A program made the position numbers and the translations under genes. From Actinomycetes bacterium (GTDB lineage Bacteria; Actinomycetota; Acidimicrobiia; Acidimicrobiales; VFJN01), in contig JANOQG010000382.1 in assembly GCA_031422255.1 (NCBI GenBank), positions 1 through 39,663 of the forward strand: a stretch of 39,663 nucleotides of DNA. Reading direction: 5' to 3'. Positions 1 through 39,663 of the stretch are shown one piece after another (within the stretch, counting starts at the first letter, position 1; each line of letters begins with the position of its first letter). The notes beneath the pieces are model-generated. The model made no database searches. It was given only the letters and a program-made list of their open reading frames with translations, and was not told where the DNA came from.

Positions 1-144
1 GTCGAGCCGTTCGCCGTCACGGACGTCGTCACGGCGGTGCGCGCCCTCGGCCCGTCGGTCAGTGCCCCGGTGATCGACCTGCGCACCGGCATCGCCACCG
101 CCGCCCCTGCGGTCGACGACGCCCCCTGGTTCAGCACCCGCTGA
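1..144 (+). CDS. 3' end of a CDS entering from the left edge (VEPFAVTDVVTAVRAL...PWFSTR*); possibly a degenerate receiver-domain tail
   Basis: Frame 1 is open with GC3-rich codons up to TGA at 142-144; 'EPF..DVVTAVR' loosely resembles the KPF end of receiver domains. Confidence 0.5.
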   Translation, partial: VEPFAVTDVVTAVRALGPSVSAPVIDLRTGIATAAPAVDDAPWFSTR

Positions 145-149
145 CCGCC

Positions 150-209
150 CTCGCTACTACCGACTCGGACACGACTCGCGAGTCCTCGTCGCAGCCTCGT
201 CGGGGCGAG
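150..209. terminator. Nested stem-loop between convergent genes (bidirectional terminator or REP-like element)
   Basis: CTCGC(150)/GCGAG(205), CCGAC(160)/GTCGG(199) and central palindrome GACTCGCGAGTC (173-184). Confidence 0.4.
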
Positions 210-227
210 CACGCGGGGCTGAGGCTG

Positions 228-1121
228 CTAGCTCATCGCCTTGAAGGCGAGCATCATCTCTTCGTTGAGATTGCCCGGGACCTCGTAGCCCTCTTCGCTT
301 CGGATCTTGTCGAAGTTGTCTCGTACGCCTTCGGGGGTGAGCTCCGGATCGAAGTGGCCGGGGGTGACGCCCACGAACACGCGGGCAACACGACCGCCGC
401 CGACGGAGTACACCTCGCCGCTCACGGGGCAGTCCTCATGGGCCAGGTAGGTGACGATCGGGGTGACGAGCTCGGGGGCCAGCTTGTCGGCGGCGGCGCC
501 GAGCAGCTCCTCGGTCATGCGGGTCTTGGCTACGGGGGCGATCGCGTTGGCCTTGATGTTGTTCTTGGCGCCCTCTACCGCGAGGACGCGGGTGAAGCCG
601 ACGAGGCCCATCTTGGCGGCGCCGTAGTTGGTCTGGCCGAAGTTGCCGAAGATGCCGGCGCCTGAGGAGGTGTTGATGATGCGGCCGTAACCCTGGTCGC
701 GCATGATCTGCCAGGCCGGCTGGGTGACGTAGAACGCACCGCGGAGGTGCACATCGAGCACCGGGTTGAGCTGGTCTGGTGTCATGTTCTTGAACGAGGT
801 GTCGCGCAGGATCCCGGCGTTGTTGATGATGATGTCGACCCGACCGAAGGTGTCGACTGCGGTCTGCACGATGCTCGCTCCACCCTCGGGGGTGGCCACG
901 CTGTCGTAGTTGGCGACGGCCTCGCCGCCCACGGCCTTGATCTCGTCGACGACCTTCTGCGCAGCCGTCTCGGAGTGGCCGGTGCCGTCGCTGGAGCCGC
1001 CGAGATCGTTGACCACGATGAGGGCGCCGCGCTTCGCGAGGTCGAGGGCGTGCGACCGGCCCAGACCGCCGCCACCGCCCGTGATGATCGCCACCTTGCC
1101 GTCGAAACCGAGATCAGCCAT
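228..1121 (-). CDS. SDR oxidoreductase, MFE-2/HSD17B4-like (3R)-hydroxyacyl-CoA dehydrogenase type
   Basis: TGGGGGLG NAD motif, VVNDLGG, NNAGILRD, GNFGQTNYGAAK catalytic YxxxK. Confidence 0.93.
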   Translation of the reverse strand: MADLGFDGKVAIITGGGGGLGRSHALDLAKRGALIVVNDLGGSSDGTGHSETAAQKVVDEIKAVGGEAVANYDSVATPEGGASIVQTAVDTFGRVDIIINNAGILRDTSFKNMTPDQLNPVLDVHLRGAFYVTQPAWQIMRDQGYGRIINTSSGAGIFGNFGQTNYGAAKMGLVGFTRVLAVEGAKNNIKANAIAPVAKTRMTEELLGAAADKLAPELVTPIVTYLAHEDCPVSGEVYSVGGGRVARVFVGVTPGHFDPELTPEGVRDNFDKIRSEEGYEVPGNLNEEMMLAFKAMS

Positions 1122-1222
1122 GCCTGCTCCTGCGCGTTCGTGGGGGTTCTTGAAGACCCGGAAGCGTACGCGGGGGCTCCGCGGGTAGCCGAATCAGCCG
1201 ACTGGATCAGCCAGCGACTGGA

Positions 1223-2050
1223 TCAGTCGCGACCCTGGAGCTTGGAGAGGAGGCGCAGCAGCTCGAGGTAGAGCCAGACGATGGTGATGACCAGTCCGAA
1301 GGCGGCGTACCACTCCGTGTGCTTCGGAGCACCGGCGGCGACGCCACGCTCCACGAAGTCGAAGTCGAGCAGCAGGTTGAAGGCCGCAACCGCAACGATC
1401 ACCAGGCTGATGCCGATCCCGAGGGCGCCCGTGTCGTGGAGGAAGGACACCGAGGCCCCGAAGAGGCTGAGCACCATGCTGACGAGGTACATCAGGAAGA
1501 CGGCGCCAGTGGCGGCCACGATCCCCATGCGGAGCTTGTCGGTCACCGTGATGATCCGGGTGGCGAACAGGAAGAGCATGACGGCGAAGACGCCGATGGT
1601 GAGGCCGATCGCCTGGACCACGATGCCGTCGTAGGCGGTGTTGTACAGGCCAGAGATGGCCCCGAGAAAGGCACCCTCGAGGAGGGCGTAGACGGGAGCG
1701 CTGAACCGGGCCAGGTTCGGCTTGAAGATCGTGAGGATCGCTACGCCAAAGGCGCCCAACATGACGGGGAAGATCCAACCCGGAAGCGTCACCGTGGCGG
1801 CGTTCACGTCGACGCTGTTCCAGCCGAACACGCCCGCACCCACCACCAGGATGAGCAGCGCGGCGGTGGCCCAGACGGTGCCGTTCACGGTCATGACGTC
1901 GTGGTCGGCAGTGGGGGGGCGGTAGGAGGGTGCGTTGTACGCGTCCTCGAGCTGTTGTGTTCCGGCGGCCCATCCGGGGCCGTTCTCGGCGAGGCGCTGG
2001 AAGGCCTTGTCGCTCAGGGCGGGGTTTGAGGAAGAACGCGCAATTGCCAT
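1223..2050 (-). CDS. Bax inhibitor-1/YccA family membrane protein
   Basis: About 7 hydrophobic helices, 'LLLDFDFVERGV..GAPK..EWYAAFGL..TIVWLYLELLRLLS' signature, N-terminal SSNP. Confidence 0.92.
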   Translation of the reverse strand: MAIARSSSNPALSDKAFQRLAENGPGWAAGTQQLEDAYNAPSYRPPTADHDVMTVNGTVWATAALLILVVGAGVFGWNSVDVNAATVTLPGWIFPVMLGAFGVAILTIFKPNLARFSAPVYALLEGAFLGAISGLYNTAYDGIVVQAIGLTIGVFAVMLFLFATRIITVTDKLRMGIVAATGAVFLMYLVSMVLSLFGASVSFLHDTGALGIGISLVIVAVAAFNLLLDFDFVERGVAAGAPKHTEWYAAFGLVITIVWLYLELLRLLSKLQGRD

Positions 2051-2113
2051 GGGGGCAGTCTGCCCGCTCGAGGAGGCAATGTGGTGGCGGCTTCAGTGGT
2101 CAGCCCCGCAGAT

Positions 2114-2755
2114 TCAGGAGACAGCGCGCGCCACTCGAGTGGCGATGTGGACGGCGTGGTCGCCCAACCGCTCGTAGAACCGAGCGACGAGGGTTGCGTC
2201 GGCGGCAGCGTTTGCGGTCACCCCTCCCGCCAGCAGCTCCGAGGTCAGCTCCGTGTGGAGGTCGTCGACCTCGTCGTCAGCCGCCTCCAAGCGATCGCCG
2301 GCGGTGGTGTCTCGGTCGACGAAGCCGTCGGCCGCCATCCGCCAGAGCTCGGCGGTGACCGTGCCCATCCGCTCGAGCATGCCGCGTGCCGCGGGTGTGA
2401 GCTGGGCCACCAACCCTGTTCCCGCGCGCTTGGCGATGTGTTCGGCGAGGTCGCCCGATCGCTCGAGCTCGGGGACGATGCGGATGATGGCAAGGGCGTA
2501 TCGGAGATCTCCGGCCACGGGGGATTGGAGGAGCAGAAGTCGCTCGATGTCGCCCTCCACCTCCAGCATGAGTCCGTCGATCGTCTTCTCGCCGGCGCGG
2601 ACCTTGGCGAGGGCATCGGCGTCGTCTCCCAGCAACGCTTCGTTGGCAGCGGCCACCGCCTCTGACACGAGCGCGAACAGGCGCACGACCTTTGAGTTGA
2701 TGTTGTCGAGGTCGCGGTGAAAGCCGACCCGAAGCTCCTGCGGTTGTTCGGTCAT
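2114..2755 (-). CDS. phoU: Phosphate signalling protein PhoU
   Basis: QSPVAGDLR, ELERSGDLAEHIA, DDEVDDL, RFYERLGDHAVHIA repeats. Confidence 0.93.
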   Translation of the reverse strand: MTEQPQELRVGFHRDLDNINSKVVRLFALVSEAVAAANEALLGDDADALAKVRAGEKTIDGLMLEVEGDIERLLLLQSPVAGDLRYALAIIRIVPELERSGDLAEHIAKRAGTGLVAQLTPAARGMLERMGTVTAELWRMAADGFVDRDTTAGDRLEAADDEVDDLHTELTSELLAGGVTANAAADATLVARFYERLGDHAVHIATRVARAVS

Positions 2756-4374
2756 CCCAGCTCAACTCCAACCTGATCAGCAGCCCAGCTCTTCAGGCGC
2801 TTGTAATCAACCTTGCCATTCGGTGCCCGTCCGATCGTATCGATCGAGAGCACGCGCTTCGGTGCCTTGTACGCGGCCAGCTTTCCCTTCACGTGGATGA
2901 CGATGGCGCTCTCGTCGAAGTCGGCGCCGGGAAGGAGCTCCACGACGGCGGTGATCGCCTCCCCGAACTTTTCGTCCGGGATCCCTACCGCCACGGCATC
3001 GGCCACCGACTCGTGCGTCTTCAGGACCTCCTCCACCTCCTCCGGGTACACCTTCTCGCCCCCGGTGTTGATGCACACCGAGCCCCGACCGAGGAGGGTG
3101 AGGGAGCCGTCGGCCTCGACCGTGGCGTAGTCACCCGGCACGGAGTATCGCTTCCCTTCGAACTGGATGAAGGTGGCCGCCGACTTGGCTTCGTCCTTGT
3201 AGTACCCGATCGGTTGGAAGCCGCCGACTGCCACGCGGCCAGTTTCACCGGACCCGGGCTCGACCGATCGGCCGTCGTCGGTGATGACCTTGGTGTGCTC
3301 GCCCACGGTGAACTTGGCGGTGACGCTCGCGCCCGCTGCTGTGCTGACGGACTGGCCCATGCCCACCGCTTCAGACGATGAGAACGCGTCGATGATCATC
3401 ATTGCGGGCTGATGGCCGAGGAGCCCCTGCTTGGCTCCCTCGCTGAACATCACGCCGGAGCTGGACACGATCACGAGACTGGAGATGTCCCATCGATCGG
3501 GGTTGGCGTCGAGTGACCTCACCATCGGCTTGGCAAAGGCGTCGCCGACGATGGCGATCGTGTTCACGCCCTCGCGCTCGACCGTGTCAAAGAGCTCCTC
3601 GATGTCCAGGTTGCGCGCTTGGAGCGTGACGGTGCAGCCCCCGCCGGAGAGCACGATCAGCTGGGTGAAGCACCCCGTGCCGTGCATGAGCGGGCAGGCC
3701 GGGAGCCCGACCAGCCCTGGTCCCCGCACCTGATCCCGGATGACCTGCGCATCGGGTTCGGCGTCCTTGACCGCGGGCATGAAGGATCCGACCAGCGTGC
3801 GGAAGAGGTCGTCCTGGCGCCACATGACGCCCTTGGGCATGCCGGTGGTGCCGCCGGTGTAGAGGAGGAGGAGGTGGTCGCCGTCGCGCCCCCATGGCCC
3901 AGATACGGCCTCAGCTGTGCCGGCGTCGGCGGCTGCTTCATAGGGCGTGGCCCATGCCGGGCAGGGGCCGGAGTTGTCATCCACCCAGAGCCAGAGCCGG
4001 ACCAGCGGGACACGGTCGCGGATGCCCTCGATGCGGTCGGTGAAGCTGCCGTGGAACACGACGGCTACGACGTCGCCGTTCTCCCAGAGGTAGACCAGCT
4101 CGTCGTCGAGGTAGCGGTAGTTCGTGTTGATGGGCGCGAGGCCCGCCTTGAACGCGCCAAACACCGACTCGAGGTACTCGACGCCGTTGTAGAGGTACTG
4201 GGCGACCTTGTCCTGTTCCTCAACTCCGGCCGCGAGGAGGGCGCTCGCAACGCCGTTGGCCCGCCGGTCGAACTCGGACCACGTGATCCGACGGTCGCCG
4301 TGCACCTGGGCGAGTGCATCGGGCACCTGCTCGGCCACGATTTCCCAGACGTCGGCGAAGTTCCAGCCCGGCAT
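2752..4374 (-). CDS. Acyl-CoA synthetase (AMP-forming, FadD19-like)
   Basis: YTGGTTGMPKGVMW AMP-binding motif, PLMHG, GRGSVCINTGGEKVYPEEVE, terminal GKVDY. Confidence 0.93.
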   Translation of the reverse strand: MPGWNFADVWEIVAEQVPDALAQVHGDRRITWSEFDRRANGVASALLAAGVEEQDKVAQYLYNGVEYLESVFGAFKAGLAPINTNYRYLDDELVYLWENGDVVAVVFHGSFTDRIEGIRDRVPLVRLWLWVDDNSGPCPAWATPYEAAADAGTAEAVSGPWGRDGDHLLLLYTGGTTGMPKGVMWRQDDLFRTLVGSFMPAVKDAEPDAQVIRDQVRGPGLVGLPACPLMHGTGCFTQLIVLSGGGCTVTLQARNLDIEELFDTVEREGVNTIAIVGDAFAKPMVRSLDANPDRWDISSLVIVSSSGVMFSEGAKQGLLGHQPAMMIIDAFSSSEAVGMGQSVSTAAGASVTAKFTVGEHTKVITDDGRSVEPGSGETGRVAVGGFQPIGYYKDEAKSAATFIQFEGKRYSVPGDYATVEADGSLTLLGRGSVCINTGGEKVYPEEVEEVLKTHESVADAVAVGIPDEKFGEAITAVVELLPGADFDESAIVIHVKGKLAAYKAPKRVLSIDTIGRAPNGKVDYKRLKSWAADQVGVELG

Positions 4375-4465
4375 AGCTCCCCCTCGTATCGGTGTGAACG
4401 ACCGGCGACCCTACCGCGGTGGTCGTTCTGGATCCCTCAGTCCGAGCGACGGCTACGTTGCGACG

Positions 4466-5620
4466 ATGGACTTCGAGCTGCCGCCCGACGACGATCCCCG
4501 TCGCCTCGAGGTGCGTGCGTGGCTCGACGCTCACCCGTCGCCGAGCGCACGGCAGCTCGCCGAGGCGGGATACGTCGCTCCACACTGGCCGAGGCCCTGG
4601 GGTCTCGATGCCGACCCGATCCACCAGATCGTCATTGATGATGAGCTCGCTGCGGCGGGCGTGCGCCGCCCGAGCAACATGATCGGCATCGGCTGGGCCG
4701 GACCCACCATCCTCCACGGGGGCACGCAAGAGCAGAAGGACCGCTATCTCCTCCCGCTGCTCGCCGGCGAGGAGATCTGGTGTCAGCTGTTCAGCGAGCC
4801 CGGGTCGGGGTCAGACCTCGCCTCGCTCTCCACGAGAGCCGTGCGCGACGGCGACGAATGGGTCATCACCGGCCAGAAGATCTGGACCTCCCTCGCGCAG
4901 TTCTCCGCCTTCGGCATCCTCATCGCTCGCACGGAACCCGACGCCCCCAAGCATGAGGGCATCTCGTACTTCATCTGCCCGATGGATGCCCCGGGTGTGG
5001 AGATCCGACCCATCATCGAGATGACCGGGTCGCACACCTTCAACGAGGTGTTCCTCGACGAGGTTCGCCTGCCCGCCGCCAACCTGGTCGGCGATGTGAA
5101 CCGCGGGTGGGGCCTGGCGAAGGTCACCCTTGGCAACGAGCGCGTCTCGCTGTCTTCGGGCGGCGCGCTGTGGGGGATGGGGCCAACTGCTGAGGACCTG
5201 CTCGACCTCGTGCGCACAGCCGGGGGCACCAACGACCCCGTGCTGCGCCAACGTCTGGCGGCGCTGCACATCGAGCACCAGCTCCTGCGGCTCATCCGTC
5301 TGCGCACGGTCACCGCCCGCATCAAGGGCGAGCCCCCGGGTGCCGAGGCGTCGGTGCGCAAGATCATGGCGGACGAGCACGGCCAATCGATCATGGGTCT
5401 GGCGAAGGATCTCACCGGACCGGGCGGAATGCTGACGGACGCGGGGCCGCTAGGCGCCGACGCGGGCATGTGGCACTACGGCTTCCTCTTCTCGGCCGCG
5501 CTCACCGTGGGCGGCGGCACCGGCGAAGTGCAGCGCAACATCGTCGCCGAGCGGGTGCTGGGCCTACCGCACGACTCCGACGTCGAACAGGGCCAGACCT
5601 GGGCCGAGTCTCGTCGGTAG
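4466..5620 (+). CDS. Acyl-CoA dehydrogenase (FadE family)
   Basis: WCQLFSEPGSGSDLA, GQKIWTS, FNEVF, GGGTGEVQRNIVAERVLGLP; start moved to ATG 4466 (MDFELP), with TACGTT 6 nt upstream. Confidence 0.93.
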   Translation: MDFELPPDDDPRRLEVRAWLDAHPSPSARQLAEAGYVAPHWPRPWGLDADPIHQIVIDDELAAAGVRRPSNMIGIGWAGPTILHGGTQEQKDRYLLPLLAGEEIWCQLFSEPGSGSDLASLSTRAVRDGDEWVITGQKIWTSLAQFSAFGILIARTEPDAPKHEGISYFICPMDAPGVEIRPIIEMTGSHTFNEVFLDEVRLPAANLVGDVNRGWGLAKVTLGNERVSLSSGGALWGMGPTAEDLLDLVRTAGGTNDPVLRQRLAALHIEHQLLRLIRLRTVTARIKGEPPGAEASVRKIMADEHGQSIMGLAKDLTGPGGMLTDAGPLGADAGMWHYGFLFSAALTVGGGTGEVQRNIVAERVLGLPHDSDVEQGQTWAESRR

Positions 5621-5646
5621 CGTCCGGGCAGTGGCGGGCCTGCGCA

Positions 5647-6057
5647 TCACGCCGTAGCGAAGCAGACCTCGAGCTCCATGCCGTCGGGGTCCCGGAAGAA
5701 CACGGACCAGTCATCGCCGAGCTGTTGCACCTCGCCGACCTCCTGCGCTCCTGCGTCCAGGAGCCGCGTGCGCATCGTGTGCAACGTGGCCAGGGAGTCG
5801 ACCGCGAGACCGAAGTGGTCGACCGCACCCCGGCCGCCCTGTCGACGGCGATCACCGATGAGGTCCTCGACAGGTACCTCGAAGACGTTCAGGGCCGCAC
5901 CGCCACCGAGGTCGAGGATCTTCATCCATGGGTGATCCGCCCGCTTGGCCACCTCGAGGGTGACCACAGCGTCGAACGCCTGCTCGTAGAAGGTGACTGT
6001 GCGATCCATGTCACTGGTGAGGGTGGCGACGTGGTTGAAACCCGTGGTGACCGGCAT
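5647..6057 (-). CDS. VOC/glyoxalase family protein
   Basis: GFNHVA, VDHFGLAV, SVFFRDPDGMELE. Confidence 0.9.
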   Translation of the reverse strand: MPVTTGFNHVATLTSDMDRTVTFYEQAFDAVVTLEVAKRADHPWMKILDLGGGAALNVFEVPVEDLIGDRRRQGGRGAVDHFGLAVDSLATLHTMRTRLLDAGAQEVGEVQQLGDDWSVFFRDPDGMELEVCFATA

Positions 6058-6166
6058 GCACCGATGCTCTCACCGCGCCTGGCCCAGATCCACCAGGTAG
6101 TCCCGGCGAGGGGCGACCGGCCATGGAGTTGCTGCGGCCTTCTCGGCACGTGCCAGGCTGTCGGCC

Positions 6167-6535
6167 ATGACGGCCGTTCTCACCCCAGTCGACCTGAAGC
6201 GCCACGAGAAGGTGCGTGCATGGGTCGACCTGCCCAGCGTGCCGATCGGGACGCGCGGCAAGGTGCTGGTGGTGTCCGGCGTGACTTGGATTCGCTACCG
6301 CGTTCTGTTCGAAAACGGTGTCGAGCAGGGGTTGCTCGACGGCCGCCACATCGTGCACGCCAAGGGCTTCGTGCCGCTCGACCAGCGGGTCGAGGTAGCG
6401 GCCGTCGAGGTTGCGGCCGACAGCGGAGCGGCCGACGGTGCCGCCGCGACCGGGGCTGACGACAACGTCTTTGGCGTACCCGGACACTTGCTCGAGCGGG
6501 CCACCAAGGCTCGTGCCCGCCTCAGCGGCGGTTGA
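6167..6535 (+). CDS. Hypothetical protein with a small beta-rich (SH3-like) N-terminal domain
   Basis: Good codon usage; KVRAWVDLPSVPIGTRGKV...RYRVLFENG; ends 25 nt before the LLM gene. Confidence 0.75.
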   Translation: MTAVLTPVDLKRHEKVRAWVDLPSVPIGTRGKVLVVSGVTWIRYRVLFENGVEQGLLDGRHIVHAKGFVPLDQRVEVAAVEVAADSGAADGAAATGADDNVFGVPGHLLERATKARARLSGG

Positions 6536-6560
6536 CCGAACCACAACCAAGGGGAATGCG

Positions 6561-7598
6561 ATGAAGCTGTCCACGCAGCTCAACTACGCCGGCGGCTTCA
6601 AGGCGGCCACCGATCAGGTTGTCGAGCTCGAGAAGGCTGGCCTCGACATGGTGTGGGTCGCCGAGGCCTACAGCTTCGATGCTGTCAGCAGCATGGGCTA
6701 CCTGGCTGCCAAGACCTCCACGGTCGAGATCGCCGCCGGGATCCTGCCGATCTACACGCGCACACCGACGCTGATCGCGATGACTGCGGCTGGCATCGAT
6801 GCGCTGTCCGACGGCCGCTGCATCCTGGGCCTCGGCGCGTCCGGTCCGCAGGTCATCGAGGGCTTTCATGGCGTGGTGTACGACAAGCCGCTCGGGCGCA
6901 CCCGGGAGATCATCGACGTGTGCCGTCAGGTCTGGCGCCGCGAGAAGGTGGAGCATTCCGGCGCGAGCTACCAGATCCCCGTGCCCGAGGGGAAGGGGAG
7001 CGGCCTCGGCAAGCCGCTCAAGCTGATCAACCATCCCGTCCGCTCCGAGATCCCCATCTATGTCGCGTCGCTCGGGCCCAAGAACGTGGAGATGACCGCG
7101 GAGAAGGCGGACGGCTGGCTCCCGCTCTTCTACCTGCCCGAAAAGGCGAAGGACGTGTGGGGCGCCGACCTTGCGGCTGGAGCAGCCAAGCGCGACGCCG
7201 GACTCGGCCCGATGGAGGTGGTGGCCGGTGGCCTCCTCTCGGTTGGCGACGGCGCCGAAGCGGTGCGCGAGTTCTCCCGCCCGATGACAGCGCTCTACGT
7301 AGGCGGCATGGGAGCCAAGGGCAAGAACTTCTACAACGACCTGGTGTGCCGCTACGGCTTCGAGGCCGAGGCCGAGGCGATCCAGGACCTCTATCTCGAC
7401 GGCAAGAAGGACGAAGCCGCCAAGATGGTGCCCGACGAGCTGCTCGAAGCCACGACGTTGTGCGGGAGCGAGGGCTACGTGAAGGAGCGCCTCGCCGCGT
7501 ACAAGGAGAGCGGCGTCACCGTGCTCAACATCACGCCGATCGGCCCCGACCCGGTGAAGCTCATCGAGCAGGTCAAGGGCTGGATCCAGGACCTGTAG
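6561..7598 (+). CDS. LLM class F420-dependent oxidoreductase
   Basis: WVAEAYSFDA, RTPTLIAMTA, LGLGASGPQVIEGFHG, LYVGGMGAKGKNFYN; AAGGGG RBS before ATG 6561. Confidence 0.93.
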   Translation: MKLSTQLNYAGGFKAATDQVVELEKAGLDMVWVAEAYSFDAVSSMGYLAAKTSTVEIAAGILPIYTRTPTLIAMTAAGIDALSDGRCILGLGASGPQVIEGFHGVVYDKPLGRTREIIDVCRQVWRREKVEHSGASYQIPVPEGKGSGLGKPLKLINHPVRSEIPIYVASLGPKNVEMTAEKADGWLPLFYLPEKAKDVWGADLAAGAAKRDAGLGPMEVVAGGLLSVGDGAEAVREFSRPMTALYVGGMGAKGKNFYNDLVCRYGFEAEAEAIQDLYLDGKKDEAAKMVPDELLEATTLCGSEGYVKERLAAYKESGVTVLNITPIGPDPVKLIEQVKGWIQDL

Positions 7599-7700
7599 GC
7601 CGGCCTTCGCGAAGCTTCGGCGAGCGGCCGCGTTGCCAGTCTGGGCCGCCGTCCGCGTTCACCCACTTGCATCCCTGGCTGCCGTCATGGCTGTACGACA

Positions 7701-8162
7701 TCAGTGGTCGTGTCGGAAGCGTCGTTCGACTTCCTCTTGGAACAGGCGCTGTTGAGCCTTCGCGTTCGACTGCATGAACCGAGCGAAGACACGCCCGATG
7801 AGGGCGCCGAGCGGGCCGGACGAGCGGAACTCCATCGCCCAGGTGTATGTGCACGCCTCGTCATCCGGCGCAAACGAGTGGGTCGCGACTGCGCGCACGG
7901 GCCAGGACGGTTTCACGTTCTCCATGACCATCCGGCGTCCCGGTTCCCATTCCCGCACGACCGAGGTCACACGCATGGGAAGTCCCCACATCCTGAAGCG
8001 GATCAAGTTGCGAGTGCCTTGACGCATCGGCAGGGAATCCGGGGTGTACTCACGGACTGCAGGATCGATCACGTGGGCGGTGGAAGGGTCGGCAAGGAAT
8101 GCGAACGCGTATTCGGCCGGCACGTTGAGTCGCGTGCTCTCCGAGAACCCGGGTTGTGGCAC
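7701..8162 (-). CDS. SRPBCC/polyketide cyclase-like protein
   Basis: 'VPAEYAFAFLADP', 'VREWEPGRR', C-terminal amphipathic helix; TAGCGT 6 nt before GTG. Confidence 0.8.
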   Translation of the reverse strand: MPQPGFSESTRLNVPAEYAFAFLADPSTAHVIDPAVREYTPDSLPMRQGTRNLIRFRMWGLPMRVTSVVREWEPGRRMVMENVKPSWPVRAVATHSFAPDDEACTYTWAMEFRSSGPLGALIGRVFARFMQSNAKAQQRLFQEEVERRFRHDH

Positions 8163-8253
8163 CCCGCGACGCTAACGCCCACCGAGAGCTCGCGCTCGTG
8201 CAGGCACGGTGGGCACCCCTTGGTGGAGTGCATCGAGCGTGCGTGCTCCAGCC

Positions 8254-9111
8254 CTACCAGGCGACATCATCGAGCGTTGGCCACGGCGGACCGTCCCGCA
8301 GCGCGTTGAGGAACGCCAATCCTGACTGCCGGCCGCTCGGGTGTTGGTCGTCGCGACTCCAGCGGTGCGTTGCGACGATGGCCAGGACGACGCCCCGGCA
8401 CGCAGCGACCAGATCTTGGTCTGCGTTCGGGTAGCGCTCGCTGACCACGTTCGGCACCCAAGCAAGGTCGTACTCGACAGGCCCATGGGCGGTGTTCTCG
8501 AAGTCGATGAAGAGCGGCCCGTTCTCCGTGTCGAGCACGTTCCACGGGTGCGGCTCGCCGTGCAGGAGCTGTTCCGGGGCTCGCCGGTTGACGATCGACC
8601 GCGTGAGCTCACGCAGCGTGTGGGCGAGAAGCGCCCGGTCCGCATCCGCGAGATCGGGAGTGATGGCACGGCTCGCCGCGGCTCGTTGAATGGCCGCGAC
8701 GCGATCCATGACGTGCGGCGTCGTGACGTCGATCTGCCGCAGGCCGGCATGAAGTCGCTCAAGCACCTGGGCGTATTCGGTCGACGGAACGATTCGATAC
8801 GGCGCAGGTTCGAAATATGTCCACATGGAGAGTTGGAAGCCGTCACGCACGAAGACGCGTGGCTCGACCCGAGCCTCGAGCGCAGCGACCGGACTGTCCG
8901 TCTGTGCCAGGTGTCGCACGACTTCAACTTCTCGCTCTGCGCTCGCGAAATGTGTCATCGGCGTGACCCGAGCGATGACGTCGCATGGCGTCAGGCGGAC
9001 GACAACCCGGTTGGAGTCGCTCAGAACGACGGCGTCATCGACAGCCAAGTCGAGCGATGCGGCGGTCGAAATGGCTGCAGCCACCGCGTGCCGTGCCTCC
9101 GCCGATTGCAA
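8254..9111 (-). CDS. Aminoglycoside phosphotransferase-like kinase
   Basis: LLHGEPHPWNV (HGDxxxxN variant), FIDFE, GPVEYDLA. Confidence 0.85.
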   Translation of the reverse strand: MQSAEARHAVAAAISTAASLDLAVDDAVVLSDSNRVVVRLTPCDVIARVTPMTHFASAEREVEVVRHLAQTDSPVAALEARVEPRVFVRDGFQLSMWTYFEPAPYRIVPSTEYAQVLERLHAGLRQIDVTTPHVMDRVAAIQRAAASRAITPDLADADRALLAHTLRELTRSIVNRRAPEQLLHGEPHPWNVLDTENGPLFIDFENTAHGPVEYDLAWVPNVVSERYPNADQDLVAACRGVVLAIVATHRWSRDDQHPSGRQSGLAFLNALRDGPPWPTLDDVAW

Positions 9112-9234
9112 TTCCTGTGTCCTCCCGGCCTACGCAGCAGCAGTGCCCCATGCGCTGCCTGGGTACAGCCCTGCACGATACGAGGTTGGTGCCCGCTGTC
9201 CTTGTCGGCGGGGTTTCGCCGGGCCGGAGCGTTC

Positions 9235-9753
9235 TCAGGCGCCGAAGTAGTCCACGTAGAGCTCGCGGGGCCACTTGCGCGCCGCCTCGACGCCATCGGT
9301 CTCCACCAGGTCGGCCTTCACCCGCGCGTGTTCGTAGCAGTTGAGCTCGTACCGGTTCCCCCATGGATCGGCGAACTCGAACGCGAAGCACAGATCGAAG
9401 TCGATGACGTCGCTGGCACGAAGGGGCTGGCCATCCGGAGCGTTGATCTCACACGGAAGTGAGCGCGCGAACGCCATGAAGCTGTCGGCGTCTGTGCTGA
9501 AGGCGACGCCCGTTCGTTGCGGAACCATCGGTGCGCCCTCGCTGGCCTCGAACAGCGCCAGCGTTGTCTGACCGCCGTCGGCTGAGATCTGGAGGGGACC
9601 ACCTTCGATCCCGTCCGCCCAGAACCGGTACGCCTCGACGGGCTCGAAGCCGAGGTGTTCCGCGTACCACGCGGCTGCCTCGGCCCGATCGGGCACTCGG
9701 ATGTGCACGTGGTCGAGTTGGCCCATGCGGAAACCTGCTGCGCGTGCTGCCAT
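9235..9753 (-). CDS. VOC/glyoxalase family protein
   Basis: LDHVHIRV...WYAEHLGF, FADPWGNRYEL; start may be the ATG at 9726 (MGQLDH). Confidence 0.85.
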   Translation of the reverse strand: MAARAAGFRMGQLDHVHIRVPDRAEAAAWYAEHLGFEPVEAYRFWADGIEGGPLQISADGGQTTLALFEASEGAPMVPQRTGVAFSTDADSFMAFARSLPCEINAPDGQPLRASDVIDFDLCFAFEFADPWGNRYELNCYEHARVKADLVETDGVEAARKWPRELYVDYFGA

Positions 9754-9762
9754 GGGCCGACA

Positions 9763-10131
9763 CTAGGTGCCCGGTGCCGGACTTCGGCTCGATCCGAGGA
9801 CGCAGAACTCATTGCCCTCCGGATCAATCAGCACAGTCCACGATTGCTCGCCTTGTCCGACGTCGGCTCGCGTGGCCCCTAGCGCGAGGAGCCGTTCGAC
9901 CTCAGCGTCTCTGTCGTCTGGCCGGAAGTCGAGATGCAACCGGTTCTTCATCGTCTTCGACTCCGGGACGAGTACGAAGAGGAGGCCCGGCAGACGATCT
10001 GGAGCACGTCGGATCTCGAACTCGTCGGCGTCATCGTTTACGACAACCCAGTCCAGCGCCTCCCGCCACCAACGGCCGAGGCCGGCTGGGTCCCGTGCAT
10101 CCACGATCGTTTGCTCCCACTCAAGGCTCAT
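9763..10131 (-). CDS. VOC family (glyoxalase-like domain) protein
   Basis: KNRLHLD, VERLLALGA, WTVLIDPEGNEFCV; TACGAT 6 nt before ATG. Confidence 0.92.
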   Translation of the reverse strand: MSLEWEQTIVDARDPAGLGRWWREALDWVVVNDDADEFEIRRAPDRLPGLLFVLVPESKTMKNRLHLDFRPDDRDAEVERLLALGATRADVGQGEQSWTVLIDPEGNEFCVLGSSRSPAPGT

Positions 10132-10306
10132 GGGTCGATCGTAGGAAGCACGTGACGTTGATGGAGTATCGAAGGACCGCGTCTCCCACCGCGAGATCCT
10201 GCCCGCTCTCCTGCCTGGCCGAGGCCTACTGCGTCACGAGCGCTAGCTCGGCGTCGACTTGGGTTTCCACCTGCGCGGCGTGTTGGGCCTCAGGTAGGAA
10301 TGGGGG

Positions 10307-10792
10307 ATGGCGAGGTCTTCGACGCGGCTCGTGCTGATCTGTGGGCTTCCGGCCTCAGGCAAGTCGACACTTGCTCGTCGGCTCGCACCCGAAGTCCCCG
10401 CCATCCGGTTGGACAAGGACCGGTGGGCTACAGCGCTGGGGGCCGACTTGTGGGATGAGGCTTTCCGCGCGCGTCTCGAACATCAGCTGTGGGTTCTCTC
10501 CCAGGATCTCCTCGCCCGGGGCCAGAGCGTGATCTTGGAGTGGGGCCACTGGGCGCGAGCGGAACGGGATGAGAAGCGACTCGGGGCGCGAGCATTGGGC
10601 GTGGGAGTCGAACTCCATTGCCTCGATGCGCCGTTGGACGAGTTGATCGAGCGAGCTGAACGTCGCACTACCGCTGGCGAGTGGACGGCCTCGCCCATGA
10701 CACGGGCTCACTTCGAGGAGTGGGCGACGATCTTCCAACCTCCCGACGACGAGGAGATCCTCTTGTTCGACGAGCCCGTTTCCGACGGTTGA
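10307..10792 (+). CDS. Small P-loop kinase (AAA_33-like)
   Basis: LICGLPASGKSTLAR Walker A, VILEWG.W.R.ER, FQPP. Confidence 0.88.
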   Translation: MARSSTRLVLICGLPASGKSTLARRLAPEVPAIRLDKDRWATALGADLWDEAFRARLEHQLWVLSQDLLARGQSVILEWGHWARAERDEKRLGARALGVGVELHCLDAPLDELIERAERRTTAGEWTASPMTRAHFEEWATIFQPPDDEEILLFDEPVSDG

Positions 10793-10923
10793 TCTCGTCG
10801 AGCTTGTCTCGCCATCTGCCAGCAGCATCATCGACGTGCCTCGCTCGGGGCACCACCTCCTGCCCGCGATGCCTGCACCTATTCAGCGGCGAAGGGCCGA
10901 TGGCGCACTCGTAGGCTCTCGGC

Positions 10924-11454
10924 GTGCTCGAGACTCGAACCGTAATCATCTGTGGTCAATGCGGCGCGTTCTGGGACCCGGCGGCCGAGTCGGCGGCGTG
11001 CAACGACTCGAACCATGAGCATCACCGGTTCGATTCGCACCTACACCGCAGTTGCGTCGTGCTGCCTGACGGCACCGAGCTAGCTGCCGTGTCCTTCGGC
11101 AGTGCCACTCCCTATGCCCGCCAGGTACCCCCTGACTTCGGGCTCTACCTCGACGGGAGGTGGCAGCCACCGTGGCCCCACGAGTACCTCGATTGGCCCG
11201 ACTTCGGCGTCCCAGACGATCCAACTCGGGTGGTCGTGGCGCTCGAGTCCCTGCGCGACCGGGCCCGGGAGGGCCAACGCGTCGAGATCGGCTGCTACGG
11301 CGGCCACGGTCGCACCGGTACTGCGCTCGCCTGTCTCGCGATCCTCTGCGGCCATCCGCCCGGTGAAGCCGTCAGCTGGGTCCGTGCCGAATACTGCGAA
11401 CGTGCGGTCGAGACAGACGAGCAGGAGGCCTTCGCCCGCGACTTCACCGGTTGA
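10924..11454 (+). CDS. Protein-tyrosine/dual-specificity phosphatase-like protein with Cys/His-rich N-terminus
   Basis: CYGGHGRTG (CX5R) loop, WPDFGVP acid loop, AVETDEQ; TAGGCT 6 nt before GTG. Confidence 0.88.
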   Translation: MLETRTVIICGQCGAFWDPAAESAACNDSNHEHHRFDSHLHRSCVVLPDGTELAAVSFGSATPYARQVPPDFGLYLDGRWQPPWPHEYLDWPDFGVPDDPTRVVVALESLRDRAREGQRVEIGCYGGHGRTGTALACLAILCGHPPGEAVSWVRAEYCERAVETDEQEAFARDFTG

Positions 11455-11465
11455 CCCCAGCCCTT

Positions 11466-11519
11466 GGGCAGTGCACATCAGAGCAATTCGGGCGTCGGCA
11501 CCTGTGCCCCAAACTGCCC
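11466..11519. repeat. Intergenic imperfect inverted repeat
   Basis: GGGCAGT(11466)/ACTGCCC(11513) with inner GCACA/TGTGC. Confidence 0.45.
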
Positions 11520-11546
11520 TGGCCGCGCCGTCGCATTCCGGGCAGG

Positions 11547-11981
11547 ATGGGACGCGTGCCGGAGGGACAAGACAAGCGCGGGCAGACGGCGAAGCTCCTG
11601 CTGGTGGGCGTGCTGGTTGCCGCCGGGATCGCTCTGGTGGTCACAGCCGTCGCCGAGGTGTGGCTCGTTGAGGTGACTACGACCGAAAACGTCTGGGGCG
11701 AGGACAGGCCCGTTGGGGTCGTCGTGGAGACGACTTGCGGAAGGGTTCTCAACCCTGTGCTGGACTGCGGCGCGAACAGGGACCGAGCGAACCAGGCAAC
11801 CGTCGTGTTTGGGGTCGGAGTGGTGTTGTGCGTCATCGCTTTTTCGGCTTGGGCGCTCGTCTGTCAGCGTCGGCCAAGGGACGCGATCGTCCGCGCCGTG
11901 GTTCTCATTCCACTGGCGATCGGCATCGCCTGGCTGTGGCGCAGCGGTGTCATCGGCTACTACGAGCGCCACCTCAGCTAG
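11547..11981 (+). CDS. Hypothetical membrane protein (about 3 TM helices)
   Basis: Three hydrophobic segments and a loop with C..C pair; start ATG 11547 or GTG 11556. Confidence 0.6.
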   Translation: MGRVPEGQDKRGQTAKLLLVGVLVAAGIALVVTAVAEVWLVEVTTTENVWGEDRPVGVVVETTCGRVLNPVLDCGANRDRANQATVVFGVGVVLCVIAFSAWALVCQRRPRDAIVRAVVLIPLAIGIAWLWRSGVIGYYERHLS

Positions 11982-12199
11982 CCGCGGGACGTCGAACTCG
12001 AACGTCACGGGAGGTCGCATCGATCCGTGCCGCGGCACTCCCCGCCGGGCCCTTCCGAGGTGATGCCGGGTACCAACGCGGACGCGCCTTTGCCGTCGCC
12101 ATAGACAACGGTCGCCTCTTTGACGATGTCGCCGAAGGATTGAACGCGCCAACCTTCGAACGCCTCCTGCGCAGCGGCGTTGGACCGGCAATGCCGGCC

Positions 12200-13060
12200 T
12201 CACGGGTCGGGCTTGTTCTGCCATGCCTCGTGCGCGGCGAGGCAGCGATCCCACAACCGGTCGGCAGACCGGCCGGTGAGGTGCAACCCGAACACGTCGG
12301 CCAGCGCGGTGAACCAGTCGGCGCGCTCGGTGAGCGCTTGGGGCGGACCTGACCCCGCGCCGACCCGGCTGAGTATGAGCCCCCGCATGCTGTCGACTCC
12401 CGTGGCATCACGGCGTTGCGCACTCGCGACGCGAACGAACCCTGACTCGGGGGCCGTCGACAGCCACTCGTGACGCACAGCGAAGTCCGCCATCGTCGCG
12501 GGGGCGGCGCGCCAACTCATCCCCGTGAAGCTGCCGCCCGGGTCGTGGGTGAGGTGCCAGTCGCCAGTGGCTCCGGGAGCCCCCTCGAGCGAGAGGCGGA
12601 AGGGCCCCTCCTGGTACGAGCCGGCGCGCAGGGGGAGTGCCTCATGCATCGCGTCGCCGAGACCCGCGTCGACGTACCAGGTGCCGGCGGGGTGATCGTC
12701 GGTCGGCAGCTCGCTCACGCTGAGCACGAGGTGGTTCGTCATCTCCGCGTCCGTCGGACCGCCAGGACCGTGCACGCCGCCGACGTGGCGCGTGACGGTG
12801 TACCCGAGGGACCAGAGCAGCTCGCTGAAGGCGCCGTTGAGGTGGAAGCAGTAGCCACCCCGGCCACCCTGGGCGATCCGTTCTACGGAGTCCTCGACGT
12901 CGATGCCCCAGGCCTCTCCGGCGTGAATCCACATCGTCTCGTACGGCACTCGCTCCACCTGCGCCCGGTGAAGGCGCTGTAAGGCATTGAGTGACGGCGG
13001 CTCGGCCTCGACGCCGAGCCGGCGGAGGTAGGCCGCTCGGAGCTCAGCGGCGAGCACCAC
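12200..13060 (-). CDS. Arylamine N-acetyltransferase family protein
   Basis: VPYET, RGGYCFHLN (Cys), NHLVL (His), YVDAGLG (Asp) catalytic triad. Confidence 0.92.
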   Translation of the reverse strand: MVLAAELRAAYLRRLGVEAEPPSLNALQRLHRAQVERVPYETMWIHAGEAWGIDVEDSVERIAQGGRGGYCFHLNGAFSELLWSLGYTVTRHVGGVHGPGGPTDAEMTNHLVLSVSELPTDDHPAGTWYVDAGLGDAMHEALPLRAGSYQEGPFRLSLEGAPGATGDWHLTHDPGGSFTGMSWRAAPATMADFAVRHEWLSTAPESGFVRVASAQRRDATGVDSMRGLILSRVGAGSGPPQALTERADWFTALADVFGLHLTGRSADRLWDRCLAAHEAWQNKPDP

Positions 13061-13063
13061 CGG

Positions 13064-14032
13064 CTAAGCGAAGGAGCGTTGTACAACGCCCAAGGCGTCC
13101 TCGGCCTCACGCACGAAGCGCTGCACGAGCTCACCAGCGGGCACGATCTCGTTGATCGAGCCCACGCCCTGTCCCGCCGGCCAGAACTCCTTGTCCGGGT
13201 CCACGCCTTCGGTGGTGGGATCGCCGCCAAGGTGGTTGGCGCCCTCCTGCATCGTCTTCACGACCTGCATCGGGAACGGCTCGGGCACGCCCCCGTCGGC
13301 CTCGAAGGCCTTCGTGTAGCCGTTCTCGATCACCCGACAGGTCTTGCCGGTGTACGCGCGCGTGATGGTGGTGCCGTCTTCGTGGGTGCGCAGGAGCGCC
13401 TCCTTGTAGCCCTGCACACCGTTGGCCTCGGGCGTGGCGATGAAGCGCGTGCCCACCCAGATGCCGTCGGCGCCCAGCGCGATCGCAGCCGCCAGGCCTC
13501 GTCCATCCACGATCCCGCCGGCTGCCACCACGGGTACCCGCTCGCCGACTGCGTCGACGATCTGGGGAACGAGAGCGAACGTGGCGATCTTGCCGGTGTG
13601 GCCTCCGGCCTCCGTGCCCTGGGCGACCACGATGTCGCAGCCCGCCTCGACGGCAGCGATGGCATGACGCACCTTGCCGCACATGCTCACCACGAGCACG
13701 TTGCGGCTGTGGCAGAGGTCGACCACGTCGCGCGGCACGCCGAGCCCGGCCACGAACACGGAGCCGCCACCGTCGATGATGTCGTTGACCTTGCTCGCCA
13801 TGTCGCCTGGCGCCGCGGTGAGCAGGTCGACGCCGAAGGGCTTCGCAGTCAGGGTGCGCACCAGGGCGATCTCGTCACGCATCTGCTCGGCGCCCATGGT
13901 GGACGCGCCCATGCATCCGAACCCACCGGCCTCGCTCACGGCGGCGACGAGCTCGTGATAGGACACCCCGCCCATGCCGGCCAGCATCACCGGGTGCTCC
14001 ACCTGCAAGACGTCGGTCAGTCGCGTACGCAT
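13064..14032 (-). CDS. Nitronate monooxygenase / FabK-like FMN oxidoreductase
   Basis: AGMGG, QGTEAGGH, AAGGIVDGRG, GTRFIATPE, AGQGVG. Confidence 0.92.
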   Translation of the reverse strand: MRTRLTDVLQVEHPVMLAGMGGVSYHELVAAVSEAGGFGCMGASTMGAEQMRDEIALVRTLTAKPFGVDLLTAAPGDMASKVNDIIDGGGSVFVAGLGVPRDVVDLCHSRNVLVVSMCGKVRHAIAAVEAGCDIVVAQGTEAGGHTGKIATFALVPQIVDAVGERVPVVAAGGIVDGRGLAAAIALGADGIWVGTRFIATPEANGVQGYKEALLRTHEDGTTITRAYTGKTCRVIENGYTKAFEADGGVPEPFPMQVVKTMQEGANHLGGDPTTEGVDPDKEFWPAGQGVGSINEIVPAGELVQRFVREAEDALGVVQRSFA

Positions 14033-14051
14033 GAGGGATGCCTAGGCCCGC

Positions 14052-14069
14052 CTTGACCGATCGGTCAAG
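14052..14069. promoter_or_regulatory. Perfect 18-bp palindrome CTTGACCGATCGGTCAAG, probable TetR-type operator overlapping the -35 of the NMO-NAT operon
   Basis: Perfect dyad 19 nt upstream of the ATG; on the minus strand it contains TTGACC, 18 nt before TAGGCAT. Confidence 0.65.
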
Positions 14070-14096
14070 CGGCCCCGCCTGCGCCCATCCACGCGT

Positions 14097-15893
14097 TCAG
14101 CAGGTGGTGCTGTCCGGCGGTCGGTACCGGGCACGGAAGTCGTCCTGTGTGGTACGTCCATCGGGGTAGGTGATCGTGCGGGTGGTCTTGACGGTCGTGC
14201 ACTTGCCGGAGGTGCCCTCGGCGATGCCTGTCTGGGCCGCGTTGGCGTAGGGCGTCGAATAGAGCGTGACGGTGAGGCTGGTCTGGGTATACGACGTCCA
14301 GATCATGATCCCGTAGGGGGTGTCGTTCGTGAAGCGGAGGTCGGGGGCGGGAAAGCCCATCGTCGCCTCTCGGCCGCGGGGGTAGCGGCTGAAGTACTCA
14401 GAGTGCGCCTGGTAGACGTCGATCGGGAGCCCTGCGAAGTACGCGGCGTTGAACGTGGTTGTTGCGAACTGCGAGATGCCTCCGCCGATCTCGTCCACGT
14501 GCTCACCGTTGCTGATGGCGCCCGCGGTCACGAAACCATTCTCGGCGGTGCGCCTCCCGACGTGGTCGTTGATGGAGAAGCTCGCACCGGGGGCGATCAC
14601 CACGCCCCGCACAAGGTCGGCGATTCGATGGATGTTCGTGATGCGCGCCCCGGTGGGGTCGTGGTAGGTCGTGAAGCCGGCTTCGGCGGTGGTGGGGGCT
14701 CCGTCGCGCCAGGCGTTGTTGCCCCCGACGGCCTGCACGATGCCGTACTTCTCAGCCGCAGCCGTCGTGAACGGCGCTGGCCCGTCAACGAGTGGTAGCT
14801 CGACGGAGCGACTTCCGCTCTCGAGCGCAGTCAGGATCTGTGTGCCCGTGCCATCGCCGCAGCACACCTTGCCAGGCTGGTCGGGGATGATCACCGGCGT
14901 GCCGTTCTCGAGTGTGAAGGATGCGTTCAGCGGGTGCCCCTCGACATCTTCGAAGGCTCGCCGTAGCCCGGCGGCGACCTTGGGCTGGTCGAATGTCACG
15001 ATCACAGCGCCGTCTGGGCGGCTGGCGAGAGCCACCCACGATCGGACCTCGTCGGAGCTGATCGTGCGGTTGCCGCCGACGGTACGGATCTCCACGGGCT
15101 CCGCGACCAGCGTCTCGGCAGCGTCGGCAGCATTGCGGGCGGCCTCGACAGAACCGAGCGGGGGTATCGGTCCACGCGACACTCGCAGGCGGATCGTCTC
15201 GTCGCCAGCGTCGGTGGCCGCCTGTGCCGCCGCCGGAAGTCGTCGAACGACCTCCTGGGGGTCGATGCCGTCACCGTCTTTGCCCGCCAGCACGTCGAAC
15301 TGTCCGTCGACGAGCTCGACGGTGGGTTCAGTCGGGGCCGTACGGTCCGTTCCCTCGAGGTCGACGACTGTGGCGGCTACCTGCTCCTCGTTGACGTTGA
15401 ACCGCAACGACGTCGCTCGCTCGAACAGCAACGATCGAGCCCAGGTGAACGGCCGCAGGAGCACGAAGGTGCTGTCATCCTTCTCGAGCGCCGCGGTGGC
15501 CGTGCCTGCCTCGTCAACCGTCAGCCCGAGCTCTCCCGCGGTGATGGAGTAGGTCGTGCCGTCGACCGCGATCTCCACCGGCATGGATGCCAAGTCCTGC
15601 GCGATCTCGCCGATGCGCCCGGCCAGCTCGTCCTCACCGAGTCCGCTGATGTCCCGTCCCGCGAGCTGAACGTTTCGGGGCACGCCACCGGCGTTCGCAT
15701 CCACCGCCCAGCCGATCACCAGCAGGAGAAGCGCCACCAACGGGACAATGGCGACCGGGAGGATCCAACGTCGCCTCAGGTCGTCGTCATGGTTCGTCGC
15801 GAAGGAGGCGACGCGGTTCGGTGCGGCCGGGCCATCGGGGGCCTCGTCCGCCTGAGGCGCGCCCGATGACGTCTCAGTAGGCAGATCTTCCAT
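14097..15893 (-). CDS. VanW family protein with N-terminal TM anchor and PG-binding-4-like region
   Basis: FSINDHVGRRT..NGF, GGGISQFATTTFNAAYFAGL, HSEYFSRYPRGREAT, DLRFTNDTPYG. Confidence 0.92.
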   Translation of the reverse strand: MEDLPTETSSGAPQADEAPDGPAAPNRVASFATNHDDDLRRRWILPVAIVPLVALLLLVIGWAVDANAGGVPRNVQLAGRDISGLGEDELAGRIGEIAQDLASMPVEIAVDGTTYSITAGELGLTVDEAGTATAALEKDDSTFVLLRPFTWARSLLFERATSLRFNVNEEQVAATVVDLEGTDRTAPTEPTVELVDGQFDVLAGKDGDGIDPQEVVRRLPAAAQAATDAGDETIRLRVSRGPIPPLGSVEAARNAADAAETLVAEPVEIRTVGGNRTISSDEVRSWVALASRPDGAVIVTFDQPKVAAGLRRAFEDVEGHPLNASFTLENGTPVIIPDQPGKVCCGDGTGTQILTALESGSRSVELPLVDGPAPFTTAAAEKYGIVQAVGGNNAWRDGAPTTAEAGFTTYHDPTGARITNIHRIADLVRGVVIAPGASFSINDHVGRRTAENGFVTAGAISNGEHVDEIGGGISQFATTTFNAAYFAGLPIDVYQAHSEYFSRYPRGREATMGFPAPDLRFTNDTPYGIMIWTSYTQTSLTVTLYSTPYANAAQTGIAEGTSGKCTTVKTTRTITYPDGRTTQDDFRARYRPPDSTTC

Positions 15894-16005
15894 GGGGATA
15901 CCAATCTCTCACGCCCCGACCCCCGTCCGGAATTCGCCCCCTGCGCGGCGGTGCGCTAGACGAGGTGGGCCGACAGAGGCACACGACTCAGGGGGATCAC
16001 CAGGG

Positions 16006-16911
16006 ATGACCAAGCTCTGCGAGGGTCGCGTCGCGATCATCACCGGTGCTGGCCGCGGCATCGGCCGTGAGCACGCACTGCTGCTCGCCCACCACGGCGC
16101 AAAGGTCGTGGTCAACGACCTGGGCGGCTCGATGGACGGGGAGGGCAACGACCAAGGCCCTGCTCATGACGTTGTCGCCGAGATCCTCGCGATGGGCGGC
16201 GAGGCCATCGCCAACGGCGATGACATCAGCGACTGGGACGGTGCGGAGCGCCTCGTTCAGTCCGCCATCGACACCTTTGGCGGTCTCGACATCCTCATCA
16301 ACAACGCCGGCATCCTCCGAGATCGCATGCTCACGAACATGAGCGAGGAGGAGTGGGACGCGGTCATCAAGGTGCATCTCAAGGGCACCTTTGCGCCGGC
16401 CCGCCATGCTGCCGCCTACTGGCGCGAACGTTCCAAGGCCGGCGAGACGAACGACGCACGCATCATCAACACGTCTTCGCCGTCAGGGATCTACGGGAAC
16501 GTGGGGCAGACCAACTACGGGGCCGCCAAGGCTGGCATCGCCAGCTTCACGATCATTGCGGCGAAGGAGCTAGGTCGCTACGGAGTCACGGTGAACGCCA
16601 TCGCGCCCGCGGCGCTGACTCGGATGACCGAGGGGCTCGGCATGGGCAACGCGTCTGAGGAGATCAAAGAGCAGATGTCTCCTGCGCACATCGCCCCGAT
16701 CGTCTGTTGGCTGGCCAGTCCCGATGCGGCGCACGTGACTGGACGCGTCTTCGATGTGACCGGGCGGATGATCTCCGTGAGCGAGGGCTGGCATCGTGGG
16801 CCGTCACTCGAGAACCCGCCGGATGACCTGGCGGAGCTGGGACCGAAGGTGTCGGCGCTGGTCGAGCAGGCTCGCGCCAACGCCAACATGCAGGGCTACG
16901 ACGAGAAGTAG
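16006..16911 (+). CDS. SDR oxidoreductase, MFE-2-like dehydrogenase
   Basis: TGAGRGIG, VVNDLGG, NNAGILRD, GQTNYGAAK; start at MTKLCEG. Confidence 0.93.
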   Translation: MTKLCEGRVAIITGAGRGIGREHALLLAHHGAKVVVNDLGGSMDGEGNDQGPAHDVVAEILAMGGEAIANGDDISDWDGAERLVQSAIDTFGGLDILINNAGILRDRMLTNMSEEEWDAVIKVHLKGTFAPARHAAAYWRERSKAGETNDARIINTSSPSGIYGNVGQTNYGAAKAGIASFTIIAAKELGRYGVTVNAIAPAALTRMTEGLGMGNASEEIKEQMSPAHIAPIVCWLASPDAAHVTGRVFDVTGRMISVSEGWHRGPSLENPPDDLAELGPKVSALVEQARANANMQGYDEK

Positions 16912-16920
16912 GAGACGCAC

Positions 16921-17778
16921 ATGCCGATCAATCCTGATGCTGTGGGGACCAAGTCCGAGCCGGCGCGTCGCAAGTGGAGCAGCAAAGACGCGCTGATCTA
17001 CGCCCTCGGCGTAGGTGCCGGCGCGGCCGACCCGCTCGACGAGCTGCAGTTCACCACCGAGAATACAAACGGCAGTCCGCAGCGAGCCCTCCCGACGATC
17101 GCGGTCGTGCTCGGCCCGATGGGCGGCGGCTTTGGTGCGATCGGGTCCTTCAACCCCGCAATGCTCGTGCACGGCGAGCAGGGCATCACGATCCACCAGG
17201 AGATCCCGGTAGAGGGCGAGCTCGAGGCGGTGAGCGAGATCACGGGGATCTACGACAAGGGCAAGGGTGCCGTCGTCGTGTCAGAGAGCACCGCCACGCT
17301 GGTGAGCACCGGCGAGGCCCTGTTCTCCACGCGCATGTCCGCCTACATTCGCGGCGAAGGTGGCTTCGGTGGCGATCGTGGCCCGTCAGGCACGCCCAAC
17401 CAGGCGCCCGACCGCGCCGCCGATCACACGGTCACGGTGCAGACTCGGTCCGATCAGGCACTCATCTACCGCCTGTCGGGGGACCGCAACCCGCTCCACT
17501 CGGATCCGTCGTTCGCTGCCATGGGTGGCTTCGACAAGCCGATCCTCCACGGGCTGTGCACCTATGGCTTCACGGGACGAGCGTTGCTTCACGCGCTGTG
17601 CCAAGGCGACCCCGCCCGCTTCAAGGGTCTCGATGCGCGCTTCTCCTCACCTGTCATGCCGGGCGAGGCGCTGACGATCAACGTCTGGGAGGACGGCGCG
17701 GGCACCGCCATCTTCCAAACATGTGGCGAGGATGGCCGCGTGGTCATCGACGCTGGCCGCGTCACCTATTCGACCTGA
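16921..17778 (+). CDS. MaoC/MFE-2-type (R)-enoyl-CoA hydratase 2
   Basis: YALGVG, LVHGEQ, YRLSGDRNPLHSDP hydratase-2 motif, ILHGLCTYG; AGGAG RBS. Confidence 0.94.
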   Translation: MPINPDAVGTKSEPARRKWSSKDALIYALGVGAGAADPLDELQFTTENTNGSPQRALPTIAVVLGPMGGGFGAIGSFNPAMLVHGEQGITIHQEIPVEGELEAVSEITGIYDKGKGAVVVSESTATLVSTGEALFSTRMSAYIRGEGGFGGDRGPSGTPNQAPDRAADHTVTVQTRSDQALIYRLSGDRNPLHSDPSFAAMGGFDKPILHGLCTYGFTGRALLHALCQGDPARFKGLDARFSSPVMPGEALTINVWEDGAGTAIFQTCGEDGRVVIDAGRVTYST

Positions 17779-17786
17779 GTCGTCGG

Positions 17787-18003
17787 TGCAAGGGTTGGGA
17801 CCGCTCGCCCGTGATGGCGGTCCTCACGGCGCAACAGCCGCGCGTCGTGAAGTTCAACACCCACGGGCACGGCAACGGAGGCGCAGTGGGTGGCGATGCA
17901 GGGCTACGGCCGCCTCCGGGTGGCTGCCCTGAACGCCAACGGCAACCTGTACGTCGCCACCGACGAGAACCCCGGCCGCATCCTGCTCGTGGTCCCGAGC
18001 TGA
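17787..18003 (+). pseudogene. Frameshifted C-terminal remnant of a PQQ-dependent sugar dehydrogenase (GSDH-like propeller)
   Basis: KGWDRSPVMAVLTAQQPRVVKFN, then a frameshift near 17865, then MQGYGRLRVAALNANGNLYVATDENPGRILLVVPS*. Confidence 0.6.
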
Positions 18004-18055
18004 TCGCCCGTCGCCGGTTGCGCTCGAAGGGCCCGCCGTGGGCGATCATGCAACC

Positions 18056-19228
18056 GTGACCCGCCGCACTGCCTCGACCGTGCTCGTCGCGCTCCTGCTG
18101 GCCGCCGCCGGCTGCGGGGGTGACGATCCGGACGGCAACGCCGCCCGCGGATCGACGACGGCTGTCCAAGGAGAGAGGGGTGCGTTCTGCTCCGCCTGGA
18201 ACGCCGCGATTGTCAGCGGTGACGATGCGGCTGTCGATGCGGTGTTGGACGGTGCCCCCGCGGAGCTCGAGGAGGCCGCGGCCGTCGTTCGCGAGGCCGA
18301 GGCCAGTGGGTCCGAGTCACCGGAGGCAGAGGCCGCGGTGGCCGAGATACTGAACTGGACGGCGCTGCAGTGCGAGGTGGGCGGGCCGGGGCCGAGCCAG
18401 CGACGCGTCGCCCCGACGATCGACGCTGCGTTCGACGGGCTGACGTTCTGCAGCACGACCTCGCTGCCACTAAGGCCAGACGACAGTCAGTCGGGGATGC
18501 TGCTGTACGGCGCCGACGATGCCGGCGATCCGTACGACGGCTCGATGCTCGGCGTCGTCTGGAACCGGGCCGGGGATGGTGGCCACGCCGGCGACGGCGA
18601 CGCTGGGGCAGTGACGGTGCGCGGCGAGCCCGGTGTCGCCGCACCGATCACCGTCTTCCAGCAGACGGTCCTCCCTGAGCTCGGCACGGTGATCGCGTGG
18701 ACGGAGGGGGATCGGGCGATCGGCCTGTACGGGCGCGGCTGGCCGATGGAGCGAGCTGACGAGCTGCTGGCCATCGCGGATCGCCTCGAGGAGTCCGCCG
18801 ACGGCTTCCGCCTCCCGGCGGACGCCCTCCCAGACGGGTACTCCGAGGTGTTCAGCGGCAACCCATCGGTCACCTCGCTCGTGCTCACGCCATCGCCTTT
18901 GTACTCGGTGCGCTATCAGAGCGCCGACGGTCTCCTCGACGTGACCGGCATGCGGATGACCGCCGGGGAGTTCGAGGCCTTCCGCTTCTTCACCGTGGGG
19001 GTCGATGAGGGCGCCGTCGGCGGACGTGATGGGCTCCTCGGCAACGCGTGGGGCGCCGACGGGCCGGCCGTCGTGACGTGGCGCGAGTCCGATGGCCTGG
19101 TCATCCGCATCGTGGGGCTCGGCGTCCCGCTCGACGTGGCCAGTCAGGTGGCGACAGCGGCCCGTGAGCTAACCGAGGCCGAGTGGGCTGCGCTGGTCGA
19201 GGCCGACGACCAGTGCGGGGAGCTCTGA
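18056..19228 (+). CDS. Hypothetical lipoprotein
   Basis: TRR + hydrophobic stretch + LAAAGC lipobox; two internal 'VRG.PG/VGGRDG ... V.W.E' repeat-like units. Confidence 0.8.
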   Translation: MTRRTASTVLVALLLAAAGCGGDDPDGNAARGSTTAVQGERGAFCSAWNAAIVSGDDAAVDAVLDGAPAELEEAAAVVREAEASGSESPEAEAAVAEILNWTALQCEVGGPGPSQRRVAPTIDAAFDGLTFCSTTSLPLRPDDSQSGMLLYGADDAGDPYDGSMLGVVWNRAGDGGHAGDGDAGAVTVRGEPGVAAPITVFQQTVLPELGTVIAWTEGDRAIGLYGRGWPMERADELLAIADRLEESADGFRLPADALPDGYSEVFSGNPSVTSLVLTPSPLYSVRYQSADGLLDVTGMRMTAGEFEAFRFFTVGVDEGAVGGRDGLLGNAWGADGPAVVTWRESDGLVIRIVGLGVPLDVASQVATAARELTEAEWAALVEADDQCGEL

Positions 19229-19680
19229 CCGCACTGGTCGCGCTTGGTGCTCTGGGAATCGTCGCGCTCGGCGCCGTCCTGGCCGTGGCGTTGTTCGTCG
19301 GCGCCCGTCGGGACAGCAGCTGGATCAAGCCGGCGGTGCTCGGCGTCGTAGCCGGCGCAGCGATGATCCTCGGTGGCCTGTGGGTGATGGGGGTGGTCGA
19401 CGACCTGGGGTGGGACGTCAGCCCAGAAGAGGTGCAGCTGGCGGCGATCAACGCATTGCTCGAGGACCAGCCGCTCTCACGCGGCATGCGCCTCCACGCC
19501 ACGGTCCACTACGGGGGTCAGAGCTGCGGTGGGGTCGTCGAGCTGACGACGACGGCGAGCAGTCACATCTACGTCGTCGGTCACGACAGCGGCGCTCCCA
19601 TGGCGGGCGCGTTCGACGGCACCGTGAGCGAAGCGATCGAGGACCTCCGCCGCCGCGGCTACGACTGTCCGGACCTCTGA
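19213..19680 (+). CDS. Hypothetical membrane protein (2 N-terminal TM helices)
   Basis: Overlaps the lipoprotein stop; hydrophobic N-terminus; GC3-biased codons; start uncertain. Confidence 0.6.
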   Translation: MRGALTALVALGALGIVALGAVLAVALFVGARRDSSWIKPAVLGVVAGAAMILGGLWVMGVVDDLGWDVSPEEVQLAAINALLEDQPLSRGMRLHATVHYGGQSCGGVVELTTTASSHIYVVGHDSGAPMAGAFDGTVSEAIEDLRRRGYDCPDL

Positions 19681-19737
19681 CCTCGCTGGACTCGACGGGG
19701 GCTCCGGTCAGGCCGTCGCCGTGCGGCTCGGCAGGAC

Positions 19738-19759
19738 TGTCACACCCCCTGCGTAGGGT
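19738..19759 (+). promoter_or_regulatory. RecA-NDp/PafBC-like DNA-damage promoter (TGTCAC-N10-TAGGGT), leaderless
   Basis: Near match to TGTC(G/A)G-N10-TAnnnT; -10 lies 6 nt before ATG 19766. Confidence 0.6.
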
Positions 19760-19765
19760 CTTCTC

Positions 19766-21115
19766 ATGCTCCATTCCGCACCGCTCGACAAGGCGCACGC
19801 CGCGGAGACGGCTGCGTGGGCGGCCGCGTCAGCGGTGCGGAACCCGGATGAGATCTCCGCCGCGGATGCGGTGGCGGTGTACCAGGTGATGGAGCGGGTG
19901 GCCAGGGCGGCGGGTGCCGCCAAGCTGCTGCTGGCCAAGCGGGTGGATGCGTCCGGGGAGGCTCGGCGGCAGGGCTTCCGAACGACCGCCGAGCTGCTGG
20001 CCAAGCTGTCCGGGAGCTCGCTCGGGGCCGCCAAGGGAGACCTGGAGATGTCGGAGGCGCTCGATGACCTGCCGGGCACGAAGGACGCGTTGCTCGGCGG
20101 TGATGTGTCGCCCGAGCAGGGGAAGATCGTCGCCGGGGCGGCCAAGAGGAACCCGGGCGCGGAGCGCCGGCTGATCAAGAAGGCGAAGACGGCCAACAAC
20201 CGAGAGCTCCAGGAGGAGGCTCAGAAGGTGAAGGCCGAGGCCGATCCCGACCCTGAGGCCACCCATCGGCGCATCCATCGGGAGCGACGGCTGTCGCACT
20301 TCACCGACGGCGAGGGTGCGTGGAACGTCCGGGGGCGCGGCACCGTCGAGGACGGCGCCATCGTGAGGGCCGAGCTCGACCGCCTGCTCGACGACATCTT
20401 TCGAGAGCGCGGCAAGAGCGGCACGACGGAGTGCCGGGATGCGTACGCCTTCGATGCGCTGCGGTCGATGGCGGAGCGGTCACGCGAGCTCCACCTCGGC
20501 GGTCGGCCGGAGGCGGGGCCGCGGCGTCAGCCGGCGCCCCAACACCTCGCGCTGCTCCGCCTGGACATCGCAGCGCTGTGGCGCGGCTACGTGCACGGCG
20601 ACGAGCTGTGCGAGATCACCGGGCTCGGCCCGATCCCGGTCGCCACCGCCACGCGCTTGCTGGGCGACGCGGTCCTGAAGCTGATCATCACCAAGGGCGT
20701 CGACGTCGCCCACGTGACCAGCCTCACCCGTGGGCCAACTCAGGCGATGCACTACGCCTCCCTGTGGTCCTCGCCTACCTGCACGGCCGAGGGCTGCTCG
20801 CGCACCATCGTCGAGTACGACCACCGCACCGGTGCGGAGTACAAGCACACCAGGCACACCCGCCTCGACGAGATCGACCGGGTGTGCTGCGGCCACCACG
20901 ACCTCCACACGCACAAGGGGTGGGCCCTCGTAGCGGGTTCGGGCAAGCGGCCCATGGTGCCCCCAGAGGACCTTCGCCATCCGCACAACAGCGGCCCCAT
21001 GTCGGGCGATCCGCCGTTGCCGCAAAACGCTGACGGAGTCAGCGCTCTCTCCAACGCTGTGCAAGAAGCAGTAGACGCCCGCCGACGCACGACAGCCACC
21101 CTCTTCGCAGGCTGA
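19766..21115 (+). CDS. DUF222 + HNH endonuclease domain protein (REP13E12-like family)
   Basis: Helical N-terminus, ERRLS, DAL, CEITGLGPIP, C-terminal CTAEGC...YDH...CCGHHDLHTHKGW. Confidence 0.88.
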   Translation: MLHSAPLDKAHAAETAAWAAASAVRNPDEISAADAVAVYQVMERVARAAGAAKLLLAKRVDASGEARRQGFRTTAELLAKLSGSSLGAAKGDLEMSEALDDLPGTKDALLGGDVSPEQGKIVAGAAKRNPGAERRLIKKAKTANNRELQEEAQKVKAEADPDPEATHRRIHRERRLSHFTDGEGAWNVRGRGTVEDGAIVRAELDRLLDDIFRERGKSGTTECRDAYAFDALRSMAERSRELHLGGRPEAGPRRQPAPQHLALLRLDIAALWRGYVHGDELCEITGLGPIPVATATRLLGDAVLKLIITKGVDVAHVTSLTRGPTQAMHYASLWSSPTCTAEGCSRTIVEYDHRTGAEYKHTRHTRLDEIDRVCCGHHDLHTHKGWALVAGSGKRPMVPPEDLRHPHNSGPMSGDPPLPQNADGVSALSNAVQEAVDARRRTTATLFAG

Positions 21116-21134
21116 TCCCGGCGGGTAGAAGCGG

Positions 21135-21387
21135 TCAGACCGCCGCGACCCGCCCAACGATGTGGAGCTGCGAGGCCATCGAGCGGTACGGATCCCGCTG
21201 ACACACACGCACGCCGTACCAGGCGACCAGGTCGCGATCCATCGAGCAACTCGATCTGCACGCCAGCCGCCTCGGCCTGAGTCCCTTGACCGCACCCCGC
21301 GTCGAGGACCGTCACGTCGGGACGGGCGTGCTGGGCGAGCTGCCCCCGGATCACGTCCTGCCTGATGGAGTTGCGCAGGTTGCGGAC
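21135..21387 (-). pseudogene. Internally deleted remnant of a class I SAM-dependent methyltransferase
   Basis: RNLRNSIRQDVIRGQL..VLDAGCGQGTQA (motif I) followed, in another frame, by LVAWYGVRVCQRDPYRSMASQLHIVGRVAAV*. Confidence 0.6.
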
Positions 21388-21415
21388 CGGGCTCCGACGC
21401 TCGCGGCGGTCATCG

Positions 21416-21520
21416 ATGCTGCAGGGGCTTCGGATGCTCGACATCACGAATGACGGTCACCCCGACGACACGGCAGAAGCAGTCATCGCTGCATCTGGTT
21501 GGGGACAGCTCGGGACCTAG
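21416..21520 (+). pseudogene. Possible C-terminal remnant of a small P-loop kinase
   Basis: MLQGLRMLDITNDGHPDDTAEAVIAASGW resembles the last strand-helix of such kinases. Confidence 0.3.
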
Positions 21521-21551
21521 CGGACGACGCCGGGGCGCGAGGGATCGGGTG

Positions 21552-22211
21552 TCAGAACAGCGACGTCTGGGCTCGCTCGACGCCGCGGAGCTGGTCGTAG
21601 TCGACTTCCACGCAGATGATGCCGCGCTCGGCTGCCAAGGCCTTCGCCTGCGGCTTGATCACCTGCGCCACGAACATGCCCCGCACTGGGCGGAGCATCG
21701 GGTCGCGGTCCATGAACTCGAGGTAGCGAGCGAGCTGTTCGACGCCGTCGATCTCGCCGCGCCGCTTGATCTCGACTGCCACCGAGCGGCCTTGGGCATC
21801 CGTGCACAGCAGGTCGACCGGGCCGATCTCTGTGCGGTGCTCTCGCCGCACGAGCACCATTCCCGTTTCGAGGGTGTGGCAGGCGTCGGCGAGCAGCTCC
21901 TGGAGGTGGGCTTCGACTCCGTCCTTCTGGAGGCCGGGATCGGTACCAAGGTCATGGGCGCTGTCGGACATCACCGCTTCGATGGTGATTCGCAGGGTCT
22001 CGCCCTTGGGGTTGGTGACCGTCCACTCTGTGTCCCCTTCGATCACACGATTGGGCGCGTTCATCCAGTTGAGCGGCTTGTAGGCGCCGCCGTCGGCATG
22101 GATGGCCACACACCCGTCGGCCTTGACCATGATCAATCGAGTGGCCATCGGGAGATGGGCGGAGAGCCGTCCCTCGTAGTCCACCGAGCATCGAGCAATG
22201 ACCAGTCGCAT
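21552..22211 (-). CDS. nucS: Mismatch-specific endonuclease NucS/EndoMS
   Basis: [54 protein letters not shown]. Confidence 0.97.
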
Positions 22212-22213
22212 GA

Positions 22214-23794
22214 CTAGCGGTCGCGCTGATGCAGTCGGTCGCGGATGATCTCGCGCCGCTCCCGGAGGTCGCGGTGGGTCACCTTGTCGACCGAGTCGTC
22301 CAGACCGAAGCTCGCCTTCACGCCGGCGAGGTCGAGCCGGTACTCGTCGCCTGCCTTCATCCCGAGCTCGGCGGCGATTCGCTCGCCGTGCACCTGTGCG
22401 AAGTGCATCGACACCTCACCGATCTGTCCGATGATGTCGAGGTCTGGCGCAAGCGTGGCCACCGCGCCATCGAGGAACACCATGTTCTTCACGAAGAGCA
22501 TGAGCTCCTTGGGGAGCTTTGCGCCGATTCCCAGCAGCGCCTTCATCACCTTCTGGATCTCGGCGACGAGCTCGTCCGCCGACAACGTGATGGGGTCGAC
22601 CACTGGACGGTCGAGGCCGAGGTCGTCGATGACGGCTTGGATGTCGGCGTCTGGGGGGAGTGCGCCGAGGTCGCGGAGAGCCTCGAGCTGACCGGTGAGA
22701 TCGTTGGCGGTGGCCGTCATGAGGAGCCGCAGGAACGCGAGGCGACGCGGCTCGGAGAGCCGGCCGACGATCCCGAAGTCCAGCAGCGCCGTGCGTCCGT
22801 CCGGCAGCACGAACAGGTTGCCGCCGTGCAGGTCGCCGTGGAAGATGCCGTGGATCATGGCCCCTTCCAGGAACCCGATCAGGCCGGTGCGCACCACCGC
22901 CTCGGTGTCGACGCCGGCTTCCTTCATTCCCACGACGTCGTCGAACTTGAAGCCGTCAAGCCGTTCCATCACCAGGACCCGTGGCGTGACCAGCTCGGGG
23001 TGTGGACGGGGGACCACATAACCCCGCTGGCCGAGCCGCGCGAACGACTGGGCTACGTCGAGCATGTTGTCCGCCTCGATGCGGAAATCAAGCTCCTCCG
23101 TGATCGTCTCGGCGAAGAGCTCCACGAGGGCCGGCGGGTTGGCGAGCGCAGCGATCGGGATGCGGCCAACTGCGAACGGAGCGATCCACGCCATCACCCG
23201 AAGGTCGCGGTGCACGAGCTCCCCAACAGACGGGCGCTGCACCTTGACGACGACGGACTCACCCGTCCGCAGGGTGGCCGCGTGCACCTGTGCGATCGAT
23301 GCCGCGGCGAGGGGTTCGGGATGGAACTCGCTGAACACGTCCTCGAGGGAACGTCCAAGGTCCTCCTCGACGACGCGACGCACGGTGCTGAACGGCTCAG
23401 GCGGTACCTGATCGCGGCACTTCTTGAACTCAGCGACGAGCTCCTCAGGAAAGATCCCCTCGCCCGACGAGAGGATCTGCCCGAGCTTGATGTAGGTGGG
23501 CCCGAGCTGCTCCGCTGCGACGCGCAATCGGCGGGACACATCGGCCCGCGAGGCGGTGCCACCCTTTCGGCGGGCTCCGACGAACCACAGCACCAACGCG
23601 GTGCCGAGGAGTCGCACGGTCCGAAGCACGCGCAGTCCGGGAGGGATGCGCCCGGCTCGGGTGAGGCGAGGCAGGTCATCGGCGATCTGCTGGCGCAGTC
23701 CAGGCGTGGCGCGCCGCCAGCGCAGCGTCTCCGGTTCGACGATCCACGGCGCGTCCTCGCTGAAGCTCCCCAGCTCGAGGTCGGTGGCGATCAT
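22214..23794 (-). CDS. ABC1/AarF/UbiB family atypical kinase
   Basis: [46 protein letters not shown]; start ATG 23794 or upstream 23821. Confidence 0.93.
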
Positions 23795-23845
23795 GGCGAC
23801 GATGAGTATCGCGCGCACCACGGCATCTCTACGATCGCCCTGGGT

Positions 23846-23872
23846 TCAGGTCTGCGGGCCGGATGTCGATGA
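23846..23872 (+). promoter_or_regulatory. Putative sigma28 (FliA/WhiG)-type promoter TCAG-N15-GTCGATGA
   Basis: Resembles TAAA-N15-GCCGATAA; 7 nt before the in-frame GTG at 23880. Confidence 0.45.
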
Positions 23873-23879
23873 CCTTGCG

Positions 23880-26216
23880 GTGGTGACCGAGGAACGCTCA
23901 CGGACGTTCGGGCGACGAGCTGTTCCCCTCGCGCTCGCCGTCGGCGCGGCGGCGCATCTTGGATACCTCGCCTTCGCGCCCGGATCGCCTCAATCGGTCA
24001 TGGTCGTCAACGACCTCACCCAGGCGGTCGTTCCCCTGCTCATCGCGGCTCCGGCGACCTTCTTGGCGGCCCGCCGCTCGACGGGACGATTGCGCACGTC
24101 ATGGTTGCTGCTCGCCGCCGCTTGCGCCACGTGGGGTCTGGGCCAGGTGGTGTGGACCTGGTTCGAGGTGGTGCTCGATCAACCCGTGCCGTATCCGGGT
24201 CTCGCTGATGTTGGGTATCTCGGATCCATTCCCCTGCTCCTGGCGGGTGTGCTCATGTTCCCGTCGTCGTCGCTGCGGACCGCCGGTCGAGCGCGCGCTG
24301 TCGTCGATGGGCTGATCACCACAAGTGCGTTGCTCTTCGCCAGCTACGGCACGTTTCTGGAGACCGTGTACTCGACGAGCGAGGGGCGGCTCCTCGAACG
24401 CGCCATCGCCGTCACCTACCCCGTTTCGGACATCGTGACGGTGTCGGTCGTACTTGCCGTGCTTGCTCGTCGATCGCATCGGATGAACGGCCCGCTCCCG
24501 ATCATTGCGGCCGGGCTGGCGGCTCTCGCCGTTGCGGACAGCGCATTCGCCTACCTGACCTCCACCGGCTCCTATGGGGCAGATCCGGTGACTGACCTCG
24601 GCTGGCCGCTTGGCTTCGCGCTCATCGCATACGCCGCCTGGCTCCCCGAGGCTGGCAGTGCGGAATCGAGTCATCGGGCTGGCTCGGGCGCGGCGATCGC
24701 GCTGGCGTACCTCCCGGTGTTCCCCGCGGTAGCGGTCTTCGCCGTACGGTCGTTCGGCAGTGAGCCCATTGGTCCGTTTCTGGGGATCACCGGCAGTGCG
24801 CTGGTCCTGCTGTTCGCGGCCCGGCAGGTGCTCACCCTGTCGGAGAACCGAGCCCTGACTGCTCACCTCGAGCGGTCACTGTCCGATCTTCGGGAACGCG
24901 AGGAGGAGCTGCAGTTCCAGGCATTCCACGACCCGCTGACGTCCCTCGCCAACCGCGCCCTGTTCCGTGACCGCCTCGAGCACGCCCTGGAACAACGCCG
25001 AGATGCGCCGATCTCGGTGCTGTTCGTCGACCTGGATGACTTCAAGAACGTGAACGACAGCATGGGTCACGACGCCGGCGACCGGCTCCTCGCCGCAGTG
25101 GGCGAGCGGCTGCGGGCGTGCGTGCGCCCCGGAGACACGGTGGCGCGACTCGGTGGCGATGAGTTCGCGATCCTGGTGGAGGGTGACCGCGCAGAGGTGG
25201 ACGGACCGGCGCTCGCCCAACGGGTGCTGGCCGCGCTCGATGTCCCCTTTTCGCTCGCTGGCCGTGATCTGCGGGTGGGCGCCAGCCTCGGCCTCTCCAC
25301 GGGGCCCTACACCTCGGGCGAGAGCGCGATTCAAGACGCGGACCTCGCGATGTATTCGGCCAAGGCGAACGGCAAGGCCAGGGTGGCGGTGTTCGAACGC
25401 GGCATGCGGACGAGCGCGATCGATCGACTGGAGCTGGTGGGCGACATTCGACGAGCAGCCGAGCAGGGCCAGCTCGAAGTGCATGTGCAACCCATCGTCG
25501 ACCTCCAAACCCTGCAGGTGGAAGGTCATGAAGCGCTGCTGCGCTGGCGGCACCCGGTGAGGGGGCTTCTCCAGCCGGCGTCGTTCCTCGATCTGGCGGT
25601 CGAGACGGGAACCATCGTGCCGATGGGGTGGTGGGTGATGGAGCGCGCCTGCGAGCAGGCTGCGGCTTGGCCCGATGGCGCCGGCACGATTGGGGTGAAC
25701 CTGGCCGCCGGCCAGCTGCTCGATCCGTCGGCGGTGACGACGGTGGCGGCGATCCTGAACCGCACGGGCCTCGTCCCGACCCGGCTGTTGCTCGAGATCA
25801 CCGAGTCGGTGCTCTTGGACGCTGACAGGATCGGGCATCGCCTTCACCAGCTGCGCGCCCTGGGGGTGCGGTTGGCAATCGACGACTTCGGCACGGGCTA
25901 CTCCTCCCTCAGCTACTTGACGCGCCTCCCGGTGGACGTTGTGAAGATCGACCGGTCCTTCGTGGAACGGTTGGGGGGGCCGAAGGAGGACGAGGTGCTC
26001 GTGGGCGCCGTGATCCAGCTCGCGCGAAGCCTTGGGCTGCGATCGGTGGGCGAGGGAGTGGAAACCGTGGCACAGATGGAGCGCCTGCGAGCCCTCGGTT
26101 GCGATGCGGGTCAGGGCTTCCTCTTCGGTCATCCCCACGTCGAACCTCGCTTCGACCTTGATGGGGTTCGGGCCCTGCCAGCATTGCCCCCGTTCGAGCA
26201 GCACCTGGCGCAGTAG
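23880..26216 (+). CDS. Multi-TM sensor + diguanylate cyclase (GGDEF) + phosphodiesterase (EAL)
   Basis: About 9 TM helices, HDPLTSLANR, DLDDFK.VND, RPGD I-site, GGDEF, EALLRW, EITE, DDFGTGYSSL, KIDRSF, EGVE; start uncertain. Confidence 0.93.
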   Translation: MVTEERSRTFGRRAVPLALAVGAAAHLGYLAFAPGSPQSVMVVNDLTQAVVPLLIAAPATFLAARRSTGRLRTSWLLLAAACATWGLGQVVWTWFEVVLDQPVPYPGLADVGYLGSIPLLLAGVLMFPSSSLRTAGRARAVVDGLITTSALLFASYGTFLETVYSTSEGRLLERAIAVTYPVSDIVTVSVVLAVLARRSHRMNGPLPIIAAGLAALAVADSAFAYLTSTGSYGADPVTDLGWPLGFALIAYAAWLPEAGSAESSHRAGSGAAIALAYLPVFPAVAVFAVRSFGSEPIGPFLGITGSALVLLFAARQVLTLSENRALTAHLERSLSDLREREEELQFQAFHDPLTSLANRALFRDRLEHALEQRRDAPISVLFVDLDDFKNVNDSMGHDAGDRLLAAVGERLRACVRPGDTVARLGGDEFAILVEGDRAEVDGPALAQRVLAALDVPFSLAGRDLRVGASLGLSTGPYTSGESAIQDADLAMYSAKANGKARVAVFERGMRTSAIDRLELVGDIRRAAEQGQLEVHVQPIVDLQTLQVEGHEALLRWRHPVRGLLQPASFLDLAVETGTIVPMGWWVMERACEQAAAWPDGAGTIGVNLAAGQLLDPSAVTTVAAILNRTGLVPTRLLLEITESVLLDADRIGHRLHQLRALGVRLAIDDFGTGYSSLSYLTRLPVDVVKIDRSFVERLGGPKEDEVLVGAVIQLARSLGLRSVGEGVETVAQMERLRALGCDAGQGFLFGHPHVEPRFDLDGVRALPALPPFEQHLAQ

Positions 26217-26223
26217 CCGCTCC

Positions 26224-26985
26224 CTACGCGTTCAGCGCGCGCAGCGAGTCGTCGGCGAGGTCAGCTCGGCAGATCAGCAGGTCGGGTAGCCACGGGTCCC
26301 GACGGTTGTAGCGGAGGGGACTTCCATCGAGCCGGCTGGCGTGCAGCCCCGCGGCGAGGGCAACAGCCGCGGGCGCAGCGTTGTCCCACTCGTATTGCCC
26401 GCCCGCGTGTGCGTAGATGTCGGCCTCTCCCAGCACGACTGCCATGGCCTTGGCGCCGGCGGACCCAAGTGGGTGCAGGGTCCCGCCGAGGGCATCTTGG
26501 ATCAGGTGCGCGTGGTGCGACGGTCGCGACCGTGAGACGAGGATGCGAGGAGGCCCGGACCAAGCGGTGGGCGCCGCAGGAACCGGGCTGGTGCCAAGGG
26601 TGATGCCGCGGGCGGGGCCGGCCCCCGCGCCCGCGGCCACGGTGCCATGGATGGCCAGCGCCACATGGACCGCCCAGTCCGCCCGCCCGCGCTCGCTGAA
26701 CTCCCGCGTGCCGTCCACCGGGTCGATGATCCAGACGCGTTCGGCGGTGAGGCGACCAAGGTCATCACGACCCTCCTCGGAGAGAATTGCATCGCCGACT
26801 GGGGCCTCCCTGGCGATCAGCGCGACGAGCAGATCGTGGGCGCGAAGGTCGCCTTCGTCGCCGATGTAGAGAGGATGAAGTCCTGCATCCATGAGATCTG
26901 CTCTGAGGCGGAGCAGCAGGCTTCCCGCCGCTTCCGCTGCCCGCACCGCAAGGGCATGGTCAGCGGCAGTGGGGAGGCCGGACAC
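26224..26985 (-). CDS. cysQ: 3'(2'),5'-bisphosphate nucleotidase CysQ (copy 1)
   Basis: LSEE, WIIDPVDGTREF, GSAGAKAM, GGQYEWDNAAP. Confidence 0.92.
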   Translation of the reverse strand: MSGLPTAADHALAVRAAEAAGSLLLRLRADLMDAGLHPLYIGDEGDLRAHDLLVALIAREAPVGDAILSEEGRDDLGRLTAERVWIIDPVDGTREFSERGRADWAVHVALAIHGTVAAGAGAGPARGITLGTSPVPAAPTAWSGPPRILVSRSRPSHHAHLIQDALGGTLHPLGSAGAKAMAVVLGEADIYAHAGGQYEWDNAAPAAVALAAGLHASRLDGSPLRYNRRDPWLPDLLICRADLADDSLRALNA

Positions 26986-27029
26986 GCAGATTGCTTACCA
27001 GTCAGGTCGAGATTTACCCTGATCCACTC

Positions 27030-27941
27030 ATGGCCGCCCCCTACGAGCTTTCCCACCTCCGGGCTCTCGAGGCAGAGGCGATCCACATCATCCGTGAGGT
27101 TGCCGCGGAGTTCGAACGGCCAGCGCTGCTGTTCTCCGGCGGCAAGGACTCGATCGTGATGCTCCATCTCGCCGTGAAGGCGTTCGCGCCCGGTCGCGTT
27201 CCGTTCCCCGTGATGCATGTCGACACCGGCCACAACTTTGCTGAAGTCCTCGCCTTCCGTGATCACATGGTCGCAGCGGTTGGCGCGCGCCTCGTGGTTG
27301 CGAGCGTTGAGGATGACCTCGCCGCGGGGCGGGTCGTCGAGGAGACGGGGCCGCGGGCAAGTCGCAACCGCCTGCAGACGATCACCCTGCTCCGTGGCAT
27401 CGAGGAGCAGCGTTACGACGCTGTCTTCGGTGGGGCTCGCCGTGATGAGGAGAAGGCGCGGGCGAAGGAGCGGGTCTTCAGCTTCCGCGACGACTTCGGA
27501 CAGTGGGACCCCAAGAACCAGCGCCCGGAGCTGTGGAGCCTCTACAACGGTCGCCACAAGCAAGGCGAGCACATCCGGGTCTTCCCGTTGTCGAACTGGA
27601 CCGAGCTCGACATCTGGCAGTACATCTCCGACGAAGGCATCGAGCTCCCCGCCATCTACTTCGCCCACACGCGCAAGGTGTTCCGCCGCGATGGGATGTG
27701 GATGGACGACTCCGAGCTCATCGCTCGGCTACCGGGTGAGGAAGTGGAGGAGCGCGTCGTGCGATTCCGTACGGTGGGGGACGTCACCTGCACCGGCGCA
27801 GTCGACTCGCCGGCCTCCAACCTGGAGGAGGTCATCGCTGAGGTGGCTGCCACCCGACTCACCGAGCGGGGCGCCACACGCGCCGATGACCGCATCAGCG
27901 AAGCCGGCATGGAAGATCGCAAGCGCGAGGGCTACTTCTGA
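27030..27941 (+). CDS. cysD: Sulfate adenylyltransferase subunit 2
   Basis: LEAEAIHIIRE, FSGGKDS, GGARRDEEKARAKER, RVFPLSNWTE, MEDRKREGYF. Confidence 0.97.
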   Translation: MAAPYELSHLRALEAEAIHIIREVAAEFERPALLFSGGKDSIVMLHLAVKAFAPGRVPFPVMHVDTGHNFAEVLAFRDHMVAAVGARLVVASVEDDLAAGRVVEETGPRASRNRLQTITLLRGIEEQRYDAVFGGARRDEEKARAKERVFSFRDDFGQWDPKNQRPELWSLYNGRHKQGEHIRVFPLSNWTELDIWQYISDEGIELPAIYFAHTRKVFRRDGMWMDDSELIARLPGEEVEERVVRFRTVGDVTCTGAVDSPASNLEEVIAEVAATRLTERGATRADDRISEAGMEDRKREGYF

Positions 27942-29209
27942 TGGAGATGCTCCGTCTGGCAACGGCAGGATCGGTGGATGACGGCAAGTCCACACTCATC
28001 GGGCGCCTGCTCTATGACTCGAAGGCGATCTTCGAGGACCAGCTCGAGGCGGTCGAGCGCACGTCGCGCGAGCGCGGCGATGAGTACACGAACCTGGCGC
28101 TGCTCACCGACGGACTCCGGGCAGAGCGCGAACAGGGCATCACGATCGACGTTGCCTACCGATACTTCGCCACGCCCAAGCGGAAGTTCATCATCGCCGA
28201 TACTCCGGGGCACACCCAGTACACCCGCAACATGGTCACGGGAGCGTCGACTGCCGACGTCGCCTTGATCCTCATCGATGCGCGCAAGGGTGTGTTGGAG
28301 CAGTCCCGGCGACACGCGTTCCTGGCATCGCTGCTCGGGATCCCGCACCTCGTGCTCTGCATCAACAAGATGGACCTCGTCGACTGGGACGAGGCGCGGT
28401 TCGAGGAGATCAAGAAGGAGTTCCGGTCGTTCGCGATGAAGTTGGACGTGCACGACCTCACCTTCATCCCGGTGTCGGCCTTGCACGGCGACAACATCGT
28501 TGATCGATCCACGAACATGCCCTGGTACGAGGGCAGCGCACTTCTGCACCATCTCGAGGAGGTGCACATCGCGTCGGATCGCAACCTGATCGACGCTCGC
28601 TTCCCGGTGCAGTACGTGATTCGCCCACAGAACCAGATGGATCTCGCCACCCACGACTACCGCGGTTACGCGGGGCAGGTGGCAGGCGGCGTGTTCAGAA
28701 CGGGCGACGAGGTGGTGGTCCTCCCGTCGGGGTTCACGTCCACGATCGCGTCGATCGACACCGCCGACGGTCCCATCGACGAGGCGTTCTCACCGATGTC
28801 GGTGACGCTGCGTCTCACGGACGAGATCGACATCAGTCGTGGCGACATGATCGCTCGACGCAAGAACCAGCCCCACGTCGGCCAGGACATCGAGGCGATG
28901 GTGTGCTGGATGTCTGAGGTGAGCTGGCTTCGCGAGGGCGCCAAGCTCGCCATCAAGCACACGACGCGATGGGCCCGGGCGCTGGTGAAGGACTTGCAGT
29001 ACCAGCTCGACATCAACACGTTGCATCGGTACGACGATTCCGTCGGGCTGGCTCTGAACGAGATCGGGCGGGTGACGCTCCGCACCACGGTGCCGCTCTT
29101 CTACGACGAGTACCGACGCAATCGAACGACGGGGAGCTTCATCCTCGTGGACGAGTCCACGAACACCACCGTGGGCGCCGGGATGATCCTCGCTCCCGCA
29201 AGCGAGTAG
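27941..29209 (+). CDS. cysN: Sulfate adenylyltransferase subunit 1 (GTPase)
   Basis: GSVDDGKST, AEREQGITID, DTPGH, NKMD; start overlaps the cysD stop (TGATG). Confidence 0.97.
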   Translation: MEMLRLATAGSVDDGKSTLIGRLLYDSKAIFEDQLEAVERTSRERGDEYTNLALLTDGLRAEREQGITIDVAYRYFATPKRKFIIADTPGHTQYTRNMVTGASTADVALILIDARKGVLEQSRRHAFLASLLGIPHLVLCINKMDLVDWDEARFEEIKKEFRSFAMKLDVHDLTFIPVSALHGDNIVDRSTNMPWYEGSALLHHLEEVHIASDRNLIDARFPVQYVIRPQNQMDLATHDYRGYAGQVAGGVFRTGDEVVVLPSGFTSTIASIDTADGPIDEAFSPMSVTLRLTDEIDISRGDMIARRKNQPHVGQDIEAMVCWMSEVSWLREGAKLAIKHTTRWARALVKDLQYQLDINTLHRYDDSVGLALNEIGRVTLRTTVPLFYDEYRRNRTTGSFILVDESTNTTVGAGMILAPASE

Positions 29210-29211
29210 CG

Positions 29212-29787
29212 GTGGCGAGCGACAACCTCACGTGGCACCCGGGAGATGTGTCCCGGGACGATCGTCCCTCAGTCGGTGCCACCGTGTGGCTCACCGGGCT
29301 GTCGGGCTCGGGCAAGTCCACGGTGGCTGTCGCCTGTGAGGCCCGCCTCGTCGCCTTTGACCGTCCTGCCTATGTGCTCGACGGTGACAACATCCGCCAA
29401 GGCCTCAACGGCGACCTTGGCTTCTCCGCCGCCGATCGCGCTGAGAACGTGCGGCGTGTCGGCCATGTGGCTCGCCTGATGGCCGACTCGGGCCTCGTGG
29501 TGCTCGTTCCGCTCATCAGCCCGTACCGCGCTGACCGCGACCTCGTGCGCGACCTCCACTCGGTCGCCGGACTGCCGTTCTTCGAGGTGTTCGTCGACAC
29601 GCCGATCGAGCTCTGTGAGCAGCGCGACCCGAAGGGCCTCTATGCGAAGGCCCGAGCCGGGGAGATCACCGGGTTCACGGGCATCGACGACCCCTACGAG
29701 GCGCCGGCGCGCCCCGAGCTCGTGCTCACGCCAGCCGCGGGCGACCCGGTGGCCATGGCGGCCTTGGTGCTCGGGCTGCTCGACTAA
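29212..29787 (+). CDS. cysC: Adenylyl-sulfate kinase
   Basis: TGLSGSGKST, LDGDNIR, RDPKGLY, FTGIDDPYEAP; GTG 2 nt after the cysN stop. Confidence 0.96.
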   Translation: MASDNLTWHPGDVSRDDRPSVGATVWLTGLSGSGKSTVAVACEARLVAFDRPAYVLDGDNIRQGLNGDLGFSAADRAENVRRVGHVARLMADSGLVVLVPLISPYRADRDLVRDLHSVAGLPFFEVFVDTPIELCEQRDPKGLYAKARAGEITGFTGIDDPYEAPARPELVLTPAAGDPVAMAALVLGLLD

Positions 29788-29796
29788 GGACCCGAT

Positions 29797-31482
29797 CTAC
29801 CGGGCGAGCGGCTTGTACTTGATGCGGTGCGGCTGGTCTGCGTCGTGGCCGAGTTCCTTCCTCCGCCACGCCTCGTAGTCGCTGTAGTTGCCCTCGAACC
29901 ACCGCACCTGGCTGTCGCCCTCGAACGCAAGGATGTGCGTGGCGATCCGATCGAGGAACCAACGGTCATGGCTGATGACCACGGCGCATCCGGCGAAGGC
30001 CTCGAGCGCATCCTCGAGGGCGCGGAGGGTGTCGACGTCGAGGTCGTTGGTCGGCTCGTCGAGAAGAAGCACGTTCGCACCCTGTTTGAGCATCTTGGCC
30101 AGGAGTACCCGGTTGCGCTCGCCACCGGAGAGCACGCCGACCGGCTTCTGCTGGTCGGAGCCCTTGAAGTTGAACTTGCTGACGTACGCCCGCCCGTTGA
30201 CCTCCTGGTCGCCCACCTTCATGAAGTCGGTGGTGCTACCGGTGATCTCCTCGTAGACCGTTGCATCGGGGGTGAGGCTGTCGCGGCTCTGGTCGACGTA
30301 GGCCAGGTCGACCGTGTCGCCCACGGTGAACGTGCCGGCATCGGGCTGCTCCTGGCCGGTGATCATCCGGAAGAGGGTGGTCTTGCCTGCGCCGTTGGGG
30401 CCGATGACACCGACGATGCCTGCCGGAGGGAGCTTGAAGGTGAGGTTCTCGACGAGCAGTCGGTCGCCGTAGCCCTTGTCGACGTTGTCGGCCTCGATCA
30501 CGATCCCGCCGAGTCTCCGGCCAGCGGGCAGCTGGATCTGGAGCTTGTCCATCCTGCCCTCGGCCTCCTCGGCCTCGGCCCGCAGCTTGTCGTAGGCGGC
30601 GAGGCGGGCTTTGCCCTTCGCCTGACGCGCCTTGGGAGCCATGCGGACCCACTCGAGCTCTCGCTCCAAGGTGCGCCGACGGTTGGAGTCGCTCTTTTCC
30701 TCAGCCTGGAGTCGGGCCTGCTTCTGCTCCAACCAGCCCGTGTAGTTGCCCTCGAAGGGGTGGCCGCGGCCGAACTCGAGCTCGAGGATCCACTGGGCGA
30801 CGTTGTCGAGGAAGTAGCGATCATGCGTGATGGCCACGACGGTGCCTGGGTAGGTCTTGAGCGTGTGCTCCAACCACGCGACGGACTCGGCATCGAGGTG
30901 GTTGGTGGGCTCGTCGAGCAGAAGCAGGTCGGGCTTGGACAGCAGCAGTCGGCAGAGGGCGACCCGGCGCTTCTCGCCGCCAGAGAGCGGACCGATGGCG
31001 GCGTCGCCAGGTGGAAGCCGGAGCGCGTCCATGGCGATTTCGATCTGGCGGTCGAGGTCGTCGGCTCCGGCCGCCTGGATCTTGGCCTCGAGCTCGGCCT
31101 GCTCGGCTCCGATCTTGTCGTAGTCGGCGTCGGGGTCGGCGTACTTGGCCAACACGGCGTCGTAGCGCTCGAGCAGCCCCGCCACCTCGGCCACACCGTC
31201 CATGACGTTGCCGCGGACGTCCTTGGTCTCGTCGAGCACGGGCTCCTGCTCGAGCAGGCCGACCGTGAATCCGGGTGACAGGCGCGCCTCGCCGGTGAAC
31301 CCGTCGTCCAACCCGGCCATGATGCGGAGGAGGGACGACTTGCCTGAGCCGTTGGACCCGATCACGCCGATCTTGGCGCCTGGGTAGAAGGACAGGCTGA
31401 CGTCCTTGAGCACGTCCTTGTCCGGCGGGTGGTAACGGCTCACCTTCCGCATGGTGAAGATGAACTGGGCGGCGTTGCTCAT
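29797..31482 (-). CDS. ettA: Energy-dependent translational throttle ABC-F protein EttA
   Basis: FYPGAKIGVIGSNGSGKS, LSGGEKRR, ELEWVR..PKARQAKGKARL linker, second ABC domain, PHRIKYK end. Confidence 0.96.
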   Translation of the reverse strand: MSNAAQFIFTMRKVSRYHPPDKDVLKDVSLSFYPGAKIGVIGSNGSGKSSLLRIMAGLDDGFTGEARLSPGFTVGLLEQEPVLDETKDVRGNVMDGVAEVAGLLERYDAVLAKYADPDADYDKIGAEQAELEAKIQAAGADDLDRQIEIAMDALRLPPGDAAIGPLSGGEKRRVALCRLLLSKPDLLLLDEPTNHLDAESVAWLEHTLKTYPGTVVAITHDRYFLDNVAQWILELEFGRGHPFEGNYTGWLEQKQARLQAEEKSDSNRRRTLERELEWVRMAPKARQAKGKARLAAYDKLRAEAEEAEGRMDKLQIQLPAGRRLGGIVIEADNVDKGYGDRLLVENLTFKLPPAGIVGVIGPNGAGKTTLFRMITGQEQPDAGTFTVGDTVDLAYVDQSRDSLTPDATVYEEITGSTTDFMKVGDQEVNGRAYVSKFNFKGSDQQKPVGVLSGGERNRVLLAKMLKQGANVLLLDEPTNDLDVDTLRALEDALEAFAGCAVVISHDRWFLDRIATHILAFEGDSQVRWFEGNYSDYEAWRRKELGHDADQPHRIKYKPLAR

Positions 31483-31533
31483 GGCGGTCGAGGGTATCGG
31501 CCGCTCCCGTGCGCCTTCGAACTCGGTGGTGGG

Positions 31534-31743
31534 CTAGCGACGGTGGATGCTCTGCAGGTGGGGGAGCGCGACGACGTAGTCGACGTCGCCTGCCACGATC
31601 CAGGCCGAGCGAGTTGTGCAGGACAGGAGGGTGCCGGCGATCTCGCCGGTGGTGGTGTGCGCCGCCACCTCAGCTCCGATCAGCGTGCGGAGATCGTGCA
31701 GGGAGACCTGCCCGCCGCTCGCTAGTGCTGCCGCCGCTTCCAT
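31534..31743 (-). CDS. Small hypothetical protein, possible Sm/LSm-like fold
   Basis: GGGAGG RBS before ATG; helix LHDLRTLIG followed by five short strand-like segments. Confidence 0.65.
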   Translation of the reverse strand: MEAAAALASGGQVSLHDLRTLIGAEVAAHTTTGEIAGTLLSCTTRSAWIVAGDVDYVVALPHLQSIHRR

Positions 31744-31864
31744 GCGTCGCCTCCCGTGGCCGATGGCTGGGTTCGGCTCGGTCTAGACGCCGCGCGCGAA
31801 GCGGTGGTGGATGCTGCCCGCCGACGTGGCGTGAAGGTGCGGGCCCGGACTGGTTTGCGTCACC

Positions 31865-32671
31865 ATGGCGGCGATGACTGAGCCCCGAACACCGTTGCCC
31901 GTCGACGCAGACGATCACGAGCTGGCGACCTGGCTTGCCACCGAGGCAGGCCTCGTTCTCCTCGAGCTGCGAGGCCGGCACGGTTCGGCGCCAGCCGATC
32001 CAGCGGCGCTCAAGGCCGAAGGCGATGCGAGCAGCCAACGATTCTTGGCCGCTGCGCTCGAAAGGGCCCGGCCCGGCGATGCTGTGCTGTCAGAGGAAGC
32101 CGCCGATGTCTCCGCTCGGGTTGCCGCACAGCGCGTTTGGATCATCGACCCGCTCGACGGCACGCGTGAGTTTGGGGAGCCGCCGCGCGATGACTGGGCA
32201 GTGCACGTTGCACTGGTGATTGGCGGCCACCTCAGGGTCGGAGCGGTCGCTCTGCCCGCGGCATCCGTCACGTTCTCGACAGCGCCGGTTCCGACGCCAC
32301 CTCCCCATCACGACGGCCCGATTCGGATGCTGGTGAGCCGCACGCGTGCGCATCCCGCCACCGTGGCTGCCTCCGAGGCCCTCGGTGCGGTGCTGGTACC
32401 CATGGGTTCGGCCGGGGCGAAGGCCATGGCCGTGGTGCGGGGAGCAGCCGACGTGTACGCACACGCCGGCGGCCAGTACGAGTGGGACTCCGCCGCGCCG
32501 GCGGCGGTTGCGGCGGCAGCAGGGCTGCACGTGTCGGGCATCGACGGTCGGCCGCTGACGTGGAACAAGCCCGACCCCTGGTCGCCGGACCTGCTGATCT
32601 GTCGCCCGGAGCTCGCCGATCAGGTGGTCGACGCCATGCGGGTGGCTCTGGCCGACCAGCCCGGGGGCTGA
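31865..32671 (+). CDS. cysQ: 3'(2'),5'-bisphosphate nucleotidase CysQ (copy 2)
   Basis: LSEE, WIIDPLDGTREF, GSAGAKAM, GGQYEWDSAAP; start 31865 or 31874. Confidence 0.92.
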   Translation: MAAMTEPRTPLPVDADDHELATWLATEAGLVLLELRGRHGSAPADPAALKAEGDASSQRFLAAALERARPGDAVLSEEAADVSARVAAQRVWIIDPLDGTREFGEPPRDDWAVHVALVIGGHLRVGAVALPAASVTFSTAPVPTPPPHHDGPIRMLVSRTRAHPATVAASEALGAVLVPMGSAGAKAMAVVRGAADVYAHAGGQYEWDSAAPAAVAAAAGLHVSGIDGRPLTWNKPDPWSPDLLICRPELADQVVDAMRVALADQPGG

Positions 32672-32696
32672 CCGCGGCGCCGCTACGATCGGCGCG

Positions 32697-35600
32697 GTGG
32701 CTGCAGACATTCCCCCCCATGACGACGCACTGCCGAGTGCCGTCGGTCCCAACGCCTGGCTCGTCGATGAGATGCACGAGCAGTATCTCAGCGATCCGGC
32801 ATCGGTGAGCGAGAGCTGGCGTGATTTCTTCGCAGACTACCGGCGCGACGCCGCACCGCAGACCGCCCCGATCGCCCCGCCCGCTCCCGTCGAGGCGCCC
32901 AGGCCTGTCGCGACGCCAGCGGTCCAGGCATCGGAAGCGACCCCGACGGCCACGGCTCCAGCCGTGGTTGCCGAGCCTGAGGGAGACGCGATCCGAGGGG
33001 CGGCTGCGCGGATCGTGCAGAACATGGAAGCCAGCCTCGGCGTGCCCACGGCCACCAGCTTCCGCAGCGTCCCAGCCAAGCTCCTCGAGGTCAACCGTCG
33101 GATCATCAATGGCTACCTCGGTCGTACCCGCGGCGGGAAGGTGTCCTTCACGCACCTGATCGGCTACGCGGTCGTGCGGGCGATCCACGACACGGCGCCG
33201 GTCATGAACGCTTCCTACATCGAAGATGCGGATGGCAAACCTCGGGTGGTCCGGCATGATCACGTGAGCCTTGGCATCGCGGTCGACATGCAGAAGTCCG
33301 ACGGCAGCCGCACGCTCCTGGTGCCCGTGGTGCGTGATGCAGATGCGCTCGACTTCCGGGGCTTCTGGGGGGCCTATGAGGAGCTGATCCACAAGGTTCG
33401 CTCGAACAAGCTCAGCCCCGATGACTTCGCGGGCATCACGGTCACGCTCACCAACCCGGGCACGATCGGCACGCAGCAGTCGGTGCCCCGCCTCATGCCT
33501 GGCCAGGGACTCATCGTGGGTGTTGGCAGCCTCGACTACCCCTCGGAGTGGAAGGCCGCCGACCCCGTCACGCTCGCCGATCTGGGCATCTCCAAGGTCA
33601 TCACGATCAGCTCCACCTACGACCACCGCATCATCCAAGGGGCAGAGTCGGGCCTGTTCCTGAAGCGGGTGGAGGAGCTGCTCCTCGGCACCGACGGCTT
33701 TTACGACGACGTGTTCAGAGCGCTGGGAGTGCCCTACGAAGCCGTGCAGTGGCGGCGCGACGTCAACCCCATCGACCGTGAGCAAGCCATGCTCGAGAAG
33801 CAGATGGCGGTGGCCAACCTCATCCGCATCCATCGCGTGCGCGGGCATCTCATCGCCGACCTCGACCCGCTCCGGTGGAAGGAGCCGGAGATGCCGGTCG
33901 AGCTTGACCCGGCCACCTACGGCCTCACGATCTGGGATCTCGACCGCGAGTTCCTCACGGGAGGACTGGCCGGCCGCGAGCGGGTCGCACTGGGCGACAT
34001 CCTCCACGTGCTGCGCGACGCCTACTGCCGCACCGTCGGCATCGAGTACATGCACATCCAGGATCCCGTCGAACAGCAGTGGATCCAGGATCAGGTCGAG
34101 GGTGTGGCCCCCGAGCTCGACCTGGACGATCAGCGGTACATCCTCGAGCGGCTCAACGCTGCCGAGGCCTTCGAGAAGTTCCTCGCCACGAAGTACGTGG
34201 GGCAGAAGCGATTCGGGCTCGAGGGGGCGGAATCCGCCATTCCCATCCTCGATGCCATCCTCGAGGCGGCCGCCGATGCGGGTCTCGTGGGTTCGGTGAT
34301 CGGCATGCCCCACCGCGGGCGTTTGAACGTGCTGACGAACATCGTTGGCAAGAGCTACGACCAGCTGTTCCGGGAGTTCGAAGGTCAGGTCGATCCCGAC
34401 TCGATGCAGGGTTCCGGTGACGTGAAGTATCACCTCGGCCAGGTGGGCAAGTTCGTCGCGCGGTCGGGGAAGGACATCACCGTGGAGCTGGCCGCCAACC
34501 CGAGTCATCTCGAGGCGGTCGATCCCGTCGTGGTGGGAATGGTTCGGGCCAAGCAGGACGCCATCAACGAACCCGAGGCCTTCTCGGTGTTGCCGATCCT
34601 CATGCATGGCGACGCCGCGTTCGCGGGCCAGGGAGTGGTGGCGGAGACGCTCAACATGAGCGACATCAAGGGCTACCGCGTCGGCGGCACGGTGCACGTG
34701 GTCGTCAACAACCAGATCGGGTTCACCACCACCCCCGAATCCGCTCGCTCCGGCTTCTACTCAACCGACGTCGCCAAGATCATCCAGGCGCCGATCTTCC
34801 ACGTCAACGGCGACGATCCCGAGGCGTGTGTGCGCGTGGCCCGCCTGGCCTTCGCCTATCGCCAGCGGTTCCGCAAGGACGCCGTCATCGACATGGTCTG
34901 CTACCGCCGTCATGGGCACAACGAGGGTGATGATCCCAGCTACACCCAGCCGATCATGTACGCCAAGATCGACGCGCGACGTTCGGTGCGAAAGCTGTTC
35001 ACAGAGTCGCTCGTGAAGCGAGGACAGCTTTCGCTGGAGGAGGCTGAGGTCGCCCTCGACGACTTCCAGAAGCGGCTGCAGTCTGCCCTCGAGCAGACTC
35101 GCCAGTCCGCCCCCACCGTCGAGGCCGTCGCGAAGCCCCCGTCTCCGCCGATCGGGGTCTTGCCTGCTCTCGCTACCGGCGTCGAGCGCGAGGTGCTGGA
35201 GCGGATCTACACCGCGCTTTCCACCTTCCCCGACGCGTTTCAGGTACACCCCAAGCTGCTCAAGCAGTTCGAAGCACGTCACGCGATGTTCAAGGAGGGT
35301 GCGGTCGACTGGGCGCTCGCCGAGGCGATGGCCTACGGCTCGCTCCTTCTCGAGGGCACCGACCTGCGCATCGCGGGCCAGGACACTCGTCGCGGCACGT
35401 TCAGCCATCGCCACGCGGTGGTGATCGACCACACCAACGGCGACGAGTTCGCACCCCTCGCGCACCTCGGGGCCGAGCAGGGCAAGTTCTGGATCTACGA
35501 CTCGCTGCTCTCCGAATACGCCGCCCTCGGCTTCGAGTACGGGTACTCGGTCGTAGCCAAGGAATCGCTCGTGATCTGGGAGGCCCAGTTCGGCGACTTC

Positions 35601-36332
35601 TGGAACGGCGCGTCCACGATCGTCGACCAGTTCCTGGTGGCAGCCGAGGACAAGTGGAACCAGACGGCTGGCCTCGTGATGTACCTACCCCATGGGTACG
35701 AAGGCCAGGGACCGGAGCACTCGTCGGCGCGGGTCGAGCGATTCCTGACGCTGTGTGCCGAGGACAACATCCAGGTGGCCAACGTCACCCAGGCCTCGCA
35801 GCTGTTCCACCTTCTGCGTCGCCAGGTCCGGCGCACGGTGCGAAAGCCACTTGTGCTGTTCACCCCGAAGTCCCTCCTCCGGGCCAAGACCATGCGTTCT
35901 CCCGTCGAGGATCTCTTCACCGGTTCGTTCCGCGAGACGCTCGACGACGCCGGGGTGGCGGATCCCGCGGCTGTACGACGCGTCGTGTTGACGGCCGGCA
36001 AGATCGGCCATGAGGCGATCGCGGCTCGTGATTCCGCCGGGGCGCCGATCGCGGTCGTGCGCGTGGAGCAGCTCTACCCGTGGCCCTACGAGCAGCTCGA
36101 CGAGATCGTGGCCCGCTACCCCGGGGCCAAGGAGATCGTCTGGCTTCAGGAGGAGGCGGAGAACATGGGCGCCTGGAACTTCGTGAAGGGGCGTCTCTAC
36201 GAGCGCTTCGACGCGAGCCACTCGATCCATCGCATCTCCCGCTACGAGTCGGGGAGTCCTGCCACCGGCTCGCACGCCGTCCACGCCCAAGAGCAAGCAC
36301 ACCTGCTCGCGCGATCTCTCGACCTCACCTAG
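32697..36332 (+). CDS. kgd: Multifunctional 2-oxoglutarate dehydrogenase/decarboxylase (E2o-E1o fusion, Kgd/OdhA)
   Basis: GPNAWLVDEM, acyltransferase YDHRIIQGAESG, KRFGLEG, HGDAAFAGQG ThDP motif, HGYEGQGPEHSS. Confidence 0.97.
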   Translation: MAADIPPHDDALPSAVGPNAWLVDEMHEQYLSDPASVSESWRDFFADYRRDAAPQTAPIAPPAPVEAPRPVATPAVQASEATPTATAPAVVAEPEGDAIRGAAARIVQNMEASLGVPTATSFRSVPAKLLEVNRRIINGYLGRTRGGKVSFTHLIGYAVVRAIHDTAPVMNASYIEDADGKPRVVRHDHVSLGIAVDMQKSDGSRTLLVPVVRDADALDFRGFWGAYEELIHKVRSNKLSPDDFAGITVTLTNPGTIGTQQSVPRLMPGQGLIVGVGSLDYPSEWKAADPVTLADLGISKVITISSTYDHRIIQGAESGLFLKRVEELLLGTDGFYDDVFRALGVPYEAVQWRRDVNPIDREQAMLEKQMAVANLIRIHRVRGHLIADLDPLRWKEPEMPVELDPATYGLTIWDLDREFLTGGLAGRERVALGDILHVLRDAYCRTVGIEYMHIQDPVEQQWIQDQVEGVAPELDLDDQRYILERLNAAEAFEKFLATKYVGQKRFGLEGAESAIPILDAILEAAADAGLVGSVIGMPHRGRLNVLTNIVGKSYDQLFREFEGQVDPDSMQGSGDVKYHLGQVGKFVARSGKDITVELAANPSHLEAVDPVVVGMVRAKQDAINEPEAFSVLPILMHGDAAFAGQGVVAETLNMSDIKGYRVGGTVHVVVNNQIGFTTTPESARSGFYSTDVAKIIQAPIFHVNGDDPEACVRVARLAFAYRQRFRKDAVIDMVCYRRHGHNEGDDPSYTQPIMYAKIDARRSVRKLFTESLVKRGQLSLEEAEVALDDFQKRLQSALEQTRQSAPTVEAVAKPPSPPIGVLPALATGVEREVLERIYTALSTFPDAFQVHPKLLKQFEARHAMFKEGAVDWALAEAMAYGSLLLEGTDLRIAGQDTRRGTFSHRHAVVIDHTNGDEFAPLAHLGAEQGKFWIYDSLLSEYAALGFEYGYSVVAKESLVIWEAQFGDFWNGASTIVDQFLVAAEDKWNQTAGLVMYLPHGYEGQGPEHSSARVERFLTLCAEDNIQVANVTQASQLFHLLRRQVRRTVRKPLVLFTPKSLLRAKTMRSPVEDLFTGSFRETLDDAGVADPAAVRRVVLTAGKIGHEAIAARDSAGAPIAVVRVEQLYPWPYEQLDEIVARYPGAKEIVWLQEEAENMGAWNFVKGRLYERFDASHSIHRISRYESGSPATGSHAVHAQEQAHLLARSLDLT

Positions 36333-36348
36333 CGGCCCGGACGCACGC

Positions 36349-36984
36349 TCACCCCAACGGGAATCCGACGACCTGCTCCAGCTCGCGAAGGGCGGCGGCG
36401 GGGTCCACGACCTTGATCGTCGTCATGCCCATCGCAGCGGCCGGCTTGAGGTTGACTCCCAGGTCATCGAGGAACACCGCCTCGGCGGGTGCAACGCCGC
36501 ACTGCTCGCAGGCCAGCTCATAGAACCGCGGGTCGGGCTTGCGCACGCCCACCTTGCTCGACTCGATGACGTGGTGGAACAGCCCGAGCACGTCGGCGCG
36601 TCCTGCATCCACGGTCTCGGACGGGAGGTCGCCGAATCCCACCCAGTTGTTGGTGAGGCAGGCAGTGACCAAGTTGGCCCGGCACCGGCGAACGGCCTCG
36701 ACCATCGTCGGACGGATCTCGCCCGCGAGCAGCGGCATGACCTCACGCGCCACCACCTGCTGCCCCGCAGCGCGACACTCAGCCTCGAACAGGTCACAGA
36801 ACTCGGGGAAGGGCACCTCGCTCCGCTCGAAGCGCGCCCAGGCGTTGACGTCCGGGTTGGTGGAGTTCACGGTTCGGATGAAGTCGATCGGCAGCCCGTG
36901 CGCGGATTCGTATCCGTTGAAGGCCTCGAACGGACTCGAGAGCACGACGCCGCCGAAGTCGAAGAAGGCCGCTCGGATGGTCAC
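36349..36984 (-). CDS. HAD family phosphatase (epoxide-hydrolase N-terminal-like)
   Basis: FFDFGGV, LTNNW, GVRKPDPRFY, FLDDLGVNL; GTG overlaps the upstream TGA (GTGA). Confidence 0.92.
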   Translation of the reverse strand: MTIRAAFFDFGGVVLSSPFEAFNGYESAHGLPIDFIRTVNSTNPDVNAWARFERSEVPFPEFCDLFEAECRAAGQQVVAREVMPLLAGEIRPTMVEAVRRCRANLVTACLTNNWVGFGDLPSETVDAGRADVLGLFHHVIESSKVGVRKPDPRFYELACEQCGVAPAEAVFLDDLGVNLKPAAAMGMTTIKVVDPAAALRELEQVVGFPLG

Positions 36985-38303
36985 GTCAGCAAGTCTGTGG
37001 CGAGGGCTTCCCACATCGACGTGCTGAGTTGCAGCGACTCGACATCGATCCGTTCATCGTCGCCGTGGAACATGGCGCCGTAGTCCTCGAAGGACAGGTG
37101 CTCAGAGAACAAGCCGAACCCGTACGAGGTCGTACCGAGGCGCCGGAAGAAGCGCGCGTCTGTCGCGCCAACTGTCATGAACGGGACGATCTTCGAACCC
37201 GCGTAGAAGTCCTGTGTGACGCGGCCCAGCGCATCCCACAATGGCGTGTCGATCGGAGAAGCCGTTGACGGGTCATCGGCGGATGCGAGGAGCTCGACCT
37301 TCGGAGCAAGGTCGCCCAGCGCTTCGTCGAGCATCGCTCGCACCTCGGTTTCGCCCTGACCGGGAAGCGTGCGGATGTCGAGTTGCAGGTCGACGCGGTC
37401 GGGGATGACGTTGATCTTCGTGCCACCGTGCGCGATGGTCGGAGCGAAGGTCGTGTGAGTGCATGCGTGGAACTGACGCCCCATGCCGACGGGTAGCTGG
37501 TCGCACGCGTCCATGAAGTCGGCGGGATTGAGCAACGGGCCGACGATCTCCTCTGGGTAGTCCATCCCCTCGAGGAACTGTCGCCAGATGCCGTGGATCT
37601 CGGTGCGAGGCTGGTACTCCGCGATCCTCTGCACGACGGCGGCGGCCGTCACGAGAGCGTTGTCCGTCTTGTAGGGCTGCGATCCGTGGCCTGGCGTTCC
37701 CATCACCCGCAATGTCACCCAGAAGCTGCCCTTCTCGCCCACGATCACGGGCAGCTTCAGGCCGGTGGGGCTGGGGATCGGGATGCCTCCCGACTCGGTG
37801 ATCACGTAGTCGGCCCGGATTGCGTCGGGCTCGTGATCGACGAGGTGCTGGGCTCCGAGGGAGCCAAGGGCCTCCTCATCGGCAACCGCGAGGTAGATGA
37901 GGGTGCCCTTGGGCCGAAAGGCACCGCGGGCGAGGTGCTTCACCGCTACTGCCATCGACGCGGTGAGGTTGAGCATGTCGACGGCGCCGCGACCCCACAC
38001 CTCGCCGTCGATGAGCTCCCCGCCAAAGGGGTCATGGCGCCAACCGTCAGGGTTCACGGGAACGACGTCCGTGTGCCCCATGAGCAGAAGCGTGGGTGCG
38101 TCCGGGTCGGTTCCCTCGATGCGACCGACAAGGCTCGTGCGACCGGGAGCGGGTTCATAGCGCTCGAGGTCGACGCCCGATCCTTCGAGGTAGGTCTCGA
38201 GAAGATCGGCACTCCGCACTTCGTGTCCCGACGTCGCGGTGCCGTCGTTCACGCACTCGTTTCGGATGAGTTGTTGCAGCAGATCGGTGACCTCGTCGCT
38301 CAT
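36981..38303 (-). CDS. M20/M25/M40 family metallopeptidase
   Basis: GHTDVVP, GRGAVDM, ADEE, GHGS, GATDAR, HGDDE. Confidence 0.94.
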   Translation of the reverse strand: MSDEVTDLLQQLIRNECVNDGTATSGHEVRSADLLETYLEGSGVDLERYEPAPGRTSLVGRIEGTDPDAPTLLLMGHTDVVPVNPDGWRHDPFGGELIDGEVWGRGAVDMLNLTASMAVAVKHLARGAFRPKGTLIYLAVADEEALGSLGAQHLVDHEPDAIRADYVITESGGIPIPSPTGLKLPVIVGEKGSFWVTLRVMGTPGHGSQPYKTDNALVTAAAVVQRIAEYQPRTEIHGIWRQFLEGMDYPEEIVGPLLNPADFMDACDQLPVGMGRQFHACTHTTFAPTIAHGGTKINVIPDRVDLQLDIRTLPGQGETEVRAMLDEALGDLAPKVELLASADDPSTASPIDTPLWDALGRVTQDFYAGSKIVPFMTVGATDARFFRRLGTTSYGFGLFSEHLSFEDYGAMFHGDDERIDVESLQLSTSMWEALATDLLT

Positions 38304-38426
38304 CGTTGGGACACTAACGGCGAGTGCGGGAAGTCATGTCGGCGACGACGAAGCTGGTGTTCGTGCGCAACTTTTCTCGCACCATCCTCCCGCGCGCGCA
38401 AAACGGATGCTTGACTTGCAAACCGG

Positions 38427-39663
38427 ATGGCTGTCAAGCACGTCGTGGTCGACGGATCCAACCTCGCAACAGAGGGACGCACCTTGCCGAGCTTGCAACA
38501 GCTCGACGAGGCAGTGCGCTCGTTCGTCGACGAATTCGGGCCGGTACAAGTCACCGTCGTGGTCGATGCGAGCTTCCCAAATCGCATCGATGCATCGGAG
38601 CGCGCCGCGTTCGAGGATGGCATCAGCGCGGGCGAGATGATCTCCCCACCCGCCGGAGTCATTGGTCGGGGTGACGCATTCCTTCTGCAGATCGCCGATC
38701 GGGCCGATGCAGTCGTGCTGTCCAACGACTCCTTCCAAGAGTTCCATGGCCAGTACGCGTGGCTGTTCGATCAGGGCCGCCTAGTCGGCGGCAAGCCCGT
38801 ACCCCACGTGGGTTGGGTGTTCATGGACCGTTCGCCGGTCCGGGGCCCGCTCAGCCGTCGATCCGTGAGTGATGCGAAGAAGGCCGCGGCGAAGAAGACT
38901 CCCGCGAAGGCCACCTCGGCGAAGGCCTCGACTGCCAAGTCCTCGCCAGGCAAACAAGCGGCAGCGGTGGCCTCGTCGACCAAAGCGCCCACCGGCCGTA
39001 CACCCAAGCGTGGCGCCAACGATGCAGCCCGCCGCGCCGCCGGTTCCAAAGGCGCTGCGGTGCTCGCGGCGTCGACAGGTGGCCGTACGCGTCAACGGCG
39101 CAGCGGGAGCGGTTCCGGCGGCGGAGTGGAGCCGTACAACGATGCGCTCCCGTTCATCGAGTTCGTCGGCGCACATCCCGTCGGCTCTGTCGTCTCCGGC
39201 GAGGTCGAACGATTCGCATCGCACGGCGCCTATGTCATGGCTGACGGGGCGCGGTGCTACTTGCCGCTCGCCCACTTGGCCGACCCGCCCCCTCGGAGCG
39301 CCCGCGAGGCGCTCAGCATGGGTCGGCCCTATGAGTTCGTGGTCCATGCGTTCGACACCCCGCGCCGCGGTGTCGACCTGACCATGCCTGGTGTCGTGGT
39401 TGTTTCGGCGGGACGTCCCGCCGCGGTGACCTCGGCTGGCGATCCCGTACACCAAACGAACAAGGAGGCACGGGTGGCACCTGCAAAGAAGGCAGCCAAG
39501 AAGGCAGTGAAGCGGAAGGCTCCGGCGAAGAAGAAGGCCGTAGCTCGCAAGGCTCCGGCCAAGCGGAAGGCTCCGGCGAAGAAGAAGGCCGTAGCTCGCA
39601 AGGCTCCGGCCAAGAAGAAGGCTGTAGCCAAGAAGAAGGCTCCGGCGAAGAAGAAGGCCGTAG
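38427..39663 (+). CDS. NYN/PIN (Zc3h12a/Regnase-like) ribonuclease + S1-like domain + histone H1-like Lys/Ala tail; truncated by the window edge
   Basis: Manual translation, open to the end: HVVVDGSNL, VVVDAS, GRGDAFLLQIA, VLSNDSFQEF; VGSVVSGEVERFASHGAYV...YLPLAHL; then (KAPAKKKAVA)n. Confidence 0.88.
   Translation, partial: MAVKHVVVDGSNLATEGRTLPSLQQLDEAVRSFVDEFGPVQVTVVVDASFPNRIDASERAAFEDGISAGEMISPPAGVIGRGDAFLLQIADRADAVVLSNDSFQEFHGQYAWLFDQGRLVGGKPVPHVGWVFMDRSPVRGPLSRRSVSDAKKAAAKKTPAKATSAKASTAKSSPGKQAAAVASSTKAPTGRTPKRGANDAARRAAGSKGAAVLAASTGGRTRQRRSGSGSGGGVEPYNDALPFIEFVGAHPVGSVVSGEVERFASHGAYVMADGARCYLPLAHLADPPPRSAREALSMGRPYEFVVHAFDTPRRGVDLTMPGVVVVSAGRPAAVTSAGDPVHQTNKEARVAPAKKAAKKAVKRKAPAKKKAVARKAPAKRKAPAKKKAVARKAPAKKKAVAKKKAPAKKKAV
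39406..39423. promoter_or_regulatory. Perfect 18-bp palindrome CGGCGGGACGTCCCGCCG inside the NYN-S1 gene
   Basis: Perfect dyad in the linker, about 50 nt upstream of the internal GTG; function unknown. Confidence 0.4.
39462..39476 (+). promoter_or_regulatory. Internal in-frame ribosome binding site AAGGAGG-N5-GTG
   Basis: Perfect Shine-Dalgarno preceded by A/C-rich ACACCAAACGAAC; GTG 39474 is codon 350 of the long ORF, at the start of the AKK tail. Confidence 0.65.
39510..39663 (+). repeat. Coding tandem repeat: two identical 51-bp units plus shorter variants (KRKAPAKKKAVARKAPA)
   Basis: 39510-39560 is identical to 39561-39611, followed by degenerate units to the edge. Confidence 0.9.

Follow-up and report, generated by a model that had tools for sequence, protein, structure and literature searches.

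The question raised by this locus is what protein is encoded by an open reading frame that runs off the end of the window (the whole stretch of DNA analysed, 39,663 nucleotides), and whether it may be the RNA-cleaving enzyme suggested by an earlier note. As that note had stated, the frame was open from ATG 38427 to the window edge: 412 codons without a stop (38427-39663, forward strand), beginning at the earliest start codon past the preceding in-frame stop. The same start Met, in the context M-x-V-x-H-V-V-V-D-G-S-N, was found in 14 of the 15 rows of an alignment of full-length relatives, and a sequence search returned nearest relatives with E values of 1e-214 to 1e-116. This similarity is far beyond chance, and the frame is a real gene (its product is referred to as the NYN-S1 protein). 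Since the window is the entire contig G000:C382, it is the contig end that truncates the gene, not the choice of the window. The proposed extension of the contig succeeded within the same assembly: the last 16 codons and the stop, followed by xth as the next gene, were located on a separate contig, G000:C356, the missing C-terminus (...PAKKKKAVARKATKKR*) lying at its end. The gene is thus split over the two contigs, with the assembly break inside an AKK tandem repeat.

Table 1. Features of the NYN-S1 locus (positions in the window).
Feature	Position	Strand	Evidence
M20 peptidase gene, divergent	36981-38303	-	ORF
Intergenic region, 123 bases, presumed to hold both promoters	38304-38426		Between divergent NYN-S1 and M20 peptidase genes
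NYN-S1 protein CDS, 412 codons, 3'-truncated by contig end	38427-39663	+	ORF, contig comparison
NYN/PIN-like nuclease domain, Zc3h12a type, residues 1-147	38427-38867	+	Pfam PF11977, AF2 model, structure search
VVVDGSN motif, residues 6-12; D9 and N12, putative metal-site residues	38442-38462	+	Invariant in 150/150 rows; aligns with KHNYN IVIDGSN
VVVDAS motif, residues 44-49; D47, extra conserved acidic residue	38556-38573	+	D47 in at least 90% of rows
GRGDAFLL motif, residues 80-87; D83, second Asp of KHNYN/ZC3H12A DD pair; G82 in place of the first	38664-38687	+	Alignment
LSNDSFQEF motif, residues 98-106; D101 and E105, at the two Asp of KHNYN/ZC3H12A SNDxxRD	38718-38744	+	Alignment
Basic low-complexity linker, residues 148-236, predicted disordered	38868-39134	+	Composition, structure prediction, alignment
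S1 OB-fold domain, residues 237-325 (Pfam match 250-319)	39135-39401	+	PF00575, family profile, model, Foldseek
Lys/Ala/Pro repeat tail, residues 347-412 and beyond, site of assembly break	39465-39663	+	Composition, DNA repeat

The N-terminal part, in which the note had recognised a NYN domain of the Zc3h12a/Regnase type, was confirmed as such both by profile and by predicted fold. In a Pfam scan, RNase_Zc3h12a (PF11977) was matched at residues 4-109 with 30 bits (cut-off, 23), a six-frame search gave 32 bits for the same family, and all of the 104 representatives scanned (the first 104 of 149) were matched. The AF2 model of this domain, including a C-terminal β-hairpin (residues 119-134) and a helix (residues 141-149), had a pLDDT of 93.8 and a pTM of 0.88 when built from a 150-row alignment; a 15-row alignment gave NYN pLDDT values of 30-57. 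Foldseek matched the model with an E value of 2.8e-7 and a probability of 1.00, and the best structural matches (Z of 12.9-13.8) were MCPIP1/Regnase-1 (Z 13.8, rmsd 2.6 Å, 128 residues), ZC3H12B/C and KHNYN (Z 13.4). PRORP1/2 formed the second-best class (Z 12.2-12.5), after which Z dropped to 8.6 for ExoIX, 7.5 for Rae1 and about 7 for FEN and T5 exonuclease; the top matches, of the Regnase/KHNYN class and then PRORP, are all RNA endonucleases. Among the other PIN-like matches were Rae1 and nucleases of the 90S pre-ribosomal particle (Z 6-7.5), and comparison with FEN and 5'-3' exonucleases gave Z values of 6-8.6 (ExoIX, the Taq/Pol I 5' nuclease, T5 and FEN1) and no Pfam match. The PIN-fold support sought by HMM search and structure prediction was therefore obtained, with Z values of 13-14 for the best matches. 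Sequence similarity to solved NYN nucleases was weak: phmmer gave an E value of 0.0048 for KHNYN, and the family profile 0.36-0.57.

Regnase-1/MCPIP1 (ZC3H12A), ZC3H12B/C, KHNYN and N4BP1 are eukaryotic NYN endoribonucleases of PF11977, the Pfam family to which the NYN-S1 protein also belongs. The fold was the same (rmsd 2.5-2.9 Å over 127-132 of 150 residues), whereas identity was only 22-25%. Common to both are the DGSN, D and SNDxxx(D/E) motifs and the joining of a low-specificity nuclease to an RNA-binding module. On the other hand, the NYN-S1 protein is bacterial and has no CCCH zinc finger, KH domain or ubiquitin-binding region, carrying an S1 domain and lysine-rich disordered segments instead; the absence of the CCCH zinc finger places it, as a putative Regnase-type nuclease, outside the Zc3h12 subfamily. 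To our knowledge, every NYN nuclease of the Regnase/KHNYN/N4BP1 type that has been studied by experiment comes from eukaryotes and regulates mRNA or viral RNA. Among the structural matches, the one NYN nuclease from a bacterium was Rae1/YacP of Bacillus subtilis (NYN_YacP), which differs in its Pfam family, in a much weaker structural likeness (Z 7.5) and in having neither an S1 domain nor a basic tail. PRORP falls into the same structural group as the NYN domain, in agreement with the placement of RNase_Zc3h12a in the PRORP group by Matelska 2017. The NYN-S1 protein, however, lacks the PPR repeats and the zinc-binding domain of PRORP (PF16953, no match at E <= 1), and its genome contains a normal RNase P RNA.

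All four motifs named in the note were present: VVVDGSN (residues 6-12), VVVDAS (44-49), GDAFLL (82-87) and SNDSF (99-103). The putative catalytic residues are conserved: D9, G10, S11, N12, D83, S99, N100, D101, S102 and E105 were invariant in the 150-row alignment, in which NYN-domain identity was 61-80%. These conserved residues aligned with three motifs in KHNYN and ZC3H12A: DGSN, D(D) and SNDxxxD. The reading of DGSN...D...SND as the Regnase signature stood as far as this alignment of motifs is concerned, but not in full, because an invariant Gly (G82) stands where the Regnase/KHNYN enzymes have the first Asp of their DD pair, Glu (E105) takes the place of the last Asp, and the CCCH zinc finger was missing. 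In Regnase-1 itself, we take the metal-site residues to be D141, N144, D225, D226, D244 and D248. Since Gly is invariant in place of Asp, the metal site differs from those of the characterised Regnase/KHNYN enzymes. For RNase_Zc3h12a, the number of active-site residues given by Matelska 2017 is 0-5, and the putative set of D9, N12, D83, D101 and E105 would be compatible with membership of this family.

The substitution at G82 raises the alternative of a pseudo-nuclease, that is, a non-catalytic nucleic-acid binder acting as an RNA chaperone or nucleoid-associated protein, which would also suit the dominance of binding modules (S1 and basic tails) in the protein and the existence of a degenerate NYN-domain paralogue in the same genome. 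However, five polar or acidic positions were invariant in the 150 sequences in spite of identities as low as 61%, as expected of an active enzyme, whereas N12, D83 and the SND motif are no longer present in the paralogue; we regard a purely binding role as very improbable. The paralogue was also considered as an obligate partner and rejected: it was found in 4 of 201 genomes of the class (E <= 1e-10), compared with 69 of 201 for the NYN-S1 protein.

The S1-like OB-fold segment described in the note was likewise supported. PF00575 was matched with 26.6 bits (cut-off, 22) in the Pfam scan, the family profile matched bS1 with an E value of 4.2e-24, and the predicted structure showed a barrel of five strands (residues 255-264, 267-272, 275-280, 301-310 and 315-319) with a pLDDT of about 90. 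Residues 250-320 were confidently predicted as an S1 OB fold, the S1 domain of Mycobacterium tuberculosis RpsA (4nni_A) superposing on the model with an rmsd of 1.1 Å over 79 columns; among the matches listed, at least 39 Foldseek matches at E <= 1e-3 were S1 domains of RNA-binding proteins. PF00575 was detected at E <= 0.001 in only 54 of the 104 representatives scanned, suggesting that the S1 domain is divergent and that some rows are fragments.

The Lys/Ala/Ser-rich linker and the AKK repeat tail were found where the note had indicated them (residues 148-236 and 347-412, respectively). The linker consisted of A (26%), S (13%), G (13%), K (12%) and R (9%) with a net charge of +16, and varied in length and sequence among relatives; no Cys/His cluster was seen in residues 148-236, and the Pfam scan found no zinc-finger family there. 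The tail was composed of K (38%), A (35%) and P (9%) with a net charge of +29, and its DNA was a tandem repeat (39510-39640; period of 51 bases, 2.6 copies, 92% matches). A tail followed the S1 domain in 25 of the 27 loci analysed, with 35-456 residues and 19-46% K+R. The term histone-H1-like held for composition, which is similar, but was not borne out by the profiles: 14.4 bits for HC2 (PF07382; cut-off, 40) and 17.2 bits for histone H1-like NF038053 (cut-off, 80). As for the comparison with actinobacterial DNA-binding proteins, these bear lysine/alanine repeats of the same type as the tail, which shares composition and repeat style with the PAKKA/AKKA tails of TopA, Ku and HupB/MDP1; topoisomerase I (TopA) of the same genome bears a tail of this type. 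Reports on Ku and TopA (PMC3553676, PMC5714199) describe lysine-rich tails that modulate the binding of DNA, and the tail of MDP1 has been reported to condense RNA (PMC13639343). While the tails of TopA, Ku and HupB are described in these reports as binding DNA or (MDP1) condensing RNA, that of the NYN-S1 protein sits on an RNase-type enzyme.

The layout, in which an endonuclease is combined with an S1 domain and with long basic stretches of disorder, is analogous to that of RNase E/G, the catalytic fold being unrelated. The disordered regions of RNase E organise degradosomes and BR-body condensates. As RNase E/G was present in the genome (345 bits), the NYN-S1 protein is additional to it and not a replacement; substitution for a missing RNase was rejected, RNase E/G and RNase P RNA (198 bits) both being present.

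The combination of domains would also fit a dedicated nuclease for stable RNA or ribosomes (in rRNA or tRNA maturation, or ribosome quality control), docked by the S1 domain and a ribosomal-protein-like basic tail. Transfer RNAs are processed by PRORP, which ranked second among the structural classes, the S1 domain was nearest to those of ribosomal protein bS1 among the matches listed, and 90S pre-ribosomal nucleases and Rae1 were among the PIN-like matches. In addition, a link between the NYN domains of bacteria and the processing of tRNA and rRNA has been drawn from gene neighbourhoods (Anantharaman and Aravind, cited in Matelska 2017). Nevertheless, none of the 37 loci examined had an adjoining rRNA, tRNA or ribosomal-protein gene, RNase P RNA was present in the genome, and the present data do not separate this role from general mRNA decay. 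We view it as a possible but unlikely specialisation.

The gene neighbourhood pointed in another direction. In the window's order, 20 of 26 loci had the exonuclease III gene (xth; TIGR00633, 277 bits) immediately downstream in the same orientation, as did both of 2 further loci and the genome of the window itself, and the gap between the two genes was -4 to 21 bases in 8 loci, suggesting translational coupling. Together with the FEN and 5' nucleases among the PIN-like folds and the like tail on TopA, of a kind described as modulating DNA binding in Ku and TopA, this arrangement would suit a DNA-directed or repair-coupled nuclease acting with exonuclease III (in flap, R-loop or ribonucleotide processing), held at the nucleoid by its tail and with the S1 domain on single-stranded DNA. 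However, the xth link was found in none of 9 loci in other orders of the class, where the neighbours were an AMP-binding enzyme, rhodanese and CoA-transferase, or a methyltransferase and YjbR, and it is apparently an operon arrangement specific to the window's order. The other flank (kgd, HAD hydrolase and M20 peptidase) and a thioesterase past xth were as conserved as xth without any functional tie to nucleic acids; the region is no more than syntenic. Furthermore, likeness to DNA nucleases (Z 7-8.6) was well below that to RNases (Z 12-14), and no H3TH or other DNA-binding module was found in the Pfam scan. We consider a role in DNA repair to be distinctly unlikely. A complex prediction for residues 1-325 with Xth returned 'no answer' with a score of 0.00, which neither supports nor opposes binding.

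No Rfam family reached its gathering score anywhere in the window, and a simple scan of 38100-38600 found neither a sigma-70-like promoter nor a terminator. In a sequencing-run search, the shares in RNA libraries were only small. The soil metatranscriptome X2 contained a 345-base contig (44 differences) that covered 38433-38753, as well as a 101-base piece with 4 differences; these sequences come from relatives, DNA carry-over is possible, and they are at most a hint of expression. The read depth across the tail was repeat noise.

Of the 62 genomes in the window's order that are at least 90% complete, 55 contained the NYN-S1 family; it was detected in 14 of 139 genomes of the rest of the class and in none of 279 genomes elsewhere in the phylum, which provided the survey of the architecture across the class that had been proposed. 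With the library clustered at 50% identity, 301 clusters were obtained at E <= 1e-30 (the family clusters viewed were the best 150 of 802). With the window query, no match was obtained in seven of the order's genomes in spite of a completeness of at least 98%, suggesting that the protein is dispensable there. NYN and PIN domains are found in toxin-antitoxin and defence systems, and on this general ground a toxin or anti-phage defence nuclease was considered. No PADLOC-DB family was matched for P0001 and P0002 (E <= 0.01), and the NYN-S1 protein had no PHROGs match; it is encoded in a single copy, near-universal in the order, with synteny stable across genera, and no small partner gene was seen, the upstream gene being the divergent M20 peptidase. 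A function of this kind is thus extremely improbable.

The reading that we favour, with somewhat better than even confidence, is that the protein is an endoribonuclease which depends on divalent metal ions and has a housekeeping function in the processing or turnover of RNA. The housekeeping character was deduced from the single orthologue in the genome, the occurrence in nearly all genomes of the order, the stable chromosomal context and the absence of PADLOC and PHROGs matches. We infer RNase activity, a single-stranded RNA substrate and a role of the tail as follows. The NYN domain would cut RNA at the acidic site formed by D9, N12, D83, D101 and E105, probably aided by D47. NYN active sites are of low intrinsic specificity, and the S1 OB fold may capture single-stranded RNA, while the Lys/Arg-rich linker and tail would strengthen binding to polyanions in general and may place the enzyme on the nucleoid, ribosomes or RNA-rich condensates. 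Several observations run against an endoribonuclease: G82 at the metal site and the weak similarity to solved NYN nucleases; the apparent operon with exodeoxyribonuclease III and the like tail of TopA, which point toward DNA over RNA; and the presence of RNase E/G and RNase P RNA, which leaves no missing RNase, together with the seven genomes without the gene.

A more far-reaching version of the endoribonuclease reading, to which we assign a low probability, is that the NYN-S1 protein serves as a second major RNA-decay hub of the order: its Lys-rich linker and tail would drive a Regnase-type endonuclease to the nucleoid or condensates, where RNA that is nascent or in R-loops would be cut co-transcriptionally, in partnership with an exonuclease III that would be transcribed together with it and, in some loci, coupled to it in translation. 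The protein would then correspond, in bacteria, to the Regnase/KHNYN surveillance of eukaryotes, assembled from bacterial parts. Independently of this, the analysis delimits a large and conserved bacterial clade with a bounded distribution, a motif set that is intact though modified, and RNase E-like accessory modules. An active enzyme would represent a new class of endoribonuclease in bacterial RNA metabolism, and offer a tractable model for the gain of specificity by NYN nucleases and a test case for lysine-repeat tails on an RNA enzyme. Soil, water and activated sludge harbour the host organisms in abundance, and few studies have addressed their molecular biology.

In the table of Matelska 2017, RNase_Zc3h12a is annotated with 'Unknown function in bacteria', and among the entries listed in its supplementary table there was no PF00575 and no relevant one from Acidimicrobiia. 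The literature searched contained no study of an NYN-S1 protein, in agreement, as are these tables, with the statement in the note that no bacterial protein of this architecture had been characterised. The architecture itself is widespread, not rare, and databases already label its members automatically ('NYN/S1 domain-containing protein'; at JGI, 'Zc3h12a-like Ribonuclease NYN domain/S1 RNA binding domain').

Relatives of unusual length were also inspected. A search for those of 82-263 residues gave 1185 matches, of which the listed ones with a source name were labelled 'partial' and many others lay on short contigs; a stand-alone short form in the NYN-S1 clade was thus unsupported. Of 31 relatives with 722-2060 residues, 29 had only longer low-complexity tails and two (P0403 and P0411) contained an Xth domain (PF03372). 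In these two, the stretch after the S1 domain was G/E/R-rich rather than A/K/P-rich. The +2 frame of the AKK repeat is G/E/R-rich and stays open, while the +1 frame is R-rich and contains stops; from the +2-frame composition, the apparent NYN-S1/Xth gene fusions were read as frameshift read-through of adjacent genes.

A single frame of 412 codons was open from the ATG of the gene to the last base of the window, and no in-frame start codon was found between the upstream stop and this ATG; the count covers the part within the window and excludes repeat units between the window, an entire contig (C382) of a 446-contig assembly (94.5% complete), and C356, a second contig of the same assembly. All motifs and segments that the earlier note described in this frame were located by translation and composition. 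The DNA encoding the tail is a tandem repeat (period of 51 bases, 2.6 copies, 92% matches), within which C382 terminates. The minus strand at the end of C356 encodes PAKKKKAVARKATKKR followed by a stop, which is the missing gene end, and the closest full-length relatives share this type of C-terminus (P0002, ...KKKAVARKATKRR); the exodeoxyribonuclease III gene (xth) is located ~100 bases past this stop. Furthermore, a public-run contig containing the window sequence passes from position 39605 directly into that of C356. The contig extension proposed in the earlier note therefore recovered the 3' end and stop, and, since C356 holds the gene end and the public-run contig joins both, the gene is whole in the organism and the break is an assembly artefact in the coding repeat. 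Close relatives of the product (the NYN-S1 protein) had 436-460 residues, while many database relatives of 82-263 residues bear the label "partial", suggesting that breaks at the tail are routine when members of the family are assembled from short reads. Two apparent NYN-S1-Xth fusion proteins (P0403 and P0411), in which the AKK repeat after S1 is read in a shifted, G/E/R-rich frame, an over-long frame continuing across xth (locus L036, genome G022), and an N-domain divided between two frames (genome G017) probably reflect frameshifting or misassembly within the repeat.

Locations of the NYN-S1 gene, its segments and other features mentioned in the text
Feature	Location	Strand	Description
NYN-S1 gene, part in window	window 38427-39663	+	412 codons
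NYN domain	residues 1-147
Linker	residues 148-236
S1 domain	residues 237-325
AKK tail	residues 347-412		to window end
Break in coding tandem repeat	window 39510-39663 / C356 end
Metabolic block	window 32697-38303		kgd-type fused E1/E2 2-oxoglutarate dehydrogenase (1211 residues), HAD hydrolase, M20 peptidase
NYN paralogue	G000 (window's assembly):C298:3149-3607 = L051:1498-1956	-	153 residues
Topoisomerase I	G000:C244, L003:1480-2976	-	Topoisom_bac, Toprim_C_rpt
Phasin-like protein	G000:C430, L002:1193-1642	+	150 residues
WYL/WCX-domain regulator genes (two)	L015:4026-5920 (G116)	same as NYN-S1	other order of class
Divided N-domain	G017:C4:1243576-1244026

Pfam RNase_Zc3h12a (PF11977) matched residues 4-109 with 30 bits (cut-off, 23). 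AlphaFold2 left the N-terminal domain unfolded with a 15-row alignment, and a deeper alignment of 149 cluster representatives (61-80% identity in the NYN domain) was used instead, yielding a model with a mean pLDDT of 93.8 and pTM of 0.88. Foldseek against the PDB gave 31 matches at E <= 1e-3, the best being ZC3H12B, Regnase-1/MCPIP1, ZC3H12C, and KHNYN (E 2.8e-7 to 1e-5, TM ~0.67), followed by PRORP1/2. Using VIA, residues 2-136 of the model were superimposed on chain residues 134-281 of MCPIP1 (Z 13.8; rmsd of 2.6 A, 128 residues); Z was 13.4 for KHNYN and 12.2-12.5 for PRORP, and fell to 8.6 for ExoIX, 7.5 for Rae1, and ~7 for FEN, T5, and T4 RNase H. The Regnase-like NYN fold claimed in the earlier note was thus borne out by both the Pfam and structure models.

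In the residue alignment to KHNYN and ZC3H12A, VVVDGSNLA, GRGDAFLL, and LSNDSFQEF paired with IVIDGSNVA, YDDRFMV, and VSNDQFRDL, respectively, placing D9, N12, D83, D101, and E105 at known metal-site positions; these five are, therefore, putative metal-site residues. Two positions depart from KHNYN and ZC3H12A: a Gly (G82) stands where the DD pair begins with Asp, and a Glu (E105) replaces the last metal-site Asp. D9, N12, G82, D83, D101, and E105 were invariant in 150 rows, and D47, a candidate substitute for the missing Asp, was kept in at least 90% of them.

The S1-like OB-fold segment was also confirmed: Pfam S1 matched residues 250-319 above its cut-off (26.6 vs 22 bits), and the region was modelled by AlphaFold2 as a five-stranded barrel (pLDDT ~90) already with the 15-row alignment. 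The family profile matched ribosomal protein bS1 (E 4e-24), and the model was superimposed on the C-terminal S1 domain of Mycobacterium tuberculosis RpsA with 1.1 A over 79 columns; further structural matches among those listed were S1 domains of bS1, eIF2-alpha, PNPase, RNase R, Tex, and GSP13. In contrast to the acidic NYN and S1 domains, the linker (net +16) and tail (K 38%, A 35%, net +29) are basic and predicted to be disordered. A post-S1 segment of 35-456 residues (19-46% K+R) was found in 25/27 loci; in the other two (L031 and L035), the frame stops directly after S1, possibly through frameshifts. The tail had been called histone-H1-like, which holds for its composition but not for homology, since the "histone H1-like" profiles scored far under their cut-offs on the protein. 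In the same assembly, topoisomerase I and a phasin-like protein (Pfam Phasin 27.4 bits, slightly under the cut-off of 28.8; HC2 33 bits) also end in AKKAPAKK-type tails, making lysine-repeat tails a general appendage of nucleic-acid-associated proteins in this genome. Such tails are reported to modulate DNA binding in other actinobacteria (PMC3553676, PMC5714199), and a histone-like protein with a lysine-repeat tail to condense RNA (PMC13639343).

The closest relatives, from Acidimicrobiales, Acidimicrobiia, and Microthrixaceae MAGs, are labelled, for instance, "NYN domain-containing protein" or, in other cases, "S1 RNA-binding domain-containing protein", and PF11977 was found in 117/120 relatives among the matches listed; these source names point to Acidimicrobiia as the window's class. 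In a library of representatives clustered at 50% identity, 802 clusters matched at E <= 1e-3, of which 301 reached E <= 1e-30. A Pfam scan of 104 representatives, taken from the best 150 of the 802 clusters, detected PF11977 in all 104, S1 (E <= 0.001) in 54, and HC2 in 23; 113/124 alignment rows of at least 330 residues carried the S1 core-motif H-G, making the NYN + S1 architecture the rule in the clade. Among the relatives around the window's genome, which itself has one orthologue only, orthologue-level matches (E < 1e-20) were obtained in 22/24 same-genus genomes and 12/16 other genomes of the order (the raw tally of 36/41 also includes this genome and one weak paralogue-level match; unpublished G003 is among the genomes counted). 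When 301 genomes were drawn evenly from the phylum, the N-domain query (E <= 1e-10) and PF11977 matched the identical 13 genomes, all of the window's class, and neither matched any of the 279 genomes outside it. The survey across Acidimicrobiia suggested in the earlier note found the protein in 69/201 class genomes at least 90% complete (including unpublished G485): 55/62 in the window's order and 14/139 in the rest of the class, the latter concentrated in a few families; all distribution counts given here sample groups of mutually related genomes. The nearest clusters in the ESM Atlas included one of 164 residues with PF11977, mostly from Pseudomonadota, indicating that more distant stand-alone bacterial homologues exist. 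PF11977 control searches disagreed: one matched Methanocaldococcus jannaschii, and another gave no control match.

The NYN-S1 gene is divergent from the M20 peptidase gene, past which are the HAD hydrolase and then the fused 2-oxoglutarate dehydrogenase, and this block adjoins NYN-S1 across many genera of the order. On the other side, xth (TIGR00633, 277 bits) was downstream on the same strand in 20/26 loci of the order, 2/2 further loci, and the window's genome, usually followed by a 4HBT thioesterase; the loci compared are kin, not independent observations. The gap to xth was -4 to 21 bases in eight loci of other genera and 111-128 bases in 6/9 loci of the window's genus, and the short same-strand gaps make an operon likely. 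No xth gene was beside NYN-S1 in nine loci from other orders of the class, where the neighbours were an AMP-binding enzyme upstream with rhodanese and CoA-transferase downstream or, in others, a methyltransferase and YjbR. Since unrelated metabolic neighbours are equally conserved, the xth adjacency is read as an order-specific operon arrangement carrying weak functional information. In one out-of-order locus (L015), two WYL/WCX-domain regulator genes, which presumably resemble PafB/PafC, are directly upstream; this pair was not seen in the other eight.

The most economical reading of these features is that the NYN-S1 protein is probably a metal-dependent endoribonuclease. RNA endonucleases form the closest fold class by a wide margin, the putative active-site residues do not vary in a clade that otherwise diverges to ~60% identity in the NYN domain, and the attached S1 module is the classic single-stranded RNA binder that also occurs in bS1, RNase E, PNPase, and RNase R. 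Characterised NYN nucleases gain specificity via accessory RNA-binding domains, as described for PRORP and ZC3H12A in a PIN-superfamily survey (Matelska 2017). The NYN domain would cut RNA at its metal-dependent site, the S1 domain would bind single-stranded RNA, and the basic disordered linker and tail would add non-specific polyanion affinity. Replacement of RNase E/G or RNase P is ruled out because both are present in the genome, and the gene is unlike a defence or toxin gene, being single copy with stable synteny and no PADLOC or PHROGs match.

By analogy, the protein appears to resemble Regnase and PRORP enzymes in design. It shares PF11977 with the Zc3h12/Regnase subfamily but is not a member because the CCCH finger is absent, and without PPR repeats or a zinc-binding domain it is not a PRORP. 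The papers found on bacterial and actinobacterial NYN and RNase_Zc3h12a proteins made no mention of NYN and S1 combined with lysine-repeat disordered regions, and these literature searches agreed with the earlier note that no bacterial protein of this architecture is known to have been characterised; the survey lists bacterial RNase_Zc3h12a members with function unknown (Matelska 2017). Automatic annotation already names both domains, so databases contain the architecture itself; the new elements are the delimitation of NYN-S1 as a conserved clade confined to one order and class, its modified catalytic motif, and its genomic context.

The assembly also encodes a NYN-domain paralogue with a degenerate active site (38-39% identity to the NYN-S1 domain over ~85 residues), which retains the first Asp (LVDAG), whereas N12, D83, and the SND motif are lost; no Pfam family was matched by the two orthologues scanned. 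It may be a pseudo-nuclease. Its gene adjoins one for a metallo-beta-lactamase fold, and weak matches were found in 18/41 relatives, with E <= 1e-10 in only 4/201 class genomes.

Follow-up and report, generated by a model that had tools for sequence, protein, structure and literature searches.

Does the gene at the end of this contig specify one protein or two? The window, the whole stretch of DNA analysed here, is the entire contig C382 (39,663 nt) of genome bin G000 (68% G+C, 94.5%-complete), and it closes within an open reading frame (ORF) that joins a predicted ribonuclease domain and an S1 RNA-binding domain to a Lys/Ala-rich tail. A sequence-only reading of this DNA had suggested that the locus yields two products, the full-length fusion and a small histone-like protein translated from its own start inside the ORF. 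Two products from one locus is also our best reading, because the motif at the internal start is conserved at the nucleotide level and no stop codon precedes it; the histone-like character of the smaller product is not upheld. The boundary between linker and tail probably carries a functional in-frame internal initiation site, which would give a free basic protein beside the full NYN-S1-tail fusion.

Architecture of the locus

The ORF begins with ATG, with an in-frame TGA lying four codons before it, and continues without a stop to the end of the contig. Public annotations and gene callers report one protein here, named as a hypothetical, NYN-domain or S1-domain protein. The features of the locus are as follows.

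38427..39662, plus strand: full-length ORF, open to the contig end at 39663, encoding NYN, linker, S1, short linker and tail
38436..38753, plus strand: predicted NYN (Zc3h12a-like, PIN-like) ribonuclease domain, aa 4–109, PF11977
39174..39383, plus strand: S1 RNA-binding domain, aa 250–319, PF00575
39392..39437, plus strand: RNA hairpin with covariation in the hypervariable linker, core CGGCGGGAC/GTCCCGCCG, 37–82 nt upstream of the internal GTG
39444..39461, plus strand: A-rich, rare-codon tract CCC GTA CAC CAA ACG AAC, preceding the Shine-Dalgarno sequence
39462..39468, plus strand: Shine-Dalgarno sequence (SD) AAGGAGG, complementary to CCUCCUU of the 16S 3′ end, with AGGAGG at 39463–39468
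39474..39476, plus strand: putative in-frame start GTG within the ORF (codon 350), placed 5 nt past the SD
39474..39663, plus strand: proposed second product, (M)APAKKAAKKAVKRK..., Lys/Ala-rich, with 63 codons in the window and at least 16 on contig C356

Both domains pass the cut-offs of their Pfam profiles, NYN (PF11977) with 30 bits against 23 over aa 4–109, and S1 (PF00575) with 26.6 bits against 22 over aa 250–319. In PDB comparisons the NYN domain has a weak match to KHNYN (E 0.034), and the S1 domain matches a bS1 domain (E 1.6e-4). The first linker, between NYN and S1, is rich in Lys, Ala and Ser, while the second consists of 24 residues, after which the AKK-type repeats begin.

The contig ends inside an AKK repeat, so the tail in the window is cut by the assembly. 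The minus strand at the end of contig C356 reads ...PAKKKKAVARKATKKR-stop and supplies the last 16 codons of the tail. Past the stop lies an exonuclease III-like gene, which is also the neighbour found in homologues. With 63 codons in the window and 16 more on C356, the tail comprises at least 63 + 16 residues. The sequence-only reading placed the beginning of the basic tail correctly; the point at which the tail breaks off in the window is a 3′ truncation by the contig end.

At the boundary the DNA reads ...CACCAAACGAAC-AAGGAGG-CACGG-GTG-GCA-CCT-GCA-AAG-AAG, and AAGGAGG-CACGG-GTG (39462–39476) lies in frame with the NYN-S1 ORF at the start of the Lys/Ala tail, just as had been described. The 16S 3′ end is GGATCACCTCCTTTCT (...CACCTCCTTTCT) in two genomes of the same genus, G000's own 16S being unassembled, and it contains the canonical anti-SD. 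The boundary SD is complementary to this same-genus 16S 3′ end and stands at a working distance, with AGGAGG 5 nt before GTG. At the other end of the ORF, the full-length ATG has neither GGAG nor GAGG in the 15 nt before it, and the same holds for each of 21 genus homologues, which agrees with the earlier remark that this start has no clear SD.

Conservation of the boundary among homologues

Of 41 related genomes, 35 encode the NYN-S1-tail protein. A phylum-wide sample of 201 genomes contained it in 9, all of class Acidimicrobiia, and the same protein query returned no homologue outside that class in this sample. Named relatives belong to Microthrixaceae/Ca. Microthrix (the closest, at 73%), Iamiaceae, Rhabdothermincola, Ilumatobacteraceae and Desertimonas. 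After removal of duplicates, 120 loci gave a non-redundant set of 99 homologues. One genus sequence, L008 (from genome G003), duplicates the public record L037, and no claim depends on it.

A stop codon between S1 and tail occurs in none of the 99 non-redundant homologues, and no split forms were found among them, so the locus is one ORF and not two genes. Two sequences depart from the common architecture: L121 is tail-less, and the tail of L123 has 33 aa. The linker between S1 and tail varies from 15 to 123 aa across homologues, and the frame is maintained despite these large changes in length.

When 95 NYN-S1 regions are placed on a quick, arbitrarily rooted maximum-likelihood tree, they fall into a major clade of 70 rows and an Ilumatobacteraceae-type clade of 25. 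In the major clade the internal start is GTG in 47 rows, ATG in 5 and TTG in 1, with none in 17, and the motif is spread across at least five well-supported deep lineages. In the Ilumatobacteraceae-type clade the internal start is missing from 24 rows and is ATG in the remaining one. Both major clades of this class-wide family include members with basic tails. Because a whole clade carries tails without an internal start, the tail also has a role within the full protein, and the fusion is old and functional. The alternative offered earlier, a histone-like gene fused recently by loss of a stop codon, is therefore rejected: the fusion is class-wide and predates the families sampled.

One check that had been named for the internal start was conservation of AGGAGG-N5-(G/A)TG at the nucleotide level, and it is found: all 25 genus-level sequences carry the motif unchanged, synonymous sites included, and no stop lies before it. 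The genus codon alignment (21 sequences, median nucleotide identity 73%) shows how far the boundary departs from the rest of the gene. Specifically, the junction has 7 conserved degenerate columns (CCC GTA CAA GAG CGG GTG GCA), every one of them a single-codon column, as against 29 of 174 elsewhere, and among columns of 4-fold or higher degeneracy the counts are 5 of 5 and 8 of 116. The codons CCC, GTA and CAA of the upstream tract are among these single-codon columns. In the same alignment the major codon ends in A or T in 3 of 7 junction columns against 3 of 174 elsewhere, and the non-preferred codons GTA, CAA, ACA, GAA and GCA are invariant within the genus.

Beyond the genus, 55 of the 99 homologues have, downstream of S1, an in-frame start with a perfect AGGAGG 3–10 nt ahead of it, a count that overstates the number of independent events because the sequences are related. 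Such AGGAGG-start sites number 56 in the 17,955 codons downstream of S1 and 2 in the 33,929 codons of the rest of the ORFs; one of the 56 is spurious and lies in a frameshifted read-through. In L025 the motif is retained behind a frameshift of the assembly, which makes this the 56th homologue to carry it. The site always falls at the switch from a linker with 0.00–0.27 K+R to a tail with 0.25–0.47 K+R.

The internal start codon among the 55 is GTG in 48, ATG in 6 and TTG in 1. In the same genes GTG makes up 40% and GTC 47% of Val codons, and TTG makes up 11% of Leu codons, whereas GTC encodes the start-position Val in none of 48. Where the spacing is 5 nt (52 sites), the SD opens with the codon GAG in 44 cases, AAG in 7 and CAG in 1, so that the residue varies among E, K and Q and -AG stays constant; the second SD codon is GAG and the third begins with G in all 52. 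Codon +2 is NCA in 44 of the 52; Pro is encoded at codon +3 in 38, and 36 of these use CCA or CCT. When only non-genus sites are counted, ACA accounts for all 14 Thr codons and CCA plus CCT for 22 of 24 Pro codons, against background frequencies of 10% for ACA, 11% for CCA and 8% for CCT at a GC3 of 0.81. The codon columns, the set of start codons and codons +2/+3 indicate that conservation of the SD, the spacing and the start exceeds what the peptide needs. The non-genus lineages mostly read GCC GAG GAG GCG CCG GTG, a run of preferred codons, and for this reason that stretch is not independent of peptide conservation.

The remaining 44 of 99 homologues, including 24 of the 25 in the Ilumatobacteraceae-type clade, lack the perfect motif, so the tail also works in cis without it.

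RNA structure and genomic background of the site

Predicted RNA structure, averaged over 25 homologues in 40-nt windows, is weakest at the internal start, with a folding energy of −5.5 kcal/mol compared with roughly −12 to −14 elsewhere, and is strong just upstream, at −17 for position −60. The dip in structure is shallower among 30 non-genus homologues, where it measures −6.6 at −30 compared with about −11.

The hypervariable linker encodes a hairpin. Among the 16 genus sequences whose linker is long, pairing holds in 92.2% of cells, compared with 81.0% in shuffled controls (0 of 500 reach the observed value) and 37–62% in controls with a slid partner strand; compensatory changes are seen at 8 of the 11 base pairs in the inner helix. 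The 9 short-linker genus sequences have a smaller hairpin at the same place, with two covarying pairs. In other families, rare-codon nucleotide blocks (GAAAnCCnnCAC; TGnTAnA; GCAGACC) are conserved before the SD, and the upstream region of the non-genus homologues yielded no consensus fold. The covarying hairpin, together with the conserved blocks in other families, points to selection on the RNA beyond the SD itself.

Several other candidate elements were considered. A scan of 38300–39663 found no sigma-70-type promoter, and the window has no match to an Rfam family. The TGnTAnA block of other families was rejected as a promoter, as the final T of the −10 box is absent. A stem enclosing the SD (CCCGU/ACGGG), proposed by RNAalifold, never covaries and is broken in L006 and L007. 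Pairing between a CCUCC hairpin loop in the 5′-UTR and the internal SD was likewise set aside: it shows no covariation, and variants with CCCCC keep AGGAGG.

How unusual is such a motif in this genome? AGGAGG occurs 45 times in the window, mostly within genes, against 22.7 expected, and AGGAGG-N5-GTG occurs 3 times against 0.37 expected, a number that none of 100 shuffles reaches. The SD at the boundary is not unique. In the whole genome there are 3,217 AGGAGG sites, and an annotation-free test gives no spacing peak before ATG or GTG; with no peak, this test cannot rank the internal SD against real gene starts. Among 860 crudely defined starts, a set that includes shadow ORFs, about 16% have GGAG or GAGG at −16 to −4, against 10–11% in controls, and a perfect 6-mer SD is rare, at about 11 of 860. 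G000 is a weak SD user, and because the organism makes little use of SDs, being the best SD in the window is in itself no argument. The rarity of perfect SDs at starts is compatible with strong translation from the internal site, should it be used. Taken alone, the internal site is only mildly above chance, and its significance comes from conservation in homologues, not from rarity in a single sequence.

Alternative explanations and known systems

In the arrangement that we favour, the elements would act in the order 5′ to 3′ as a linker hairpin, a little-structured A-rich rare-codon tract, a perfect SD, a 5-nt spacer, the GTG and the codons GCA CCT. Ribosomes starting at the internal GTG would release a free, very basic protein, and we infer that such initiation occurs.

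The frozen nucleotides could instead serve some other RNA-level role that yields no separate protein, such as an SD-like pause aiding S1 folding, hairpin-linked mRNA processing or stability, or a programmed frameshift signal. The covarying hairpin just upstream, the conserved nucleotide blocks elsewhere in the family and the weak use of SDs at ordinary starts in this genome all fit such a role. We nevertheless regard it as improbable, since neither a pause nor processing needs an in-frame GTG, ATG or TTG at a fixed spacing of 5 nt (or 8 nt) or A/T-ending codons past the start, and the lack of an Rfam match adds to the case against it. Frameshifting is further disfavoured because, judged by dnaX/prfB-type criteria in the codon alignment, there is no conserved slippery heptamer and no in-frame stop after the SD, and because the sequences past GTG vary (GCA CCT GCA AAG or ACA CCA GCA AAG). 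We consider it about as doubtful that the linker is an in-ORF mRNA control region, composed of hairpin, A/U-rich rare-codon tract and SD, through which the tail becomes a gene expressed in its own right, with the NYN-S1 RNase perhaps binding or cutting its own mRNA at the hairpin and so releasing or stabilising a tail-only message. If so, the level of the RNase would be coupled to that of a nucleoid- or RNA-coating basic protein.

Conservation might also belong to the peptide. A motif D-Q/H-x-A/T-E-E-A/E-x-V-A/T/S-P-x-K-K, acting in the full-length protein, perhaps as an acidic patch or cleavage site ahead of the basic tail, would leave the SD-like bases as a by-product, and both its conservation across families and the preferred codons (GCC GAG GAG GCG CCG GTG) in most non-genus lineages agree with this. 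Such an origin is hard to reconcile with invariant non-preferred codons in a genus at 73% median nucleotide identity, with a first SD codon that changes between E, K and Q and keeps -AG, with start-position V, M and L encoded only as GTG, ATG and TTG (GTC for none of 48 Val), or with rare, A/T-ending codons +2/+3 across families, and we hold it to be quite unlikely. Least probable by far is that the locus comprises two ordinary genes, with a real stop before the SD and a single ORF that is an assembly error or a recent fusion. The contig does end in a repeat, and assembly frameshifts do occur in or near the gene (L025; L009, L058 and L089, which read into the next gene), but the S1-tail stop is missing from all 99 homologues, which come from many assemblies, the linker varies in length and stays in frame, and tails are found in both major clades.

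Internal in-frame starts are known in a handful of model bacteria, usually through ribosome profiling only, and classic cases are the infB forms of IF2, clpB, cheA and arcB. Genome-wide maps of internal starts have been reported for E. coli by retapamulin Ribo-seq (bioRxiv 10.1101/520783) and for M. tuberculosis (PMC9094748). Internal starts that give C-terminal proteoforms are thus an established kind, to which the NYN-S1 case adds a new example: within a longer ORF it has an in-frame start preceded by its own SD, and the short product would correspond to the C-terminal part of the full protein. Unlike the known cases, the NYN-S1 site is known from sequence comparison alone, is conserved across several families of an order, has a covarying hairpin and a rare-codon tract within coding sequence, and would release a low-complexity Lys/Ala tail instead of a folded domain. 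A limited search of the open-access literature found no paper on the NYN-S1-tail family or its internal start.

The window protein resembles NYN (Zc3h12a/KHNYN-type) RNases and S1 proteins in that both Pfam profiles pass, and differs from other NYN/S1 proteins in its NYN-S1-basic-tail architecture, found only in Acidimicrobiia in the 201-genome phylum sample. By comparative means alone, the order-wide case for internal initiation is strong in the uncultured-rich Acidimicrobiia, which include relatives of the sludge-bulking Microthrix. If correct, it adds to their genomes an unannotated, probably well-translated, Lys/Ala-rich protein predicted to bind nucleic acid. It also illustrates that a "disordered linker" can be shaped by the needs of the RNA (hairpin, rare codons) rather than those of the peptide, and it offers a clean test system for SD-led initiation within a genome that otherwise uses SDs little.

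In sequence the proposed short product equals the tail of the full-length fusion; it would comprise at least 79 aa here, and 56–154 aa in complete genus homologues, with about 45% K+R. It would most likely bind nucleic acid non-specifically, as a nucleoid- or RNA-associated protein, and most likely act beside, or compete with, the tail of the full-length RNase. Lys/Ala-rich tails are known in bacteria from mycobacterial HupB/MDP1, Streptomyces DdbA and topoisomerase I. The AKK/PAKK-type repeats and the roughly 45% K+R are shared with bacterial proteins and tails called "histone H1-like" (HC2, HupB/MDP1, DdbA). The likeness to HC2 (PF07382) is compositional: the protein stays below the HC2 cut-off (14.4 bits against 40), with the match at aa 149–218, in the first linker and outside the tail. 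The term "histone-like" used in the sequence-only reading therefore describes composition only, and the precomputed PF07382 labels on some longer homologues reflect composition as well.

Three to four RNA runs contained 5–6% of the sequence words, and their contigs match only the AKK repeats (38837–38934 and 39474–39663); in the three RNA runs compared, these contigs carry many mismatches and joins and derive from many organisms. Two other ORFs of this genome, one topoisomerase I-like and one phasin-like, carry C-terminal AKK tails; SD and start codon are absent from both of these junctions, at one of which the Val is encoded by GTC. A DksA/TraR zinc-finger ORF of the same genome carries its AKK region at the N terminus.

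The region 5′ of the full-length start and the first linker

The NYN-S1 gene is flanked upstream by a divergent ORF and by two short nucleotide blocks, and its NYN and S1 domains are joined by a low-complexity linker.

Features around the 5′ part of the NYN-S1 gene
36981-38303, minus strand: 440-aa ORF, divergent with respect to NYN-S1; M20-family peptidase-like on visual inspection
38372-38392: conserved nucleotide block TTGCACCATCCTCCGGTG, upstream of the full-length ATG
38405-38417: conserved nucleotide block CTGGTTGACTTGC, upstream of the full-length ATG
38865-39146: Lys/Ala/Ser/Gly-rich first linker, between NYN and S1

Both blocks are kept in homologues of the same genus, and an in-frame TGA located four codons 5′ of the ATG falls within the second. 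The first block can be drawn as a possible small hairpin with an anti-Shine-Dalgarno-like loop, CCUCC. A Shine-Dalgarno sequence ahead of the full-length ATG is absent from 21 of the 21 genus-level sequences. The first linker, which contains a weak HC2-like Pfam match (aa 149-218), is highly variable among homologues in both length and sequence.

Blocks ahead of the internal start in other families

In the loci of other families (L061-L083), the blocks GAAAnCCnnCAC, 'TGnTAnA' and 'GCAGACC' are kept ~25-75 nt 5′ of the internal start, and are made up of rare A/T-ending codons (GTT GCT ACA ACT...). In some of these sequences 'TTGCTAC' can base-pair with a 'GTAGCAA' further 5′; across these loci, the region ahead of the internal start yielded no consensus fold.

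The 3′ end of the gene and frame breaks in homologues

The missing 3′ end of the NYN-S1 gene corresponds to the last ~50 bases of C356, another contig of the same genome bin (L004:1495-1547, minus strand), which reads ...PAKKKKAVARKATKKR-stop, and the assembly gap between the two contigs falls within the AKK repeats of the basic tail. Beyond the stop, C356 carries a 265-aa exonuclease III-like gene ('VTWNVNSLKAR...'), which is also what lies downstream at homologous loci. At homologous loci L009/L039, L058 and L089 the tail frame stays open and enters the exonuclease III gene downstream in a frame other than that gene's own, which produces read-through ORFs of 774-934 aa, and L025/L060 carry a frameshift within the NYN-S1 gene. 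These frame breaks are probably indel errors in repeats. On the tree, the NYN-S1 gene of L086 (record title: Gammaproteobacteria bacterium MAG) branches within the Ilumatobacter group, a placement suggesting that L086 is a mis-binned contig.

Other Lys/Ala-repeat proteins of the genome bin

Further Lys/Ala-repeat proteins are present in the bin, on contigs C244, C363 and C430.

Lys/Ala-repeat ORFs of the bin, with families named by eye, without profile search
Topoisomerase I-like, 896 aa: C-terminal AKK tail
DksA/TraR-type zinc finger, start MATKAAAKK...: N-terminal AKK region of ~90 aa
Phasin-like, 153 aa: C-terminal AKK tail
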